The notes under the pieces were generated by a model. The model was not told the origin of the DNA. It did no database searches and was given only the letters and a program-made list of their open reading frames with translations. A stretch of DNA of 64,000 nt from a virus. Of this stretch, positions 1-64,000 are shown one piece after another; position 1 is the stretch's first letter; each line of letters opens with the position of its first letter. The translations under genes were made by a program, and so were the position numbers. The stretch lies in IMG/VR virus record IMGVR_UViG_3300021963_000063, positions 1 through 64,000 of that record. One strand, 5' to 3'.

Positions 1-186
1 AAAGCAAGTGTAGAGATTAACAAGTTTATTAGACATACCATTACTAATCTAGAGGGAGCCTTAGAAAAGCAAGACGACAGGTTAACTCTAGCAGTCTTAA
101 CTAACTTAGCATACACGATAGAAAGTTACATAGAACCATTGGAATTGTCAGTCCTTTGTGATACAATTAGCACTCAAGGAGAGTAA
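1..186 (+). CDS. hypothetical protein, 5'-truncated by the window edge
   Basis: Frame 1 is open from base 1 to TAA at 184-186, which overlaps the next ATG (TAATG). Confidence 0.6.
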   Translation, partial: KASVEINKFIRHTITNLEGALEKQDDRLTLAVLTNLAYTIESYIEPLELSVLCDTISTQGE

Positions 187-395
187 TGAGAAAACAGGCA
201 AATAAACTATCAGATGTATTTGCTGATGAAAGGGTAAACATTTTAGAGTTAGCCCAACAAACAGCACTTGTATTCACACCAAGTATGACAGCCAGATTAC
301 ACCAGTTTTTGCGTTGGCATACACATAACCAAAATGGAAGAAAATCAGAAATCCACCCAATAACACTTGACAAAGACCACACAGAGGGAGTATAG
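186..395 (+). CDS. hypothetical protein
   Basis: ORF with an AAGGAG SD and TAATG coupling to the upstream gene. Confidence 0.6.
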   Translation: MRKQANKLSDVFADERVNILELAQQTALVFTPSMTARLHQFLRWHTHNQNGRKSEIHPITLDKDHTEGV

Positions 396-396
396 T
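367..396 (+). promoter_or_regulatory. sigmaA-type promoter for a leaderless transcript
   Basis: TTGACA(367-372)-N18-TATAGT(391-396)-N6-ATG(403). Confidence 0.75.
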
Positions 397-402
397 ATAA
401 CT

Positions 403-714
403 ATGACACATTCATTTGAACAACAAGTACAAATCGTAGCAAGTGCCTTTTACAGCCGTTTTGATGAGGACGGTGAACCTGAAATCTTACAGAAGATTTT
501 TGAGTCACACGACCTATCAGGTGCTATTGCATTAGGCGTAGTTGGTGGAGATGTTGAGATTAAATCAGATGAAGCAAAGGGTTGGATTGAGGAAACTTAC
601 AAGACCCTAAACGCTATCTTTGACTTCCCAGAAGAATTAGAGCAGGTAGAGGTTGAGAAACCCACAGCCAAGAAAAGGGCTGCACCTAAAAAGAAAGCGG
701 AAGCAAATGTCTAA
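403..714 (+). CDS. hypothetical protein with Lys/Ala-rich basic C-terminal tail
   Basis: Start re-assigned to ATG 403, because the track's TTG is the -35 box. Tail is KPTAKKRAAPKKKAEA. Confidence 0.7.
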   Translation: MTHSFEQQVQIVASAFYSRFDEDGEPEILQKIFESHDLSGAIALGVVGGDVEIKSDEAKGWIEETYKTLNAIFDFPEELEQVEVEKPTAKKRAAPKKKAEANV

Positions 715-752
715 TGTGGCTAGTCAAGCATACTTATCTTTGATAAGTTAAA

Positions 753-801
753 TAGACTTCCCCATACCTAGATACCTCCCCTGTCTAGGTGTGGGGATCT
801 A
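753..801 (+). other. stable hairpin with a CCTCCCC loop (terminator or small-RNA element)
   Basis: ccccatacctagata pairs with tgtctaggtgtgggg (G.U pairs favour the + strand RNA); loop 775-781. Confidence 0.6.
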
Positions 802-871
802 GCCCGAGTAAAAATTATAAATAGCACTATTACGAACCAACAAAATAAATCACAGGAATTTGGAGAATATC

Positions 872-900
872 TTGACAAAAACATATGAAGATGGTATTAT
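872..900 (+). promoter_or_regulatory. sigmaA-type promoter firing into the non-coding block
   Basis: TTGACA(872-877)-N17-TATTAT(895-900) with an extended TGn. Confidence 0.65.
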
Positions 901-1237
901 GGACTGTCTTAAAGCCATAGATGCTTATAAGCTATCAGGTATATATGATATCCCTATTAAGTATATAGAGGAAGCTATTAGAAAGCTTCTGCCTACCCCC
1001 GAGCAATAAATTTGAAAAAAATACATTACGAACGATCTCAAAAAATCACAGGAAGTTTGATCAATGTTTAACAAATTAGTTTGTCATATATTTGGACATA
1101 GCGAGGGTAGTCAATCAGCTTGTCCATATACCCTATATACCTATATATACTGCAAGAGATGTAATGATATGTACTATGCATACCCAAGTAATACACCTGG
1201 ATAATTATGTTTAAAAATACTTTAATATTCAATTACT

Positions 1238-1286
1238 TTTATGCAGTTTTTATGCATTTATGCACAGTTTATGCATGTTTTATGCA
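1238..1286 (+). repeat. TTTATGCA iteron-like cluster (5 copies)
   Basis: Copies start at 1238, 1249, 1257, 1268 and 1279. TTATGCACA at 1258-1266 fits the DnaA-box consensus TTWTNCACA. Confidence 0.75.
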
Positions 1287-1481
1287 AGAAATGTATCATT
1301 ATTTTGGCATATATTCAGGCAAATATATTACGAACCAGGGGTAAAAATCACTGCAAATAAAGGGAAAACACATGTCAAGGTAAATTAGATTACGATTATG
1401 TAACAATGTCACAAATACTCATATAAAATCAATATATAATATCAATAGTGTTTTATTATCTTTTGACTTGTGTATTACCTA

Positions 1482-1548
1482 ATATTGTTGTGTATTACGC
1501 AACACTTTATGCATAAATTATTCATATATTGTTGTATATTATGCAACA
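1482..1548. repeat. two 23-bp palindromic direct repeats (operator-like)
   Basis: atattgttgtgtattacgcaaca (1482-1504) and atattgttgtatattatgcaaca (1526-1548). Confidence 0.75.
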
Positions 1549-1603
1549 GATAAACATAAGGTATAGCTTATGTAAAATGGACGGAAACTTACACCAGTAG
1601 GCA

Positions 1604-1632
1604 TTGACTTCTGGATGAATTGTTGATATCAT
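1604..1632 (+). promoter_or_regulatory. sigmaA-type promoter for the 1.8-4.3 kb operon
   Basis: TTGACT-N17-TATCAT with an extended TGn. Confidence 0.55.
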
Positions 1633-1778
1633 TGACAAGTGAAGAAATATCTCTTGGTTATATGTATATATGTATTGTTCTTTCTATTTACTATGTATAT
1701 GTCATTAAGGGATATTCCTCCTACCCCCGAAAAATTATTACCCAATAAATGTGTTATAGAATATGGATGTATAGAATC

Positions 1779-1949
1779 ATGAGTCTGGTAGCAAAGATTA
1801 AAGAAGTTATGAAGCAAGAGTTAGAAGATAACCCAGATATGACTGATAAAGAATACGAACAGCTATTTGTTTCCTATTATCTACAATATATGGATAGCCA
1901 TATTAAACCCGTCAAATTAGAAAGCAGAGGTAAGAATCGTGTGCGTTAA
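1779..1949 (+). CDS. hypothetical protein
   Basis: ORF; start probably MSLVAK. Confidence 0.55.
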   Translation: MSLVAKIKEVMKQELEDNPDMTDKEYEQLFVSYYLQYMDSHIKPVKLESRGKNRVR

Positions 1950-2256
1950 TTGCGATACGAATATCCTTAATGAAGTATTAGAAATATTGGATCCAATCTT
2001 CCAACAACATGGTGAATATAATACCCTGTTTATCCTTAATGATTACTATGAAAATAAGTACAGGGATGCCTTTCAACACCCCTCCCGTATTAGTTTAGAT
2101 GCTATTAAGGCATTATTTGAAGATGAAGATTTAAGCCAATGGGAAAGTAATACAAGTCATTCACCGTGGTGTGCATCAATGATGGGACATCCATTAAATG
2201 CACCTGAGTGTGATTGTGGTACTCCTTTTCGCCGAAACGCCGAAGGACAGTCATGA
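1939..2256 (+). CDS. hypothetical Cys-containing protein
   Basis: GAGG SD and GTG start; CxxC and H..WC..CDC motifs. Confidence 0.6.
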   Translation: MCVNCDTNILNEVLEILDPIFQQHGEYNTLFILNDYYENKYRDAFQHPSRISLDAIKALFEDEDLSQWESNTSHSPWCASMMGHPLNAPECDCGTPFRRNAEGQS

Positions 2257-2438
2257 ATGTAACAGATATGGTGGATACCATTAAAGATGTTATAGCTACA
2301 CAAGAAGAGGCTATGGGTCAGCGATTCACCCTCCAGCAGAAAAGGGAGTTTCTTGTAGGTGCTATTAACAAGTGGAATAGTGTAGAGGGAAATGAGTTTC
2401 TTATCATTCCACCCGTATTTTTGAAGGAAGATATTTAG
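2253..2438 (+). CDS. hypothetical protein
   Basis: ATGA overlap with the upstream stop (MNVTDMV...). Confidence 0.55.
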   Translation: MNVTDMVDTIKDVIATQEEAMGQRFTLQQKREFLVGAINKWNSVEGNEFLIIPPVFLKEDI

Positions 2439-2581
2439 TGGAAGTCCTATTTGTTTTTTGTGTGACTATGTTTATGCTATTCCTATTTATTCTGCCAATT
2501 GCTTTGGTTATGGTGCTGTTAGGATCATTGTGGATGTTGGTTAAATCTAATAGAAAAGACGTACCAAGTGACTTGCAGTGA
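2438..2581 (+). CDS. small membrane protein
   Basis: GTG start overlapping the upstream TAG; long hydrophobic stretch MEVLFVFCVTMFMLFLFILPIALVMVLLGSLWMLV. Not in the ORF track. Confidence 0.55.
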   Translation: MEVLFVFCVTMFMLFLFILPIALVMVLLGSLWMLVKSNRKDVPSDLQ

Positions 2582-2687
2582 TTGTAGTGTTAAAAAGCTA
2601 AATATATGGTTTGAATCAAAGGATAACAGCAGGGCTTTGTGTGACAAATGCTTCTTAAAAGACTCACCTGTAAAGCGTGGTAAATAA
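2568..2687 (+). CDS. small CxxC...CxxC zinc-finger protein
   Basis: MTCSDC...LCDKCF, coupled to the next gene by TAATG. Confidence 0.5.
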   Translation: MTCSDCSVKKLNIWFESKDNSRALCDKCFLKDSPVKRGK

Positions 2688-2938
2688 TGGCAGCATCAAA
2701 TGCATCAGATATCCCTGAGTCTAAGATTGATTATTGCCCTTGCAATAGGTGTACTGTTGCTCGCAAGCAAGGTATGCAAGAAGCAACTAAACGTGTGCGT
2801 GAACTGCATTATGCCGTGAATGACTATGGGTGTGGAGATCCAGAATGTTGCTCTCCATCAGACTCAGTAGATTTTTGTATTGTATGTGGTGGATATGAAT
2901 ACCCTTGCGAAACCATTAAGGTATTAGAAGGTAAATAA
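2687..2938 (+). CDS. Cys-rich hypothetical protein (actinophage type)
   Basis: VRELH...CxxC...YPCxT motif. Confidence 0.65.
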   Translation: MAASNASDIPESKIDYCPCNRCTVARKQGMQEATKRVRELHYAVNDYGCGDPECCSPSDSVDFCIVCGGYEYPCETIKVLEGK

Positions 2939-3048
2939 TGAAATTTTCACACTCAATAGCAGAGATACTTATCTTGACATTTGTAGCACTTAACTGCTAT
3001 GTTAATGTTATTAGATTTAATTGGGATAGAAAGAAAAGGAAACAGTAA
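2938..3048 (+). CDS. small membrane protein
   Basis: MKFSHSIAEILILTFVALNCYVNV..., TAATG-coupled at both ends. Confidence 0.5.
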   Translation: MKFSHSIAEILILTFVALNCYVNVIRFNWDRKKRKQ

Positions 3049-3239
3049 TGGGAATAGGAAAAACATATAGGTTTGCCGAGCAAGTATCAAGAAATCAAGA
3101 TCCTTGTATTGTAGTGGTAAATAACAAGCACGATAAAGAGATGCTTAAAACAATGTTTAAGACCTTAAAGTATAATAAGGCAAAGATTGTTACTAGAGAT
3201 AGAGTATTTGATATTAAAGACTATGAGGATAATAAGTAA
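3048..3239 (+). CDS. hypothetical protein
   Basis: ORF within a translationally coupled operon. Confidence 0.55.
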   Translation: MGIGKTYRFAEQVSRNQDPCIVVVNNKHDKEMLKTMFKTLKYNKAKIVTRDRVFDIKDYEDNK

Positions 3240-3580
3240 TGGAAAAAGTTGACCGTCCTTGGGGACACTACACCGTCCTTGGCACTAAGAATGATTTACA
3301 AACTAAACAGATTGTAGTCAATCCTAACTCAAGGCTATCCCTGCAGAAGCATGAACATAGACGAGAGATTTGGTTTGTCATTGAGGGAAACCCGTCAATT
3401 GAGGTTGGCGAGGATAGCTTTGTTGGCAGTCCAGGAACCGTTGTAGTTGTAGAAAAGAATGAGGTTCATAGGATCTCTGCCACAGATAATCAGGTTGTTA
3501 TTGTTGAGGTACAAATTGGGGATTATCTTGGTGAAGACGATATTATTCGCCTAGAAGATGATTATGGTAGGATTGGGTAA
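3239..3580 (+). CDS. cupin, mannose-6-phosphate isomerase type II C-terminal-like
   Basis: RPWG...LSLQKHEHRREIW...HRI...EVQIGDYLGEDDIIRLEDDYGR signature. Confidence 0.9.
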   Translation: MEKVDRPWGHYTVLGTKNDLQTKQIVVNPNSRLSLQKHEHRREIWFVIEGNPSIEVGEDSFVGSPGTVVVVEKNEVHRISATDNQVVIVEVQIGDYLGEDDIIRLEDDYGRIG

Positions 3581-4098
3581 TGACTTGTATTGTGGCTATT
3601 GCAGATGGTGATAGCGTTGTAATGTGTGCTGATAGAGGCATATCAGATGATGACATTATTACATCCATGAGTGTTCCTAAGATTAGTCAAAATGGTCAGT
3701 ATCTAATTGGATACTCTGACTCACCTGGCACTGGTCAACTGGTTCAATACATGACACTACCTACCCCACCAAATAAAAACCTTGATAAGTTTATGCGTAC
3801 AACATTTGCTACTGCTCTTCGTAAGCAACTTACTGAATCTGGCGTAGACCTAAAAGATAATGCTCATGCCTCACTTCTAGTAGGTGTAAATGGATTACTC
3901 TTTGCTATGGATACCAATGACTGGCAGGTAATCAGATGTGATTATATGTCTATAGGCTCTGGATCCTCTATAGCACTAGGTTCTCTTTACACTACCTCTA
4001 CATGGAAGTCTGCTGAGAAAAGGGCTATAACAGCCGTCAGTGCTGCTATAGAGCTATCTCCGTCCTGTAAGGGTCCTATAGATACCCTTGTTATATAA
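3580..4098 (+). CDS. HslV/proteasome-beta-like Ntn-hydrolase peptidase
   Basis: N-terminal Thr (MTCIVA), AD, K and SIGSGS..ALG motifs. Confidence 0.8.
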   Translation: MTCIVAIADGDSVVMCADRGISDDDIITSMSVPKISQNGQYLIGYSDSPGTGQLVQYMTLPTPPNKNLDKFMRTTFATALRKQLTESGVDLKDNAHASLLVGVNGLLFAMDTNDWQVIRCDYMSIGSGSSIALGSLYTTSTWKSAEKRAITAVSAAIELSPSCKGPIDTLVI

Positions 4099-4119
4099 AA
4101 TTACTAGAAAGGTAATAAA

Positions 4120-4338
4120 ATGAAAGATGCCATTAGCTTGGTTCAAGGATCAAAAGATAAAGAACTGTTTATTGTTTTTCTAAATAAGTTTATTGATTCT
4201 GAGATACAACATATTCAGAAAACAATGGAAGACGAATCTCCAAATCTTAGAAGTGCTGCTTTATGCTATGAGGCAATGGCAACTGCAACTTTAATGAAAA
4301 ATTATATTAATGGAGAAACTGAATATTTTGAAGAATAA
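4120..4338 (+). CDS. hypothetical protein
   Basis: ORF with an AAGG SD. Confidence 0.55.
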   Translation: MKDAISLVQGSKDKELFIVFLNKFIDSEIQHIQKTMEDESPNLRSAALCYEAMATATLMKNYINGETEYFEE

Positions 4339-4341
4339 GAA

Positions 4342-4374
4342 AGACCAGAGTGGTCGTGAGAATCACCCTGGTCT
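4342..4374. terminator. hairpin terminator between convergent transcription units
   Basis: agaccag...ctggtct stem at the strand switch. Confidence 0.7.
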
Positions 4375-4393
4375 AACTTAGTTTTATTATATA

Positions 4394-4705
4394 CTATTCA
4401 GCCTTTTTGTCAACTGAGCTAAATGCTGAGTTGATTTCACTTGCACTTAGCTTTCCATCGTCTAGGAAGGCTCTTGCAAGCTTTTCTACTACTGTTGCGA
4501 CACCAAGTGTACCTGCCATGATTACAGCAGTTAGTGTATCAATTCCAACAAGGGAACCTGCACCAATAATTGAAAGACCAGATGCTGCAAAAACTGCAAC
4601 TATTCTGAAAAAGATATTCCAAACATTTGTTGCTGCTTTGGATCCGATTACCTCTTCTCCAGTTTCAGCATCTTTAACTGTTATATCTACTTTACTCTTT
4701 GTCAT
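4394..4705 (-). CDS. membrane protein (holin-like)
   Basis: Two hydrophobic helices and a charged C-terminus. Confidence 0.6.
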   Translation of the reverse strand: MTKSKVDITVKDAETGEEVIGSKAATNVWNIFFRIVAVFAASGLSIIGAGSLVGIDTLTAVIMAGTLGVATVVEKLARAFLDDGKLSASEINSAFSSVDKKAE

Positions 4706-4889
4706 TTTCTTTTTCCTCCTGTTCCCTAAATTTCATTGAAAGCAACCATACGGCTGTACAAATTAAAACTGCCCACCCTACTACTGTTTTAGCAGACCCA
4801 TCAAGGACTGCCCATGCTACGAACATACCAAGAAGGGTGAATGTTTGGTTTAGTGTTTCACGAAACTTATCTTTTAACCATTTCTTCAT
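4692..4889 (-). CDS. small 2-TM membrane protein
   Basis: Two hydrophobic segments; coupled to the upstream gene. Confidence 0.65.
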   Translation of the reverse strand: MKKWLKDKFRETLNQTFTLLGMFVAWAVLDGSAKTVVGWAVLICTAVWLLSMKFREQEEKENDKE

Positions 4890-6802
4890 TATCTTATCCT
4901 CCCTGTAATTAAGTTAGTTGATGCTATTAATTGTCCAACAATTACAGAAGCAACAACTACTGCTTGTGTTTCTTTGCGTTGTTCTGGTGTCATATCTGCA
5001 CCAATACTAGCAAAAGCTTTTAATGCCTTACCTGGATCTGTTAATGCTGTTAGAAGTAATTCACTTGGATTTTCAAATATTTGAAGTGCATCTGCAACTT
5101 CTGCAGTAAGAATTACTCCATTTTCTAACATAACTGGCTGATCTGGTGGCAAATTTTCGTAGTCAAGACCAGACTCTTGAAATGATTCAAAGGATATGGC
5201 ATCCGTAGGACCATACTCTGTAAGCAATTCATTAAGGGCAATCGACTCTTCTGCAGTCAAGCCATCTATGATATTATTGTTAGATGGATCATCAGTGGAT
5301 GAAGGACTTGGACTTGGAACTGGACTCTCAGTTGGAACTGGAGCTTCTGGTGATGGAGATGAAGTCGGTTGCTCAGGAGTTGGGCTTGGAGTTACAACAG
5401 GTATTACAGGGGGCAACGGAGGTCTTGAAGGGCTTAAAGAAGGAGTTGGAGTAGGTGAAGGTTCTAAAGGCGGTTCAGAGGTTTCTGTTGGCTGTGGGCT
5501 TGGCTCTGATGGCTGGGGTGACGGTTCTAATGTTGGCGTTTGTGATTCTGTTGGCTGTGGTTCAGGGCTGGCAGTAGGGCTTGGCTCTACTGGTATGTTT
5601 TCGTAAGAAATAAGAATGATAAGTACCTTTGGTGTTCCTGGTGCTGGATCATTTTCAAAAGTGGTATTTGATACCTCAATTGTTGCAGATGTTTGTCCAA
5701 CTAATAATGCAGAAAGAATAGAAGATACGTCTTGCCCACGAGATCCATCACTTGGATCCCCATAATAACCAAAAACAGATGATACCTTTTTATTATCTGG
5801 AGCTATTAAGTTTAATATAGAACCCTCTTGAATTACATCAGCACCTTCTGGTGTAGTTGGTGGCATTGGTGGACATTGCTCATTCCAATTTACTTCTGAT
5901 CCATTCCAGCACTCAACTAATGGTGGAACCTGTGGACAAGTTTGATTCCAAGAAATTACTGATCCGTCCCAGCAAACAATATCTGGAGGAGTTGGGGGGC
6001 AAGTTTGGTTATAAGGAATTACTGAGTTATCCCAACAAGTTATTGGGGGTGGTTGAGGTGGGCAGGTTTGACTCCAAGTTACCCAGGATCCGTCCCAGCA
6101 CTGTGTGTCAGGTGGTATTGGTGGACACGTTCCATTCCAAGGAACTGTTGATCCATCCCAACATTGACCAGGTGGTGGTTCTGCAGGACAGGTTGATGTT
6201 AAAGGTATAATAGAGTTATCCCAACAAGTTTGCATTTCTACTGGACGACCACCATTGATTGTAAAAGCTTCTGATATAGTAACTACTTCTTGTCCAGGTG
6301 CGAACCTAATACCTCTTCTAAGATCTGATGGGAGCCAACCTGTGGTCTCAATAATTCCAGACCAAGAGGGTAACTTTGAGGTATCAACAGTTAATTTAAT
6401 TGTTGTAAGATTTCCAGTACTTTGAGGAAATGGTCTTACTTTCCATTCAACACAAAATCCTGTGCTTGTAGAGCCATAGCTTAAACTAGCACCTTGACCA
6501 AATGTTACCCAGTCATAGCCAGCTAGGGATATGGATGGAGTATTGGGATATGAGCTAAAATTAGCATCAGGAGTACCAAAAGTAAGGGTTCCATTAGTAG
6601 TTACATATGTTGTATTATATGTGACATCACCAAGGGTTAGGGGATTTGTCAGGTTCATTTGATGAGCAGTGTCATCTTCACCAGACCAAGAGTATGTGTT
6701 ACATGGCTGTTCTTGTATTACCGCATTTGCAGGTAATACTAATAGCGTTGTAAGCGATGCTATAAATGGCATCAATAATATATATGAAAAAATCTTTTTC
6801 AA
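4889..6802 (-). CDS. secreted/surface protein: signal peptide, NIDO-like region, 6 Cys-Trp repeats, SUEL-lectin-like domain, Pro/Ser/Thr linker, C-terminal hydrophobic anchor
   Basis: ANA signal-peptide cleavage; YVTTNGTLTFG; CW(D/N)(G/N)S-x7-CP six times; FENDPAPGTPKVL; PSPT-rich linker. Confidence 0.75.
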   Translation of the reverse strand: MKKIFSYILLMPFIASLTTLLVLPANAVIQEQPCNTYSWSGEDDTAHQMNLTNPLTLGDVTYNTTYVTTNGTLTFGTPDANFSSYPNTPSISLAGYDWVTFGQGASLSYGSTSTGFCVEWKVRPFPQSTGNLTTIKLTVDTSKLPSWSGIIETTGWLPSDLRRGIRFAPGQEVVTISEAFTINGGRPVEMQTCWDNSIIPLTSTCPAEPPPGQCWDGSTVPWNGTCPPIPPDTQCWDGSWVTWSQTCPPQPPPITCWDNSVIPYNQTCPPTPPDIVCWDGSVISWNQTCPQVPPLVECWNGSEVNWNEQCPPMPPTTPEGADVIQEGSILNLIAPDNKKVSSVFGYYGDPSDGSRGQDVSSILSALLVGQTSATIEVSNTTFENDPAPGTPKVLIILISYENIPVEPSPTASPEPQPTESQTPTLEPSPQPSEPSPQPTETSEPPLEPSPTPTPSLSPSRPPLPPVIPVVTPSPTPEQPTSSPSPEAPVPTESPVPSPSPSSTDDPSNNNIIDGLTAEESIALNELLTEYGPTDAISFESFQESGLDYENLPPDQPVMLENGVILTAEVADALQIFENPSELLLTALTDPGKALKAFASIGADMTPEQRKETQAVVVASVIVGQLIASTNLITGRIR

Positions 6803-6868
6803 TTTTATTCTCCCCGTTAGCCTTTATAAAGACTAACAAGTTAATTATATCATTAAAGAATGCTAAAA

Positions 6869-7900
6869 CTATCTTAGAGCGTGAGGCTTACTTTCATTTA
6901 CCGAGAGGCTAGAAACCTCAATATACATTGCATTATCATATAAATCTCTTAAATTATGTACTCCAGAATACGAGCAACCACTTCCTAAGCCACCACGAAT
7001 ATTATCTAATGTATTAGATACCGATCCTTTATAGGGTACTCTTGTTGCCACACCTTCTGCTACTGCAATATCTTTACCTTCATTAGCTTCCTTAGAAGCC
7101 ATACCTCTAAATGATTTATATTTACCAGTTTCATCAAACATTAGTGATCCTGGAGACTCATCTGTACCTGCCAACATAGACCCTAGCATAACGGCATCAG
7201 CACCTGCAGAGAAGGCTTTAACCATGTCCCCTGATGTTTTGATACCCCCATCAGCAATAATGGCTACATTTGAATACTTAGATTTGTTTCTTATTTCAAC
7301 AATATCTAGGATTGAGGATAAGGTAGGGATTCCATGACCAGATATCAGTCTAGTGGTACAAACAGAACCACCACCAATTCCAACACGAATAGAATTTGCA
7401 CCTGCCTTAGCAAGAGCCTTAAATCCTTCATATGTAGATACATTACCAGCCATAATATGAATGTCTTTAAAAAGCTTTTTTAGGTTTTTTACTGCATCAA
7501 TAGCGTATTGGCTATGACCATTTGCAGTATCAATAAGAATTACTGATGCTCCTGCATCCACTAGTCTTTCTGCATCATGTAAGTATGAACCTTTAGCACC
7601 TACCGCAGCACCAACAATAACCTGATGATAACTAGAAGCAAGCTTAACCTGCTTTATCTGTTCTTCTATTGGCATAAACCTATGAATAATTCCAAGACCG
7701 CCATGCTTTGCTATTGCAACTACCATATCTATTTCACAAACAGTATCCATAGGTGAGGCAATTACTGGAAAACCTAAAACAAGATCTGCCCCAAGGTTCA
7801 TAGAAAGCTTTACATCTTTTCTGCTTTCAATATCAGAGTGCTGTGGCACCATTAAGATATCATCAAAACATAGTTGCTTTTCTTCACTATACTTATACAT
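6869..7900 (-). CDS. IMP dehydrogenase / GMP reductase family (no CBS domains)
   Basis: [17 protein letters not shown] catalytic Cys loop, IIADGGI, FRGMAS. Confidence 0.9.
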
Positions 7901-8765
7901 TAACTACTCCATTAAGTGCCATAGAAATTCCATCCTCTAAACTAATCTTAGGTTTATAAAAACTAAACATTTTTGTAGGGTTTGCTACACGATATGTAAC
8001 ACCAACAGGTGCTGTTTCAATATAGTTATATCTTGGGTAGTACCCTTCAATTTCACATACTTGAGCAGCAAGCTTTCTAAAAGAAGTTGCTTCACCTGAT
8101 CCAAGATTTACTGGTCCAGGTATATCCAATTCAATAGCCTTATCTACTGCATCTACAACATCTTGCATATGAATAAAGTCTCTAACTTGATGTCCGTCAC
8201 CCCAGATATCAAACGGGTCATCTCGTCTTGATGCCCTTGCAATGTAAGATGGGAATGGATAGTCAAGGTCTTGATCTGTTCCATACCCTGAGAATGGACG
8301 GAAGATATGTGTACGAATACCTGACTCTTGTGCAAACCTTGATAAGTATTCTCCAGTTAGTTTTGCCCAACCATATGTTAGGTCTGGGTTTGATACTGCA
8401 TAAAGGTCTAGCATTTGCTCTGATAGTTTAGATGGATTTGATCCTGTCTGAAACTTTGTTGGGTATGCAGCAGAAGAACTAAAGTAAACAACTCTACCTG
8501 GTCTTGTACGCATAGCCCAGTTAAACATCTCTGCATCAATAGATAGGTCAGTAGCAACAGAAAGTGGGTTACCTTCAATTGTCATTCTTCCGCCAACAAT
8601 TGCAGCAAGATGAATTACCATATCAAAGTATGAGTTATCTGTTTTAAAGAAGTCACGGCAATCATTACCTTCTTTAAGATCAATTCCAACAATATCGTGT
8701 TGTGCATACTTACGCATGAAGTATCCACCAACAAAGCCTTTATGCCCTGTAATTAAAATTCTCAT
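7893..8765 (-). CDS. NAD-dependent nucleotide-sugar epimerase/dehydratase
   Basis: TGHKGFVG, HLAA, SSSAAY, YGWAK, GDGHQVRDF. Confidence 0.9.
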   Translation of the reverse strand: MRILITGHKGFVGGYFMRKYAQHDIVGIDLKEGNDCRDFFKTDNSYFDMVIHLAAIVGGRMTIEGNPLSVATDLSIDAEMFNWAMRTRPGRVVYFSSSAAYPTKFQTGSNPSKLSEQMLDLYAVSNPDLTYGWAKLTGEYLSRFAQESGIRTHIFRPFSGYGTDQDLDYPFPSYIARASRRDDPFDIWGDGHQVRDFIHMQDVVDAVDKAIELDIPGPVNLGSGEATSFRKLAAQVCEIEGYYPRYNYIETAPVGVTYRVANPTKMFSFYKPKISLEDGISMALNGVVNV

Positions 8766-9310
8766 TATTCACATACCCAAATCTGATAGTCGTAGTAGTA
8801 TTTTTTAGCAAGTTCAAGCTTATCATATCTTATAGGATTAAATCCAGCCTGAATTAAAAGTTTTCTTATTCCTTCATTGTCCCAAGCCCAGTAATGTTCT
8901 GGGTTATTATCATCAAACTTTCCTTCAGGAGTTGTTAGCAAAAGCTTATTAGTTTTATTTCTTATCTTTTGAAGAACATATAATGGGTCATCAACATGCT
9001 CAAGGGTTTCTGAACATATGAAAAGATCAACATTTGGTATCTGGTCAATGGTGTCTTCTATAGGACCCTCAAATTCATACTTAGGTGCAAAATCACCAAT
9101 AAACTTGTTAGATACATTTAAGGCGTTTATAATTGTAGCATCACCTGCAGATAGGTCTGCCACGCTTTCTACGCCCTTGATCTGTTTAGCGACTTCTATG
9201 GTGTATTCTACACGGATCCTGTGGTCTTCCCAGTGATGGTGTTCGTGTGGCTTTGCATATACTAGTTTTAGTTCTTGTTCAGAATACTTTTTTCTTAGTC
9301 GTTTACGCAT
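8765..9310 (-). CDS. class I SAM-dependent methyltransferase
   Basis: ADLSAGD, DLFICSETLEHV, LLLTTP. Confidence 0.8.
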   Translation of the reverse strand: MRKRLRKKYSEQELKLVYAKPHEHHHWEDHRIRVEYTIEVAKQIKGVESVADLSAGDATIINALNVSNKFIGDFAPKYEFEGPIEDTIDQIPNVDLFICSETLEHVDDPLYVLQKIRNKTNKLLLTTPEGKFDDNNPEHYWAWDNEGIRKLLIQAGFNPIRYDKLELAKKYYYDYQIWVCE

Positions 9311-9963
9311 TTTAAAATCTTATCTATATCAATATCCATTTGTGTTGATAGGTAGTTATCGTAGGCAATCTTGTCTGCATTGTATACAGCAGCATCATTT
9401 GTTTCTTGATAAGTTTCATCCATCTTTTCTCCAGTTACGCTGAAGTGTTGATGCTCAATAACTACATCATCTAGATAATGAATAGCATTTAATCTAGTAC
9501 CAAGATCAAGCCAAAAGTTATCTAAATACATATGTTTCTGTGCAGGTGGAGCCATATATCCAATAGCTTTAATAATCTTAGAAGACATCATTACTGCTGT
9601 AGGTAAGGCACTGCCTTGAATTAAATCATTTCCATACGCAATGCCAAGGCTACCGATTGCTTCTGCCATCATGATATCCCACCCAAAGGTTCTAATCCTG
9701 TGATCGTCTCCCATAAAAGCAATGTACTTATATTCATCAGAATATTTATTTGCAACATAATTTAGTGTGCCATTCATACCCATTCTAGGATTTACTTCGT
9801 ATAATACACCGTCAATGCGTGGGTAGTTGTCTGCATCATCTTCGTCAATTGCAAACACTAAATTGCTAATCATTGACCTTTCTAAAAACTCTTTATGAAA
9901 CTCTACAGAAGCTTCTGGTCTACCTCTTGTTGGAACGATAATTAATACATCTTTACCAAGCAC
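9295..9963 (-). CDS. GT-A fold glycosyltransferase (GT2-like)
   Basis: IIVPTRGRP, FMGDDH, IEHQH. Confidence 0.85.
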   Translation of the reverse strand: MLGKDVLIIVPTRGRPEASVEFHKEFLERSMISNLVFAIDEDDADNYPRIDGVLYEVNPRMGMNGTLNYVANKYSDEYKYIAFMGDDHRIRTFGWDIMMAEAIGSLGIAYGNDLIQGSALPTAVMMSSKIIKAIGYMAPPAQKHMYLDNFWLDLGTRLNAIHYLDDVVIEHQHFSVTGEKMDETYQETNDAAVYNADKIAYDNYLSTQMDIDIDKILKCVND

Positions 9964-10693
9964 TTGGTATCTCCTTGTATCCTAAATATTCGTTGTGGTG
10001 AGAAAAGCTTTGTGCAACGCTTGTATGATAATCTTCTTCTCTCATATGAACACCCTTTTTTCCTATATGTTTTGATCTTGATTTTTCAGGGAAAATACAT
10101 TTTAAATTATTTTCTGGAATGACTCTTAATGCAATATTCCAATCCCATCCAGAGTTTTCTGCACCTCCAGATGAGTAGTCTTTATCCCATGTGTCTTTAA
10201 GATAGGTGTTCCATCTATCTTTCCAGGTTCCCCAAATAAGTGGGGAAAAATAAGAACGCTTAAAGTATGTCTTATGATCAGCATTATCTACTTCTATAGA
10301 CCATAGATTACTTGCACAAATAGCTAGTACCTCTTCATCACGTTCATGACGTTCAGACAATTCATCAAAGAAATGTAGGATATCATCTGAAACTTCAATG
10401 TCGTCCTCTGCTAAAACAACAAAATCGTATCCTTGTTCAAACATAGAGTTAAGACCTTCCCAAGGATTGAGCAGGACACCTTTTCTTTCTGGATTGTTTA
10501 TAACATCTCCATACAATTTTTGTTCGCTTAGAAAATTAATCATTTTTTTTTCCATACTTTTTTGCATTGGAGATGGCTCTAATTTAAAAAAGAAATCGTA
10601 TCCATTTTTGTTTGCTACATCTCTCCATGATCTTAATGTTTCTTTGAGATAGTCATTTCTATCATATGAGGTAAATACAACGGCTTTACGCAT
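9953..10693 (-). CDS. GT-A fold glycosyltransferase
   Basis: TSYDRNDYL, LAEDD, WGTW, GWDW, SRSKHIG; start re-assigned to MRKAVV. Confidence 0.8.
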   Translation of the reverse strand: MRKAVVFTSYDRNDYLKETLRSWRDVANKNGYDFFFKLEPSPMQKSMEKKMINFLSEQKLYGDVINNPERKGVLLNPWEGLNSMFEQGYDFVVLAEDDIEVSDDILHFFDELSERHERDEEVLAICASNLWSIEVDNADHKTYFKRSYFSPLIWGTWKDRWNTYLKDTWDKDYSSGGAENSGWDWNIALRVIPENNLKCIFPEKSRSKHIGKKGVHMREEDYHTSVAQSFSHHNEYLGYKEIPSAW

Positions 10694-10877
10694 CATCTTC
10701 ATCATACACTTCATATTCAATGCCAAGTTCATCATATGGAATAAAGTCTTCATTCATAACAATTTCATCAAAAGATGTACCTGCAAAGGTATATTTAACA
10801 CGGGAAGAATGTGCCCCATAGGAAACTAACTCAGCAGTTACCTGCTCTTCAATCATCCAAACTAATCTATGAAACAT
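10686..10877 (-). CDS. hypothetical protein
   Basis: ORF; ATG 10877 has a GAGG SD. Confidence 0.6.
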   Translation of the reverse strand: MFHRLVWMIEEQVTAELVSYGAHSSRVKYTFAGTSFDEIVMNEDFIPYDELGIEYEVYDEDDA

Positions 10878-11130
10878 ATGTACCTCTAGGAGGATCTCCT
10901 TTTGCTCCGTCAAAATTTGCCTTTACTCCAAACGACTCAATGGTTGTTCTTAATAACTGCAGATACTCCATTATACTAACTTTTTGCATTTCATTCATAG
11001 CCATAATTTGATTTTCATAGATACGAATACCAATATAATTATCATGCTCAACAAAGTCAATAATAAGACCCTTATATGGTGGCTTTAGTCTATGTACAGT
11101 CATTGACATTTCTTTAGTAAACTTTGGCAT
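10867..11130 (-). CDS. hypothetical protein
   Basis: ORF coupled to whiB. Confidence 0.65.
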   Translation of the reverse strand: MPKFTKEMSMTVHRLKPPYKGLIIDFVEHDNYIGIRIYENQIMAMNEMQKVSIMEYLQLLRTTIESFGVKANFDGAKGDPPRGTYVS

Positions 11131-11432
11131 TACACAGCTCCAAGTATCTCTGTCCAGATGTCTTCTGTTTTATGAAAGTTTTTAGAGGGACTAATCTCTC
11201 CATCAACTAAGTAAACTCCACCCCAAACTCCCCACTCTTCATTAGTGGTACCATGGTTGAAGCAGTCAGATATTACTGGGCAAGTTAAGCAAATGTTGTC
11301 AACTACTTTAGCTAAGTCAGGATCTTCTTCATACTTATCAAAGAATAATTCACGATCCATTGACCTACATTTAGCCTTAACAATCCATTCATGATCTAAC
11401 ATACTTTGTGGGAACCTCCCAGCCATTATCAT
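11130..11432 (-). CDS. whiB: WhiB family Fe-S transcription factor
   Basis: C...CxxCPV...C plus EEWGVWGG. Confidence 0.9.
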   Translation of the reverse strand: MIMAGRFPQSMLDHEWIVKAKCRSMDRELFFDKYEEDPDLAKVVDNICLTCPVISDCFNHGTTNEEWGVWGGVYLVDGEISPSKNFHKTEDIWTEILGAV

Positions 11433-11601
11433 TTAGGGTAAATGACTTTACATAATGCCACTTGCCATTAATTAGTCTTCCATCTTTATTGAACTCTGCT
11501 CCAGCACTTTCTTTTGATTCTAGGATATTCCATCCGTCCCAAGAGAGGGACTTATTTGAATCAACAATCTGATGAGCATAGTCATAACTTGTAACTAACA
11601 T
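11389..11601 (-). CDS. hypothetical protein
   Basis: ORF downstream of a TTGACA promoter (~11658-11663). Confidence 0.65.
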   Translation of the reverse strand: MLVTSYDYAHQIVDSNKSLSWDGWNILESKESAGAEFNKDGRLINGKWHYVKSFTLNDNGWEVPTKYVRS

Positions 11602-11665
11602 TTTTTTCCTAATTGTTTGGGATACTATTAGACAATAGTATCATTGTTTTATGGATGTGTCAATA

Positions 11666-12652
11666 CTATACTATTGCAAGATAGTTTAAAACTACTGATC
11701 CAGATTCTGATCCACTAGAACTTTTAACGTGAAATTTTCTAGTAGTAGTATCTGTTGGAGTTTCTACTGCAATAGAGTAAGTGTTTGAGGATGAGGTATA
11801 TGCACCTGCTGCTGGCTTGTAACTTGCAACAACATTTTGAGTTGAAAGGAATCCATTTACAGTTGCTGTTCCGTATCCAGAGGTTAGGGTGACTGTTGTT
11901 GTTCCTGATCTTAAATCAGCAGAGTTTTCATAAGAGGTAGTATCAAGTTCATATGTATTTGCTGCAGTCTTTTTTAACAGTCCAGAAGTTCCTGCAAGTG
12001 CACCAATTGCTGTTAGGTCTGCATCTAGTGGCTGATAAGAGGCAAGTTGGCTTGTAAGAGCAACAGTTCCTGTGGTTGCTGGCAGTGTAATTGTTACATC
12101 ATCAGCAGTTGGATCTGTTACTGTTAGGATTGTTTCGTAATCATTTGCACTTGCACCTTCAAAAGTAATTGAAGAATCTGAAAGATATAATCCAGAAACT
12201 GTTGGTGTTGTAATTGTTGCAGAAGTAATAGTTTTATTAGTTAGTGTTTGAGCAACATCTGTTCCAACTACTGTTGTTGTAGCATTAGGAAGAGTAATTA
12301 CTCTGTCTGCTGTAGGCTCTGCAACTGTTAAGGTTGTTTCAAAGTTATCTGGAACGGCACCTTCAAAAATAATGTTTCCATTAAATGTTGCATCTGCAGT
12401 AAATGTAGCAGATTCAGCAACAACCAATGTTCCACTCAGATTTGGTAAGCTAATAGTTCTATCAGCTCCAGGATCCAATACCGTTAAGGTTGTCTCAAAG
12501 TTATTCGGTGAAGCACCTTCAAAAACAATATAAGCATCTTCATCAAGTACCAAGGCACCTTGAAATACTGGGTTTACTTTAGGGGCTAAAATACTAGATG
12601 TACTGGTAACAATACCATCATCTACATTAACAATAATTTCTGCACTAGACAT
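11666..12652 (-). CDS. virion/tail fibre-associated protein with 3 internal repeats
   Basis: FEGA..x(F/Y)ETxLTVxxPxAD..IxLP three times; YQPLDADLTAI fibre motif. Confidence 0.65.
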   Translation of the reverse strand: MSSAEIIVNVDDGIVTSTSSILAPKVNPVFQGALVLDEDAYIVFEGASPNNFETTLTVLDPGADRTISLPNLSGTLVVAESATFTADATFNGNIIFEGAVPDNFETTLTVAEPTADRVITLPNATTTVVGTDVAQTLTNKTITSATITTPTVSGLYLSDSSITFEGASANDYETILTVTDPTADDVTITLPATTGTVALTSQLASYQPLDADLTAIGALAGTSGLLKKTAANTYELDTTSYENSADLRSGTTTVTLTSGYGTATVNGFLSTQNVVASYKPAAGAYTSSSNTYSIAVETPTDTTTRKFHVKSSSGSESGSVVLNYLAIV

Positions 12653-13014
12653 TATGTAACATCACTTTCCACATCAATAGTTCCTTTAATAAAAGTTTTC
12701 TTTGTTCCTGTTGAATCATTTCCTGCAGCCATCTGTAAATCATACTTATACTGAGTGCCTGGAACAAGGGCAGCACTAATAGTTGGACTCATGTACATAG
12801 TAATAACATTAGTAGTTCCTACCTGTGTGCAGGTAAAAGTTCCTGCAGAAGTACTATCACTAACCTTTTTAATAGAAGAAGTAAATGTTAAAGTTCCAGC
12901 AGGTAGACCATATGCTGTACCGTCATCATTTTGAAGGGCAACATTCATACTAAGAGAGTCTCCCTTAGTCATTGTAACATTAACCTCTGCTGGTGTAAAA
13001 ACTAGATTAGCCAT
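12652..13014 (-). CDS. Ig-like/BppU-like structural protein (leaderless)
   Basis: GDS...YKYDLQ...GTI pattern; TATAAT-N6-ATG. Confidence 0.6.
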   Translation of the reverse strand: MANLVFTPAEVNVTMTKGDSLSMNVALQNDDGTAYGLPAGTLTFTSSIKKVSDSTSAGTFTCTQVGTTNVITMYMSPTISAALVPGTQYKYDLQMAAGNDSTGTKKTFIKGTIDVESDVT

Positions 13015-13028
13015 AAGTATATTATATC

Positions 13029-13394
13029 CTAATATTTGTAGTAAGACGAATTAATATTAAGAATTTCAGCCTTATCCATCAAAACATCAAAGAATTTTGG
13101 GTCTTTCTTGTTATTAAAGGATACAACATGATCAAAGCCATATGACTCAAAGTTATCAATAGCTTCAGAGCGAGGAATCCTACGAAACCGTGTTCTAATC
13201 TTTTTCTGTCTAAAGAATCCTTCAGTCTTATTAATAAATTCAGCAGTGTAACTATTAATTCTTCTTGGTCCAGCGGTGAATACCTCAATTTTACCGTCTG
13301 ACCCCTTAATATTTTCATCAATTGCTACCACAAGACCACGCATGAATGTTGAGTAGTCTTCAAAGGTATCTGTACCATAAACTAAAATTTTCAT
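13029..13394 (-). CDS. hypothetical protein
   Basis: ORF with an AAGGA SD. Confidence 0.65.
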   Translation of the reverse strand: MKILVYGTDTFEDYSTFMRGLVVAIDENIKGSDGKIEVFTAGPRRINSYTAEFINKTEGFFRQKKIRTRFRRIPRSEAIDNFESYGFDHVVSFNNKKDPKFFDVLMDKAEILNINSSYYKY

Positions 13395-13469
13395 TATTTG
13401 CTTTCCTTAATTTAACTAGGACTCTATTATATCAAATTTTAATAACTTAAACAATGTATTTTATATGTA

Positions 13470-14147
13470 TTATTTATTATAAAGATAGTATAGTTTTTCA
13501 TCAACTGCAATAGACTTAATATGCTTAGGGACAATCCCAGTATGCACATGTATTGGGACTGATATATCTTCTAAATGCTGACAAAACATAAGATCTTCTC
13601 CTATAAAATTTGAATGATTATTTATGTCCTGTTCTTCTAGAAAGAAATGCTTATATCCAAATGCGTCTAACAACCTTTTGCCTACCGATCTATGCATTAA
13701 TAACATTCCAAATCCAGTAGCGTCTACTTCTACTATGTCTTTTTTATTTATATCTTCTATGCTAATTTTAGAATATACCTTTTTTATTTTATCTTTCATA
13801 AATGAGCATGGAGTAGGGGTATTATTTATTAATGTAAAATATAATCCACTTAAAACTGGAAACTTATCTTTATCTGCAAGCTTTATGATATTGTTTATAT
13901 CTTCTTGTGATGGATAAATATCTGAATCTATCCAAAGTATCCAGTCAGCATGGTCATAGTCGGAACTCATCCATATGTCAAAAACTTCTTGTCTTTGTGT
14001 TGCAATTTTTTTACCAGAAGATCTTAATATATCTATGATATTATCTGGCTTATTTGATAGTATAGAGAAAGCAAATTCTCCAGTTACCATACCAGTGTCA
14101 CACCAGGCAAGTACAATTTTTTCTTCTTTATTCATTTTTATTTCCAA
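13470..14147 (-). CDS. GT2-like glycosyltransferase
   Basis: WIDSD, DATGFGMLL, GEDLMFC, H.K. Confidence 0.8.
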   Translation of the reverse strand: MEIKMNKEEKIVLAWCDTGMVTGEFAFSILSNKPDNIIDILRSSGKKIATQRQEVFDIWMSSDYDHADWILWIDSDIYPSQEDINNIIKLADKDKFPVLSGLYFTLINNTPTPCSFMKDKIKKVYSKISIEDINKKDIVEVDATGFGMLLMHRSVGKRLLDAFGYKHFFLEEQDINNHSNFIGEDLMFCQHLEDISVPIHVHTGIVPKHIKSIAVDEKLYYLYNK

Positions 14148-14880
14148 AAAAATTATTAAGAACTGTTAGTTTAGAATGATTTAAAATTTTATATTTCTTA
14201 CCCATTGAATTTTCTCCACGAGTATAGAATCCACTTACGCTATTTGGTTTTTTCTCTCCATATTCAGAATTTGATATAGATCTAGTATCATTATAGTGTT
14301 CAAACTCATGCTGTAATTCAGGGTACAAATTTATGTTTGATGACTTTAAATCAAAGCTTTCTATAAATCCTCTTTCAATTGGGAAAAAGGTATAAAGGGG
14401 TTCCCCTTTTATAAAACTAACTTTGCCTGGTTTTGGAAATTTAAAATTATATGTAAAGGTGTACGGGAGCCAATCTGTTTCAACTATTGCATCTAATGGT
14501 TGAACTCCTTCAATATAGGTATTTGCTGGAGACCTTACATACAAAGAAATATTTTCATTTGTTCTAATAATAAAATCCATATTAAATGTTAGGGTTCCAA
14601 ATCCAAAGTGCGATACCATTGGTGCACAATCAACACAGACGGACTCATCATAGCACTCAATTAGTATATCTTCTTGATTGTTACCACCATTCCAGTATGC
14701 GGTAAATGTAAATGGGCATATTACATCCCACCCATATGTGTTTGCTACATTAAGTGGCTTACATTTATATGAATTATTATCTTCTTGATCAAGTAATTCC
14801 TTTTTTATTCTGGAGGGAACAATTTCATACTTTGAATCATCAAATAAATTTATCTTTTCTATAAAATTTTTTGACATCAT
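14128..14880 (-). CDS. DUF6065-like protein
   Basis: YKCKPLNVANTYGW, SHFGFG, AIVETDW. Confidence 0.65.
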   Translation of the reverse strand: MMSKNFIEKINLFDDSKYEIVPSRIKKELLDQEDNNSYKCKPLNVANTYGWDVICPFTFTAYWNGGNNQEDILIECYDESVCVDCAPMVSHFGFGTLTFNMDFIIRTNENISLYVRSPANTYIEGVQPLDAIVETDWLPYTFTYNFKFPKPGKVSFIKGEPLYTFFPIERGFIESFDLKSSNINLYPELQHEFEHYNDTRSISNSEYGEKKPNSVSGFYTRGENSMGKKYKILNHSKLTVLNNFFGNKNE

Positions 14881-15395
14881 TTACCTTTGGGATCATAATC
14901 TATAGCATCATTCCATCTAACAGTCCATTCAAAATCTCCAAATCCATTATATCTTTGGAATTTTTTAAGAACAATAATAGCATCTATAACACCATCAATG
15001 TAATCTTTTGATTTTTTAACTCCTCGATATTCACCATCAACAGCTAATGTAAGTAGATCGTACATAACTTTATATATTGAATCAAAACTAAATAAAGAGT
15101 TTATAAATTCAGCAGATGCTGGTAAATCTAGGCTTGCATTTTTAAGTTCTTTTAATACAGATTCAGCAATGTCTATAAGCTCTGCACCGTCTCCATTCAT
15201 TGCTTTTTTAAAACAAGAATAAATAATAAATATTTTAAATTCATCTTCAGAAAGCTCTTCTCTAGCCAGGGAGTAGTCTATGTAATCAATATGTGAGGGA
15301 TAGCTATTATTGTGTTCATGATCAGCAACCATTTTAATATATTTATCGTATTCAAAATACTTTTCGTCATATGATCTTCCCAAAGTTAATCCCAC
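14877..15395 (-). CDS. hypothetical protein
   Basis: ORF. Confidence 0.6.
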   Translation of the reverse strand: MGLTLGRSYDEKYFEYDKYIKMVADHEHNNSYPSHIDYIDYSLAREELSEDEFKIFIIYSCFKKAMNGDGAELIDIAESVLKELKNASLDLPASAEFINSLFSFDSIYKVMYDLLTLAVDGEYRGVKKSKDYIDGVIDAIIVLKKFQRYNGFGDFEWTVRWNDAIDYDPKGK

Positions 15396-16111
15396 TTTTT
15401 TATTGTTCTAAAAAATGATTTATATCTATTTCCAATCTTTCCTTCTGCTGCAAGCCACTTTTTATTATTAATCTGAGTTAAGTCTTCAAATACCTCATGG
15501 CTCCATTCTTCTCTTTTAAATGGAATTATTTGCATAATTGGTGTACCCATTTCAAGAGTTCCTTCAAAATGTTCTTTAATAAAAAATGGAAAATTTACTT
15601 TAATAGGATGCTTATCAGTATCTACAATTGCTGGAATAATTTCAAATGGGAGATCATCTCTTAGTGCTGGTTGCATAAATAAACAAGAGTATCCTGGTGG
15701 GGTTTCAACAACCCAAGGTTGAATAAATTTAAATGCAGTTTTATGATATCCATCTGGAACTTTATACTCTTGATACTGAGTGGGTGCATGAGACTCAATA
15801 GGTCTAAGATGATTTGTGCTCCATTGAGATGTAATATTTCCATTATGATCGTTAGTAAAATGTATGTCAGCTGAAAGCTTAAAAATATATCCAGCAGTAA
15901 TTACATCAAAAATTGGCATACAAGCTTTAATAGTATGATTTGGATTACCATTATCTCCAATTGAAAATTGTCCTGGTGTTGTTAGCTTGTCCTGATTCTT
16001 ATACCATTCTGGTATTATTTTTTTTGCAGGTACAGGTGGCTCAAAAACATTAAAAACATTTTCATCTATTGATTTAAATTTTATTACTTGTTTGTTTGTT
16101 TTGTTAAACAT
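15386..16111 (-). CDS. DUF6065-related protein
   Basis: TIKACMPIFD...GY, PWVVETPPGYS, AIVDTD, GTPIMQIIPF. Confidence 0.6.
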   Translation of the reverse strand: MFNKTNKQVIKFKSIDENVFNVFEPPVPAKKIIPEWYKNQDKLTTPGQFSIGDNGNPNHTIKACMPIFDVITAGYIFKLSADIHFTNDHNGNITSQWSTNHLRPIESHAPTQYQEYKVPDGYHKTAFKFIQPWVVETPPGYSCLFMQPALRDDLPFEIIPAIVDTDKHPIKVNFPFFIKEHFEGTLEMGTPIMQIIPFKREEWSHEVFEDLTQINNKKWLAAEGKIGNRYKSFFRTIKKWD

Positions 16112-16143
16112 TTCCTATTCTTTCTGTTAGAAGTATTATATCA

Positions 16144-16929
16144 TTAAGACTTAATAAAGTAAAGCATATTTATAAAGGAAGGATATACGGTTACAGAATT
16201 GCTGTTAAATGTTGGGGTAGTTGTTATTTCTGCACTAGAATGCGAATGAGATCCACCACTTACTTCACTAGAGGTAGCTGTATTTCCAGCATGTGAATGA
16301 TTTCCAGCATTTTGATTTTCCGATACTGTAGCATTCATATTAAATGTTCCATGTGAATGGCTAGGAGATGCTGCTGTTGGTCCAGATGCATCATTTTTTT
16401 GAACTACGGAACCGCCATTGCCAGCACTTGAAGCATTTCCTGCAGGATAATTATGATTATGAGCATTCATTGCAACAGCATTAGAGCTTGCAGAAAAATT
16501 ATGATAGTGATTCCACGCTGTAGCATTTGCTGTTAAGTTTGTAGCAACAGTATGTGTGTGTGTATGTCCAACTGTATTGGATACTGAAACATTTGATGCT
16601 GTTCCAGACAAAAAGTATTTTGTAGTATACATATTTGGCAAAACAAAATGTGTAGATCCTGCAACACCAGATCCATTTGTATTTACTCCAAATGGAAAAA
16701 CGGAACCATTTTGTGTAATTATGTTATAAAGATCTTGATATGTTGATATGCTCCATTGAGTACCGTTACAAGGAAGAAGACCAAGATTTATGTAGCTTTG
16801 TACTGAAGGAGCTGAGTATAAAGAAACAGGACCTGCCATAGGTACCAATGCTCCTGTTGGTATACCTGCATAAAGGTTTTGATATGTATCTAACACAATA
16901 TCTATTTTATCTGATTTAAAAGTTGACAT
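16144..16929 (-). CDS. tail collar domain + HxH-rich fibre tip protein
   Basis: PTGALVP...LLPCNG...LPN collar; multiple HxH motifs; LYFIK end. Confidence 0.8.
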   Translation of the reverse strand: MSTFKSDKIDIVLDTYQNLYAGIPTGALVPMAGPVSLYSAPSVQSYINLGLLPCNGTQWSISTYQDLYNIITQNGSVFPFGVNTNGSGVAGSTHFVLPNMYTTKYFLSGTASNVSVSNTVGHTHTHTVATNLTANATAWNHYHNFSASSNAVAMNAHNHNYPAGNASSAGNGGSVVQKNDASGPTAASPSHSHGTFNMNATVSENQNAGNHSHAGNTATSSEVSGGSHSHSSAEITTTPTFNSNSVTVYPSFINMLYFIKS

Positions 16930-16932
16930 AAT

Positions 16933-17649
16933 TTAAAACTTTATAATAAAGTATGCTCTCACCGCCCCTGGAGTATATGTGCTTGATGTAAAGCTAAAAG
17001 TATTGCTTCCTATGGTATGTGCTGCTGCTGTGCCACTAGCATTGAAAGATGCTGCTATATTCATAACATTATGGTTATGATTATAATCTACTGATGTGCA
17101 AGCTGTTGATCCACCACCTGCGTTATGGGGGTGCCCTACCCAGGCAGCTTGGGGTGAGGTATTTGCTGGACCTGGATTAATTGCTCTATTTGCAAATGAG
17201 TTTGCGTTTGATCCTGGAGTTGTTCCACCATTAACACTATTAGCATTAGTATCATGATTGTGTGTTGCTGCTGCCACATCAATTCCAGTAGTTCCTCCTG
17301 TGTGTGTATGGGTTATTGCATGATCAGTAGAAGTGGCAACATGAGACATATTTCCGTTATGTGTATGATTTGTTGGGTAATTTGTTACATTATCAATATT
17401 GCTTGATGCTGGATAACGATCATTCATGCTTGGCAACAAAAAGGTGCCAGATCCAGATCCATATGTGGTTCCAATAACATCAAATAAATCTTTATAGGTT
17501 CCAGTGGTGGATAGGGCTTGACCATTACATAGGAGCCACCCACTTGGAATAGATGAACTAAAGAATGGAACAATTGAACCTATAGGAAAATTTTGTATTT
17601 TATCATTTTTATCAACAACATTGTCAGCAGATAATTTAAAGTCAACCAT
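16933..17649 (-). CDS. tail collar domain + HxH-rich fibre tip protein
   Basis: PIGSIVPF..IPSGWLLCNGQ...LFDVIGTTYG; HxH motifs; YFIIKF end. Confidence 0.85.
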   Translation of the reverse strand: MVDFKLSADNVVDKNDKIQNFPIGSIVPFFSSSIPSGWLLCNGQALSTTGTYKDLFDVIGTTYGSGSGTFLLPSMNDRYPASSNIDNVTNYPTNHTHNGNMSHVATSTDHAITHTHTGGTTGIDVAAATHNHDTNANSVNGGTTPGSNANSFANRAINPGPANTSPQAAWVGHPHNAGGGSTACTSVDYNHNHNVMNIAASFNASGTAAAHTIGSNTFSFTSSTYTPGAVRAYFIIKF

Positions 17650-18374
17650 TAGTTATCTGCCTTAATTATATAGTTAACAAAGATTGTTGGTATTGAGTTA
17701 GATGGAGTACCTATAGTACTTGAAGAGCTTGCAACATGGGTATGAGTAGAAGCAGCCCCCTGTGTAATTCCAGAAGCTGCCCTAGTAATCGTGTGGGCAT
17801 GATTATCATTTGTTGCCCCAGAGGTTCCTGCTACACTGAGTGAGTGCGTATGTGTTCTTAAATGAACATTTGCTTGATTTCCAGTGACATAGTTAACAAA
17901 GGTTGAAGCAAGATAATCAATATTAGCAGAAATAGTATTTGGGTGAGTATGGTTTGTTGCAGAAGCTCCAGATCCTACTGTTCCAGATGCCGATTCATGT
18001 GCAGCCATTGCCACGCTACTTACTGTTGGTGTTCCATATGAGGCAGTATGAGTATGTGTATTGTTTCCAAAAACACTAGAAATAAGTCCTGATGTAGTTG
18101 TTCCAACAACATATCTAGTTGTTAAATTTGGCAATGTTGTAGTTCCTAGAACTGCTGCAAGTCTAGGATAAACTGTATTTAAAAAAGTATTTCCATTGCA
18201 TAATAGCCACCCTTCTGGTGCTGTTGATGTTATTACACCAGATGCAGAACTCTGAGTAACTGGACCTAAAAATGGTAATACCATTCCTATCTGAGCAAAT
18301 GAATTTAAAACTTCTCTGGTTTGTGAATCAATTCCAGAAAGTGTTACACCCTCTTTGATTGTTAAATTAGCCAT
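17649..18374 (-). CDS. tail collar domain + HxH-rich fibre tip protein
   Basis: PEGWLLCNG..YPRL...LPNL; HxH motifs; NYIIKA end. Confidence 0.85.
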   Translation of the reverse strand: MANLTIKEGVTLSGIDSQTREVLNSFAQIGMVLPFLGPVTQSSASGVITSTAPEGWLLCNGNTFLNTVYPRLAAVLGTTTLPNLTTRYVVGTTTSGLISSVFGNNTHTHTASYGTPTVSSVAMAAHESASGTVGSGASATNHTHPNTISANIDYLASTFVNYVTGNQANVHLRTHTHSLSVAGTSGATNDNHAHTITRAASGITQGAASTHTHVASSSSTIGTPSNSIPTIFVNYIIKADN

Positions 18375-18940
18375 TAGATCTCCAACAATGTTCTAGCTAA
18401 TGTTATTGTTGCATTTAATGGAGCATTAACAGATAGTCTGGGTGCTGAGGCACTACCTCCTGCTGCCACGGTAACAGATGGAGCAGTTCCTATTGTTAAA
18501 ATTCCATACTCTGTAATTTTTACAGCATTTGTTCCATCACAAATTAATAATACTTTTGATACATATCTTCCTGTTGCGGTTTTAACTGCAACTGCATATT
18601 CTGCTCCTACATTAACCGTTTCATCAATAGCAGTGTCAATATTTTGTGCAGAGCCAGTTCCAGTAGCATTAAATACTAATGTAGGAAGATCTGACCATGA
18701 TGCAGTAGAACCATCTGTAGTGAGGTATTTTCCAGAATTTCCTGATTGAGAAGGTAGGGCATCTAATGTTGCCCATTCAACTCCATTACCTTGAGAGTTT
18801 ATGGCAATTACTTGATTAGGATCACCGAGTTGACCGTCTAATAAAATTCCATCCAAGATATCTATATCATTAGTAGCCAGCAAAGACTCTACTGTCAAAG
18901 GTTCAGTAGTATAGATGTGGTTTAGTTTATTTAACCCCAT
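18374..18940 (-). CDS. virion structural/fibre protein
   Basis: LPSQSGNSGKYLTTDG fibre motif. Confidence 0.65.
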   Translation of the reverse strand: MGLNKLNHIYTTEPLTVESLLATNDIDILDGILLDGQLGDPNQVIAINSQGNGVEWATLDALPSQSGNSGKYLTTDGSTASWSDLPTLVFNATGTGSAQNIDTAIDETVNVGAEYAVAVKTATGRYVSKVLLICDGTNAVKITEYGILTIGTAPSVTVAAGGSASAPRLSVNAPLNATITLARTLLEI

Positions 18941-18953
18941 TTATTACGCCTCC

Positions 18954-21893
18954 TTAAGCTTGTGCTTCCGTCCATGATAGTCTGGCATTTACAGATGAAC
19001 TTGAAACATTACTACCGCTAAGGTTTCTAACAGTAACAGTAACAACATCTGGTCCATCTGGGAATACGTTAGTTTCTGATATTGGAGAAGTATTAACTAA
19101 TCCACCACCCATAATGCTGTTTCCAAGATCTCTAACTAGCTGCAAGTCTTGCTGTATAACAGAAGCTTCGTTTGTTACAGTACTTACAAAGAATGAGAAA
19201 ATTGGTTCTCCACCCGTAAATGTTGTACTTGCAGCATGGTAACAAATTTGAGACAAACTAGATCCACCAACATTTGTCCAATTATTATTTGTTACTGTAT
19301 TTACTCTACCATTAAGCATTAGCTCAACAAGATATACACCAGGGCTGTTTGTTGTTGATGCTGTTGATTGAGCAAGAATATCCATCTGTCTTAAAGTTAA
19401 CTGCATTCTATTAATAAGTTCTCTTTCTCCAAATAGACCAACAACTCCGTTATCTACGGATGGAGCAAGTCTTAAACTTAGCAAAGCATATCTATTTGCA
19501 GGTTGTCTTGGAACAGCTAATGTTGTTACCATACCACCCTGGAAAATGAATGACTTGTCATCATCATATCTACCATCCATAATGATAGAGGATCCCCAGT
19601 GACTAGTTCCTGTTGCATACTGTCTTGTGTATAGTTCAACCTTTACTGGTGCTGTAGCAGAATATGTAAATGACTGAGCAGTTCCATTTCCACCGCCAGT
19701 TGCACCTGACACAGGATTCACTACCACATTTGTAAGTGCTCTTGTAAGACCTGTAAATGTTGTAGCAGTTTTTCCTGTATAAGATACATACTCAATTTCT
19801 TGTGTTGTATTTCCAGCCTTTGTAACAACAAGTGTTCCAGAAGTTGGGAACCCTACAGTTGAGTCAACACTCATTGAGGTTGCAACATTAGAAAGAGTTG
19901 CAGAAAGTTTTGTAATTGCAGGATCAGAAGATGCTTCATAACGTGCAGGTAAGTTACCAGTTCTCATATATGCTTCGGTTTTAACATTTGCATGTGTCAT
20001 TCTATGACAATAAATTACTTCTCCACGCTCATCCTTAAATCCAAATCTAATTGCACCTGCACCATACCAGGCATAGTCAATATAGAACATTTGCATTTTA
20101 GAAAGATTTAAAGTTACTCCAGATGGACCATTGCCGTCCATTGTGTCAATATTCCAGTCCTCTTGATTTACCTTGTAATCCACTACCTTGCTAACAATTC
20201 CACCAGAGGTGATGCTTTGTCCACGGTACTCTGGGAATACATATAGCTCAGTGTTACTTGTAATTGACTGAACAACATATGTTGCTCCACGAATAACAAT
20301 CTTATCACCTGGATTAAGTTGTTCTGCAAATCTTGTGTCTGTTCCTGTAATAGTTGGAGATCCGTTTGTTGCAGAAACAATTCCTGAAATTTGATCTGTA
20401 CTTGAACGTCTTACAGCCCATAGATCTTGACCATCAAACTCAAAGAAGAAGCCATTCTGTTCATCAAACATACCAATTCTTGTTTGACCACCAAACCAAG
20501 CGGTTGGGGCAACTTCAATTGGGAATCCAGTTGCAGGTGTTGCAGATGGAACAGATCCTGCTGTATATGTAAATTCTTTAGAACTTGTAATTCCAGTTAC
20601 GGTGAATGTTCCATTGTATGCTGTCTGGTCTGCACCAGATACTGTTACCTGAGCTCCAATGCCTAGGAAGTGTTCGTATCTTGTTTTTACAGTTACTGTA
20701 GTTGAAGAAGATGTAATTAAATCTACTGCCATAACAGGCTTTAGCATAGATCCAGTAGAGAACTGGATACCTTTACCTGACTGATAACGGAAATATCTAC
20801 GAGTTTGACGAACAATCTTTGCACCAGGTGCTGAGGATCCAGTTGTAAACCTTACTCCACCATCAAATGGACGGTGAATTGAAAGCGTTCCTGGTCTTCC
20901 TGTAAGAGAGTTAGCTGCTGCAGTAATTGCACCGACTGGAGCAGTTACTACATCAAAAGTGAAAGTATTTGTTGTTGGAGTTGTTTTAACTTCCCATGCA
21001 CCATTTGGTGGATTAGAAGTTGCTGCAGTTGTTCCAGATACATAGATTAGATCTCCACAGCCTAATCCATGTGCATTTGTTGTTGTGCAGGTTACTGTAA
21101 TACCAGAGTTTGTAAATGCTGCACCTGAAGATACAGATACAGGAATAATAGAACCTGAATAGTTAAATGCTTTATAGGCAAAAGTTTTTGTAGTATCAAG
21201 GATTGATCCGTTTGTAACATTTGCTCTTGCAATATAGGTAAATGTATCGTTTGATACGGTTGTTGTTGTTACAGATGCTACTAAATACCATCCATCAGCA
21301 TTTACATCTAATGTATCTTGAATAAAGAACTTATCCCCAACAGCAAGTCCATGTGCAATATTAGTAACAACTGTTACTACTCTTGTTGATCCCGTTCCTG
21401 CAACGGATACAAAGTTTCTTGTTCCGCCTGAAGGCTGTGCAACTGGTGTTTGAATGTCATAATAGCAACTTGGCTTATTATTTGTTAGTGATAGAACTTC
21501 CCATTTTGTAGGCTGAGTTCCATACTCAAAGTCTGTGTCAATAAGAGATTGTGGTAAAGATACACGCATTTTGCCAACAGGGTCCATGAATGACTCATCT
21601 GGTTGGAAACTTTCTGCATATTCGTCTACAGTAATTTGAAGCTTATCTGTAGAGTCCATTGAAGATGTATTATAGTTAAGTACAACTGTAGTTGTAGCTA
21701 CGTTGTCAGAATCAATCTGTGCTGTATAGGATGTCGCTTTTAGGCTAGGGTCAGAGAAGTTATAGATAACTTGGTTATCTGTTACATTTGTAATAAGGAT
21801 CAAACGCTCCCTTGGAATGTGATCTGGAATTACTACTGTTCGTGTAGATGGGTCAAATGTATAACCTGTCTCAAATAAAATTTTTCTAGCCAT
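18954..21893 (-). CDS. large virion structural protein (baseplate/fibre associated)
   Basis: Thr/Gly-rich beta repeats (T..HGL..GD); lies within the structural operon. Confidence 0.7.
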   Translation of the reverse strand: MARKILFETGYTFDPSTRTVVIPDHIPRERLILITNVTDNQVIYNFSDPSLKATSYTAQIDSDNVATTTVVLNYNTSSMDSTDKLQITVDEYAESFQPDESFMDPVGKMRVSLPQSLIDTDFEYGTQPTKWEVLSLTNNKPSCYYDIQTPVAQPSGGTRNFVSVAGTGSTRVVTVVTNIAHGLAVGDKFFIQDTLDVNADGWYLVASVTTTTVSNDTFTYIARANVTNGSILDTTKTFAYKAFNYSGSIIPVSVSSGAAFTNSGITVTCTTTNAHGLGCGDLIYVSGTTAATSNPPNGAWEVKTTPTTNTFTFDVVTAPVGAITAAANSLTGRPGTLSIHRPFDGGVRFTTGSSAPGAKIVRQTRRYFRYQSGKGIQFSTGSMLKPVMAVDLITSSSTTVTVKTRYEHFLGIGAQVTVSGADQTAYNGTFTVTGITSSKEFTYTAGSVPSATPATGFPIEVAPTAWFGGQTRIGMFDEQNGFFFEFDGQDLWAVRRSSTDQISGIVSATNGSPTITGTDTRFAEQLNPGDKIVIRGATYVVQSITSNTELYVFPEYRGQSITSGGIVSKVVDYKVNQEDWNIDTMDGNGPSGVTLNLSKMQMFYIDYAWYGAGAIRFGFKDERGEVIYCHRMTHANVKTEAYMRTGNLPARYEASSDPAITKLSATLSNVATSMSVDSTVGFPTSGTLVVTKAGNTTQEIEYVSYTGKTATTFTGLTRALTNVVVNPVSGATGGGNGTAQSFTYSATAPVKVELYTRQYATGTSHWGSSIIMDGRYDDDKSFIFQGGMVTTLAVPRQPANRYALLSLRLAPSVDNGVVGLFGERELINRMQLTLRQMDILAQSTASTTNSPGVYLVELMLNGRVNTVTNNNWTNVGGSSLSQICYHAASTTFTGGEPIFSFFVSTVTNEASVIQQDLQLVRDLGNSIMGGGLVNTSPISETNVFPDGPDVVTVTVRNLSGSNVSSSSVNARLSWTEAQA

Positions 21894-21897
21894 GTTT

Positions 21898-24800
21898 TTA
21901 TGCTCCTAATAATATATCCACTGCTTTGAATGGATATCCTTTCTTTTTTGTATTGACGTTTGGACCTAGCATTACTCTAGCATCAAATGTTGATCCAGGT
22001 GGTGGAACTTCTGAATATGCAATGTATCCGTCTGAATCTACCATGAAACCTTCTCTTGGTAGCATAGATTGCCAGACATATTCTGGAAAGTCCACTGTTT
22101 GTATTATACCATTAATTGTTAGTAATAGTCTAAGAGGGTTATAAATATTTACCATTTGTCCTTCAAACTTTGGCATAAATCTACTATTAATTCCATCAAA
22201 TTCGTATCTCATATCATCTAGTGGAATAATGTCTGGTAGGTAGGGTAAACTAGCAAAAATTAAATCATCCACATATTCTTTACTTGCTGCATCTGCATCA
22301 TTAGTAGGAGATGGAACTGTAACATGACCAGTAAATACTGGATCATTAGTTCTTGCTATTTCAGTATCAATGAAGTCTTTATCAATTGGGGTTGCTGCCC
22401 AAGTTCCTGTTGTTACATATCCAAGAGTGCTAATATTTGATGGGACACCTGAGTATTGTGCAAGTAGAATATCATCCGTTCCAATCTTTATTGCTCCATT
22501 TGGACTAGTAGAAGTTCCTGCTTGTGATACTACATAAGAGTCATTGGCAGATATAGTTCCAGATGTGACAAAGATGTAGTCTCCTGGTTTAATTAATCCA
22601 TTTGTTGGACTATTTCCATTAAAGTCTGTTGCTCTTGTAAGAATATATGGACTATCTCCATCTCCAGGATCAGTTACAATGTATATACCATTGTGTCTTT
22701 CTTCTGTTTGATTCTTTAAAAGAACTCTTTGATTTATTTCTACTTCTGGACCATCTAATATCAAAGCTCCATTTATATTTGATGTAATATATGCACCAAC
22801 CCCAGTTCCACCAGATGAATCGGATGTTCCTGCGGTATAAGTACCTGCCACATTTGCTTGTGATACATAAACAACTTGAGTCTTTATGTTAATTCCTGCA
22901 GCAACAGTATCAACATAAGACTTTGTTGTTGCATGATTAGCACTTGTTGGATAAGGTACATTTACAATCCCACTAAATGTTGTTGTTGGATAAACGCTTA
23001 CTGTTCCAGTTGCTCCTGAAGTTGAGGATCCAATATTTATATTTGTAACAGAACCAGATGCACCACCAGTACCGATGTTTATAGTTTTAGTATTTCCAGT
23101 TGAAGTTGTATTACCAAACAGTGTTGCTGAAACAGCCCCAGTTGGAGTTCCTCCAACTACAAGTGTGGTTGCAGCACCTACAAGATTAACAGTAGTTGCA
23201 ACTGTATTAAATAAGTCTTGAGAAGTTGCTGTTCCTACAATTGCTGGAGCTCTTAATGTTAGTATAGCTGCAGCATCATTTGAACCAATAGTTAGTGCTG
23301 TTGCTGCACCTGCAAAGTTTACAGTAGTTGCGGTTGAATTTATTAAATTAAATGTAGATGTTCCTGAAATTATTGATGTATTTATAGTTGGGGAGTTTGC
23401 CGTAATATATGTATTTGTATCAATAGTCCAAGTATCCTGAGATACTCTTTTTAATAAACCAACTCCACTTGATATAGCTGCAATTGCACTTAGATCTCCA
23501 TCTAGCGTTTGATATCCAGACAAAGATGCTGATGTTGCATATGTAGAAGCAGCAGTAGATGTTGTTAAGTATCCTGAAATATCTGCACCTGCAGGAATTG
23601 TTACAGTACCAGTGAATGTTGGTGAGGCTAGGGGTGCATATGTTGAGTTGTCATACGACCAAGTTCCTGCAGTATTTTTTAAGAATCCAGTTCCTGATCC
23701 AAGAGTGTTTATTCCTGCCAGTGTTGCACTATATGCTTGAACACTTGATCCAATGTCTTCTGTTATTACCAGTGTCTTGGAAGATGGTATGGTTGTTCCG
23801 TTAATAGATGTTGCTGTTGCTACTCCAATCGTTGGAGTAACAAAAACTGGAGAGTCTGGAATTCCAATTGTAACACTACCAGTTGAGGCACTTACAACAA
23901 TTTCATTTGCTGTTCCAGTTAAACCAGTTACACCAGAGTTAGAGATAGCTCCTGTACTATCATTGTAAGATAGTCCAGTTCCAAGATTGTTTCCAACTGC
24001 ATCTTGTGCTCTTTCATCAGTAAAATAAAGATTTGTTCCTTCAGATAAGTTTGTTGTACTGTATGAGGACATTCCCAAGAACGCAGTAGCTTGAACTGAT
24101 TCATCTGGAAAAATTAAGTTTCCACTATTATTAAATGACCAAATCTTTGGAACGCCTACGCCATTGGTTGTAATGCTAAATCCTGTATCTTCGGATATTC
24201 CTGCATTATTATTTGCTGTATTTAGTGCAACTACTTCGTCATTTGATATAACAAGGTTTAGTCCTGTTGAAAGAATTTCACTTGCTACAGTAAGATCTCC
24301 ACTAAGTATTAAATTACCAGTTTTTGTTTGCTCTGTTGCAGATGTGTCAATAAGACCTGCCTCAATAGATGTTTGATTAATCCATAAACCAGAAGCTGTA
24401 TCGTAAGCAAGGACTTCATTATCTGTTAAGGCTCCATCGTTTTCAATAGCAACGCCATGTAGCTCATTTAGCTCATAACCGTTTTGAATGTTAACAAAAA
24501 TTTCACCAGATGATATGTGAGCCTTTACTACATAACCAATAAAAACTGAGTGTGCTGGTTCTGCTGGAATAGTTGTAGTATAACCACCTGCAGTAGAAGA
24601 TAGCCAAAGAGGGGCACCTTCAGTAAGACCGTCTGTATTTACTCCACGAAGAACACCAAATGTTGTAACAAATCCTTCTGCTTCATCTGCAATTGTTTCT
24701 GCTGTAAGTCCAAAAGTTTTTGATGAAGTTGCTTCTGTGTCTGCATCAGAAAGCGTAATGGTTGGTCTTTGTCCTTGAGCACCATTAATATAAACAACTT

Positions 24801-25326
24801 TACCTTTAGCAATAGAGGCTCCAGTTGCATTTTTTACAAGAGCAACCTGTTCTTGTCCTAGTCCGATACTTACATTTGGACTAAGAATTGTTGCTGGAAC
24901 ACCATCTCCAGAGTCCCAATAAATACTTCCCGTAGCGGTTGGAATAGTTTCTGGGGTGGTATCAAAAGTAATATAATCTGGATATGTAATAGAATCAACA
25001 GATGTATATGCTCCAGTGGAGTTAATTGTAATAGAATCAGTTGTGGCATCTGTTGTAATAGATACGTTTGTACCTGCAACTAGGTTTAAGGTATCTGTGG
25101 ATGAGTCTGCTACAACACTAGATTGACCAGTAACTGCAATAGTTTTAAAGGAGTCTGATGCTACTCCACCACCGCCAGATGGGGCTACATCATACCATGA
25201 TCCATCATAATATACTCTAAGCTTATTGTCTGCGGAGTTCCAATAGATGTCACCCTCTATACCTCCTGAAGGGTCAGAAGTTAGATTAACTAAATTAATT
25301 GGTACCTTAAATTGCTTAGAAGCCAT
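21898..25326 (-). CDS. tail fibre protein
   Basis: LSEGTNLYFTDERAQDA, AATKxYVD and RVLLKNQ...NGIY...RATD fibre motifs. Confidence 0.8.
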   Translation of the reverse strand: MASKQFKVPINLVNLTSDPSGGIEGDIYWNSADNKLRVYYDGSWYDVAPSGGGGVASDSFKTIAVTGQSSVVADSSTDTLNLVAGTNVSITTDATTDSITINSTGAYTSVDSITYPDYITFDTTPETIPTATGSIYWDSGDGVPATILSPNVSIGLGQEQVALVKNATGASIAKGKVVYINGAQGQRPTITLSDADTEATSSKTFGLTAETIADEAEGFVTTFGVLRGVNTDGLTEGAPLWLSSTAGGYTTTIPAEPAHSVFIGYVVKAHISSGEIFVNIQNGYELNELHGVAIENDGALTDNEVLAYDTASGLWINQTSIEAGLIDTSATEQTKTGNLILSGDLTVASEILSTGLNLVISNDEVVALNTANNNAGISEDTGFSITTNGVGVPKIWSFNNSGNLIFPDESVQATAFLGMSSYSTTNLSEGTNLYFTDERAQDAVGNNLGTGLSYNDSTGAISNSGVTGLTGTANEIVVSASTGSVTIGIPDSPVFVTPTIGVATATSINGTTIPSSKTLVITEDIGSSVQAYSATLAGINTLGSGTGFLKNTAGTWSYDNSTYAPLASPTFTGTVTIPAGADISGYLTTSTAASTYATSASLSGYQTLDGDLSAIAAISSGVGLLKRVSQDTWTIDTNTYITANSPTINTSIISGTSTFNLINSTATTVNFAGAATALTIGSNDAAAILTLRAPAIVGTATSQDLFNTVATTVNLVGAATTLVVGGTPTGAVSATLFGNTTSTGNTKTINIGTGGASGSVTNINIGSSTSGATGTVSVYPTTTFSGIVNVPYPTSANHATTKSYVDTVAAGINIKTQVVYVSQANVAGTYTAGTSDSSGGTGVGAYITSNINGALILDGPEVEINQRVLLKNQTEERHNGIYIVTDPGDGDSPYILTRATDFNGNSPTNGLIKPGDYIFVTSGTISANDSYVVSQAGTSTSPNGAIKIGTDDILLAQYSGVPSNISTLGYVTTGTWAATPIDKDFIDTEIARTNDPVFTGHVTVPSPTNDADAASKEYVDDLIFASLPYLPDIIPLDDMRYEFDGINSRFMPKFEGQMVNIYNPLRLLLTINGIIQTVDFPEYVWQSMLPREGFMVDSDGYIAYSEVPPPGSTFDARVMLGPNVNTKKKGYPFKAVDILLGA

Positions 25327-25343
25327 AATACCTATTTTACCAT

Positions 25344-25616
25344 TTAATCGTCATAGATGATATACGAAATAGGGCTATTTACTTGATCATCAAGACTTTT
25401 TTGAACTCTAATTTTATGTTTTGCAGCACCTTCTGCTTGTTCTTTAGATGCAAAATTAACACCTTTAAGACCGCATTGTACTTTTACCCATTCATTGATA
25501 CCAATTCTACGTTGTACGGATGCTCTATATGATTGTTTTTGTGGTAAGTATGTAATAACTGCACGATACTGATATTCTTCTACTAACATGTTGTCTTGCT
25601 TTTTATTTCTAAACAT
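25344..25616 (-). CDS. hypothetical protein
   Basis: ORF with a GAGG SD. Confidence 0.65.
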   Translation of the reverse strand: MFRNKKQDNMLVEEYQYRAVITYLPQKQSYRASVQRRIGINEWVKVQCGLKGVNFASKEQAEGAAKHKIRVQKSLDDQVNSPISYIIYDD

Positions 25617-25625
25617 TAAATTCCT

Positions 25626-25892
25626 CTACTTTTTAAATGCTTTGCTAAATGCTGATCCTACCCAGGGGCTGGGCTTTAATACTTGTTCTTGATATTCTTT
25701 AATAATTGCCTCTTCTGCTGCTGCAATTTCAGATGCTTTCTTTTTATTTGCTGTTGCTGCATATAAAGCTCGTTGCTGACGAACAGCCATACGTCTTGTT
25801 TTCATACAACCGTGTGATTTTCCATCTGCACTAACTACTGAATACCCAGAGCATCCTCTGTAATTTCTACGAACATTATACGGGGCTGGCAT
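25626..25892 (-). CDS. small basic hypothetical protein
   Basis: ORF with an AGGAG SD. Confidence 0.65.
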   Translation of the reverse strand: MPAPYNVRRNYRGCSGYSVVSADGKSHGCMKTRRMAVRQQRALYAATANKKKASEIAAAEEAIIKEYQEQVLKPSPWVGSAFSKAFKK

Positions 25893-25900
25893 AATTTCTC

Positions 25901-26188
25901 CTAATCAAAAAGAACTTTTTTAAGTGCTGGTTTTGGCTTTGCACCTACAATTGATTTTGTTCTTACACCATCATTATACACCATAATTGCTGGAATTCCA
26001 GAAATACTAAACTCTTTTGCTAGTTCTGGGTTTGCATCAACGTCAATCTTAATTAGCTTTGATCCAGTCTCTTCTGCAATTTCATCTAGGACAGGGGAAA
26101 CCATCTTACATGGTCCACACCATTCAGCCCAGAAGTCTACGATAGTAGTTCCTTCTTTAACTAGCTCATTAAACTCTTCGATATTCAT
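25901..26188 (-). CDS. trxA: thioredoxin
   Basis: DFWAEWCGPCK active site. Confidence 0.95.
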   Translation of the reverse strand: MNIEEFNELVKEGTTIVDFWAEWCGPCKMVSPVLDEIAEETGSKLIKIDVDANPELAKEFSISGIPAIMVYNDGVRTKSIVGAKPKPALKKVLFD

Positions 26189-26210
26189 ACTTTCTCCTAT
26201 TTAAATAGAC

Positions 26211-26308
26211 GGTGACAGGAAGACCTTATTTACCTACACTGGCAAACGTGTCTCTCTGGACTCGTAACTGTAACTATCAACCATCACTAAGGACGACTTC
26301 CTGCCACC
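26211..26308 (-). ncRNA. unknown ~98-nt structured RNA
   Basis: 12-bp closing stem GGUGGCAGGAAG/CUUCCUGUCACC plus CCUUA/UAAGG; starts 3 nt after tRNA-Thr. Confidence 0.55.
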
Positions 26309-26311
26309 TAG

Positions 26312-26383
26312 AGCCCCTTATCCGATTTGAACGGATGACCTACGCTTTACAAGAGCGTTGCTCTACCACTGAGCTAAAGAGGC
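26312..26383 (-). tRNA. tRNA-Thr(UGU)
   Basis: Cloverleaf; anticodon arm ACGCT-CTTGTAA-AGCGT; TATAAT 9 nt upstream. Confidence 0.92.
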
Positions 26384-26393
26384 GAATATTTAA

Positions 26394-26639
26394 TTATACT
26401 ACTGCAATGTCTACAATATTATTGACACGAAGCCAATTAAAAGTAGCCATCAGATGTTCACGGGTTTCACATACATGGCATCCACAATACATTTCTACAT
26501 CAGAAAGGTAATCAGGAAGGTCTTCACCATCATGATCAATTACTTCATAGCAAAGCATCATATGGTCATCAACAGCATTTTGTAGTGCCTCTGCCTGAGC
26601 TTCTGTTAAATTAATCTCAATCATATTAGTACTTTTCAT
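26394..26639 (-). CDS. hypothetical protein
   Basis: ORF with a YCGCHVC motif. Confidence 0.65.
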   Translation of the reverse strand: MKSTNMIEINLTEAQAEALQNAVDDHMMLCYEVIDHDGEDLPDYLSDVEMYCGCHVCETREHLMATFNWLRVNNIVDIAVV

Positions 26640-26799
26640 GTTTTAGTTGATGGGCATTATCAATATATTTGTGAATCTTTCTTAGTGCTCTTGCCTTAGA
26701 AAAAGTTAAGACTAATATAGCAAAAACAGCATTCCAAAAGAATTCTGATAATACATGCTCTAGTCCAAACATTACTTCCATTAAGTGTTCTGTATGCAT
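26626..26799 (-). CDS. small membrane protein
   Basis: MHTEHLMEVMFGLEHVISEFFWNAVFAILVL..., AAGGAG SD, TTGACA promoter upstream. Not in the ORF track. Confidence 0.6.
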   Translation of the reverse strand: MHTEHLMEVMFGLEHVLSEFFWNAVFAILVLTFSKARALRKIHKYIDNAHQLKHEKY

Positions 26800-26859
26800 T
26801 TTACTCCTTAATTGTAGTTACAAATATATAATATCATATTGATATAAAGTTGTCAATAG

Positions 26860-26933
26860 TAGGGTGAGTCAGACTTGAACTGACGATTACCGAATTATGA
26901 GTTCGGGGCTTTAACCAACTAAGCTACCACCCC
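26860..26933 (-). tRNA. tRNA-Met/Ile2(CAU)
   Basis: Cloverleaf; CCGAA-CTCATAA-TTCGG. Not initiator-like. Confidence 0.88.
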
Positions 26934-26939
26934 ATATGG

Positions 26940-26969
26940 TGAGCAGTTTAATGTCTTTGCTCAGGACAC
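26940..26969 (-). other. H-type RNA pseudoknot, copy 1
   Basis: GUGUC C UGAGCA AA GACAU UAAAC UGCUCA. Confidence 0.75.
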
Positions 26970-26972
26970 AGG

Positions 26973-27476
26973 CTAATACCAGCCCTTTTTATTAGAATGC
27001 CCTAAAGCATTACATGGTGTTTTATATCTCCCCTTTATATATTTCAAACCCCACTTAATTTGTGTTTCAGGGTTTGTTCTCCAGTCAGCCCCCATTGATG
27101 CCATCTTTTTGCCTGGCAAGGACTGAGGTATTCCATGTGCTCCAGAGCTCTTATTATGTGCGTTTGAACGCCAACCGCTTTCACGGTTCCAGAGCTTAAC
27201 TAAACAGGAATGTTCTTTTGATCCCCAACGATATTTATCTTGCATATAATAAGCAGCAAACTGTTTGTTATATGCTGGGGTTCCGAAGGCAAATCTTTTT
27301 GCAGATCTTGATGCTGCATTTTGCCTTGTTTCATCTACGTCAGTTGTTCTTACAACTAACTTTACTTTCTGCGGTGCCTCATTAGCACTGGTTTGACTCT
27401 GGGTTACTGGTAGGGATACAACAAATGTTGCAAGAACCGCAATAACGGGAATCAAAACCAAGGTTTTGAATCGCAT
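26973..27476 (-). CDS. secreted lytic transglycosylase (SLT-like), leaderless
   Basis: N-terminal TM/signal; RESGW, AHGIPQSL, WRTNPETQIKWGLKYI; TTGACA-N18-TAGACT-N6-ATG. Confidence 0.88.
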   Translation of the reverse strand: MRFKTLVLIPVIAVLATFVVSLPVTQSQTSANEAPQKVKLVVRTTDVDETRQNAASRSAKRFAFGTPAYNKQFAAYYMQDKYRWGSKEHSCLVKLWNRESGWRSNAHNKSSGAHGIPQSLPGKKMASMGADWRTNPETQIKWGLKYIKGRYKTPCNALGHSNKKGWY

Positions 27477-27516
27477 TATTCTAGTCTAACATGTTTAGTA
27501 TTGACTTGTCAAACTA

Positions 27517-27645
27517 TTATTTATTCTTTGCGTATCCAGTTTTCTTTTTATTCATTGATCCAGGTGTATTATATCCACCTCGATTAGGAACATTTCTAAT
27601 TCTAATTTCTAAAGCTCTTGCAACTTTATCGTGATGCTTACCCAA
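27517..27645 (-). CDS. small basic protein
   Basis: TTG start, MGKHHDKVARALEIR...PGSMNKKKTG. Not in the ORF track. Confidence 0.55.
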   Translation of the reverse strand: MGKHHDKVARALEIRIRNVPNRGGYNTPGSMNKKKTGYAKNK

Positions 27646-27778
27646 TTTGTTTTACTTCCTTCCACATATCTTTTGTATTTTCAATTAATAACATTGCTTC
27701 TATCATTGTCATTTGTAATAATTCTTCTTTATCTAAACCCAAGTGTTCTGCATATCTTAGAATTTTTTGTATCATCAT
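27638..27778 (-). CDS. small hypothetical protein
   Basis: MMIQKILRYAEHLGL...MWKEVKQIG, 46 aa. Confidence 0.5.
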   Translation of the reverse strand: MMIQKILRYAEHLGLDKEELLQMTMIEAMLLIENTKDMWKEVKQIG

Positions 27779-27944
27779 TTTAATTCCGTTTTAATAAATT
27801 CAATAGCATGATCAATTGATCCACCATTTTCTTTAATCCATTCTAATTTATTCAAAATAGTTCTTAAAGTATTTACTCTTACAAAAGCATTTACATTTTG
27901 TAGTTCACGCATTTGATCTCTGTAATAGTATTCATTGTCTGACA

Positions 27945-28187
27945 CTAAATTAAATCCTCTGTTAGTCTTTCAAACTGTGGTAACACTTCTAAATCTTCAA
28001 ACAGTCCCATTTGATTGTGTGGCACAGAAAGATTATCTTCATCTTCATAGTCATCCCATACTGCTGTATACATATCTGCATATGGGTGTGCCATTCTTGC
28101 CATACGTCCAGAAAGATTCATAAGCCTATTTGCAATCCAACGGACTATTGGACCCTTATCAACTTCATGTTCTACTTTAAATTCCAT
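27945..28187 (-). CDS. hypothetical protein
   Basis: ORF in a run of small genes. Confidence 0.6.
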   Translation of the reverse strand: MEFKVEHEVDKGPIVRWIANRLMNLSGRMARMAHPYADMYTAVWDDYEDEDNLSVPHNQMGLFEDLEVLPQFERLTEDLI

Positions 28188-28188
28188 A

Positions 28189-28377
28189 TTAATCCTTTGG
28201 TAATGCTGTCATTGTAGCATAAAAACATTCTGCAAAGTTTGCAGCCTCTACCGCAAAATCTTCCATGTGCATTTCAGTTTCACCTAAACGATTTTTAGTA
28301 TAAGTTCTTAACCCTTTTACGAAAATTTCTGTAAGCTCATCTGTTGATTTAATAAAGTAACTTTTCTTATCAGCCAT
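28189..28377 (-). CDS. hypothetical protein
   Basis: ORF with an SD. Confidence 0.6.
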   Translation of the reverse strand: MADKKSYFIKSTDELTEIFVKGLRTYTKNRLGETEMHMEDFAVEAANFAECFYATMTALPKD

Positions 28378-28386
28378 TGTTTTCCC

Positions 28387-28716
28387 TTACAACAATCCGT
28401 TTAATTCTGCCATCCTGCGAATTGCTGGATAGTGCTGAAAAACATATTGAAGAACAGCTTTTGGACCAGACTCTACTACATCTTTTGTTTGTTGTTCAAA
28501 CGCAATACGTTCAATCTCTTCATGTGTAGCAAAACCCGAAGGCTTAAACTTGGCGGTAGAAAGATCTTTAGTAACCTTTTTAACCATCATATTAATAGTA
28601 TTAGCCCTGTGAGTATATGTCATTTCTTCTGGTCTAATTTGGACTCCGTTACTAGTCCAAAAAATTTCTTCTGTATCAAACATTAAGTTCTCTTTCTGAT
28701 TTGTCATTATATACAT
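28387..28716 (-). CDS. hypothetical protein
   Basis: ORF. Confidence 0.6.
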   Translation of the reverse strand: MYIMTNQKENLMFDTEEIFWTSNGVQIRPEEMTYTHRANTINMMVKKVTKDLSTAKFKPSGFATHEEIERIAFEQQTKDVVESGPKAVLQYVFQHYPAIRRMAELNGLL

Positions 28717-28722
28717 TAAACA

Positions 28723-28875
28723 TTACCATCCTCCAAGACAGTTATTTGAGTGTGTGTGGATCCAGAAGTTGCCTTCTAGATGTTTTCTAGTTGGTGCATA
28801 AAGATCTGTTCCACAAGCACCACAGGTGTGTGACCATTCTTCTGCAAAGAAATCGTATTGAAATCCTCTAGACAT
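28723..28875 (-). CDS. small zinc-finger-like protein
   Basis: Start re-assigned to ATG 28875 (AAGGA SD), because the track's TTG lies inside the tmRNA; CGAC...HTH..C. Confidence 0.65.
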   Translation of the reverse strand: MSRGFQYDFFAEEWSHTCGACGTDLYAPTRKHLEGNFWIHTHSNNCLGGW

Positions 28876-28887
28876 TTTAATCCTTTG

Positions 28888-29140
28888 TGGAGATGTGCGG
28901 ATTTGCACCGCAGTCCTATATGTTTTCAATTATACACTTACACAGCAATATTGTCTAGCCTTTTCTTACATTTTCTTTCATACACGACTTTCTGTTCCTA
29001 TCTAGTCGTCAGACGGCTTTAGTTTATGCAGCTAAAGCGAGGGCAGTTTGTGTTGTGCCGTTTATATTTATTTAGTTTTACAAGTAACTCTCTTGTGCTG
29101 GTGTATAAGTTTCCACATACAGTCGAAACTTTTCATCCCC
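28888..29140 (-). ncRNA. ssrA: tmRNA (compact, ~253 nt), tag (A)GTTQTALALAA*
   Basis: Acceptor GGGGAUG/CAUCUCC with G3.U70; 5' UUUCGAC; 3' GGAC plus T-arm; helix 2 (UGUAUGU/ACAUAUA, UUAUACAC/GUGUAUAA, CAGCA/UGCUG); PK1; tag ORF 29059-29024. Confidence 0.92.
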
Positions 29141-29145
29141 TTGTG

Positions 29146-29175
29146 TGAGTAGTTTAATGTCTGTACTCAGGACAT
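29146..29175 (-). other. H-type RNA pseudoknot, copy 2
   Basis: AUGUC C UGAGUA CA GACAU UAAAC UACUCA; covaries with copy 1. Confidence 0.75.
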
Positions 29176-29181
29176 CGTTTA

Positions 29182-29571
29182 TTAAGGAATCCACATCTTG
29201 AATTCACGAGTAGTAACTGTCATGTCTGACTTACCTGCGTGATAAACTTCAAGACCAACTGGCTGTCCCTTGTTTGCTTTGAAGAACCATGTTCCACTAT
29301 GAATATTATCTAGTCCTAAATCTAGCATTCTTTGACCTGTAAAGTCTGCCTCCTTAGTTCCAATATCTCTGGTAAAACGGATCTTCATGTTTGCTGCTCC
29401 ACCAAGCTCTGCTACATTAATGTAAAAAGCCCAGTTTGCAATTCCTGTAGTCTTTGGAACAATAGAATCTTCTGCTCCAAAGTCTAATTGTGTCCATGTC
29501 TTAGGACGTATTTTTTGTGGTGCTGGTTTAATTTTTGGATCGCCAGCTTTCCAAGATACATATTCGCTCAT
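29182..29571 (-). CDS. hypothetical protein, paralog of 30076-30582 (leaderless)
   Basis: TTGACT-N18-TATAAT-N6-ATG 29571; ends in REFKMWIP. Confidence 0.7.
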   Translation of the reverse strand: MSEYVSWKAGDPKIKPAPQKIRPKTWTQLDFGAEDSIVPKTTGIANWAFYINVAELGGAANMKIRFTRDIGTKEADFTGQRMLDLGLDNIHSGTWFFKANKGQPVGLEVYHAGKSDMTVTTREFKMWIP

Positions 29572-29630
29572 GACCCAATTATAACAAAAACCCTTAACAA
29601 AAGTCAAGGGTAAATGTTATTTTAGTTTGA

Positions 29631-30020
29631 TTAAGATGCAAGAATCTTAGCAGGATCAATATCCTTGCCAGCACTCCATCTAATGTTGTCTCTCATTTCA
29701 AAGTGTAAGTGAGGACCAGAGGAGTTGCCTGTATTACCAGATTCTCCAATGTGCTGTCCCTTTGTTACTTTGTCCCCAGCCTTAACTAGAGCCTTTGAAA
29801 GGTGTGCATAGATTACCCATCCACCTTCAACTTTTTGAACTAACTGTGTGCCGTAGCTGGCACCCCAGGATGCATTTTCAATCTTGCCATCTGCAACAGC
29901 AACAATATTTGTTCCTTCTTTGCAAGCATAATCTACTCCTGTATGGTAGCCCTTAGACCACATTTTACCAAGCTTCTTGTAAGGTGTTGTAACCTTACCG
30001 CCAACGATTGGTGAACCCAT
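29631..30020 (-). CDS. M23 family peptidoglycan peptidase (catalytic domain only)
   Basis: HTGVD, YAHL, GPHLHFE. Confidence 0.92.
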   Translation of the reverse strand: MGSPIVGGKVTTPYKKLGKMWSKGYHTGVDYACKEGTNIVAVADGKIENASWGASYGTQLVQKVEGGWVIYAHLSKALVKAGDKVTKGQHIGESGNTGNSSGPHLHFEMRDNIRWSAGKDIDPAKILAS

Positions 30021-30075
30021 TCGAATCACTCTTTTCATAATAAATTAGGGGTTTTATTCCCAACTACATTATATC

Positions 30076-30582
30076 CTAGAGTGTACCCTCTGGAATAAAG
30101 TCAGAAAAATCAGCAGGGTAATCTGCACCTGGAGTCCACATTTTAAACTGTCTCATATCTGAAACATATGTATTGCTACCACCAGTAATTCTAATTTGTA
30201 CAATAACTGGTGAGTTTGTTTCAATTGCCCAGCAACCAGAGTTTACCCATATCTTATTTGGTTTACCTGTAACTGGATAGGTATTTGTTGCTGTGCTATT
30301 TAGACCATTTGATCCTACTCTAGCTAATCTAATTTTAATAAACTTAGGCTTCTTTTTACCTTTTGTTTTTACTGCTGCTTGATAACAAAACAAGGACCTA
30401 TTTCCATTTCCTTTAATATGATCTTGTCCCTTAAATTTAAGAGTTACCCACCTATCTTTTTTAATAGTTTGGCTAAACTCAGCTTTCTTTCTAATAGATT
30501 CTTCTGCGTTTGCAGGAATTACTGTTGATACTGCTAAAGCTAAAGCAGTAATAACAGCAATAATTGCCTTATAAATATTCAT
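30076..30582 (-). CDS. secreted protein, paralog of 29182-29571
   Basis: Signal peptide (ANA); RQFKMWTP. Confidence 0.7.
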   Translation of the reverse strand: MNIYKAIIAVITALALAVSTVIPANAEESIRKKAEFSQTIKKDRWVTLKFKGQDHIKGNGNRSLFCYQAAVKTKGKKKPKFIKIRLARVGSNGLNSTATNTYPVTGKPNKIWVNSGCWAIETNSPVIVQIRITGGSNTYVSDMRQFKMWTPGADYPADFSDFIPEGTL

Positions 30583-30666
30583 TTTTATCTCCCCTTAAAA
30601 TGCTATATATCTATCCTAGCATAGTAAGAGTTAAAAGACTGATTATTTAGTTATACATTTTATACG

Positions 30667-30739
30667 TCCCCAATAAGAGATTCGAACTCCTGACCTGTAG
30701 GGTAGAAACCTATTGCTCTATCCACTGAGCTAATTGGGG
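30667..30739 (-). tRNA. tRNA-Arg(UCU)
   Basis: Cloverleaf, anticodon TCT. Confidence 0.92.
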
Positions 30740-30743
30740 TTTG

Positions 30744-30816
30744 CTCCCCAACCTAGACTTGAACTAGGAACATGCAAATTAACAGTTTGCCGCTCTGCCG
30801 ATTGAGCTATTGGGGA
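30744..30816 (-). tRNA. tRNA-Asn(GUU)
   Basis: Cloverleaf, GCAAA-CTGTTAA-TTTGC. Confidence 0.92.
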
Positions 30817-30835
30817 ATGATATTTAGTTATATCG

Positions 30836-30916
30836 TGGTAGAGAATGGAATCGAACCATCACAGCGAAAGCGATTGATTTACAGTCAATGGGGCTCACCA
30901 CCTGCCCAACTCTACC
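30836..30916 (-). tRNA. tRNA-Tyr(GUA)
   Basis: Cloverleaf with a long variable arm, ATTGA-CTGTAAA-TCAAT. Confidence 0.9.
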
Positions 30917-30921
30917 TTTGT

Positions 30922-31131
30922 TTAAACAGAAGACGCTGAGTGATCGTTAATAAAATCTCTTTTATCAACAATTTCAAAAGCAAACTTAACTAATGCTTTT
31001 TCATTTTTTGTAAAGTGATGACCGCAGAAATAAAGTTCTCCAGTAACGCCTCTAACTAGAACAAAGGCTTGTGCTGCACATCTATCACAACGGTCTGCAA
31101 TTTGCAGTTGTCGTTCTTTTGTTTCTGTCAT
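30922..31131 (-). CDS. small actinobacterial zinc-binding protein
   Basis: DRCDRCxAxA...LYFCGHH motif typical of Actinobacteria. Confidence 0.75.
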   Translation of the reverse strand: MTETKERQLQIADRCDRCAAQAFVLVRGVTGELYFCGHHFTKNEKALVKFAFEIVDKRDFINDHSASSV

Positions 31132-31201
31132 ACCAATCTCTTTTCTATTAGATTATAGAATACACTAAAAAATAATAAATGTCAATACAAACTATATGTC
31201 T

Positions 31202-31921
31202 TTATTTATTTATGCCGAATGCAGATCCAGCCCAAAGGCTTTTATTCATATCTGACTTGTTTTCTCTTCTATTTTTAATGCTGTTCCACTTAGCAGTTGA
31301 CCAAGTATATCCAGCGTCACCGCCCCAAAGATCCCAGGCAACTCTTCCTGGACTTGGGAAACCTTCTTCACCAGAACTAAATCCAGTGGCTTTCTTGTCT
31401 ACTTCGTGACGTGAGAAGAAAGAATACATACGAGCAACAGTAGACTCAGACAATTCTGTTCCATTAACAATTTGATTTGCTCTGGCTAAACCAACTCTTG
31501 TTCCACCACGCTTACCTTCTTTTTTCCACTCTAACGCTCTTCTAGCTGCTGACCTCATGCCATCTGTTGGTGTTAAATTAATATCTGCCTTAGACATATC
31601 ATCCATATCATTTGGATTATTATCTTCATCATCCATTTGACCAGATACATCTACATAGCCATCTGGAATAACTGCAAACCTACACTTGCCTTCTGGCTCA
31701 ACTTCAAATGCAATAATCTCACAAACATTTCCACCAGCATACAAGGCACAGTTGGAGCACTTAACACCAATTGCTTTTTCTTCATTAGATTCTGCAGGTT
31801 CGTAACCTGCCCAAATACCTGAACCATCTTCGTTGAATTTACCATATTGCTGTGCAATTTCAGCGAGGGCATCATGTAAAGCCTTTTCGTCAGGGGTAAG
31901 CAAGTTTTCTAAGTTATCCAT
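31202..31921 (-). CDS. two-domain protein: HiPIP-like 4-Cys domain + phage WDLWGGD domain (leaderless)
   Basis: C-x2-C-x8-C-x12-C; RMYSFFSRHE...PSPGRVAWDLWGGDAG; TATAAT-N6-ATG. Confidence 0.65.
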   Translation of the reverse strand: MDNLENLLTPDEKALHDALAEIAQQYGKFNEDGSGIWAGYEPAESNEEKAIGVKCSNCALYAGGNVCEIIAFEVEPEGKCRFAVIPDGYVDVSGQMDDEDNNPNDMDDMSKADINLTPTDGMRSAARRALEWKKEGKRGGTRVGLARANQIVNGTELSESTVARMYSFFSRHEVDKKATGFSSGEEGFPSPGRVAWDLWGGDAGYTWSTAKWNSIKNRRENKSDMNKSLWAGSAFGINK

Positions 31922-31928
31922 AGTAATA

Positions 31929-32291
31929 TTATATACTATTTTCGTCAATCATAGCATTGACTTCAGCCATTAAAAGCCATTCTTCTTTAGTTAAATCATT
32001 TTCGTAATCTGCAAATTTTCTTGTTTTTTCATTCTCTTGTATGGTCCATGTACCGTTAGGATTCATTACAACCTCAAGCAATCCCTTTTGCCAGACATCA
32101 AAAACTAGGGCATTAGTAATAGCTAAATGTTCTTCAAAAACTTCAGGAAAATGCTCACCCATTTTTTTGGTCATCTTATAGACAAACTCCCCATCTGGAT
32201 CTATTCCAGAAATTTCAACATATCCGTTTTCAATCATGAAGGCAAACATTTCTTCTTCATCATATTCTTCTTCATCAAAATTATCAAACAT
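31929..32291 (-). CDS. acidic hypothetical protein
   Basis: ORF with a GGAGG SD. Confidence 0.7.
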   Translation of the reverse strand: MFDNFDEEEYDEEEMFAFMIENGYVEISGIDPDGEFVYKMTKKMGEHFPEVFEEHLAITNALVFDVWQKGLLEVVMNPNGTWTIQENEKTRKFADYENDLTKEEWLLMAEVNAMIDENSI

Positions 32292-32317
32292 TATACCTCC
32301 ATAATACTAGTATACAA

Positions 32318-34099
32318 CTAAATAAAACCAATTCCACTTAAGAAATCTGATATGTCATTTGGCATATCCTTAACACTTTTTTTAGGATCCTGATAAAAAG
32401 TATCCACTTTTTCTTTGTGGCTTGTATCTCTTGAGTCTCTAAAAGTATGTACTTCAATTTCTCTTGTTCCACGAGAAGTGTTTAAGATTGAATTATAAAT
32501 AGCACCGCAGACAGCATCTGCTAAATCTTTAGATCCTTTTCTTGGGTGATCTACTTTATCACGAATAATTCTTAATTGCAATAGCTCATCTACTAGCAAA
32601 TCAATTCTAGGTCCATAGATTCTTTCTTCTGCAACCAGCATCTGCATATCTTCGTAATGCTTTTTGGCTACAGACAAAGTTTCAGAATTCATTCCAAGAG
32701 ATTTGAGTTCATTCATAATATCAAATGAGTTCCATCTATCGAATGTAACCTTCTTAATTCTAAACCCTCTTGATCTAAGTTCAAGAATATAATTCTTTAC
32801 ATCCTTAAACTCAACAGTCTTATCTGCTGTTGGAGTCCACCACCTAACTGCATCAACAACAACAAATGGATTAATTACTTCATGATCATTAAAAGTATTA
32901 ATTGTTACCCACTTATCAACGTGTGCAAGGGCTACCGCACAGTGGTCATGCTTTTGTGCAAGGTCAACGTGAATATAATATTCTTTATCTTCTTGTGGCT
33001 TAAATGATTCAAAGAATCTTCCAGAGGCATCTACACCATTTGTACCACTAAAACAAGTTTCAATCTTTTCTCTTGAACGGAAGAAAGCATCAACAGCGTC
33101 TGGTGGCATACAGGCAAAACGAGAAAGAGCATCAATTGGATTTGTGTAAAATGCAATTTTAAAATCATCAATACTTCTTGTAGGATTGATTTCCCAAGTT
33201 GGTCTGCGTAATGCAAAAACTTTAGGAAACTTGTATGCATTGATATGATCTTCTTCCCATTCAACTGTAAATTCATTTGACGTTACGTTGTCTTCTACTG
33301 TTTCGTCAAGCTTAAATGTGTAGTCTTTAATCTTTACATCTTTGTCTGCAATTACAGCATCATATCTAGTTTGAATATAATCATTTTTATAACGAGGGAA
33401 GGAAAGCAATACTACTTTTCCAAAGTCAGGGAAACGAGAATCTACGGATGCACGATACATCTCATAGATTGCAGAAGCTGTTTTTGCTTGATCATGTCCA
33501 GATGTTGATTCTGTTGCAAAGCCTGAGATCTCATCAAGAATTACACATAGTACGTTGTATCCTTCCCATGATTCTCTTTCAGAGTGACCTGAGTGACAAG
33601 TAATACCTTTGTCAAAAGTTACAGAACCTGCAGTAGGAGTATACCTACCCTGGAACCAAGGTGACTTATCCAATCTTGTTTTAAAACCTTTAAAGAAAAC
33701 ATTCTTAGCCTGTTCAGAGTTAATAGCAATATTAAGAATATCAATAGAGTCACCTGGAGGCTTTCCATAATACTTTGCAGGGTCTTTTAGACACAACAAT
33801 AAATAAACCATATAGCTTACAGAAATGGTTGACATATAATCTTTTCCTGAACCCTTGCCAAGTTGTAAGATTACTTCGTTGCAGGTTTGATTCCACCTGT
33901 CTAATCCAGTTCTTTCTCCATAAAGATTTATCAAAGTTTCTTTTTTATAAATTTGACTCATTGCTTTAATAGCATCGTACTGATATTTTGATAGTGGAGG
34001 AAGACCTAGATAATCTTCTGATGTAACAAACTCTTCAAGTTCAACTGGATTTTCTTCAAACTCATCACCGCCAAGAAGACCAATAATATCTTCAAACAT
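32318..34099 (-). CDS. terL: terminase large subunit
   Basis: Walker A GKGSGKD, Walker B ILDE, nuclease motifs HVD..., KVDH, DLADA. Confidence 0.9.
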   Translation of the reverse strand: MFEDIIGLLGGDEFEENPVELEEFVTSEDYLGLPPLSKYQYDAIKAMSQIYKKETLINLYGERTGLDRWNQTCNEVILQLGKGSGKDYMSTISVSYMVYLLLCLKDPAKYYGKPPGDSIDILNIAINSEQAKNVFFKGFKTRLDKSPWFQGRYTPTAGSVTFDKGITCHSGHSERESWEGYNVLCVILDEISGFATESTSGHDQAKTASAIYEMYRASVDSRFPDFGKVVLLSFPRYKNDYIQTRYDAVIADKDVKIKDYTFKLDETVEDNVTSNEFTVEWEEDHINAYKFPKVFALRRPTWEINPTRSIDDFKIAFYTNPIDALSRFACMPPDAVDAFFRSREKIETCFSGTNGVDASGRFFESFKPQEDKEYYIHVDLAQKHDHCAVALAHVDKWVTINTFNDHEVINPFVVVDAVRWWTPTADKTVEFKDVKNYILELRSRGFRIKKVTFDRWNSFDIMNELKSLGMNSETLSVAKKHYEDMQMLVAEERIYGPRIDLLVDELLQLRIIRDKVDHPRKGSKDLADAVCGAIYNSILNTSRGTREIEVHTFRDSRDTSHKEKVDTFYQDPKKSVKDMPNDISDFLSGIGFI

Positions 34100-34614
34100 T
34101 AGATCTCCTCTGCTTGACCTGTTACTTTGCTAAGCTTTCCAAATACAATTGGCTTACATCTTTCACAACCAGAAACTACATCACGAATAATCTCAACAAG
34201 CATCTGTTGCTTTTCTTCTGTCTCAACAATCTTTTCAGCCATCTCATTGTTATCAAGCATACCTGCTTTTTGAAGCATATCTATTTGTTTTTGTTGAACA
34301 TCTGCAACAAGTTTTAGTGCTGCAGTTTGTTGCGGAAGCTGTCCTTGTCTTTTAGCTTCTTCAATAACTTCCCACGCCTCTTTAATAAGCATCGAGTAAT
34401 GTTGGTCTGCACCTGCTAGTGCCTCACGAGCACGAACCTGAACTTGCCTATCGCTACGAATAACCATACGCCATTCGTCAAGGTATTCAATAACTTCAGC
34501 CCTCTTAAAGCCTGTTGCTTTAGAAATAGTTGTAGGGTTTGTATTACCCCTTAAAAACTCTTCCGCAACCTTATTAATGTTTTCCCAGCGATTTGCTAGT
34601 TCAATTTCAGACAT
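34099..34614 (-). CDS. probable terminase small subunit (N-terminal HTH)
   Basis: Coupled directly upstream of TerL; HTH-like N-terminus; helical. Confidence 0.55.
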   Translation of the reverse strand: MSEIELANRWENINKVAEEFLRGNTNPTTISKATGFKRAEVIEYLDEWRMVIRSDRQVQVRAREALAGADQHYSMLIKEAWEVIEEAKRQGQLPQQTAALKLVADVQQKQIDMLQKAGMLDNNEMAEKIVETEEKQQMLVEIIRDVVSGCERCKPIVFGKLSKVTGQAEEI

Positions 34615-34876
34615 TCTTCTTTACTCTTTTCTTCTTAGGTTTAATTATACCCTTAAAGTCGTGCAAATAAAAGGATCTATAGCCAGTTTGACCAATTACG
34701 TCAATCCATTCCTTGCCTGATTCAATGTTTTTTACATGCTTTTCAAACTTAAATTGTCCACGAACACTCTTTATTTTAACTAATGTTCCTGGAGTAATAA
34801 GTTCTTTGCCGTATTGATATTCAAATGATACCTCCCAGTTAGGGTTGTAGTTCATCTGAACTCTTTTCTTTGCCAT
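34607..34876 (-). CDS. hypothetical protein
   Basis: Start re-assigned to MAKKRV. Confidence 0.65.
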   Translation of the reverse strand: MAKKRVQMNYNPNWEVSFEYQYGKELITPGTLVKIKSVRGQFKFEKHVKNIESGKEWIDVIGQTGYRSFYLHDFKGIIKPKKKRVKKNV

Positions 34877-34877
34877 T

Positions 34878-35051
34878 TTAACGGAATCCACCAGCAGTTG
34901 GAGCCCAAACAGATACGTTACCCAGAGTCCAACTACGCTTTAAGATATCTCCACATTCATTACAAACTTGATGGTCTCTATCATCTACATTAACTCCAGA
35001 CATTTCAATTGACTTATCACACTTAATGCAGGTATATTCATAAGTAGGAAT
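34878..35051 (-). CDS. FmdB-family zinc-ribbon protein with an ATT start codon
   Basis: (I)PTYEYTCIKC...CNECG; in-frame stop at 35073-35075 with no ATG/GTG/TTG in between. Confidence 0.75.
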   Translation of the reverse strand: MPTYEYTCIKCDKSIEMSGVNVDDRDHQVCNECGDILKRSWTLGNVSVWAPTAGGFR

Positions 35052-35052
35052 T

Positions 35053-35298
35053 TTATTTACCTTCCAATCTATTTATTTCATCATTAATGTAAAATATTGC
35101 TTTTTGCAAATCTTCAATTTGTCTTTTATCATCTTTAATTCCAGCTCTCCAAAGATACTTGAAGGCATTACCAATGTTAAAATTTCTGTGACGAGTAATC
35201 TGAATGCATTCAACACCAGAGGGGTCTGATGTGTAGTGCATTGGGTGGTTTACCTGATCAACTTCAATGTGAAACTTATCATTCTTATATTCGTGCAT
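35053..35298 (-). CDS. DUF3310 (SaV/gp1.7-like) protein
   Basis: VNHPMHY...GVECI...FNIGNAFKYLWRAGIK...EDLQKA. Confidence 0.85.
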   Translation of the reverse strand: MHEYKNDKFHIEVDQVNHPMHYTSDPSGVECIQITRHRNFNIGNAFKYLWRAGIKDDKRQIEDLQKAIFYINDEINRLEGK

Positions 35299-36328
35299 TT
35301 AAATCTCCATATATTTCTTTAATTCTAGGTACAGCGTGTCTAGCCGTAACATCTTCCCAGTTCCATTCTTTATGAATATCAATTGACTTATTAAAAGAAT
35401 CCTGGAATTCTTGTTCTCTATTATTATATACCTCTCGCATATTATATCTTACTGAATCAATTTTTGGAAGGTATATTTGTCCTAAATAGGTATCTTGTAG
35501 GTAATCTGGAAGACCATCTGGCACATCTACTAAATCACTTTCAATCTTATGAGATATAAAATCTTTATATTCTGCCCATTCCCAAGTTGTAATTGTTGGA
35601 AGTCCCGTTGCCATTGCTTCAAGTGGCATCATACCAAAACCCTCCCCCCAAGAAGGGTATACTAAGCAGTGAGTATTATGTAGCATCTTTAAGTAATCAT
35701 TAAAACCTAAAGACTGTTTTATTGTTTTAACATTCTTGTATGCAACTTCTGGTGCAACCTTTTTACCTGTACCATCATCAACTAGGATTGTATGACCACG
35801 ATCATATGCTTTAATAATCATAATTACATCTTCGTTATCTGCAAACTCTTCTAGGAAAGCTTCAACTGCTACCTGACCACCTTTACGAACATATGGCTCT
35901 CCAGTATGCAGGAAGAAAAACTTATCTTCTCTTAACTTTCTTTTTGCAGGAACAAACTTTCCAGATACTCCGTGTGGGTAAACATTGATTGGCTTATCAA
36001 CTTTCTTTCTAAAAACATCTGCTGTCCATGTTGATGCAGCCCATACCTCATCTGCTTTGTTTAAGCACTCTGCCCAGTAGTCAGATATCTCTGTTGTCTC
36101 ATGAGAGGAATAAGAAATATTATATGCTCCTGAAAACATAATGTGTTGATGTGGGGTAGCAAATGAAAGATTAACTTTAGAGTTTAGATCAAAGTTAGAT
36201 AAATGAAAACCATTATCAACAAAGCCCTGAGCCATATTTGCAGCAGCAGTTGGGTATCCCATATCCTGCTTACTAAAACCTTTATGAAGATTAACTCCCG
36301 TAAGATTTAACTTTATCTTTTCTTCCAT
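35285..36328 (-). CDS. GT4 (GT-B) glycosyltransferase
   Basis: RKG, PSWGEGFGMMPLEAMATGLP. Confidence 0.88.
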   Translation of the reverse strand: MEEKIKLNLTGVNLHKGFSKQDMGYPTAAANMAQGFVDNGFHLSNFDLNSKVNLSFATPHQHIMFSGAYNISYSSHETTEISDYWAECLNKADEVWAASTWTADVFRKKVDKPINVYPHGVSGKFVPAKRKLREDKFFFLHTGEPYVRKGGQVAVEAFLEEFADNEDVIMIIKAYDRGHTILVDDGTGKKVAPEVAYKNVKTIKQSLGFNDYLKMLHNTHCLVYPSWGEGFGMMPLEAMATGLPTITTWEWAEYKDFISHKIESDLVDVPDGLPDYLQDTYLGQIYLPKIDSVRYNMREVYNNREQEFQDSFNKSIDIHKEWNWEDVTARHAVPRIKEIYGDLNARI

Positions 36329-36477
36329 GTCCTCTGATCCCTAATTAATCCAAAGTCTACCAGATGCCTGTATATGGTCTGATGACTTGTATCACATTCT
36401 TTTGCTATCTCTTCGATGGTCTTCTTATCTGTTAAGTACCTCTTAGATAGCCACACCTTTGACTTGTAGAGCTTCAT
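36313..36477 (-). CDS. small HTH DNA-binding protein
   Basis: MKLYKSKVWL...TIEEIAKECDTSHQTIYRHL. Not in the ORF track. Confidence 0.75.
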   Translation of the reverse strand: MKLYKSKVWLSKRYLTDKKTIEEIAKECDTSHQTIYRHLVDFGLIRDQRTWKKR

Positions 36478-37043
36478 ACACGCTCCGTAAGCGTTTTATA
36501 TGCGTAATAGGCTATTCCTACTGCATCGCCAACATCATTGTCTGAGATTGATGTACCAAACTTATCATTGAAGAAATCCATAGTCTTTTGTTTTCTAATT
36601 TCTCTAATTTTAGACTTGTACCATGTTACTGATTTACCTGGAAATTGATTTTGAATCTCAAGCTTTTGTGCCTTTGTGAAATTATTGTTTCCAATATAAG
36701 ACTGCCAGGAAATTGGAGCAACTGTTACTACATTAGTTTCTGGCTTTAAGATAACTGACAAGATAGCACCAACTACCATAGCAATCTTAATCCCAGCATC
36801 TGGTGACTTAACCATAATTGCTGATTCAACCGCAACATAATCTGGATTACAAAGTTTTGCAATTGCCTTAGCCTTGTTGTTAGCATCCTTAATTTTATCA
36901 TATATGTCTGAGCCTAAAATTGGAAGCTTACCCATTAGCACTGGTGTGCCATCCTCAAATAAACAAAACGCAACAGATGCAGTAGAGGCATCTATTCCTA
37001 ATACTCTATCTGCTTTTTGTTTTAGAAGTTTTGATAATTGCAT
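36474..37043 (-). CDS. RuvC-like Holliday junction resolvase
   Basis: VLGIDAS, VAVE, DNDVGDAVGIA. Confidence 0.8.
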   Translation of the reverse strand: MQLSKLLKQKADRVLGIDASTASVAFCLFEDGTPVLMGKLPILGSDIYDKIKDANNKAKAIAKLCNPDYVAVESAIMVKSPDAGIKIAMVVGAILSVILKPETNVVTVAPISWQSYIGNNNFTKAQKLEIQNQFPGKSVTWYKSKIREIRKQKTMDFFNDKFGTSISDNDVGDAVGIAYYAYKTLTERV

Positions 37044-37308
37044 TTTGAATTGCCTCCTTTGCATGATTTGCTTTTTCCTTTTTCTTTTTATTTTGACACA
37101 TTGCACATGTAGAATCTGGATTATGCATACTTAAAGGAGATCCGCAAGAACATAGCCTTACCTTTCCTGCAAGTCTTTCTTTCTTTGCATAATACTTTTC
37201 CATAATTCTTTTGTTTGTAGAAACTCTGCAGCATGTTTGCGAGCAGTATTTTTGATTATGAGTCCTAAACTCAAAATCATTTCCACATTCAATACAGGCT
37301 TTGATCAT
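37006..37308 (-). CDS. Cys-rich zinc-binding protein
   Basis: CxxC...YCSxxC...CxC...CxxC. Confidence 0.65.
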   Translation of the reverse strand: MIKACIECGNDFEFRTHNQKYCSQTCCRVSTNKRIMEKYYAKKERLAGKVRLCSCGSPLSMHNPDSTCAMCQNKKKKEKANHAKEAIQNAIIKTSKTKSR

Positions 37309-38081
37309 TGACTGCGTACTTTCAGAGAGTCAATCTTAGTCCTACCATCTGGCTTTGACCAGCAAGATTCTTTGATTGGGCAATATGTACATGGGAAAGC
37401 GTTTTCCTTAAATGGTCTTTTAATGTTTTTACCATCTATCCACGCCTGATATACTTCTTTCATCCAGTCAAAGATGTAATCTGCATAGACTTTATTTTCT
37501 TCTGACATGACAATAGGAACAACTGCAAGCTCATGAGAGTTCTTATTCTCATATAAGAAGAATCCTTCATCAAGTCCTAACACTTTCATATAAATTAAAA
37601 GTTGTACAACGTGGCTATCTGCTCCAGTTGAGGTATCTTTACGAATATCAAATCCTTCTGCTTTAATGGTTTTAATTTCTCCAACAACCTCTTCTCCGTC
37701 AATTTCCATAATGATATCTGCGAAGCCACGAATAGGTGGGTTAACTGACTTGATCTCACGCTCTAGTTCTTTTACAAGACCAGCCTTTTCCATTGCACCC
37801 TGAATACGCTCATGAGCCTGTGTACCTGCATTCATTGCAGCCATTCCCTGAGCGTTAAAACTATCCTTAAACTCTGTTCCAGTAAAGGCTAGGCTCCAGT
37901 ATCTTGCACAGGTTCCGTAACCATAGCCAACTGTAGATGGAGAGAAGGTTTTCTTTTTCTTAAACTCTGTACCATTCTTACCTTGTAGATAAGCCTTACC
38001 GATTGCAAGACGAAGCTTTTTGGCATCAACCTTTGTATCTCTTGGTTTTGTTGTTAGTGTCTTTATTAAGTTTTTAGCCAT
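37305..38081 (-). CDS. cas4: Cas4-like PD-(D/E)XK exonuclease
   Basis: N-terminal C, G..H, GFAD, EIKT, QLLIY, CTYCPIKESC. Confidence 0.85.
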   Translation of the reverse strand: MAKNLIKTLTTKPRDTKVDAKKLRLAIGKAYLQGKNGTEFKKKKTFSPSTVGYGYGTCARYWSLAFTGTEFKDSFNAQGMAAMNAGTQAHERIQGAMEKAGLVKELEREIKSVNPPIRGFADIIMEIDGEEVVGEIKTIKAEGFDIRKDTSTGADSHVVQLLIYMKVLGLDEGFFLYENKNSHELAVVPIVMSEENKVYADYIFDWMKEVYQAWIDGKNIKRPFKENAFPCTYCPIKESCWSKPDGRTKIDSLKVRSQ

Positions 38082-38082
38082 A

Positions 38083-38418
38083 TCATGCTCCTAAGTTATA
38101 TCTTGCTACATACTTTAATGCATCTACCATTTTATCAAGACTATCTTTCATTGTATAGTAGACGTTCTTCTTTGTGTTATTAATACTTCCAGATGGACCT
38201 TTTGCTACTGTTGTGTAGTATGTTGCAAGTACAGCAAACTTAACACTCATTGCTTGTAGTTTTCCAATTAGTGCTACTGCTTGAACAGATGGAATGTCAG
38301 GCTTCATCATAATTTTAACAATGATTGCCATTGCCTCATCAAGTTCTGGATCATTCATAAACTCATGAATGTCGTTAAATTCTGTTACTTGGTTAATATA
38401 ATCAAGTGTTGATTCCAT
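38083..38418 (-). CDS. hypothetical protein
   Basis: ORF. Confidence 0.7.
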   Translation of the reverse strand: MESTLDYINQVTEFNDIHEFMNDPELDEAMAIIVKIMMKPDIPSVQAVALIGKLQAMSVKFAVLATYYTTVAKGPSGSINNTKKNVYYTMKDSLDKMVDALKYVARYNLGA

Positions 38419-38707
38419 TTGCTCTCTCCATTAAATCTTCTAGTGCAGCCCATTCAATGACTGCTAATCTTATCTTTTGTGTTTCTCCAATAGCTAGTAA
38501 TAGGGCAGGATATTTGTTTTTATCCGTTCTCAATGTGTCTGTGACAATCTTAGCCCACACATCTTGATTGATAGTAAAACTTTTACCTGCTTCTTTTACA
38601 TCTACAATAAACTCATCTGTATTGCCGTCACCCTTATAGTACTGACCACGACCAGAGTTTTTATGTGGCTTGGCACCAATTCTTTTTAGTTCTGCTGCTT
38701 CACTCAA
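38402..38707 (-). CDS. small PD-(D/E)XK nuclease (Holliday junction resolvase-like)
   Basis: NSG...KGD...VDVKE. Confidence 0.7.
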   Translation of the reverse strand: MSEAAELKRIGAKPHKNSGRGQYYKGDGNTDEFIVDVKEAGKSFTINQDVWAKIVTDTLRTDKNKYPALLLAIGETQKIRLAVIEWAALEDLMERANGINT

Positions 38708-38889
38708 AGTGTTGCCTCATTATCGTGACCTGCTGCACAAGTATACTTTAAAATCATAGAGTCTTCATCTAAAATAGCAAACCCAATTGATTCCATACAG
38801 TTTTGGCATACAAATGTTCCTGTAACCTTAAGACCTTCTTGCTCTTCATTGTTTTTTAATTTAACAAAATCATTTGGATTTATACTCAT
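38704..38889 (-). CDS. small zinc-ribbon protein
   Basis: CQNC...CxxGH. Confidence 0.6.
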   Translation of the reverse strand: MSINPNDFVKLKNNEEQEGLKVTGTFVCQNCMESIGFAILDEDSMILKYTCAAGHDNEATL

Positions 38890-39893
38890 AGCTTTGAATA
38901 CACCTGAGATTCTAAGGTATCAAATACTTCTTGGTTTTCTCTAACATATTCTACTACCTTTGCACGACCCTGAAGTCTTTGATCTAGAACTGTATACCAT
39001 GCTCCACCACGCTCAATAATTCCCATGAGTTCTGCTGTATCAACGAGGTCTGCAACCTTATCAACTCCAACATGGTCTCCCTGGAAATAGAAGTCATATG
39101 ATCCACTAATGAACTGTGGTCCTGTTTTATTGTAATCAATTGTCCAGTTTACTGGACGACCTACACGCTGTTCAATTAGTCTGTCTCCAACAGAGACCTT
39201 GTCCTTGATAGAACTTGCTTCAGATTCTGATGACCATAACTTTACAATTGTGCTAGAGAAGAACTTAACAGCCATACCTCCAGTTGGGATATGAGTAGCG
39301 TGCATTCCACCAAAACTGTTTCTCTGTTGTGAAATTAAAACTAGCAAAGTATTTTCATTTACATAGTTAAGCATCTTTACTGCATGTGTCATGTCTTTTG
39401 CTTCAGCACCAATCTGCTTGGTGTCTTGAAGATCTTTTAGTTCGTTACCATCTTTTTCAAAGTAAATAGCAGGAAGAAGTGCAGAGATTGAATCAACAAC
39501 AATTAAATCTACTCCAGCCTTCATGAGGTCTACTGCTACATCTACCATGTCATTGATTGTTTTAGCAGAAGAATAAATTAATTTGCTTGAGTCTACTCCT
39601 AGCTTTTCAGCCCACTCTGGAGAATAAGATGCTTCTGAATCAATCCAGGCACACATCTTTCCTTCTTTTTGTGCTTCACCAATCATCTGCAAACAAAATG
39701 ATGATTTACCTGCAGACTTATTTCCCCATACAAGGATTTGTCTACCGTATCCAAAGCCACCCTTTAGTCCAACATTAAGACTGAGGCTTGGTGTTGCTTG
39801 TTTTTCTGTTTCTACTTCTGTTGCTGCTTGTACCCTTTTTCTTGTTTTGGGGTCTAGCTTTGACAGGATTTCTTCCATTGCTAATTCGGTCAT
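38886..39893 (-). CDS. recA: RecA/UvsX-like recombinase
   Basis: GNKSAGKS, IDSE, IVVDS, GGMAVKFFS, GAWY...QG. Confidence 0.92.
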   Translation of the reverse strand: MTELAMEEILSKLDPKTRKRVQAATEVETEKQATPSLSLNVGLKGGFGYGRQILVWGNKSAGKSSFCLQMIGEAQKEGKMCAWIDSEASYSPEWAEKLGVDSSKLIYSSAKTINDMVDVAVDLMKAGVDLIVVDSISALLPAIYFEKDGNELKDLQDTKQIGAEAKDMTHAVKMLNYVNENTLLVLISQQRNSFGGMHATHIPTGGMAVKFFSSTIVKLWSSESEASSIKDKVSVGDRLIEQRVGRPVNWTIDYNKTGPQFISGSYDFYFQGDHVGVDKVADLVDTAELMGIIERGGAWYTVLDQRLQGRAKVVEYVRENQEVFDTLESQVYSKL

Positions 39894-40053
39894 TAAAATG
39901 ATTCTCCAATACTTCCGCTAATTCTTTTACTTCTTGATCACGCATTGATTCTAATTTTTTAATAATAGAATACATTTGCTCTTCATTATATCCTCTAATT
40001 ACAAGTAACAGTTCTTCGTTTACTCCTTCTAAAAGATATCCTCTTATTTTCAT
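39775..40053 (-). CDS. hypothetical protein (leaderless)
   Basis: TATAAT-N6-ATG 40053. Confidence 0.55.
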   Translation of the reverse strand: MKIRGYLLEGVNEELLLVIRGYNEEQMYSIIKKLESMRDQEVKELAEVLENHFNDRISNGRNPVKARPQNKKKGTSSNRSRNRKTSNTKPQS

Positions 40054-40065
40054 CTGTCTATTATA

Positions 40066-40410
40066 TCATCCCAGTACGCCATGCATTTTTGGGCGTTCTG
40101 TATTGATATTAATCTTTTTCATTAAGGTATCTTCTAGTGAGTCTTCTACTTCTCCATACATTCTTAATCCCTCATAAAGATCAAGTACACGGATTAAGAT
40201 ATCAGCAAGCTCTTCTACGACCTCACCCTTACCTTTTTGCTTACGAAGGGCTTCAAGAACCTCTGTAACCTCTGAGTGAATCATTGCTAACTGCTTACCA
40301 AAGAAGATAAATGTTTCACCTACTGGTTCAGCGTTTGAGTACATATAATCCCAAAAACCTTTTTCTGTTGCATTTCTATGAATTTCTTTTGCTAAATTAT
40401 CTAAGTTCAT
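40066..40410 (-). CDS. MazG-like NTP pyrophosphohydrolase
   Basis: HSEVTEVLE...EELADILIR. Confidence 0.85.
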   Translation of the reverse strand: MNLDNLAKEIHRNATEKGFWDYMYSNAEPVGETFIFFGKQLAMIHSEVTEVLEALRKQKGKGEVVEELADILIRVLDLYEGLRMYGEVEDSLEDTLMKKININTERPKMHGVLG

Positions 40411-43400
40411 CGTTCAAACTCCTTTACTGTTACGCTTCCTGATGATGTTGTCTGTAAGACTGGCTTACAGTGTGTTCCTGGCTTCATGTTAATCAAAGAC
40501 GTAGCATACATATTAGGGAAGATAACTAAAGAGTATAACTCTTTATCTTTATCTGCCAAAACTGCGTTAGCCATTTTCTGTCCTGTTTTAGTTTTGCGAG
40601 GAATAAAACTAATGGTATACATTTCATTGTCAGCAAGTGTCATTGTCTTTGCCTGAATGTACTTAATGAAAGGATCATTAATATCTTTCATATTATCTGC
40701 TGTTGCATATGCACCAATTCTGTTATCTGCTACCAAGAATATGTAAATCTTTCCTGGCTCGATTACAGTATCTGATCTATCAAAGATTCCAACTGATCCT
40801 GTCTTGTCAACAATTTCAATTCTGCTCCAGCCGTCTCCACGCTTAATAGATTTTACCATAGCGACAACAAGGAAGGAACCCTCTTCTGAATATTCTTCAA
40901 GTGGTCTTGAATATGCTTCAATCCATCTTGGAATATCACTAGTGAATTCAGGAATGTTAAGATACTCATAGTAGTTATCTTTTTCATCTCCGATTCTTGG
41001 GTTATCAGTAAATGCTGCTGCACCAACCTTGTTTAAGGATTCAACCGCTCTGTTATTTACTCCAGAGCCTTTTGCAGTTGCAAATTCTTTAAACTGCTGA
41101 TAGCTACTGAATGGTCTTTCAGCAATAATCTTACTTCCAATGTTTTCGGAAATAAACTTAATATTACCTAGACCAAATCTAATTGCATCACCGTCAAGGG
41201 CAAAGTCAATATCAGATTCATTGATGTGTGGAAGACGAATAGATATACCCATACGCTTTGCTTCAATCAGGTAGTCTGTACGAGTATCCTTATCTTTTTC
41301 ATTCTTTAACAAAGAATACATAAACTCATGTGGGTAATACTTCTTTAACCAAGCAGTCCAGTAAGACAGCATGGAATAGGCAACAGCATGAGATTTATTA
41401 AATGAGTAACCTGCGTGAGCTTCAAAGTCATGCCATAATTTTTCTGCTTGTTTCTTTTCAATATGCTTAGAAGCACCTGTAACAAACTGCTCTTTATACT
41501 GATCAAATTCTCTAGCATCTTTTTTCTTACCAATAATTTTACGGACTTTATCTGCTTCTGCCATAGACATACCCCCAAGATGCACACAGGCAAGCATTAC
41601 CTGCTCCTGATATAGAATACATCCGTAGGTATCTTTTGTAAATTCCTTTACAATCTCATGAACATAGTTTACTGGAGCCTTACCCTTTTTACGCTTAATG
41701 TATTCTGCACCAATAGTATTCATAGCACCTGGTCTTACAAGTGCGTTAGATGCAGCAAGTTCATCAAAGTTATATACACCCATCTTAATTAAAAGGTTAG
41801 TATATGGAACTGCTTCTGCTTGGAAAACACCCTTTGTAAACCCTGCCGTTAAGTCTGCATAAACTTCTTTATCGTCTAGTGGAATTTCACGAAGGTTTAT
41901 TTTTTTCTTTTTACGCTCTACAATAATATCTAATGTATCGTGAATTACTGTAAGAGTCTTAAGACCAAGTGCATCAATCTTAATCAAACCAATATCTGCA
42001 GCCTGTTCCATATCAACAGCAACCACCTGAACTCTTTCATCTGATTGTGTGTCCTTACGAGTCTCCATAGGAGCATAACGCCAGATCTCATCTTTAGATG
42101 CAACAATACCAGCAGCGTGCATTCCAGTTCCACGAATACGTCCACGAAGCCTCTCAGCATACTTTACGACCTCTGGATATTTATCACGGAACTCTTTACA
42201 GGTTGATGCTGTCATAAACTCATCCCAAGTTTCAACACCCTTAAGTGCTTTATTAACTTCTGGAAGTGGAACGTGGAAAGCTCTAGCAACGTCACGAACA
42301 ACACCCTTATCTTTAAATGTTAAGAATGTAGCAATAGATGCAACATGAGTATATTGATCTGAAAGATATTCTTTTACTTGACCACGTTTACGATCTTCAT
42401 AGTCTGTATCAATATCGGGAAAGTCATTGCGTTCTGGATTAATAAATCGGAAGAATAGCAATCCATACTTAATTGGATCTACTTCGGTAATTCCTAGAGC
42501 ATAGCAGACAAGTGAACCTGCAGCAGAACCACGACCAGGACCAACAAGGATGTTATTATCCTTTGACCAGTTAATCATATTGCCTACAACAATAAAGTAA
42601 GATGAAAAGTTTTTAGACTTAATGATATCTAACTCTTCATTTAGTCTTGCTACATATTCTTCATTGTCTGCAAACCCACGCTTAGCAAGACCTGTTAATG
42701 CTAATTGCTCAAGCTCGTAGTCTGGATCTTTATATTCTGCAGGAAGTAAGTCAAGGTTTTCTTTAAAGTCATAAGAGCCAATCTTATCAGAAATCTCAAC
42801 TGAGTTTTCATATAAATCATCACGATCAATACCTTGGTCAAGCATAAGGTCTTTAACATCCTTGTGACCCATAAGAAAAATTTCTAAGTCTTTGAAAGAC
42901 ATAAATCGATCACCATATAAGTAATCAAGACGTTCAATAATATCTTTAATCTTACGACTATCCTCAAACTTTGCTTCTTTACGAATGTTTGGATGTGTTC
43001 CAAGAATAAGCATAATTTCTTCTGCCACACGATCTTCTGGAGATGCATAATGACAATCAAGGGTAACAGTGCTTTTAATATTCATTGAGTCTGCTAGTTC
43101 TAGCATTTGATGGTTAAGTTCTGCAGGATTATGTGGTTGTAGTTCCATGTAGAAGTTATCTCCAAACACTTCCTTAAACCATGCTGTGTGCTTCTTAGCC
43201 ATTTCTAAGTTACCATTTTGAATAGCCTTAGCAATAATTCCATTCATGCAGCCAGATACGATTACTAAGTCTGACGAATGCTTTTCTAATACATCAAAGT
43301 CAATACGAGGCTTGGAAAAGAAGCCTTCATTCCACCCGATCTCTGATAGTTTAGATAGGTTTTGTAATCCGTTTTCATTCTTTGCTAAAACAATTAAGTG

Positions 43401-43667
43401 ATTGTAAATTTGATCATCTGCACCACGATCTTTCCTAGCTCTTTTATCAAGACGGTCAGGTGTAAAGTATGCTTCTAAGCCAAGTATTGGTTTTACTTTC
43501 GTGTCTTTTGCTGCAATAAGAAAATCTCTATGACCACTAAGTGTTCCATGATCTGTAAGTGATAGTGCTGTCATCCCCACCTCTTCTGCACGTTTCAGAA
43601 GCTCTTCTGGTGAGGAGAATCCATCTAGCAAACTATAGTATGAGTGCGAATGGTGATTGTGATACAT
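40407..43667 (-). CDS. dnaE: DNA polymerase III alpha subunit
   Basis: PHP domain HNHHSHS..SLLDG, TDHG; GRGSAAGS; PDIDTD; HAAG; FNKSHA. Confidence 0.95.
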   Translation of the reverse strand: MYHNHHSHSYYSLLDGFSSPEELLKRAEEVGMTALSLTDHGTLSGHRDFLIAAKDTKVKPILGLEAYFTPDRLDKRARKDRGADDQIYNHLIVLAKNENGLQNLSKLSEIGWNEGFFSKPRIDFDVLEKHSSDLVIVSGCMNGIIAKAIQNGNLEMAKKHTAWFKEVFGDNFYMELQPHNPAELNHQMLELADSMNIKSTVTLDCHYASPEDRVAEEIMLILGTHPNIRKEAKFEDSRKIKDIIERLDYLYGDRFMSFKDLEIFLMGHKDVKDLMLDQGIDRDDLYENSVEISDKIGSYDFKENLDLLPAEYKDPDYELEQLALTGLAKRGFADNEEYVARLNEELDIIKSKNFSSYFIVVGNMINWSKDNNILVGPGRGSAAGSLVCYALGITEVDPIKYGLLFFRFINPERNDFPDIDTDYEDRKRGQVKEYLSDQYTHVASIATFLTFKDKGVVRDVARAFHVPLPEVNKALKGVETWDEFMTASTCKEFRDKYPEVVKYAERLRGRIRGTGMHAAGIVASKDEIWRYAPMETRKDTQSDERVQVVAVDMEQAADIGLIKIDALGLKTLTVIHDTLDIIVERKKKKINLREIPLDDKEVYADLTAGFTKGVFQAEAVPYTNLLIKMGVYNFDELAASNALVRPGAMNTIGAEYIKRKKGKAPVNYVHEIVKEFTKDTYGCILYQEQVMLACVHLGGMSMAEADKVRKIIGKKKDAREFDQYKEQFVTGASKHIEKKQAEKLWHDFEAHAGYSFNKSHAVAYSMLSYWTAWLKKYYPHEFMYSLLKNEKDKDTRTDYLIEAKRMGISIRLPHINESDIDFALDGDAIRFGLGNIKFISENIGSKIIAERPFSSYQQFKEFATAKGSGVNNRAVESLNKVGAAAFTDNPRIGDEKDNYYEYLNIPEFTSDIPRWIEAYSRPLEEYSEEGSFLVVAMVKSIKRGDGWSRIEIVDKTGSVGIFDRSDTVIEPGKIYIFLVADNRIGAYATADNMKDINDPFIKYIQAKTMTLADNEMYTISFIPRKTKTGQKMANAVLADKDKELYSLVIFPNMYATSLINMKPGTHCKPVLQTTSSGSVTVKEFER

Positions 43668-43686
43668 TTTTCTCCGATAATAATAA

Positions 43687-43732
43687 GTGAGGGTGATAAG
43701 CTATTATAGCCCATCACCCTCACGCTTGTCAA
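43687..43732 (-). promoter_or_regulatory. dnaE promoter embedded in the ssb terminator hairpin
   Basis: TTGACA-N18-TATAAT, with the -10 at the apex of the GTGAGGGTGAT/ATCACCCTCAC inverted repeat, followed by TTATTATT. Confidence 0.75.
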
Positions 43733-43739
43733 CTAACTT

Positions 43740-44396
43740 TTACCAGTCAACCGATGCACTTGCAGTTACGTCTGCATCAAGACCCATAAAGAAAGCTTCC
43801 TGGTCTGAATACTTTACTTGACGTACAGCAGTCTCATCAAGATTGTAAAGGTCAAGACCCTTAAAATCAAAAGGTGATTCATCTGTAGTTAGTGGGAATA
43901 GGGAGTAACTGGTTTGAGTTCCAGTTCCTGTTCGCTTTAATCGCCAGATTACATTTGTAATTGAACCTGTATCTCCAGCATACTCAACGATTGTCGTTGT
44001 TGTTGGGGACTTTGGACCAACACCTTGCGACCAAATAGCAACGTATGGTTCATCTGTACCCTCGTCTACTAGCACGTTTGTGTAGTAGCGAAGACGAGCC
44101 TTCCATCCTGCCTTTGGATCACGGCGATTCATCTCACAACCGTAGCAACGACCTTCCTCGTCCATTGAACATACTGCCTTACGGCGATAGTCTTTTGGAT
44201 TTGTGTGTTCTGCTACAACGATTGCAAGACCACGTTCTGTATTGTAATTTTTTGAGTCTGCATCAACTTCGTTCATAAAACGAATCTTTACGCTCTGTCC
44301 ATCTTCTAGCTTAAGCCAGCGAGCCTTTGGACCACTTTCGGTCCTTGGACGATCAATTAGGTTTTTAATATTTGCTAAACCTGTAATACTTGCCAT
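43740..44396 (-). CDS. single-stranded DNA-binding protein (gp32-like)
   Basis: WLKLEDGQSVKIRF, H...C...CxxC, acidic/aromatic C-terminus; lies between primase and DnaE. Confidence 0.7.
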   Translation of the reverse strand: MASITGLANIKNLIDRPRTESGPKARWLKLEDGQSVKIRFMNEVDADSKNYNTERGLAIVVAEHTNPKDYRRKAVCSMDEEGRCYGCEMNRRDPKAGWKARLRYYTNVLVDEGTDEPYVAIWSQGVGPKSPTTTTIVEYAGDTGSITNVIWRLKRTGTGTQTSYSLFPLTTDESPFDFKGLDLYNLDETAVRQVKYSDQEAFFMGLDADVTASASVDW

Positions 44397-44450
44397 AATA
44401 TATTTCTCCTTAATAGTTGGTTCGATAAGTGAACCTGTCTAAACATTGTA

Positions 44451-45401
44451 TCAGATTGATAATGCTAAGTCAAGTGACTTTATTTGTTTATATGAAGATA
44501 AGATTTGATCATCTTTCATATCTCCAATGTCTTTTACTCCATCTGGGAAGTCCATTGACAACACTGGAACAGTTAGGTTGTTATTTAGATTTTGCATTAG
44601 TTTCATTCCTGCTTCATCCTGATCCATAGCAAGGATAACTCTAACAGCATACTTATTTAAAAGTTTTATTTGATTCTTTCCAAGGTTGGCACCAAGGGTT
44701 GCTACCGCAGGAATATTTAATTGCCACAAACGAATTGCATCAAAAGAAGACTCTACAATAACTATGTCTTTAAACTTGCAATTGTTTAGATTAAAGAGTA
44801 CCTTGTTCCTTGGTAGACCAGTTGAGTTCTTGAACGACTTTCCTTCTACCGAACGTCCCACAAATCCAACGCATATGTTTGTGTGTGAGTAAACAGGAAC
44901 CGTAACCATGTCTTGCTTTTCTGAGTACCCAAGCTTAAAATGTTTTATTGCATCTGAAAGAATATTTCTACCATTAAAGTATGCTAGGGCTCTTTCGTTT
45001 TGCATCAAAGAGTTATGTAGCCTGTTTACAGTTGCTGAATCAAACTCCTCAAACTCTTCTTTCACCTGGATATCTTTTTCAATAACTGAAGAAAAGTCAA
45101 TGCTTTTTTCTGAAGATGAAATTATTCTACTGGCTTCAAAGTAGTTTCTATTAGTTGTTCGCATAACTAAATCTAATAAGTTACCACGCTCTCCGCAGGA
45201 GAAGCAAACAAACAAACCTTTTTCTTTACTTACTTCACAAGCAGGGGTATTTTTGTTATAGTGAAATGGGCAGAATACAAGATAGTCAGAGTCTAACTCT
45301 GAACCTATTTCGACTCCACAGACTTTGAGGACTTCTCTGATTTGATCTGGGTCGTATGACTCATTGGAACTAGGCTGTTTCCACTTACTCCTCTGTAGCA
45401 T
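44451..45401 (-). CDS. dnaG: DNA primase
   Basis: CPFH...CFSC zinc finger; TOPRIM VES..D, MDQD. Confidence 0.88.
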   Translation of the reverse strand: MLQRSKWKQPSSNESYDPDQIREVLKVCGVEIGSELDSDYLVFCPFHYNKNTPACEVSKEKGLFVCFSCGERGNLLDLVMRTTNRNYFEASRIISSSEKSIDFSSVIEKDIQVKEEFEEFDSATVNRLHNSLMQNERALAYFNGRNILSDAIKHFKLGYSEKQDMVTVPVYSHTNICVGFVGRSVEGKSFKNSTGLPRNKVLFNLNNCKFKDIVIVESSFDAIRLWQLNIPAVATLGANLGKNQIKLLNKYAVRVILAMDQDEAGMKLMQNLNNNLTVPVLSMDFPDGVKDIGDMKDDQILSSYKQIKSLDLALSI

Positions 45402-45640
45402 TTAGCTTTTACCTTTCCTAGATATATACCATACCATGTTATCTTAAATTCGTAAGAATGTCCAGTGTAACTTGTACTAAAAATTGGATCTAAATCAAGG
45501 TGAGGAACATAACCTTTTATTCTCATATATTCCTCAACAATAACCATATATTGTTCACGCAGTCTTGGGAAATCGGCATCATCATAGATTTGACCATCTA
45601 TTGAAAAGTCTTTAATTTTCCTGTGTCCTGCAAACTCCAT
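45305..45640 (-). CDS. hypothetical protein (leaderless)
   Basis: TATAAT-N6-ATG 45640. Confidence 0.65.
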   Translation of the reverse strand: MEFAGHRKIKDFSIDGQIYDDADFPRLREQYMVIVEEYMRIKGYVPHLDLDPIFSTSYTGHSYEFKITWYGIYLGKVKAKCYRGVSGNSLVPMSHTTQIKSEKSSKSVESK

Positions 45641-45657
45641 ACATCCATTATATTGTA

Positions 45658-46887
45658 CTAAAAGCTATCAGAAGGATCTTCTATTTCTTCAAACTTTCCT
45701 TTATCAAAATCAGCAAACATAATAAAGTCACCCAAAAATCCGTGACGATTCTTTCTAAAGGCACACTCCAATGCATCAGAGTTCTGTTTACGACCCATAG
45801 CAAGCACCCAGTCAGCATCGTAGGCAATTTGGCGTGACCATGCTACCTGACCTAGCTGTGGCACAGATTCAAGGTCTGAGGCATCGTCAGGGGTCGCTGA
45901 GGCGATTGCAACAATAGGTACTTGTTCAGATATGGCTAAAAGTTTAAGTTCTCTAGAGAGATTCTTAATCTTAACAGTCTCATTCTGACCAGTACCTGCG
46001 TTATCTTGCATCAACTGTAAATAGTCAATGAATACAATATCTGGCTTATATTGATCAATTTTTGCACGAATAACATTTGGTGTTACTTCACTGCCACCGT
46101 CATTTGAAATAATCTTAAATGGCTGTTTACCAGCAACATTCTTTTCAGCCCAATCTTTAAACTCTGATTCATCAATACGACCTGCACTAATTGCACGATG
46201 AGAAAACTTTCCATCACCTGCAATTGTATAAATACGATTACGAACTTCTTGCTCTGTCATTTCAAGAGATAGGATCATTGGAACACGACCATTCTCCCAA
46301 GCCTTTACAGCAAGATACATAGCCATCCATGACTTACCAATAGCAGGATATGCTAATAGAATACCTAACTGACCCTTAGAGATACCCATGGGCAAACAAA
46401 TATCAAATGCTGCAATACCAGTCTTAATACCAACGTCACCATTCTTTGCTGCCTGACGAGTCTTTTCAAAATGTGCAAGTGCATCCTCAACATCTGTTAC
46501 ATCAATGTCTCTAACTTTTGCAGTTAATCTAGATATTGAAGAGATGTCAGAATTAAGTGAACTTAATGCGTTTGAAGATTGATTGTCTTGAAGCAATTGA
46601 GCAGCCTTTTTAACAGCACTTCTTAGTGAGTCATCAAGGAATGTTTCCTTTAATCTATTAACGTGATAAATTGTTGGTCCAGAGTCAACTGGTTCAAAGT
46701 CACGGAATCTAGTTGCAAGTAAATCTTTATCTGGAATCTGCTTGGTTTCATTGTAGTACTCTTTAACAAAGTACCACACATCTGCACAGCTTTTAAGCAT
46801 TGAGTCTACATTGTTTTCATATAGAACATGTATGTCTTTATTCTTACATACAGCAGAAATAACTTCTACTTCTTCACGCATTCCCAT
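45658..46887 (-). CDS. dnaB: DnaB-like replicative helicase
   Basis: AYPAIGKS, SLEM, IDYLQL, YDAD, KNRHG. Confidence 0.92.
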   Translation of the reverse strand: MGMREEVEVISAVCKNKDIHVLYENNVDSMLKSCADVWYFVKEYYNETKQIPDKDLLATRFRDFEPVDSGPTIYHVNRLKETFLDDSLRSAVKKAAQLLQDNQSSNALSSLNSDISSISRLTAKVRDIDVTDVEDALAHFEKTRQAAKNGDVGIKTGIAAFDICLPMGISKGQLGILLAYPAIGKSWMAMYLAVKAWENGRVPMILSLEMTEQEVRNRIYTIAGDGKFSHRAISAGRIDESEFKDWAEKNVAGKQPFKIISNDGGSEVTPNVIRAKIDQYKPDIVFIDYLQLMQDNAGTGQNETVKIKNLSRELKLLAISEQVPIVAIASATPDDASDLESVPQLGQVAWSRQIAYDADWVLAMGRKQNSDALECAFRKNRHGFLGDFIMFADFDKGKFEEIEDPSDSF

Positions 46888-47209
46888 TTAAATACTCCTG
46901 CTTTAACCTTGCTGTTTGTGCTCTACGCTCTGCTCTTAATTGTTCATCTCTAATGTTTGATTCATAAGAATTATACACTATGTCAAAGTTATTAAACAGC
47001 CACCCAAGAGGATGACCGTCTTTATTTAACTTAAAGTAGTACTCAACACCTATAATTACTTTTTCTTTGCCATAGTCATCTAGGAGTGAGATGGCTCCCC
47101 ATTTTTCTTTATACTTATTCAGTAAAGGCTTCTTGCCATACTTTTTCTCATAGCATTTTTCATAGTGGGCAAGGATCCCAAATGCAGCACCTACTGATTC
47201 TTTAGTCAC
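46874..47209 (-). CDS. hypothetical protein upstream of the helicase
   Basis: ORF overlapping the dnaB start. Confidence 0.65.
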   Translation of the reverse strand: MTKESVGAAFGILAHYEKCYEKKYGKKPLLNKYKEKWGAISLLDDYGKEKVIIGVEYYFKLNKDGHPLGWLFNNFDIVYNSYESNIRDEQLRAERRAQTARLKQEYLNGNA

Positions 47210-47427
47210 TTACCAAGATCCTTTTCAATCTCTTGAACTTTTTCTACTAACTTTGATGAAACAAATTCATAAATGCGATCTACTGCAGCATCTGTGTTGG
47301 CATCAATGTCACGAACAAAATCATCTACGCCAATATCAATATGGATACTTTCATAGTTACCTAGATTTTTTACGAACTTTAGATCTACCTTTACTCTTGT
47401 TAGATCTTTCTGTACTGATTTCTCCAT
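47206..47427 (-). CDS. hypothetical protein
   Basis: NLGNYESIHID motif common in phages. Confidence 0.7.
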   Translation of the reverse strand: MEKSVQKDLTRVKVDLKFVKNLGNYESIHIDIGVDDFVRDIDANTDAAVDRIYEFVSSKLVEKVQEIEKDLGK

Positions 47428-47677
47428 TTACTTCACTTTCTTCTTCGACTCCAATAAAACCAAATGTTTTATTTTTAGAAAACTCTTCTTCAAGAACTAG
47501 AACCTTAGAGATACTAAGCCATCTATCTGATATTGATAAAAGCATTTTAGTGTCTGCATTTATTCTTGCTAGTTCTTCAGCGTAAAGCAAAGAGCTCGCT
47601 GCATTAATTATTGCATACTCCTGTGTTATTGTCAACACTTCTTCTTTGTCTTTACTTTTCTTTTTATGCTTACTCAT
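47357..47677 (-). CDS. hypothetical protein
   Basis: ORF; probable start MSKHKK. Confidence 0.5.
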   Translation of the reverse strand: MSKHKKKSKDKEEVLTITQEYAIINAASSLLYAEELARINADTKMLLSISDRWLSISKVLVLEEEFSKNKTFGFIGVEEESEVNGEISTERSNKSKGRSKVRKKSR

Positions 47678-48212
47678 ATTCTTCAGCACTCCAAACTGGA
47701 ACAAAATTTCCTTCTTTCGTTCTCATATATAGCATAGGCTTTTTACCAAGGACTGCATCTATCTCAGATATCGTTGGTACATTTTTAGATACCACTATGC
47801 CATCATTTCTTGGTCTACCACGATGAACATTTGCAAAGTAGTCTCTAAGTTCATAAATGTTTTCTTCTGAAAAATAGTATACTCCACTTCTATTTTTATA
47901 CTCAACCATATAAGGCTTTGATACATCCAGGTTCCAGATAGCAATTCTTATTCTATCTTCATGCCTTCTTAGAATTTTAGAAACCTCGCTTATTCTAAAT
48001 GCTGGCTTTCTAAACTTTTTGTAGTCATAGTATGTATACTTAACTACTTTATTTTGATGATAGTTAAATGCATGACAGACATTTCCAGAGGCATTTGTCC
48101 TAACAACTCTATGTAGTTCTCCATTAAGGAAAAATATTAGATTGTTGTTTTTCTTGACCAGCTGCCCATTGCTGAAAGCTTTAGTACCTGTCTTTCCATT
48201 TTCCATATCCAT
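47670..48212 (-). CDS. HTH (MerR-like) DNA-binding protein
   Basis: FRISEVSKILRRHEDRIR...YFSEENI; GRPR AT-hook-like motif. Confidence 0.65.
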   Translation of the reverse strand: MDMENGKTGTKAFSNGQLVKKNNNLIFFLNGELHRVVRTNASGNVCHAFNYHQNKVVKYTYYDYKKFRKPAFRISEVSKILRRHEDRIRIAIWNLDVSKPYMVEYKNRSGVYYFSEENIYELRDYFANVHRGRPRNDGIVVSKNVPTISEIDAVLGKKPMLYMRTKEGNFVPVWSAEEYE

Positions 48213-48349
48213 AACGCAAAACTTCCTCTATTTTGTGGATGATTAAATATCCATCTCTTGCCACAAGTAAAACAGTATAACTCTATATGAGTTTCAGAGC
48301 TAAAAACTCTATCAACTAAAACTCTTCCATTACACTTCTTACACCACAT
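48137..48349 (-). CDS. small zinc-ribbon protein (leaderless)
   Basis: CKKC...CFTCG; TATAAT-N6-ATG. Confidence 0.65.
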   Translation of the reverse strand: MWCKKCNGRVLVDRVFSSETHIELYCFTCGKRWIFNHPQNRGSFALWIWKMERQVLKLSAMGSWSRKTTI

Positions 48350-48369
48350 TGTTAAATTATAGCGTAAAG

Positions 48370-49179
48370 TTATACTTTAAACATCTTTCCATCAACAATA
48401 CAAGAGTAATCTGGTGATACATGAACTAGTTGAATGTGTGGATAATTACCATTTTCAATGTGAGCAATAGCAAATGCTTTTTGCCAATTGTGATTATTTG
48501 TATACATCATTCCTGTAGACTTTTCATCACACATATGACCAATTTCATATCCTCGTAAGGTCTCACCCTTACCACCATTTCTAAGCTCATAAGTATTAAA
48601 GTATACACCTGCACGATGTGAGTGACCACGAATAAGTGATACGCCAAAGTTATCTACGTCTTTACGAACAGACTCACCTGCATTTTGAGAGATAGCATTG
48701 CCATGATGAACGTGAATATCTCCAAAGCGATGTGCAGGTGGCTGGTTGTAATAAATATAATCATAACCAAGGCTGTCTAAGTTCCACAAACTTTCTGGAG
48801 TAGTAACCTCAATGTAATCTGGTAACTTTGCATCTACATAATCAAACACACGAATATCGTGATTTCCAAGTGCGGAAAACAGTTGTGCATTCTTAGCAAC
48901 TTTACGAGTCTTAGTATAAAAATCCCTTGCTAGTTTTGCTTCATGCTTCATAAGAGGAACAATAGCATCACCATTGTTATCTTTGTGCATCTTTAAAAAC
49001 TCTGCTGAGCGACCTTCTGTGTACTTGCTATAGCAAGCCTGATCGTCAGTATCACCTAAGTAGTCAATAACATCTGGCTTAAACCATCTCATTACTTTAA
49101 ACCATAGTTCAATCATCTTATCGTCTTGATAAGGGAATTGCTGATCGGATGATATCATCCACTTTAAATCGTTTGTCAT
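48370..49179 (-). CDS. calcineurin-like metallophosphoesterase
   Basis: SDxQ, GD, GNHD, HHG, GHSH. Confidence 0.85.
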   Translation of the reverse strand: MTNDLKWMISSDQQFPYQDDKMIELWFKVMRWFKPDVIDYLGDTDDQACYSKYTEGRSAEFLKMHKDNNGDAIVPLMKHEAKLARDFYTKTRKVAKNAQLFSALGNHDIRVFDYVDAKLPDYIEVTTPESLWNLDSLGYDYIYYNQPPAHRFGDIHVHHGNAISQNAGESVRKDVDNFGVSLIRGHSHRAGVYFNTYELRNGGKGETLRGYEIGHMCDEKSTGMMYTNNHNWQKAFAIAHIENGNYPHIQLVHVSPDYSCIVDGKMFKV

Positions 49180-49194
49180 TGTAAACCTTTCTGT

Positions 49195-49683
49195 TTACGC
49201 AGCTTTGGCTCTAAGGCGACAAACCTTAGAGCAATACTTGTAGTGCTTATCTGCAGTTGCAGGTATAGTGTAACTAGTGTAACAGTGCAAACAAATTTTA
49301 TCAATAGTTTTTTTACTTTTACACATAGAATTACATCTTTTTCTTTTCTTCATAATACTAGGAGTACCATAAAATGTTTTGCCACAAGATTCACATTGTT
49401 TTCCTACCCATGTTTCATGCACTCTATAAAGAGATACATTCTTCATTCCGTGGGCTTTGTCATGCTCTTGCCTGTGGCAAACAAAAAGATTATCTATTCT
49501 GTTATCTGTTTTTATTTCATTTATGTGGTGAACTGATTCATACTCTTTTAAGTATCTTCCAAGTTCTTTTTCTATATTTATGACGTGCTCAAAATACCAG
49601 CCTCCATGAAAGGCTTTTGGATGCTTTGTCTCTTTTACCAAAACATATCCGTTTAGTATTTTATGGAGCATCCCCCACCGCAA
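49195..49683 (-). CDS. HNH endonuclease with C-terminal zinc fingers
   Basis: EH...VHHINEIKTDNRIDNL...H; CxxC repeats. Confidence 0.85.
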   Translation of the reverse strand: MRWGMLHKILNGYVLVKETKHPKAFHGGWYFEHVINIEKELGRYLKEYESVHHINEIKTDNRIDNLFVCHRQEHDKAHGMKNVSLYRVHETWVGKQCESCGKTFYGTPSIMKKRKRCNSMCKSKKTIDKICLHCYTSYTIPATADKHYKYCSKVCRLRAKAA

Positions 49684-50119
49684 TGTAATTAATAATTACA
49701 TCCTGTCCTGCTTTTAATGATTCGCCATCAATTGGAGTAACTGTGCAAGTAAATCCATCTTTTGTAACATTGGCTACTGATACAGCAAGCTGTTCTGCTG
49801 ATGTTTTATTCTTACGCATATCTGCGGTAGCAACAACAATTACACTTGCATCTTTAAATCCATTTCCAGGGAAGTCAACGTATGCATTAAATGCTGCTTT
49901 AGACTTTCTAGCATCACCAATTTTTTGCTGATCAGCAATAACTTTAATCTTACCTGCAGAAGCAATTGCGTCTCCAGCATAGGTAATTGGTCTTGCTCTA
50001 TTTTCTGCATCTGCTTTAGTATTGGCTGCAAGTTGTGATTGCAATGTATTAATTTCAGACACAAGACTATTAAGCCACTCAAAAGTAATTGGCTGTCCGT
50101 CACTTAGTTGTGCTGCCAT
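49661..50119 (-). CDS. minor tail protein (H-type-lectin-like C-terminus)
   Basis: F...VVAT...NVTKDGF...NYIAVG. Confidence 0.55.
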   Translation of the reverse strand: MAAQLSDGQPITFEWLNSLVSEINTLQSQLAANTKADAENRARPITYAGDAIASAGKIKVIADQQKIGDARKSKAAFNAYVDFPGNGFKDASVIVVATADMRKNKTSAEQLAVSVANVTKDGFTCTVTPIDGESLKAGQDVIINYIAVGDAP

Positions 50120-50124
50120 TAAAA

Positions 50125-50289
50125 TTATTCTCCTTTAGATTCCTTGAGACTTGCAATTTCTGCATCCTTTGCCTCAAGTGCCTCTGTTGCTTGTGCCTTA
50201 AGCACAGCCATTTGTGTTTCATAGTTACTAGTCATTTGTCCAATTCTGCTTTGCAGTTCTTGTACTACTAGTTCTAGTGTTTTTGACAT
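50125..50289 (-). CDS. small coiled-coil protein
   Basis: MSKTLELVVQELQSRIG..., AAGGAG SD. Not in the ORF track. Confidence 0.65.
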   Translation of the reverse strand: MSKTLELVVQELQSRIGQMTSNYETQMAVLKAQATEALEAKDAEIASLKESKGE

Positions 50290-50346
50290 TATTGTCTCCT
50301 TTGTCTCTTGTACATTATAGCATTTATAAAGTGTTTCTGCAACCTT

Positions 50347-50571
50347 TTATTCTGCTTCTATTTCTTGAATTTTTTCTTTTAACCAAATTTCTTTTGACTC
50401 TAAAGATTCAATTATTTCATCCTTTACTTGGTTAAAGTCAAGATAAAACCATGGAATGTCTTCGTGTGGAACACCTTCAAAATAATTAAAAATACCATAG
50501 TATGTTTCTTTTTCTGAGTTATTAAATTTTAACTGTTTATTTAGAAATAATAGTTTTTCTTCTTTATTCAT
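50347..50571 (-). CDS. hypothetical protein (possible fibre chaperone)
   Basis: GGAGG SD directly after the large fibre gene. Confidence 0.55.
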   Translation of the reverse strand: MNKEEKLLFLNKQLKFNNSEKETYYGIFNYFEGVPHEDIPWFYLDFNQVKDEIIESLESKEIWLKEKIQEIEAE

Positions 50572-50579
50572 TTTTCCTC

Positions 50580-53500
50580 CTATCCTGCATATATAATAAA
50601 GTATACAGCAAGATATGGTGGTATCGTTGCAACCGAAGCTGTTGCTGCTGTATTTGCTCCTGCATTACCAATAATTGATCTGTCTGTTATAGAGAAATTA
50701 TGATTAAATGCGTTAAGTGTGTGAGAGTGTCCATTTCCAGCATTTGCTACATACGTTCCATCTCCGTGGGTGTGGTTAACGGTAGGAGTTAAAATAGTTG
50801 TTCCACTAATTCCTCTTGATCCAGCTTCAGCATTTCCTGCGGCTGAGGAGGTACCTGTTACAGAGTGAGTATGATTATTTGTACCAACTGTTCCTTCTGT
50901 AACGCTTCCAGATATACCTCCGATTACATTTGCATTGTTTGTAGCAGCAGTGGCATCTGATGCCATTGTGTGCGTATGTGCAGTTACTGTTGTATATGTT
51001 GCTGATGCAGCACCACCAACGTCTCCCAAAGGATAGGTTGTTCCACTTACGCCAAGTGGGAATCTTCCTGTTAGATTTGGAGTAGTAGTCATTATTGCAC
51101 GAAGCTGTGGATATAGTGTTGAGCTAACTGCCTGACCATTACATAATAGCCACCCAGCTGGTGGGGTTGCTGTGTACCACATAACAATAGATCCAATTGG
51201 TACAGCACCCTTACCAGAAAATTCTGGGGCTAGAAGAACTCCATCATTTCTAAAATAGAATTTTTGATCTTCTGTTCCATCGCTATTTAAATTATGAAGT
51301 ACGGTATGAATTGTATTATCAGTATTATGAATTTGACCTAAAACAGATATTCTTGTTTTTGCAGCTCCTTGAACTCTTGACTTAATTAATGGCACAAAAG
51401 ATGATCCTGATATTCCAGTGGCTTTTGCTGTAAATGGTGCAAATGTTGATTCAACTGACTGACTTACAAAAGATTGACCCAGAGCTCTATTTTCAATAGT
51501 AAGGCTATTCAATCCAGTGGCGGTAGACTTTTTTATTGTAAATGGAGCTAGGTCTGCGTCATCATCACCTGCCCACATATAATAGAATCCATCAGCCAAG
51601 GGAGATGTTACTAGTTCATCATAAAATGATAACTTAGGTTTTGTTGTGGTATATGAATAAAATCCCTCTGAACCTGTATCATGTACAACAATACCAGAAT
51701 CTTCTGGATAAAATACTAATGTATAGTATCCAGCGGTGTCTAATAAACTAAGACCTCCTCCAGATGATTCTTGTAAAGATATTGCAGATCCGCTTCTTGT
51801 TAAAGTAAGTTTTCCAAACCTGGCATTATATCCATCAGCTTCTCCATATAAAATTGTTCCTTCGTCTAAATCTTGTGTTCCAATAGCTGCAATTACATAG
51901 TTTCCAGCAGCCACTCCAGGTAGAACATCTGATTCAAGAACTAAAGTATTTCCTACAGCTAGTCCTCCTGTGGATGACGTAAACTCATCATCTGTAAAAA
52001 TTTCTGTAAAATATAGTGATAGCTGAGTTGTTGTTGCAGAACCGTATACAGGATAAATATCTGTAGCAGCCTGTGGTGAACTTATCTCTGGAAAACCACC
52101 ATCTGGATCATAATTATCTATTTCTTTTACAAAAAAAACTCTTTTTCTATCAAGTACATCAGTAATCGAAATACTTTTTCCATCAAAAACTGTTGTTAGA
52201 TTATTTGTACTAATCCCCTGGAAATCAAATTTCATAATTTTTCCATACAAAATATCTGGTAATTGTGCTTGCATTTCTGAAGAGAATCCTGATGTTGCTA
52301 CCGTAACATATATAGAAGCAAAATTTTCTTCATAATCTTCAAATTCATCATCAAGAAGAATTCTTTCAATATTAATTGTTGCAAGTCCACCAGTAAATTC
52401 TGCTGCAGATGAAGCTAAGGCTAATCTTCCTTCTCCAGATCCAGTTTGTAAAATTCCAGCAGCATCAAATTTCCATCCTTTATCTCTACTTCCAATAGAT
52501 CCTTGAAGAGCTTGGATTGTTCCAGTTACGGTAACGGTTCCCTTACCGCCAATTCCAATATCTGGCTGATAAGTTAAAGAAGAGTCTCTATCTCCAACCG
52601 AGAAATATCCTTGAGAGTCTACATAAAATGGGGTGTCAGCACCATTCCAGCTGGCGGTTTCAGTTGGTCCAATAAATATCTTTGGGTTATTTTCATCTGT
52701 TGCTCCATCAGATAAATGAATATTTTTATTGTCTTGATTTGCAATTGATTTAATTAGTCCACTTGAAATTTCCCATCCACTATCTGTTCCACCAATATAT
52801 CCTGATGTGGCTCTAATTTGACCTACTACATCAAGTAGTGGCTCTGGTTCAGTTGTCCATTTAATATAAGAATCCACTGATCCTACTCTAAATTGATTAT
52901 TTGTAAACCACCAATTAAATTTATCAAGTCTAATTCCAGTTCCATTTGAATGAGAATATGATCCTGTTCCTTGTGCAGGATGAAGACCTAATGTTAACTC
53001 TCTTAGCGTAACTGTTCCTGTAAGACTATTATTTGTTGAGTTTGTTACCCCTGAAACTCCAGACAGTTTTATAGTAAATGTTACGCTATCTGCAAGAGTG
53101 TCAATAGCAAATTCTCTATTAAGATTATTTAATCCATTAGTTGCTGGAAGGTTTTCAATTAATACTTTTTCTCCAGCTATAAATGCGTGTCCTGTTGTAG
53201 TAATTGTTGCTATTTGATTTCCTGCTGTTCCTGAAATTACTACTGAAGTTGCGGTTGTTTGAAGTCTTGGGGTAGAAATAGATGTTGTTGATTCAAGGAC
53301 ACCTTTAATTCTTCCTTGAACTTGAAGCTCTGAAAAATCTGCAAGGCTAAATGTTAAACTTACTCCTGATCCATTTGCAGTGTGATTATTTGTAACAGTT
53401 ATGGTTGTTCCTGAAATATTTGTTACTGTAGAGTTTGATGCAATACCAGTTCCGATAACAAGCATTCCCTTTACAATTCCAGTAGCACTGGAAACTGTTA

Positions 53501-55331
53501 TGGTATTATTTCCTGAAGTAAATGTTCCTGTTGTTATTACTTCTGGGGTATCTACATCTGGGGAAAAGGTAAGCTGATCTGATAATGAAAACTTACCTGT
53601 TGAATCAACATAAAATCCTGTACCTGCTGATGAGTGTACACCAGATCCAATATATATCTTTGGCGTTGTACCTGCGTTTAATGCAATCTTAGAAGATCCG
53701 CTGCCTTTAAATATTTCATCTGAGCCAATTGACCAACCTGCTATGCTTCCACCTGCGGAAGCATTAATTACACCAGTTACATTTAGTGCTGAGCCATTCC
53801 AAGTTAGACCTTTTGTACCGTCCCCAATTCCAAATAATCCATTACTATACCAATAGTTGTGTTGATTTACATAAATACCATCATAAGAATATTCTGTAAT
53901 ACCATTACTCCATCCAGCATCGGTAGAGTCATATGTTCCATTAATTGGACTAAACGTAATAGATACATCAGATAGTGCTTGTGTGGTTGCATTTGAAATT
54001 GTTATTACTGTTGCAGTTGCACTAACTACAGTTGTATTTGACGGAATTCCTGTGCCTGACACTGACATTCCTGCATATACTCCAGTAGAGGATACTACAG
54101 CTAGTGTGGTATCTGAATTATCTGCATTTACATTTATAGATTTTGTAGAACTACTAGCATTAACATTAATTATATTAGAGCTAACAGAAGCTACTTGGAA
54201 AACTTTATTTAAAGATCCTAATCCACCACCACTATTGCTTAACCCCGATAAGTAAATAAAATCTCCTGCAACAAAAGGATGTGAAGTTGACGTAGTAATT
54301 TCTGCTAACTGAGGAGAAGTTCCTGATAGTATAACTTTTGTTATAGTTCTTTGTGAAGAAGAAATTGGATTATGGTTTGCTTTAATAGACATGCTAAATG
54401 CACCACTGGTAAGAAGTAGAGAGTTAGCACTAATTTCACCAGCAATCTGTACACCCGTTCCAACAACAATATTTGAACCATTAAATGAGATAGTATTTGT
54501 TCCAGTTCCAAGCGAGAAGTTTCCATCATCATACCAGTAGTTTGTTGCATCAATATAAATTCCATCTTCTAAAGATGGGGAAGCATCTACACCAAGGAAC
54601 ATGTCTCCAATTCTTACTTTTCCTGTAAAAATTCCACCTGTTGCATTTATATCACCAGTGACGGCTAGGTTTGTGTTATTCCAGGTAACATTTTTTGTAG
54701 CATTTCCAATTTTAAATAGTCCAGAATCATACCAGTAATTATGCTCATTTATATATATACCATCATTGGTGCTATTTACATTTGTTCCAATTTTCATAGA
54801 CCCTGGAGAATCTGGATCTAATGGATCTCCAATTACTAGGAACCCGTCAAAATATCCATCTGTTGCTTCAATTGTTCCTCTTACTGCAACATTAGAAAAT
54901 ACTGAATTTCCTTCTGTAGTAATTGTCCAACCTGAATCACCTATAGATTTATTACTCCAGTCATCTTTTCTTATTTGAAGCTCTGTACCATCTGTAAATA
55001 TCTTTACACCATTTAATATTGTTTTGTATCTTTCTACTCCACCTGCTGTATACCAGACGTTGTAAGATATGGTATCTGTTGTTGTTGGATCAATGTTTTC
55101 ATCAACTCTAGTAATTAAATAATAAGTATCTGATATTAAAAAGAATCTTCCTGGAATCAAATCATCTGTTACAGCATCTGGATATTGTACAACTAAGTCT
55201 GGAATTGCTCCATTAAAGTTTGCAGAAGAAATTGTTGAAAGCAATTTAGAGGAACCATCAAAGGGATCAAAAATTGCTTCTAGATAGCTAGACTGTGGAG
55301 AACTTAAAGAGTCCTGTGTTTGATTAGTCAT
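50580..55331 (-). CDS. large tail fibre/tip protein with C-terminal collar + HxH tip
   Basis: Repeated GIY.n..NYWY..G.F motifs; PAGWLLCNGQ; HxH motifs; PPYLAVYFII. Confidence 0.8.
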   Translation of the reverse strand: MTNQTQDSLSSPQSSYLEAIFDPFDGSSKLLSTISSANFNGAIPDLVVQYPDAVTDDLIPGRFFLISDTYYLITRVDENIDPTTTDTISYNVWYTAGGVERYKTILNGVKIFTDGTELQIRKDDWSNKSIGDSGWTITTEGNSVFSNVAVRGTIEATDGYFDGFLVIGDPLDPDSPGSMKIGTNVNSTNDGIYINEHNYWYDSGLFKIGNATKNVTWNNTNLAVTGDINATGGIFTGKVRIGDMFLGVDASPSLEDGIYIDATNYWYDDGNFSLGTGTNTISFNGSNIVVGTGVQIAGEISANSLLLTSGAFSMSIKANHNPISSSQRTITKVILSGTSPQLAEITTSTSHPFVAGDFIYLSGLSNSGGGLGSLNKVFQVASVSSNIINVNASSSTKSINVNADNSDTTLAVVSSTGVYAGMSVSGTGIPSNTTVVSATATVITISNATTQALSDVSITFSPINGTYDSTDAGWSNGITEYSYDGIYVNQHNYWYSNGLFGIGDGTKGLTWNGSALNVTGVINASAGGSIAGWSIGSDEIFKGSGSSKIALNAGTTPKIYIGSGVHSSAGTGFYVDSTGKFSLSDQLTFSPDVDTPEVITTGTFTSGNNTITVSSATGIVKGMLVIGTGIASNSTVTNISGTTITVTNNHTANGSGVSLTFSLADFSELQVQGRIKGVLESTTSISTPRLQTTATSVVISGTAGNQIATITTTGHAFIAGEKVLIENLPATNGLNNLNREFAIDTLADSVTFTIKLSGVSGVTNSTNNSLTGTVTLRELTLGLHPAQGTGSYSHSNGTGIRLDKFNWWFTNNQFRVGSVDSYIKWTTEPEPLLDVVGQIRATSGYIGGTDSGWEISSGLIKSIANQDNKNIHLSDGATDENNPKIFIGPTETASWNGADTPFYVDSQGYFSVGDRDSSLTYQPDIGIGGKGTVTVTGTIQALQGSIGSRDKGWKFDAAGILQTGSGEGRLALASSAAEFTGGLATINIERILLDDEFEDYEENFASIYVTVATSGFSSEMQAQLPDILYGKIMKFDFQGISTNNLTTVFDGKSISITDVLDRKRVFFVKEIDNYDPDGGFPEISSPQAATDIYPVYGSATTTQLSLYFTEIFTDDEFTSSTGGLAVGNTLVLESDVLPGVAAGNYVIAAIGTQDLDEGTILYGEADGYNARFGKLTLTRSGSAISLQESSGGGLSLLDTAGYYTLVFYPEDSGIVVHDTGSEGFYSYTTTKPKLSFYDELVTSPLADGFYYMWAGDDDADLAPFTIKKSTATGLNSLTIENRALGQSFVSQSVESTFAPFTAKATGISGSSFVPLIKSRVQGAAKTRISVLGQIHNTDNTIHTVLHNLNSDGTEDQKFYFRNDGVLLAPEFSGKGAVPIGSIVMWYTATPPAGWLLCNGQAVSSTLYPQLRAIMTTTPNLTGRFPLGVSGTTYPLGDVGGAASATYTTVTAHTHTMASDATAATNNANVIGGISGSVTEGTVGTNNHTHSVTGTSSAAGNAEAGSRGISGTTILTPTVNHTHGDGTYVANAGNGHSHTLNAFNHNFSITDRSIIGNAGANTAATASVATIPPYLAVYFIIYAG

Positions 55332-56158
55332 TATGCTGCTCCTGCTGCTGATACTATAATATCATCAATTGACGATGCCCTAACAGAGTCTCCTAAAAGC
55401 ATTGGAAAGTATCCAATCCAGGATCCTGAAGAATTTTTATAGTATCTAACTATAACATATCTAAACTTATAATTTCCAGACTCAATTCTAGTTTCAGCAT
55501 TTGCTCTTTTTCTAGTAAGTCCTGAAGGGTATGCTGGTGGGGTGGTAGTGAATGCTGTTCCTCCATTTGATATATCTGAATCTAGATAATAAAGCTCTCC
55601 AGGATTTTCTTCTTCTTCCCACAAAAAGAAAACTACATCTCTTAGTGTTGTTGTCCATTCTAAACTGTTTCTAAGATTTGTTGGAAGATATGTTTTAATT
55701 ATAAAATAGTCTGGAACGCTTACCGTTTCAGATAAAGATATTGTTCCAGCGTCTGTGGTCTTAGCAAAATTTGATCCTTTTCTATTAAACTTTATCATTT
55801 TTGAATTTGGAACAGTTGTAACCGTATGAGTTGCGTTTAAATTTGCAACTGTCATACCATTTAACAATATCCTATTTCCCTTTTTAAGACCATGGCTTGC
55901 TGTGGTCCATAGGGTTACTACATTTTTTGATCTTTGTCTATATCTAACAGTGTCTGTATAAGTTCTTGTTATTTGTTTTTTTACCACTCTTTTTGTTACT
56001 GTGGGTGCAAATTCTGGATTTGAAATAAGTGGTGGAGCTTTTGGAGTTTCAATAAACAAGGCTCTACTAAACGAAGAATCTGTTACAGAAAATGGATCAG
56101 AGTACTTTAAAAGAACTCTATGCTTTCCTGGTTTTAAGTTTGGTACTGTAATATCCAT
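55331..56158 (-). CDS. minor tail protein
   Basis: Tail operon context; T..HGL..G motif. Confidence 0.6.
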   Translation of the reverse strand: MDITVPNLKPGKHRVLLKYSDPFSVTDSSFSRALFIETPKAPPLISNPEFAPTVTKRVVKKQITRTYTDTVRYRQRSKNVVTLWTTASHGLKKGNRILLNGMTVANLNATHTVTTVPNSKMIKFNRKGSNFAKTTDAGTISLSETVSVPDYFIIKTYLPTNLRNSLEWTTTLRDVVFFLWEEEENPGELYYLDSDISNGGTAFTTTPPAYPSGLTRKRANAETRIESGNYKFRYVIVRYYKNSSGSWIGYFPMLLGDSVRASSIDDIIVSAAGAA

Positions 56159-57096
56159 TATTCATTAAATCCTAAAACTAAGTAATACTCAATTGTAATA
56201 GGTTCTCCTGCTGATTTTTGGATAGGTGTTGCAAGTGCTGTTCTAGAAATTAATCCGTAGTTTACATCTACGTTATCTGTATCATCAAATTTAATTCCAT
56301 CAAGAACTAATCCAGTTGATGTCATTGTAATTGATATTTTATTTATGTTTGCCCATGAAGGTGCTCCAGTTGCTAGAATTTCATCTTTTGCACAGTTTAA
56401 TATCTGATACCCTCCAGAGGATATTGTAAAAGTTTTTGAGTAAAAGTTTGTATCATTTGTTTCAAACTTAATTAATAAAGTTCCACTTGTACCTGTTGGG
56501 TCAACTGCTAGTTTAAGTAAATCTTTATCACTAAAATCTGTAAAGTTTTTAGAAAATACGGTACTAAAGACTGTTGATCCAGCATCTATGTATACTGCTT
56601 CGTTTCCAATTCTGTATGTGCCATTGGCAATGTTTTCTGAAATCATTCTTGATCCAGTTGTTTTTGATGATAGTTCTTCTACTCCCTCCGTCCAGCCATC
56701 ATCGCTTTCTCCATTAAATAAAAGTAAATCTGAAAATTGAATAATCTGATTTTGGATAGCTTCTGGATAAAGACCAACCTCATAGATTGTGTATTTTAAC
56801 GGATCATTAATTGTTGTTTTAAAAATTAAAGCATCAACATTATCTGTTCTATTTAATGTTGCAAGCTGTACTGGGGATTGACCAATTGAGAACCCCATTG
56901 TATTTAGGTCAATTAACTTATTGGCATTTAGTGCTGGATTTGCTTGACTGTCAACTCCAATAGCAATAGATCCTCCCACTGAAGGAATAAGACCTAGCAA
57001 ACTTTTAAGGATAAGGGATCTTCCAACTACTGTCAAAGCATTATCTTGTTCACATACAAGAGTGTCTCCCTTATAAATTCTATAAAAACCTCTCAT
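56158..57096 (-). CDS. minor tail protein
   Basis: NALTVVG...IAIG...EVGL...K.....I.Y pattern. Confidence 0.65.
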   Translation of the reverse strand: MRGFYRIYKGDTLVCEQDNALTVVGRSLILKSLLGLIPSVGGSIAIGVDSQANPALNANKLIDLNTMGFSIGQSPVQLATLNRTDNVDALIFKTTINDPLKYTIYEVGLYPEAIQNQIIQFSDLLLFNGESDDGWTEGVEELSSKTTGSRMISENIANGTYRIGNEAVYIDAGSTVFSTVFSKNFTDFSDKDLLKLAVDPTGTSGTLLIKFETNDTNFYSKTFTISSGGYQILNCAKDEILATGAPSWANINKISITMTSTGLVLDGIKFDDTDNVDVNYGLISRTALATPIQKSAGEPITIEYYLVLGFNE

Positions 57097-57118
57097 AATA
57101 TACTATTTTACCACCTTA

Positions 57119-57655
57119 TTAGGATACATGTTCTGTCCTAACTTCAGCTTCTATTTCACCTATGGTATTGCCAATAGATACCCTCATATCGTACACAGGA
57201 TTACCCTCAGCATCATATTTTATAATTGTTGGGTAAAAGGTTCCCGAAGCTGTATCTATCTTACCAAAATAGTTAATCAGGGAAGACTTATTACTTTTAC
57301 CAAACTTTACCAATGATTCTATAGACCTTACAATTGTATTTATTTTTTCAAGGTACTGGTTTTTAGTTATACTAACCTGTGCAGTTGCTGCTGCAAATGC
57401 CTGTGGTATAGTTCTATCATTTAGCCTAGTAATACTATCATTCGCTGGAATAATTGATTCTGGAATAGAGTTTACAGTACTAGCAGTAAATGTATTTAAT
57501 AACCCTTCACCGCTTTTTATAAGAGACATTTGAAATTGATTAATAACTTCTTTGTATTTTTCATCAACATTTGGATCATTAAAAACCTTGCTTGATCCTG
57601 CAGGAGTTATTTTCTTTGAAGCTTTAGCTCTTGATGTAAAGTATTTAGATGCCAT
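57119..57655 (-). CDS. hypothetical tail-region protein
   Basis: TAATG-coupled start MASKYF. Confidence 0.6.
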   Translation of the reverse strand: MASKYFTSRAKASKKITPAGSSKVFNDPNVDEKYKEVINQFQMSLIKSGEGLLNTFTASTVNSIPESIIPANDSITRLNDRTIPQAFAAATAQVSITKNQYLEKINTIVRSIESLVKFGKSNKSSLINYFGKIDTASGTFYPTIIKYDAEGNPVYDMRVSIGNTIGEIEAEVRTEHVS

Positions 57656-60600
57656 TATGGACACTCCCTAATAACTATAGAAGTTGTTGGACCAGCTTCG
57701 TTTACTTCCCTGTTAATTTCAGCAACAACATATGTCTTGTTTCCAATATCATCTACTGAGTAACCTGCGTCTGAGTAAAATACTCCTACCTTGTCACCTA
57801 GTTCTAGTAGGGGATTACAAAAGGCTGAAATATTTAATTCTTTTCTTTCTTGAGATGCATTCTTAACAATCCATTGCATCATTTTTTCTGCCTGTCTTTC
57901 TGTTGCAATATACTCAGATGCAATACCTACAGAAACATCACCATACATTTGTTTGTTTTGATATAACCTATTTTGTAAGATATCGTATTCGTTATTATCT
58001 TCAAGATCTTCAATATATTTCTTTAGACTTATTTCTCCGTCTGCAATATAATCTAATTTAATGCCACTAATAAATAGTGGTGTCAGAGAATCTTCTCCAA
58101 GAGTTATTGTAGAGTTTGATGTATTGTATACCCAGAACTTAGCACCAAAGGCATTTGGATAATAGTTTTTAACAAGGTAGTCTGAACTTACTGATGAAAA
58201 ATCTATCATAGATGAAGTAAATGTTGGTGAATCAAACTTAACATCAAACTTTTTAATTTCTCTAGCCATCGTAGCAAAGTCTTCAAAGTAAACTTTTTTA
58301 TTATTCTGTGATCCTATAGCAGCCATCTTTACTGCTTTACCCACACTCATCTGACGATATCCCAGTGAGTCTTCAAAAGATGATGTAATTTTATTTTCTG
58401 CATCAGAATAAGCATAGATGTGGTCATATATTGCTTGGCTATCATCTCTAACAAACATTCCAATTCTATTTGTTCTTGGCAATCTTGATGCGTTTTTATC
58501 AATGATTTTAAATAATCTTTCACCTTGCCAATATACACTAAACTCTAAATCAAACTTAGAACCCTTTTTATTTACTACTTTACACTTTAAATCTAATTCA
58601 AAAATTGTGGCAGTAACTCCATCCTTTAAGGACTTTGAATTTTCAGATATACTTCCAATAAAATTGGTTGTACTTATATTAGCTCTAGCGGTTCCTAAAA
58701 CAAAACATTCAGTTGTATTAGATGTGGTTGTCATTCTATAAAGCCTTATATTTCCAGTTGCCTCTCCGTCTCTTGATGGAGCAACTTCAAGAAAATATCC
58801 ACTCATATATTTGCCATCGCCAACTATTCCAGAGTCTGTTAAATGCATTGCTATTCCTGCAATGTGAGAAGAGGTATCCTTTTTAGGATCACCGTCAGTC
58901 ATTACAAGTCTCATTCTTGTTCCAACTGCTTCTGGGATAGCCTCTAGATTATTTGAATATCCATGAATGAATCTTTGACCATAGTCATCTATTTGTAAGT
59001 TCTTTACTGCTGCACCTGGTTTTTGATTTTCTTTCTTTAAACTTGATGGTCCTGAAAGTCTAGCATATCCTGATTGATTTCCATTAAGTGTGTAAGATAA
59101 GGAAGCTTCTCTATTTCCTAATCCATCTAATTTTTTATCAGCAATAATTGTTGACATATGTTTCCAGTCATCGTTAAAGTCTGATGAAGACCTTGCAACA
59201 TGTTTTTGAGCACTAGTGCCATTTTGAGCTCTTCCATCGCTTTGAATAGTATATCTAAAACTACTATCTGAAAGAGTTGGCTTTCCAACAAACTTAAAGT
59301 TCATATAAACAATTAAGGCTTTTGGCAATACTTTTGATCCACTAGGGATAGTTCCTCTAAGGGATTCAAGTTCATCTTGATTAAAAATAAATCTAGAATA
59401 TGATTTTGCAGGCTCTGTAACACTAACCAGGATTCCATTATATTTAATAACTTCATTATTAATATAAACATATCCTTCATATTTATTTGACTGTAAAAAT
59501 AGATATGCTGAGTCGTTATCAATGTTAATTAAAAGATCGTCATCTGTATATCCAGGATTTTGATATATGGTACCAAAAGCTTTTCTTATGGCATCTTCTT
59601 CATTTATGGCAGGTATTGTTTTTCCAGATAGTGCTTTTAATGGTCTACCGTCTTTTGACATACTTTTTTCTAAGATTGCTGAAATTAAAACTGATTGAGA
59701 ACTATCTGATTGAGTTGCTTCCCAAAGTATTCCTGGTACATAGGAAAGCTCTGTTAAAACTGTAGTTGGGCTGGTAGATGCCCTATCAATAAGTTCTTGT
59801 CTTTTTACTGGATCAAATTCTTCTGCAAGTGCTGTTGGCTCCTTTTTAATATTAATAATTTTGTACTGAATAGTACCATCAGTAACTGGAGGAATAGATG
59901 TTTCACTAATTGATTCAATGTTAGAAAACTTACCATCAATATAAGAATATTCAGCATCACTAGAAACTGGTTGATTTCCAATAAACCAGTAATTCTTTCC
60001 TCGTATTTCTGCAGAGTTTATATCAAATGCAGTTCTAGAAGATATTCTATCTTTTGTCATAACCACAAAGTTATTATCTGCATCCATGAACATTGATAGT
60101 TGTACCGAAGTTGCAATATCATTAAGTGCTTCTGCAACTGTAAAATCATTTGAGGAATAAAAGAAATTCATTTCTGGATCAATACCATCTTTTGTTTCAA
60201 AAGAAAACTTATTATATCCAATGTTATCTAGCAACATTCTAATAGCTAGAGATGACTTTAGTGGATTCTTATATCCAATAAGTAAGTTTGGTGCCTGAGT
60301 CTCTCTAAAGAATTTAATATAGTCTTCTAGGTTAACTGATGTAGTAAATTCTGAAGCCTGGGACCATTGGGTTGAATACATAGTTTTAATTGGAACAGCA
60401 TATTCATTTAAATCATTTATAAGTATTTGATAAAATACAAACTTAACATTTGCCCTTAGCATTGTCTCTAATTCATAATTTGCCACACTAGAATCTTTTA
60501 CATATGTAAAAATAGAATCTGGATTCATCTTATCAAATATTCTAGTTTCATTTGATAAGACCATGCTTCCATTAGAGCTTACAAGTGATCCTAAAGGTAA

Positions 60601-61545
60601 TCCATACTGACTATCTCCAATGCTTGAACTTATTGAAAAAGACATAACATGGTTTGTCATATTTACAACTAACCTTGGTGAAATTTCAATAAGTTCTAGT
60701 GGGATATACTGTCTTGACATTCCATAAACAAGAATCCTTACACCCTTCATTGTTACAGCCTGTGTTGTATTTTCAGAAAACTGATCTAAATAAGACTGAG
60801 AACTTGATGAGCTTACAAAATACCAACTTGTTCCATTATAAGATATCTCAATTTTTCCATTAATTCCAGCAGTGGTTGCAGATGAGGATCTATCAATTGC
60901 TGTTACCCAGTTATTACTTGTATTTAGATATTGAATCTTAAATTTATTTGGATATCCTTTATCTTTTTGAGTTTTAATTGTTATCTTGTTAGCTTTAAAG
61001 CTATTTGAGTAAACAACAAAAGGATTAGCATTTGATATGTTTAAAGAAGAGTTAGATAAGCCAACATTGGCATTATCTAAACTTCTATAAGAATTCCAAT
61101 ACTTAAAGGATGAGTCTGCAGATACTGGGTATAGCCTAGTTTCTGAATTAGAAAAATTTGCCTGTTTAGTATAATTGCTATTAGATATAATTCTTCCAGG
61201 TGTGCTGTCTTTATATCCATTAATTGCTACTCCGTGAATAAGACCAGCATCTGGTCTATTTGGTTTAAAGCATTCTCTTAATGGGCTTACCTTTAATCTA
61301 TCATCATTATCAGTATAGATGTTACCTATGTCATCCGAACCAAATGCATTTTTATCATTTCCATTATCCCATCCACTTGCCGTGTAAGTTTGTGGAACAG
61401 CTGAGGGTGCACCAGTGTAGCATCCAAGCTTTGCAATCTCATAGTATGAATTCATATTGAACTCAGCAACTACAACATGAGATGATTTAAGAGATGCCTC
61501 TGTATCAAATAATAAATCTACAGAACTATTTCCTGTGGTTTTCAC
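57655..61545 (-). CDS. large minor tail protein (tail tip/hub)
   Basis: GTG start (GGAGG SD, TAGTG overlap); C-terminal NPLLELGD hub motif. Confidence 0.75.
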   Translation of the reverse strand: MKTTGNSSVDLLFDTEASLKSSHVVVAEFNMNSYYEIAKLGCYTGAPSAVPQTYTASGWDNGNDKNAFGSDDIGNIYTDNDDRLKVSPLRECFKPNRPDAGLIHGVAINGYKDSTPGRIISNSNYTKQANFSNSETRLYPVSADSSFKYWNSYRSLDNANVGLSNSSLNISNANPFVVYSNSFKANKITIKTQKDKGYPNKFKIQYLNTSNNWVTAIDRSSSATTAGINGKIEISYNGTSWYFVSSSSSQSYLDQFSENTTQAVTMKGVRILVYGMSRQYIPLELIEISPRLVVNMTNHVMSFSISSSIGDSQYGLPLGSLVSSNGSMVLSNETRIFDKMNPDSIFTYVKDSSVANYELETMLRANVKFVFYQILINDLNEYAVPIKTMYSTQWSQASEFTTSVNLEDYIKFFRETQAPNLLIGYKNPLKSSLAIRMLLDNIGYNKFSFETKDGIDPEMNFFYSSNDFTVAEALNDIATSVQLSMFMDADNNFVVMTKDRISSRTAFDINSAEIRGKNYWFIGNQPVSSDAEYSYIDGKFSNIESISETSIPPVTDGTIQYKIINIKKEPTALAEEFDPVKRQELIDRASTSPTTVLTELSYVPGILWEATQSDSSQSVLISAILEKSMSKDGRPLKALSGKTIPAINEEDAIRKAFGTIYQNPGYTDDDLLINIDNDSAYLFLQSNKYEGYVYINNEVIKYNGILVSVTEPAKSYSRFIFNQDELESLRGTIPSGSKVLPKALIVYMNFKFVGKPTLSDSSFRYTIQSDGRAQNGTSAQKHVARSSSDFNDDWKHMSTIIADKKLDGLGNREASLSYTLNGNQSGYARLSGPSSLKKENQKPGAAVKNLQIDDYGQRFIHGYSNNLEAIPEAVGTRMRLVMTDGDPKKDTSSHIAGIAMHLTDSGIVGDGKYMSGYFLEVAPSRDGEATGNIRLYRMTTTSNTTECFVLGTARANISTTNFIGSISENSKSLKDGVTATIFELDLKCKVVNKKGSKFDLEFSVYWQGERLFKIIDKNASRLPRTNRIGMFVRDDSQAIYDHIYAYSDAENKITSSFEDSLGYRQMSVGKAVKMAAIGSQNNKKVYFEDFATMAREIKKFDVKFDSPTFTSSMIDFSSVSSDYLVKNYYPNAFGAKFWVYNTSNSTITLGEDSLTPLFISGIKLDYIADGEISLKKYIEDLEDNNEYDILQNRLYQNKQMYGDVSVGIASEYIATERQAEKMMQWIVKNASQERKELNISAFCNPLLELGDKVGVFYSDAGYSVDDIGNKTYVVAEINREVNEAGPTTSIVIRECP

Positions 61546-62066
61546 TAGACCTCCACCAAAGAAATATTTACATTCCAAAGATCGTTGTAGTGCCCTCTTC
61601 TAGACACGGAATAATCAAAAGACTGGAAAAATACATGATACATTTCTGCGGAAACATCTACATTGTCTGATGCATCTGTATCATATACAAGCAACATCCA
61701 GAAATCTCCAGTATTTGTTTCATGCCAATTTTTAATGTCCAGACCTGCACCAAATGTGTCTGAGGTTAGTGATTCTGAACCATTTAATTTTCTTGATGGA
61801 ATATCCGACCAAGATGTGGAGAATGTTTTCTTATCTGCAACATGGTATGAACGCATGGTGCCATCAATCATTCTTCTTTTATATTCAATTCTTTCTGGGT
61901 TAATTTGCAAAGGAGCTCTATTGTCATCTGTTAAATATAAAGTAGTTCCACCTTTGAAGTCCCACTTATTTGCATTTATGCCAATGCCTTCTTCTGGCTC
62001 TACAGTAGAAAAAACAATTAGAGAGGGTCTTCTCCAAACTTTATTTAATGAACTATATGTTGCCAT
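61545..62066 (-). CDS. distal tail (Dit)-like minor tail protein
   Basis: Directly after the tape measure; RRMIDGTMR motif. Confidence 0.65.
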   Translation of the reverse strand: MATYSSLNKVWRRPSLIVFSTVEPEEGIGINANKWDFKGGTTLYLTDDNRAPLQINPERIEYKRRMIDGTMRSYHVADKKTFSTSWSDIPSRKLNGSESLTSDTFGAGLDIKNWHETNTGDFWMLLVYDTDASDNVDVSAEMYHVFFQSFDYSVSRRGHYNDLWNVNISLVEV

Positions 62067-64000
62067 TACCCTATGCTCCTGCTAAACTTTCTTCTATTCA
62101 TTTCTGAATTAATTAATTGAGCTGCTCTATCTGCTGCCTGTTTAGGATCATTAACACCATTTACAGTAACATTAATCTGTGGTGAACTTGATACCATGCT
62201 ACCATTCATTATACCACCACTAGCCATTGCTGGAACATTATATTTAATTGGAACAACTTTACCACCTGAACCATAAGGCATCACGATTTCAGGACCATTT
62301 TCACCAACCATGTAAGGTTTATTCATTGTCATTGATCCACCGAACCTGCGACCAACTAAGGATGCAACTCCATCCTTAATAACCTTATTGTATGTAGCTT
62401 CAGTAGTTCCCATTGCTGTTGCGATTTGAGCAACAGATGCTTCAAGTTGTGTATCTGATTGTGAGATTTCTTGTGTTCCAGTTGGACCATTGTAGTTTCC
62501 GCTAATGGCAGCCAGAGGGTTCATTCTTCTTCCACCCTTAAAAACTTCAAAGTGAAGGTGTGGTCCCGTTGAGTTTCCTGAATTTCCAGAAAGGGCAACA
62601 ACTTCTCCTTGAGATACATTTCCAGTTTTTAATACTTTTCCAAGGTGGGCATATTTTGTTTTCCATCCATTTCCAGTAATTGTTAATAATCTTCCGTAGC
62701 TGGCTAAACCGTCACCATAATTTCTTCCAGCCATTGGGTTTGATGCTGAGTTTATTCCATTTGGATCCATTTTAATAGTTTGAGATTCAACATTTCCACT
62801 GTGTGCTGCAACAACAGATGCTCCTGTTGGACCGCTAAAGTCTGTTCCAAGGTGTCCGTTGTCTCCGTAAGGATATCCCTTGTTTGCTCCATAACTAATT
62901 GGTTTTACAATTCCACCATCAGCAAACTTTTGCTCGTTAATAGCATCCATCATGCCTACGCCATACTCATCTACTGCAGATGCTTGCACAACATATTCTC
63001 CATTAGATAAGCGAGCAGGGATTAAATCAGCCTTTGGTCCACCTGCACCTGAAATGTATCCCCCCGATGCGTAGCCTCCCTTTGATTCTCCACCAGATGT
63101 AGGACCATTTGATCCTGATCCAGAGTTTCCTGCAGTTGTTCCTGTTGTAGTATAGGCAGAAGATCCTTCACCACCATTTGAGTTTTGAACTCCATAGGTC
63201 TGCTTCATGTATGCCTGACCAGCTGCTATTGCTTCTTCAATAGTTTTACCCTTTGCTAATTCAGCAATTGCAATTTGAACGGCTACAACTTTTCCAGCTT
63301 CTGTTGCTGCTTTGCTATACCCACCCATCATTGAGTCAAATGCTCCACCAGACATTGTGCTTAATGAGCTCCAAGCACCTTGCTGATCCTGTAAAGATTT
63401 CATTTCTACAGCATTTGCTGCTACAAGAGCATCTCTTTGGGCTTGAATTGCTTCCAGTCTATTTTGATGACGCTCATCTTCTGTTGCAGCTAGTTCTTGT
63501 TCTTTCTTTATTTCTTCTTGTTTTGCATCTACTGCTGCTTGTCTTCTATCATCAATAGCTTTTATTTCAGATTCAAAACCAAATTGTTGTGCTGCTCCAG
63601 CCATGTTTTCTTGTGCCTGAACAAATCCAAATACGTCTCCACTTGCAAGTGACTTTAAGCCACCAACTGCGGTATCTCTTTGTTGATTTGCAAAATCATC
63701 TGCTCTTTGTTCATCCTGAAGTGCCTTAATATAAGCATCAGCACTCTTATTAATTTCTTCAATTTCATCTTGCTTTTGCTTAATAAATTTTTCATGTGCT
63801 TTTTGAGCATTTTCATATCTTTTATTTTCAGCTTCTGTTGCATTTTCATTAGCAATTATCTCTTGATCAAATTTTGCTTGTTGTGCTGTTATTTGCTTAT
63901 CAAGATCTTTAAGGGCAGCTTCAGCTGCTTCTTTATTTTGAATATCAATATTTATTTTAACATCTCTATTTCTTTCGACCTCATCAAGAATTGAATTGAC
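62066..64000 (-). CDS. tape measure protein C-terminal part with an M23 peptidase domain (5'-truncated)
   Basis: Frame open to the window end; coiled coil; YASGG..GPKADLIPARLSNGEYV; HLGTD, YAHL, GPHLHFE; VGENGPE. Confidence 0.9.
   Translation of the reverse strand, partial: VNSILDEVERNRDVKINIDIQNKEAAEAALKDLDKQITAQQAKFDQEIIANENATEAENKRYENAQKAHEKFIKQKQDEIEEINKSADAYIKALQDEQRADDFANQQRDTAVGGLKSLASGDVFGFVQAQENMAGAAQQFGFESEIKAIDDRRQAAVDAKQEEIKKEQELAATEDERHQNRLEAIQAQRDALVAANAVEMKSLQDQQGAWSSLSTMSGGAFDSMMGGYSKAATEAGKVVAVQIAIAELAKGKTIEEAIAAGQAYMKQTYGVQNSNGGEGSSAYTTTGTTAGNSGSGSNGPTSGGESKGGYASGGYISGAGGPKADLIPARLSNGEYVVQASAVDEYGVGMMDAINEQKFADGGIVKPISYGANKGYPYGDNGHLGTDFSGPTGASVVAAHSGNVESQTIKMDPNGINSASNPMAGRNYGDGLASYGRLLTITGNGWKTKYAHLGKVLKTGNVSQGEVVALSGNSGNSTGPHLHFEVFKGGRRMNPLAAISGNYNGPTGTQEISQSDTQLEASVAQIATAMGTTEATYNKVIKDGVASLVGRRFGGSMTMNKPYMVGENGPEIVMPYGSGGKVVPIKYNVPAMASGGIMNGSMVSSSPQINVTVNGVNDPKQAADRAAQLINSEMNRRKFSRSIG

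Follow-up and report, generated by a model that had tools for sequence, protein, structure and literature searches.

Two repeats in a phage genome are copies of a small pseudoknot, absent from Rfam, that lies shortly after stop codons in many phages

RNase P cuts at the 5' end of tRNA and tmRNA. In MALAT1 and MEN-beta, it cuts at the tRNA-like mascRNA, and an upstream triple helix protects the new end. The nearest look-alike of the element described here is the coremin motif (xrRNA-C), which, like its Watson-Crick variant xrRNA-WCC, is known from eukaryotic RNA viruses (PMC6546385, PMC10520033, PMC10321173; Dilweg, Olsthoorn et al.) and blocks enzymes from the 5' side (PMC10520033, PMC10321173). 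We analyzed a stretch of 64,000 nt of viral DNA (positions 1 to 64,000 of IMG/VR record IMGVR_UViG_3300021963_000063; in the following, the window), in which two repeats are copies of a tiny pseudoknot that has no Rfam family and is found closely downstream of stop codons in many phages. The two copies and their neighbors are as follows.

26940..26969, minus strand: pseudoknot copy 1; stem 1 GUGUC/GACAU, loop 1 C, stem 2 UGAGCA/UGCUCA, loop 2 AA, loop 3 UAAAC
29146..29175, minus strand: pseudoknot copy 2; stem 1 AUGUC/GACAU, loop 1 C, stem 2 UGAGUA/UACUCA, loop 2 CA, loop 3 UAAAC
26973..27476, minus strand: lytic transglycosylase (SLT domain), 167 aa, upstream gene of copy 1; Pfam SLT, E 3.6e-6
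29182..29571, minus strand: 129-aa protein, upstream gene of copy 2; no Pfam family
26859..26933, minus strand: tRNA-Met (CAU), 6 nt (CCAUAU) beyond copy 1
28887..29140, minus strand: short tmRNA, tag GTTQTALALAA, 5 nt (CACAA) beyond copy 2
27483..27512, minus strand: promoter-like site TTGACA-18-TAGACT, ending 6 nt before the transglycosylase ATG; consensus match only
29578..29607, minus strand: promoter-like site TTGACT-18-TATAAT, ending 6 nt before the ATG at 29571; consensus match only
26828..26856, minus strand: promoter-like site TTGACA-17-TATTAT, directly behind tRNA-Met; consensus match only

An earlier reading of the bare letters (the sequence-only reading) had described two near-identical minus-strand pseudoknots, and both were found at exactly these positions. 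Each is 30 nt long and of the H type, with stem 1 RUGUC/GACAU and stem 2 UGAGYA/URCUCA; the compensatory C-G to U-A exchange ascribed to stem 2 is real in the sequence of both copies. The degenerate consensus (up to three mismatches) gave two matches and none in 100 shuffles, and covariance model R1 assigned 38 bits to copy 1 (E 1.3e-9) and 33.7 bits to copy 2 (E 2.6e-8). Two further model matches in the window, at 56386-56425 and 4760-4778, were weak, lacked stem 2, and were set aside. Copy 1 begins 3 nt past the TAG of the SLT-domain gene (26973-27476), and copy 2 begins 6 nt past the first TAA of an in-frame tandem TAA TAA of the 129-aa gene; with the distances to tRNA-Met and tmRNA listed above, this confirms the spacing claimed previously (3-6 nt after the stop, 5-6 nt before the tRNA-like RNA). 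Likewise as claimed, a scan of the window found no terminator-like site at either knot or between either gene and its tRNA-like RNA. The best promoter-like sites stop 6-7 nt before each ATG of the two upstream genes, a spacing that would fit leaderless genes without proving them; a terminator-like hairpin (29590-29611) overlaps the site at 29578..29607, and the candidate promoter at 26828..26856 marks the boundary of the transglycosylase-knot-tRNA-Met unit.

Beyond the window, the same genome carries a third copy (G000:C1:96325-96360, plus strand), located 4 nt ahead of tRNA-Asp; this copy and the membership in a very large family had been missed by the sequence-only reading. All three copies in this genome (3/3) directly precede tRNA-like genes, i.e., tRNA-Met, tmRNA, and tRNA-Asp, and they occupy three of four gene-to-tRNA junctions among 146 crude gene ends (P about 8e-6). 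Elsewhere in this phage, two junctions, those between a gene and tRNA-Thr and between a gene and tRNA-Tyr, are knot-free.

The knot belongs to a large phage family with the consensus NNNC-C-UGAGYA-N-GNNN-(N)AAAC-URCUCA, and its fold is established by covariation. When copies were retrieved without constraining stem 1, all four pairs formed in 188 of 234 copies, involving 31 different tetramers; the same was true of 11 of 234 in the offset control. Retrieval without constraining stem 2 gave 39 copies with six of six pairs and one with five, the other matches having 0-4; the exchanges include A-U to G-C, G-C to A-U, and C-G to U-A. Changes on both sides were seen in 9 of 11 pairs. The closing C-G of stem 1 is present in 138 of 140 family copies, the loop-1 C is invariant, and so is AAAC, preceded by U or A (UUAAAC after GACA in both window copies); the loop and stem-2 letters as a whole are nearly invariant among very different phages. 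Since G-U wobbles on the gene strand are A-C mismatches on the other strand, the knot acts as RNA on the gene strand. A promoter reading of TAAACT at the DNA level was rejected: there is no -35 element, both stems covary, and the G-U wobbles occur on the gene strand only. A scan against Rfam 15 returned no covariance-model match at the motif, either at the gathering score or at E up to 10, and a weak match to permuted tmRNA left the motif as an unaligned insertion. We found no phage version of the element in the literature, in a search that was incomplete and does not prove its absence.

Well-formed copies have named hosts in Mycobacterium, Arthrobacter, Bacillus, Streptococcus, Lacticaseibacillus, Synechococcus, and Paracoccus; in a Lacticaseibacillus variant the knot is in a 5' leader. 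Three copies are regarded as doubtful, namely those of S-CRM01 before gp32 (only three stem-2 pairs), of phiEcoM-GJ1 (G.A in stem 1, within an annotated CDS), and of Vibrio phage D456, which is near consensus but has a C.A mismatch and no upstream ORF. Seven strict-pattern matches in bacterial chromosomes, with at best four of five stem-1 pairs and a mismatch at the junction, look like chance.

Coremin and the phage knot have much in common: a closing C-G pair on a short stem, a loop 1 of a single base (C/U in coremin, G in xrRNA-WCC, C in phages), GAG/CUC pairing between loop and spacer followed by A, an A-rich UUAAA(C) linker, a size of about 20-30 nt, and a usual position in 3' untranslated or intergenic regions. 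Specifically, copy 2 shares GAC-N-UUAAACUAC with coremin, and both window copies have the 4-bp hp1 (NGUC/GACN, here UGUC/GACA) with a loop starting with Y (here C), as well as the spacer (G)UUAAAC. The coremin loop is YGAD or YGNNAD with three spacer pairs (CUAC/CUCA), whereas the phage loop, C-UGAGYA-N(1-2), has 8-9 nt and six Watson-Crick pairs; its GAG/CUC-A core matches that of xrRNA-WCC, but it is longer than any loop tested. Stem 2 is a 6-bp Watson-Crick helix in phages, compared with 3 bp or non-canonical pairing in coremin, and 1-2 nt separate stem 2 from the return strand of stem 1. Coremin's second hairpin, hp2, directly downstream, has no enriched counterpart, a hairpin within 0-3 nt being present in 16 of 232 cases and in 17 of 232 in the control window; at the window knots the tRNA acceptor stem 5-6 nt beyond might stand in for it. 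Finally, the carriers are DNA phages of bacteria, and nuclease resistance is putative in the phage form. To our knowledge, bacteria have no Xrn1.

The arrangement in MALAT1 and MEN-beta is alike in that a long RNA, a protective structure, and an RNase P-cut tRNA-like RNA follow one another with no terminator or poly(A) signal between; here, tRNA-Met, tmRNA, and tRNA-Asp as expected RNase P substrates lie 6, 5, and 4 nt past the copies. The phage structure is an H-type pseudoknot, however, with no U-A.U triple helix and no A-rich 3' tract pairing with U-rich motifs; the downstream RNAs are real tRNAs and tmRNA, and most family members have no tRNA. Mitochondrial tRNA punctuation is similar in that tRNA processing separates messages. 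Bacterial 3' stabilizer stem-loops (terminator hairpins, REP elements) share the gene-end position but are not pseudoknots with near-invariant loop letters, and the phage form lacks a U-run; an intrinsic terminator combines a G+C-rich hairpin with a U-run, in place of which the knot has a C-rich tail. The luteoviral-type frameshifting pseudoknots of BWYV and PLRV are also compact and H-type, with a one-base loop 1 (C), an A-rich loop in the minor groove of stem 1, and a distance of 5-6 nt from the ribosomal A site; unlike them, the phage knot comes after a stop codon instead of a slippery heptamer, and there is no open alternative frame. A -1 frameshift stimulator would have such a heptamer 5-9 nt upstream together with an open alternative frame; recoding was rejected, as none of 105 stop-proximal copies has the heptamer, and the -1 and +1 frames close fast (median 10 and 4 codons).

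The position rules and context statistics are, like the fold, direct observations, made with a crude ORF caller on contigs many of which are related. A same-strand ORF stop lies within 200 nt in 244 of 267 unique contexts, and the spacer between the stop and the 4-bp stem core measures 5 nt in 34 cases and 6 nt in 22, with only 3 below 5 nt; the next start lies at widely varying distances from the knot (median 73 nt). In the annotated phages Labelle, Molivia, ParMal1, and Edson, the stop is about 5-8 nt ahead of the knot; in Molivia the knot follows an SSB gene and is separated by 2 nt from a tRNA-Gly. Relatives of the transglycosylase gene, down to about 53% identity, keep the knot while the downstream partner varies between tRNA-Met, Thr, Gly, or Asn and a promoter; in close relatives, the full TTGACA-17-TAAAAT promoter of a leaderless gene begins 7 nt past the knot. 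In knot-less relatives the place of the knot is taken by a 17-bp hairpin in L450 and by an intrinsic terminator in L473, a positional equivalence with the bacterial stabilizers. Knots also occur in convergent settings, as in L005 between a 208-aa gene and a 216-aa gene on the opposite strand, and in L231 and L279. A terminator-like hairpin with a U-run follows 2 of 197 knot-bearing gene ends, compared with 396 of 6191 others (OR 0.15, p 5e-4), and the 3' flank is C-rich at +1 and +2, with G at only 2-11% from +1 to +7. The proteins encoded on either side vary greatly; a single family recurs, DUF932 (9 of 112 upstream).

The link between stop codon, knot, and tRNA put forward by the sequence-only reading was borne out as an enrichment. 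A tRNA comes next after 32 of 203 knot-bearing ends, compared with 78 of 6389 others on the same contigs (OR 15), and loci retrieved by a search pattern that does not single out close relatives of the window gave 13 of 67 versus 27 of 2094 (OR 18); only about 11-19% of family copies precede a tRNA, which nevertheless exceeds the rate at other gene ends by a factor of 15-18. The proposed order of mRNA, pseudoknot, and tRNA holds for all three copies here but is not what characterizes the element: in at least 80% of the family, an ordinary gene, promoter, or convergent gene lies downstream. Because most copies have no tRNA and the partner varies, coupling to RNase P, the other half of the earlier proposal, is supported in part and would be one application of a general gene-end element.

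The explanation that we favor, at somewhat less than evenly balanced confidence, is that a compact, mechanically robust H-type pseudoknot delimits and caps the message just upstream at its 3' end. The knot would sit just outside the reach of a terminating ribosome and would not be melted by translation; once the transcript is cut downstream, 3'-5' exonucleases would trim to the knot and halt, leaving the ORF and stop codon intact. In this phage, judging from its gene order, the message end produced by RNase P is probably capped by the knot. Cleavage of these co-transcripts at the 5' ends of tRNA-Met, tmRNA, and tRNA-Asp is expected from the established specificity of the enzyme; each mRNA would then end in the knot plus a tail of 4-6 nt. 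Exonuclease resistance and a gain in mRNA stability are putative effects of the knot, and the direction of protection (3'-5' or 5'-3') is likewise conjectural. Several observations count against such a cap: coremin acts on enzymes arriving from the 5' side, not the 3' side; control genomes of the host groups encode RNase J, which would fit a 5'-3' target; and there are the knot-free tRNA-Thr and tRNA-Tyr junctions, the 5'-leader copy of Lacticaseibacillus, and one relative (L014) in which the knot lies between two tRNAs with no ORF upstream.

The main rival of the cap, unlikely in our estimate, is an xrRNA-like block to 5'-3' decay, in which the coremin-like knot would stop RNase J (or scanning by RNase E) arriving from the upstream message and shield what lies behind it, be it the precursor of a tRNA or tmRNA or the following cistron. 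The critical letters are common to coremin and its Watson-Crick variant, control genomes of the groups of the named good-copy hosts encode RNase J while those of E. coli and Bacteroides do not, and some copies are in 5' leaders. The distance to the upstream stop, however, varies little, whereas that to the downstream start varies widely; the knot is inherited with the upstream gene; terminators are excluded at knot ends; and nothing needs shielding where a knot precedes a convergent gene or the promoter of a leaderless gene. Such a block also explains the 15-fold tRNA enrichment poorly, because RNase P frees tRNAs regardless of upstream events, and the copies show no excess of the second hairpin required by coremin (see the counts above). 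Ribosome helicase geometry is the established basis for the spacing of frameshift-stimulating pseudoknots, which equals the 5-nt floor and 5-6 nt mode observed here, and the knot would lie at the mRNA entry channel with the stop codon in the A site. It could there act as a barrier that keeps post-termination or read-through ribosomes from downstream RNA and tRNA sequence and uncouples neighboring cistrons; coremin halts ribosomes during scanning and is a frameshift stimulator (PMC10520033, PMC10321173). We consider this improbable: any structure that has to survive translation would be expected to show the same floor, and terminator exclusion and the copies at convergent gene ends are left unexplained.

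Less probable still is a riboswitch- or protein-operator-like binding site for a small ligand or conserved host factor, to which the near-invariant letters and a size and H-type fold like those of small pseudoknot aptamers would point. The diversity of neighboring genes without a metabolic theme, the position behind genes rather than in leaders, and the lack of any Rfam match up to E of 10 argue against it, and similar conservation in coremin has been ascribed to the fold itself (PMC10321173). The mutual exclusion with hairpin-plus-U terminators and the copies lying before promoters or at the ends of convergent genes would suit a non-canonical terminator or pause signal; we regard this as very improbable, the tail being C-rich and free of a U-run. 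Here, moreover, polymerase must read through, because tRNA-Met, tmRNA, and tRNA-Asp lie 4-6 nt behind the knot and leave no room for a promoter.

A long shot is that knot plus CCA mimics a tRNA acceptor arm, the message being processed as if it were a tRNA lying upstream of another in a multi-tRNA precursor: RNase P would cut ahead of the next tRNA, exonucleases would trim to CCA, and the host CCA-adding enzyme could repair the end. Stems 1 and 2 stack to about 11-12 bp, the tRNA-like 3' end of TYMV has the same topology, and CCA directly follows 17 of 30 tRNA-adjacent copies compared with 20 of 232 others, these copies being phylogenetically related. Against this, CCA is present at only one of the three copies in this genome, and the phage encodes no CCA-adding enzyme. 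Were the mimicry real, there would be bacterial-virus mRNAs with a tRNA-like "telomere."

If the cap explanation is true, phages of several bacterial phyla define stable message ends by a 30-nt knot instead of a terminator hairpin, some of them leaving the cut to tRNA processing as a bacterial-virus counterpart of MALAT1 or mitochondrial punctuation, and the small size would make the knot a handy part for stabilizing engineered transcripts. Its key bases are common to a eukaryotic RNA-virus element that stops nucleases and ribosomes, and the knot may be among the few RNA folds that viruses of both domains employ. Cultured carriers include Arthrobacter phage Molivia and Mycobacterium phage Labelle.

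The two 30-nt minus-strand H-type pseudoknots (knots) that the sequence-only reading had located in the window were recovered both by reading the sequence and by a scan with a degenerate consensus (up to 3 mismatches), which matched these copies only and nothing in 100 shuffles. A covariance model (R1) found a third strong copy in the same phage genome beyond the window; the next-best matches of the model were rejected as members. The copies and adjoining RNA genes are as follows.

26940-26969, minus strand: knot copy 1, 30 nt, read from the sequence
26859-26933: tRNA-Met(CAU), downstream of copy 1 (ARAGORN and Rfam)
29146-29175, minus strand: knot copy 2, 30 nt, read from the sequence
28887-29140: tmRNA, 254 nt, downstream of copy 2 (ARAGORN and Rfam)
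G000:C1:96325-96360 (L398:1503-1538), plus strand, beyond the window: knot copy 3 (covariance model R1)

The fold is that of a classical H-type pseudoknot, with a 5-bp stem 1, a single C as loop 1, a 6-bp stem 2, 2 nt, the return strand of stem 1, UAAAC, and the return strand of stem 2. Copy 1 begins 3 nt past the stop codon of a 167-residue SLT-domain transglycosylase and copy 2 begins 6 nt past the first stop of a 129-residue protein without a Pfam family; from the ARAGORN and Rfam boundaries, the gaps to the RNA genes are 6 and 5 nt, respectively. No terminator-like site was found between gene and tRNA in this region, and the layout claimed earlier (stop codon 3 to 6 nt upstream, tRNA-like RNA 5 to 6 nt downstream, no terminator between) held for both copies. 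Copy 3 lies 4 nt ahead of tRNA-Asp and about 59 nt past a 161-residue ORF, and its stem 2 and stem 1 return are separated by an insert of 9 nt (CCAUACCCA), which is unusually long. The top promoter-like sites of the region stop 6 nt short of each ATG, and a further one lies directly behind tRNA-Met. A high-scoring promoter-like site (TAGACA-17-TATAAT; 28929-28957, minus strand) lies inside the tmRNA gene, in its 3′ third, and is directed at a small gene starting at 28874, such that tmRNA gene and next promoter overlap. The sole good terminator-like hairpin with a U-run in this region (29590-29611, minus strand) overlaps the promoter of the gene at 29571 at its −35 box.

The knot belongs to a larger family. 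An exact-pattern scan of IMG/VR returned 31 loci, and patterns with free stem 2, stem 1, or loops returned at least hundreds more. Over 3.6 Mb of fetched sequence, a descriptor matched 308 copies (267 unique contexts) versus 7 in the reversed sequence. With stem 1 unconstrained, 188/234 copies showed 4/4 pairing, for which 31 different tetramers were used, as against 11/234 for the offset control; with stem 2 unconstrained, 39 copies had 6/6 pairs and one had 5/6, the other matches having 0 to 4. Stem 2 exchanges include UGGGCA/UGCCCG and UAAGCA/UGCUU, and the doubly compensated UGAACA/UGUUCA of a transglycosylase relative (L446), located 6 nt ahead of tRNA-Asn, supports this stem independently. 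When 140 distinct copies were aligned without gaps, both sides varied in 9 of the 11 pairs, while C7, A13, AAAC, and U25 were invariant. G-U wobbles are confined to the gene strand, which argues that the element acts as RNA. The consensus is NNNC-C-UGAGYA-N(1-2)-GNNN-(N0-4)AAAC-URCUCA, commonly followed by C, and the proposed covariance search of Rfam 15 returned no family matching it at E values up to 10.

A same-strand ORF ended within 200 nt upstream in 244 of the 267 contexts, as counted with a crude ORF caller on a pattern-driven, phylogenetically redundant sample. Between the stop codon and the 4-bp core of the stem there is a sharp lower limit: this spacer measures 5 nt in 34 copies and 6 nt in 22, and is shorter than 5 nt in only 3. 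The annotated isolates Labelle, ParMal1, Edson, and Molivia have a stop about 5 to 8 nt ahead of the knot (in Molivia, an SSB gene, the knot, 2 nt, and tRNA-Gly). When a stop codon occupies the A site, the first base pair behind a 5-nt spacer lies immediately past the ribosomal helicase site; the knot thus appears to be placed at the nearest position that escapes melting. Distances to the next start are broad (median, 73 nt), the flanking gene families are diverse, and convergent genes follow in the solid cases L005, L231, and L279. Among the contexts examined, no solid case without an upstream ORF was found except the tRNA-knot-tRNA locus L014.

A tRNA or tmRNA lay within 60 nt downstream in only 30/267 contexts (upstream in 1), so the mRNA-knot-tRNA architecture put forward earlier is not the general arrangement. 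The enrichment expected between stop codon and tRNA was found nevertheless: a tRNA follows 32/203 knot-bearing gene ends versus 78/6389 others on the same contigs (odds ratio [OR], 15), and 13/67 versus 27/2094 (OR, 18) in loci from a pattern unspecific to close relatives of the window, with at least eight different gene/tRNA combinations. These statistics are inflated by related contigs, but their direction is clear. In this genome, four of 146 crudely called gene ends were recognized as gene-to-tRNA junctions, and each of the three copies occupies one of them (P about 8e-6). A tRNA-Thr 10 nt (26384-26393, minus strand) behind its upstream ORF and a tRNA-Tyr/Asn/Arg cluster 5 nt (30917-30921, minus strand) behind its own have no knot, which is therefore not required at every such junction here.

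Terminator-like hairpins are rarer at knots, following 2/197 knot-bearing gene ends versus 396/6191 others. Transglycosylase relatives down to about 53% identity retain the knot, followed by tRNA-Met, -Thr, -Gly, or -Asn or by a complete promoter that begins 7 nt past the knot and serves a leaderless gene; in relatives that lack the knot, its place is taken by a 17-bp hairpin or an intrinsic terminator. In L003, L007, L009, L011, L012, and L038, CCAU follows the knot, and after some 13 nt comes a TATAAT box, which stands about 10 nt ahead of tRNA-Thr; this suggests that the tRNA has its own −10 element, whereas the tRNA-Met of the window phage adjoins the knot directly. Across the family, the 3′ flank (+1 to +7) has C in 56% at +1 and 44% at +2, and G in only 2 to 11%; CCA stands right behind 17/30 tRNA-adjacent copies versus 20/232 others.

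Taken together, the binding to the upstream stop, the independence from what lies downstream, the exclusivity with terminators, the replacement by hairpins in related loci, and the enrichment at expected RNase P sites lead us to propose, tentatively and at somewhat below even chances, that the knot caps the message encoded upstream at its 3′ boundary. The earlier idea of a shield coupled to RNase P would then describe a special, enriched use: cleavage at a downstream tRNA would necessarily leave a naked 3′ end, which a knot located there would cap. Less probable roles are those of a barrier to ribosomes, a binding site for a ligand or protein, and a noncanonical terminator; recoding was excluded.

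The main rival, which we regard as unlikely, is a block to 5′-3′ decay like that of coremin, the xrRNA element of eukaryotic RNA viruses (GUCCGAAGACGUUAAACUAC), which comprises a 4-bp hairpin, a YGAD loop, a spacer ending in CUAC, and a second hairpin, and in whose Watson-Crick variant the loop GGAG pairs with CUCA (PMC10520033, PMC10321173). The sequence likeness speaks for such a block, as both elements have a C-G closing pair, a one-base loop 1, and a UUAAAC linker, and the GAG/CUC-A core of the phage knot resembles that of the Watson-Crick variant; the phage knot differs in its 6-bp stem 2, and a coremin-type second hairpin is not enriched there (16/232 versus 17/232). Also in its favor, the named hosts of good copies, known from a handful of BLAST hits, belong to groups in which the control genomes encode RNase J, an enzyme that E. 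coli and Bacteroides lack. However, a 5′-3′ block accounts poorly for knots next to promoters, between convergent genes, or at tRNAs. It is compatible with a 3′ cap, since a stiff knot could halt traffic from either side. At L128:7633-7662 (minus strand) and in Lacticaseibacillus phages (e.g., OP869845.1), there is a variant in which stem 2 and the linker are unchanged but stem 1 is GGGA/UCUC and loop 1 has 2 nt. With a terminator-like hairpin upstream and an SD-ATG 15 nt downstream, it appears to lie in a 5′ leader and not at the end of a gene.
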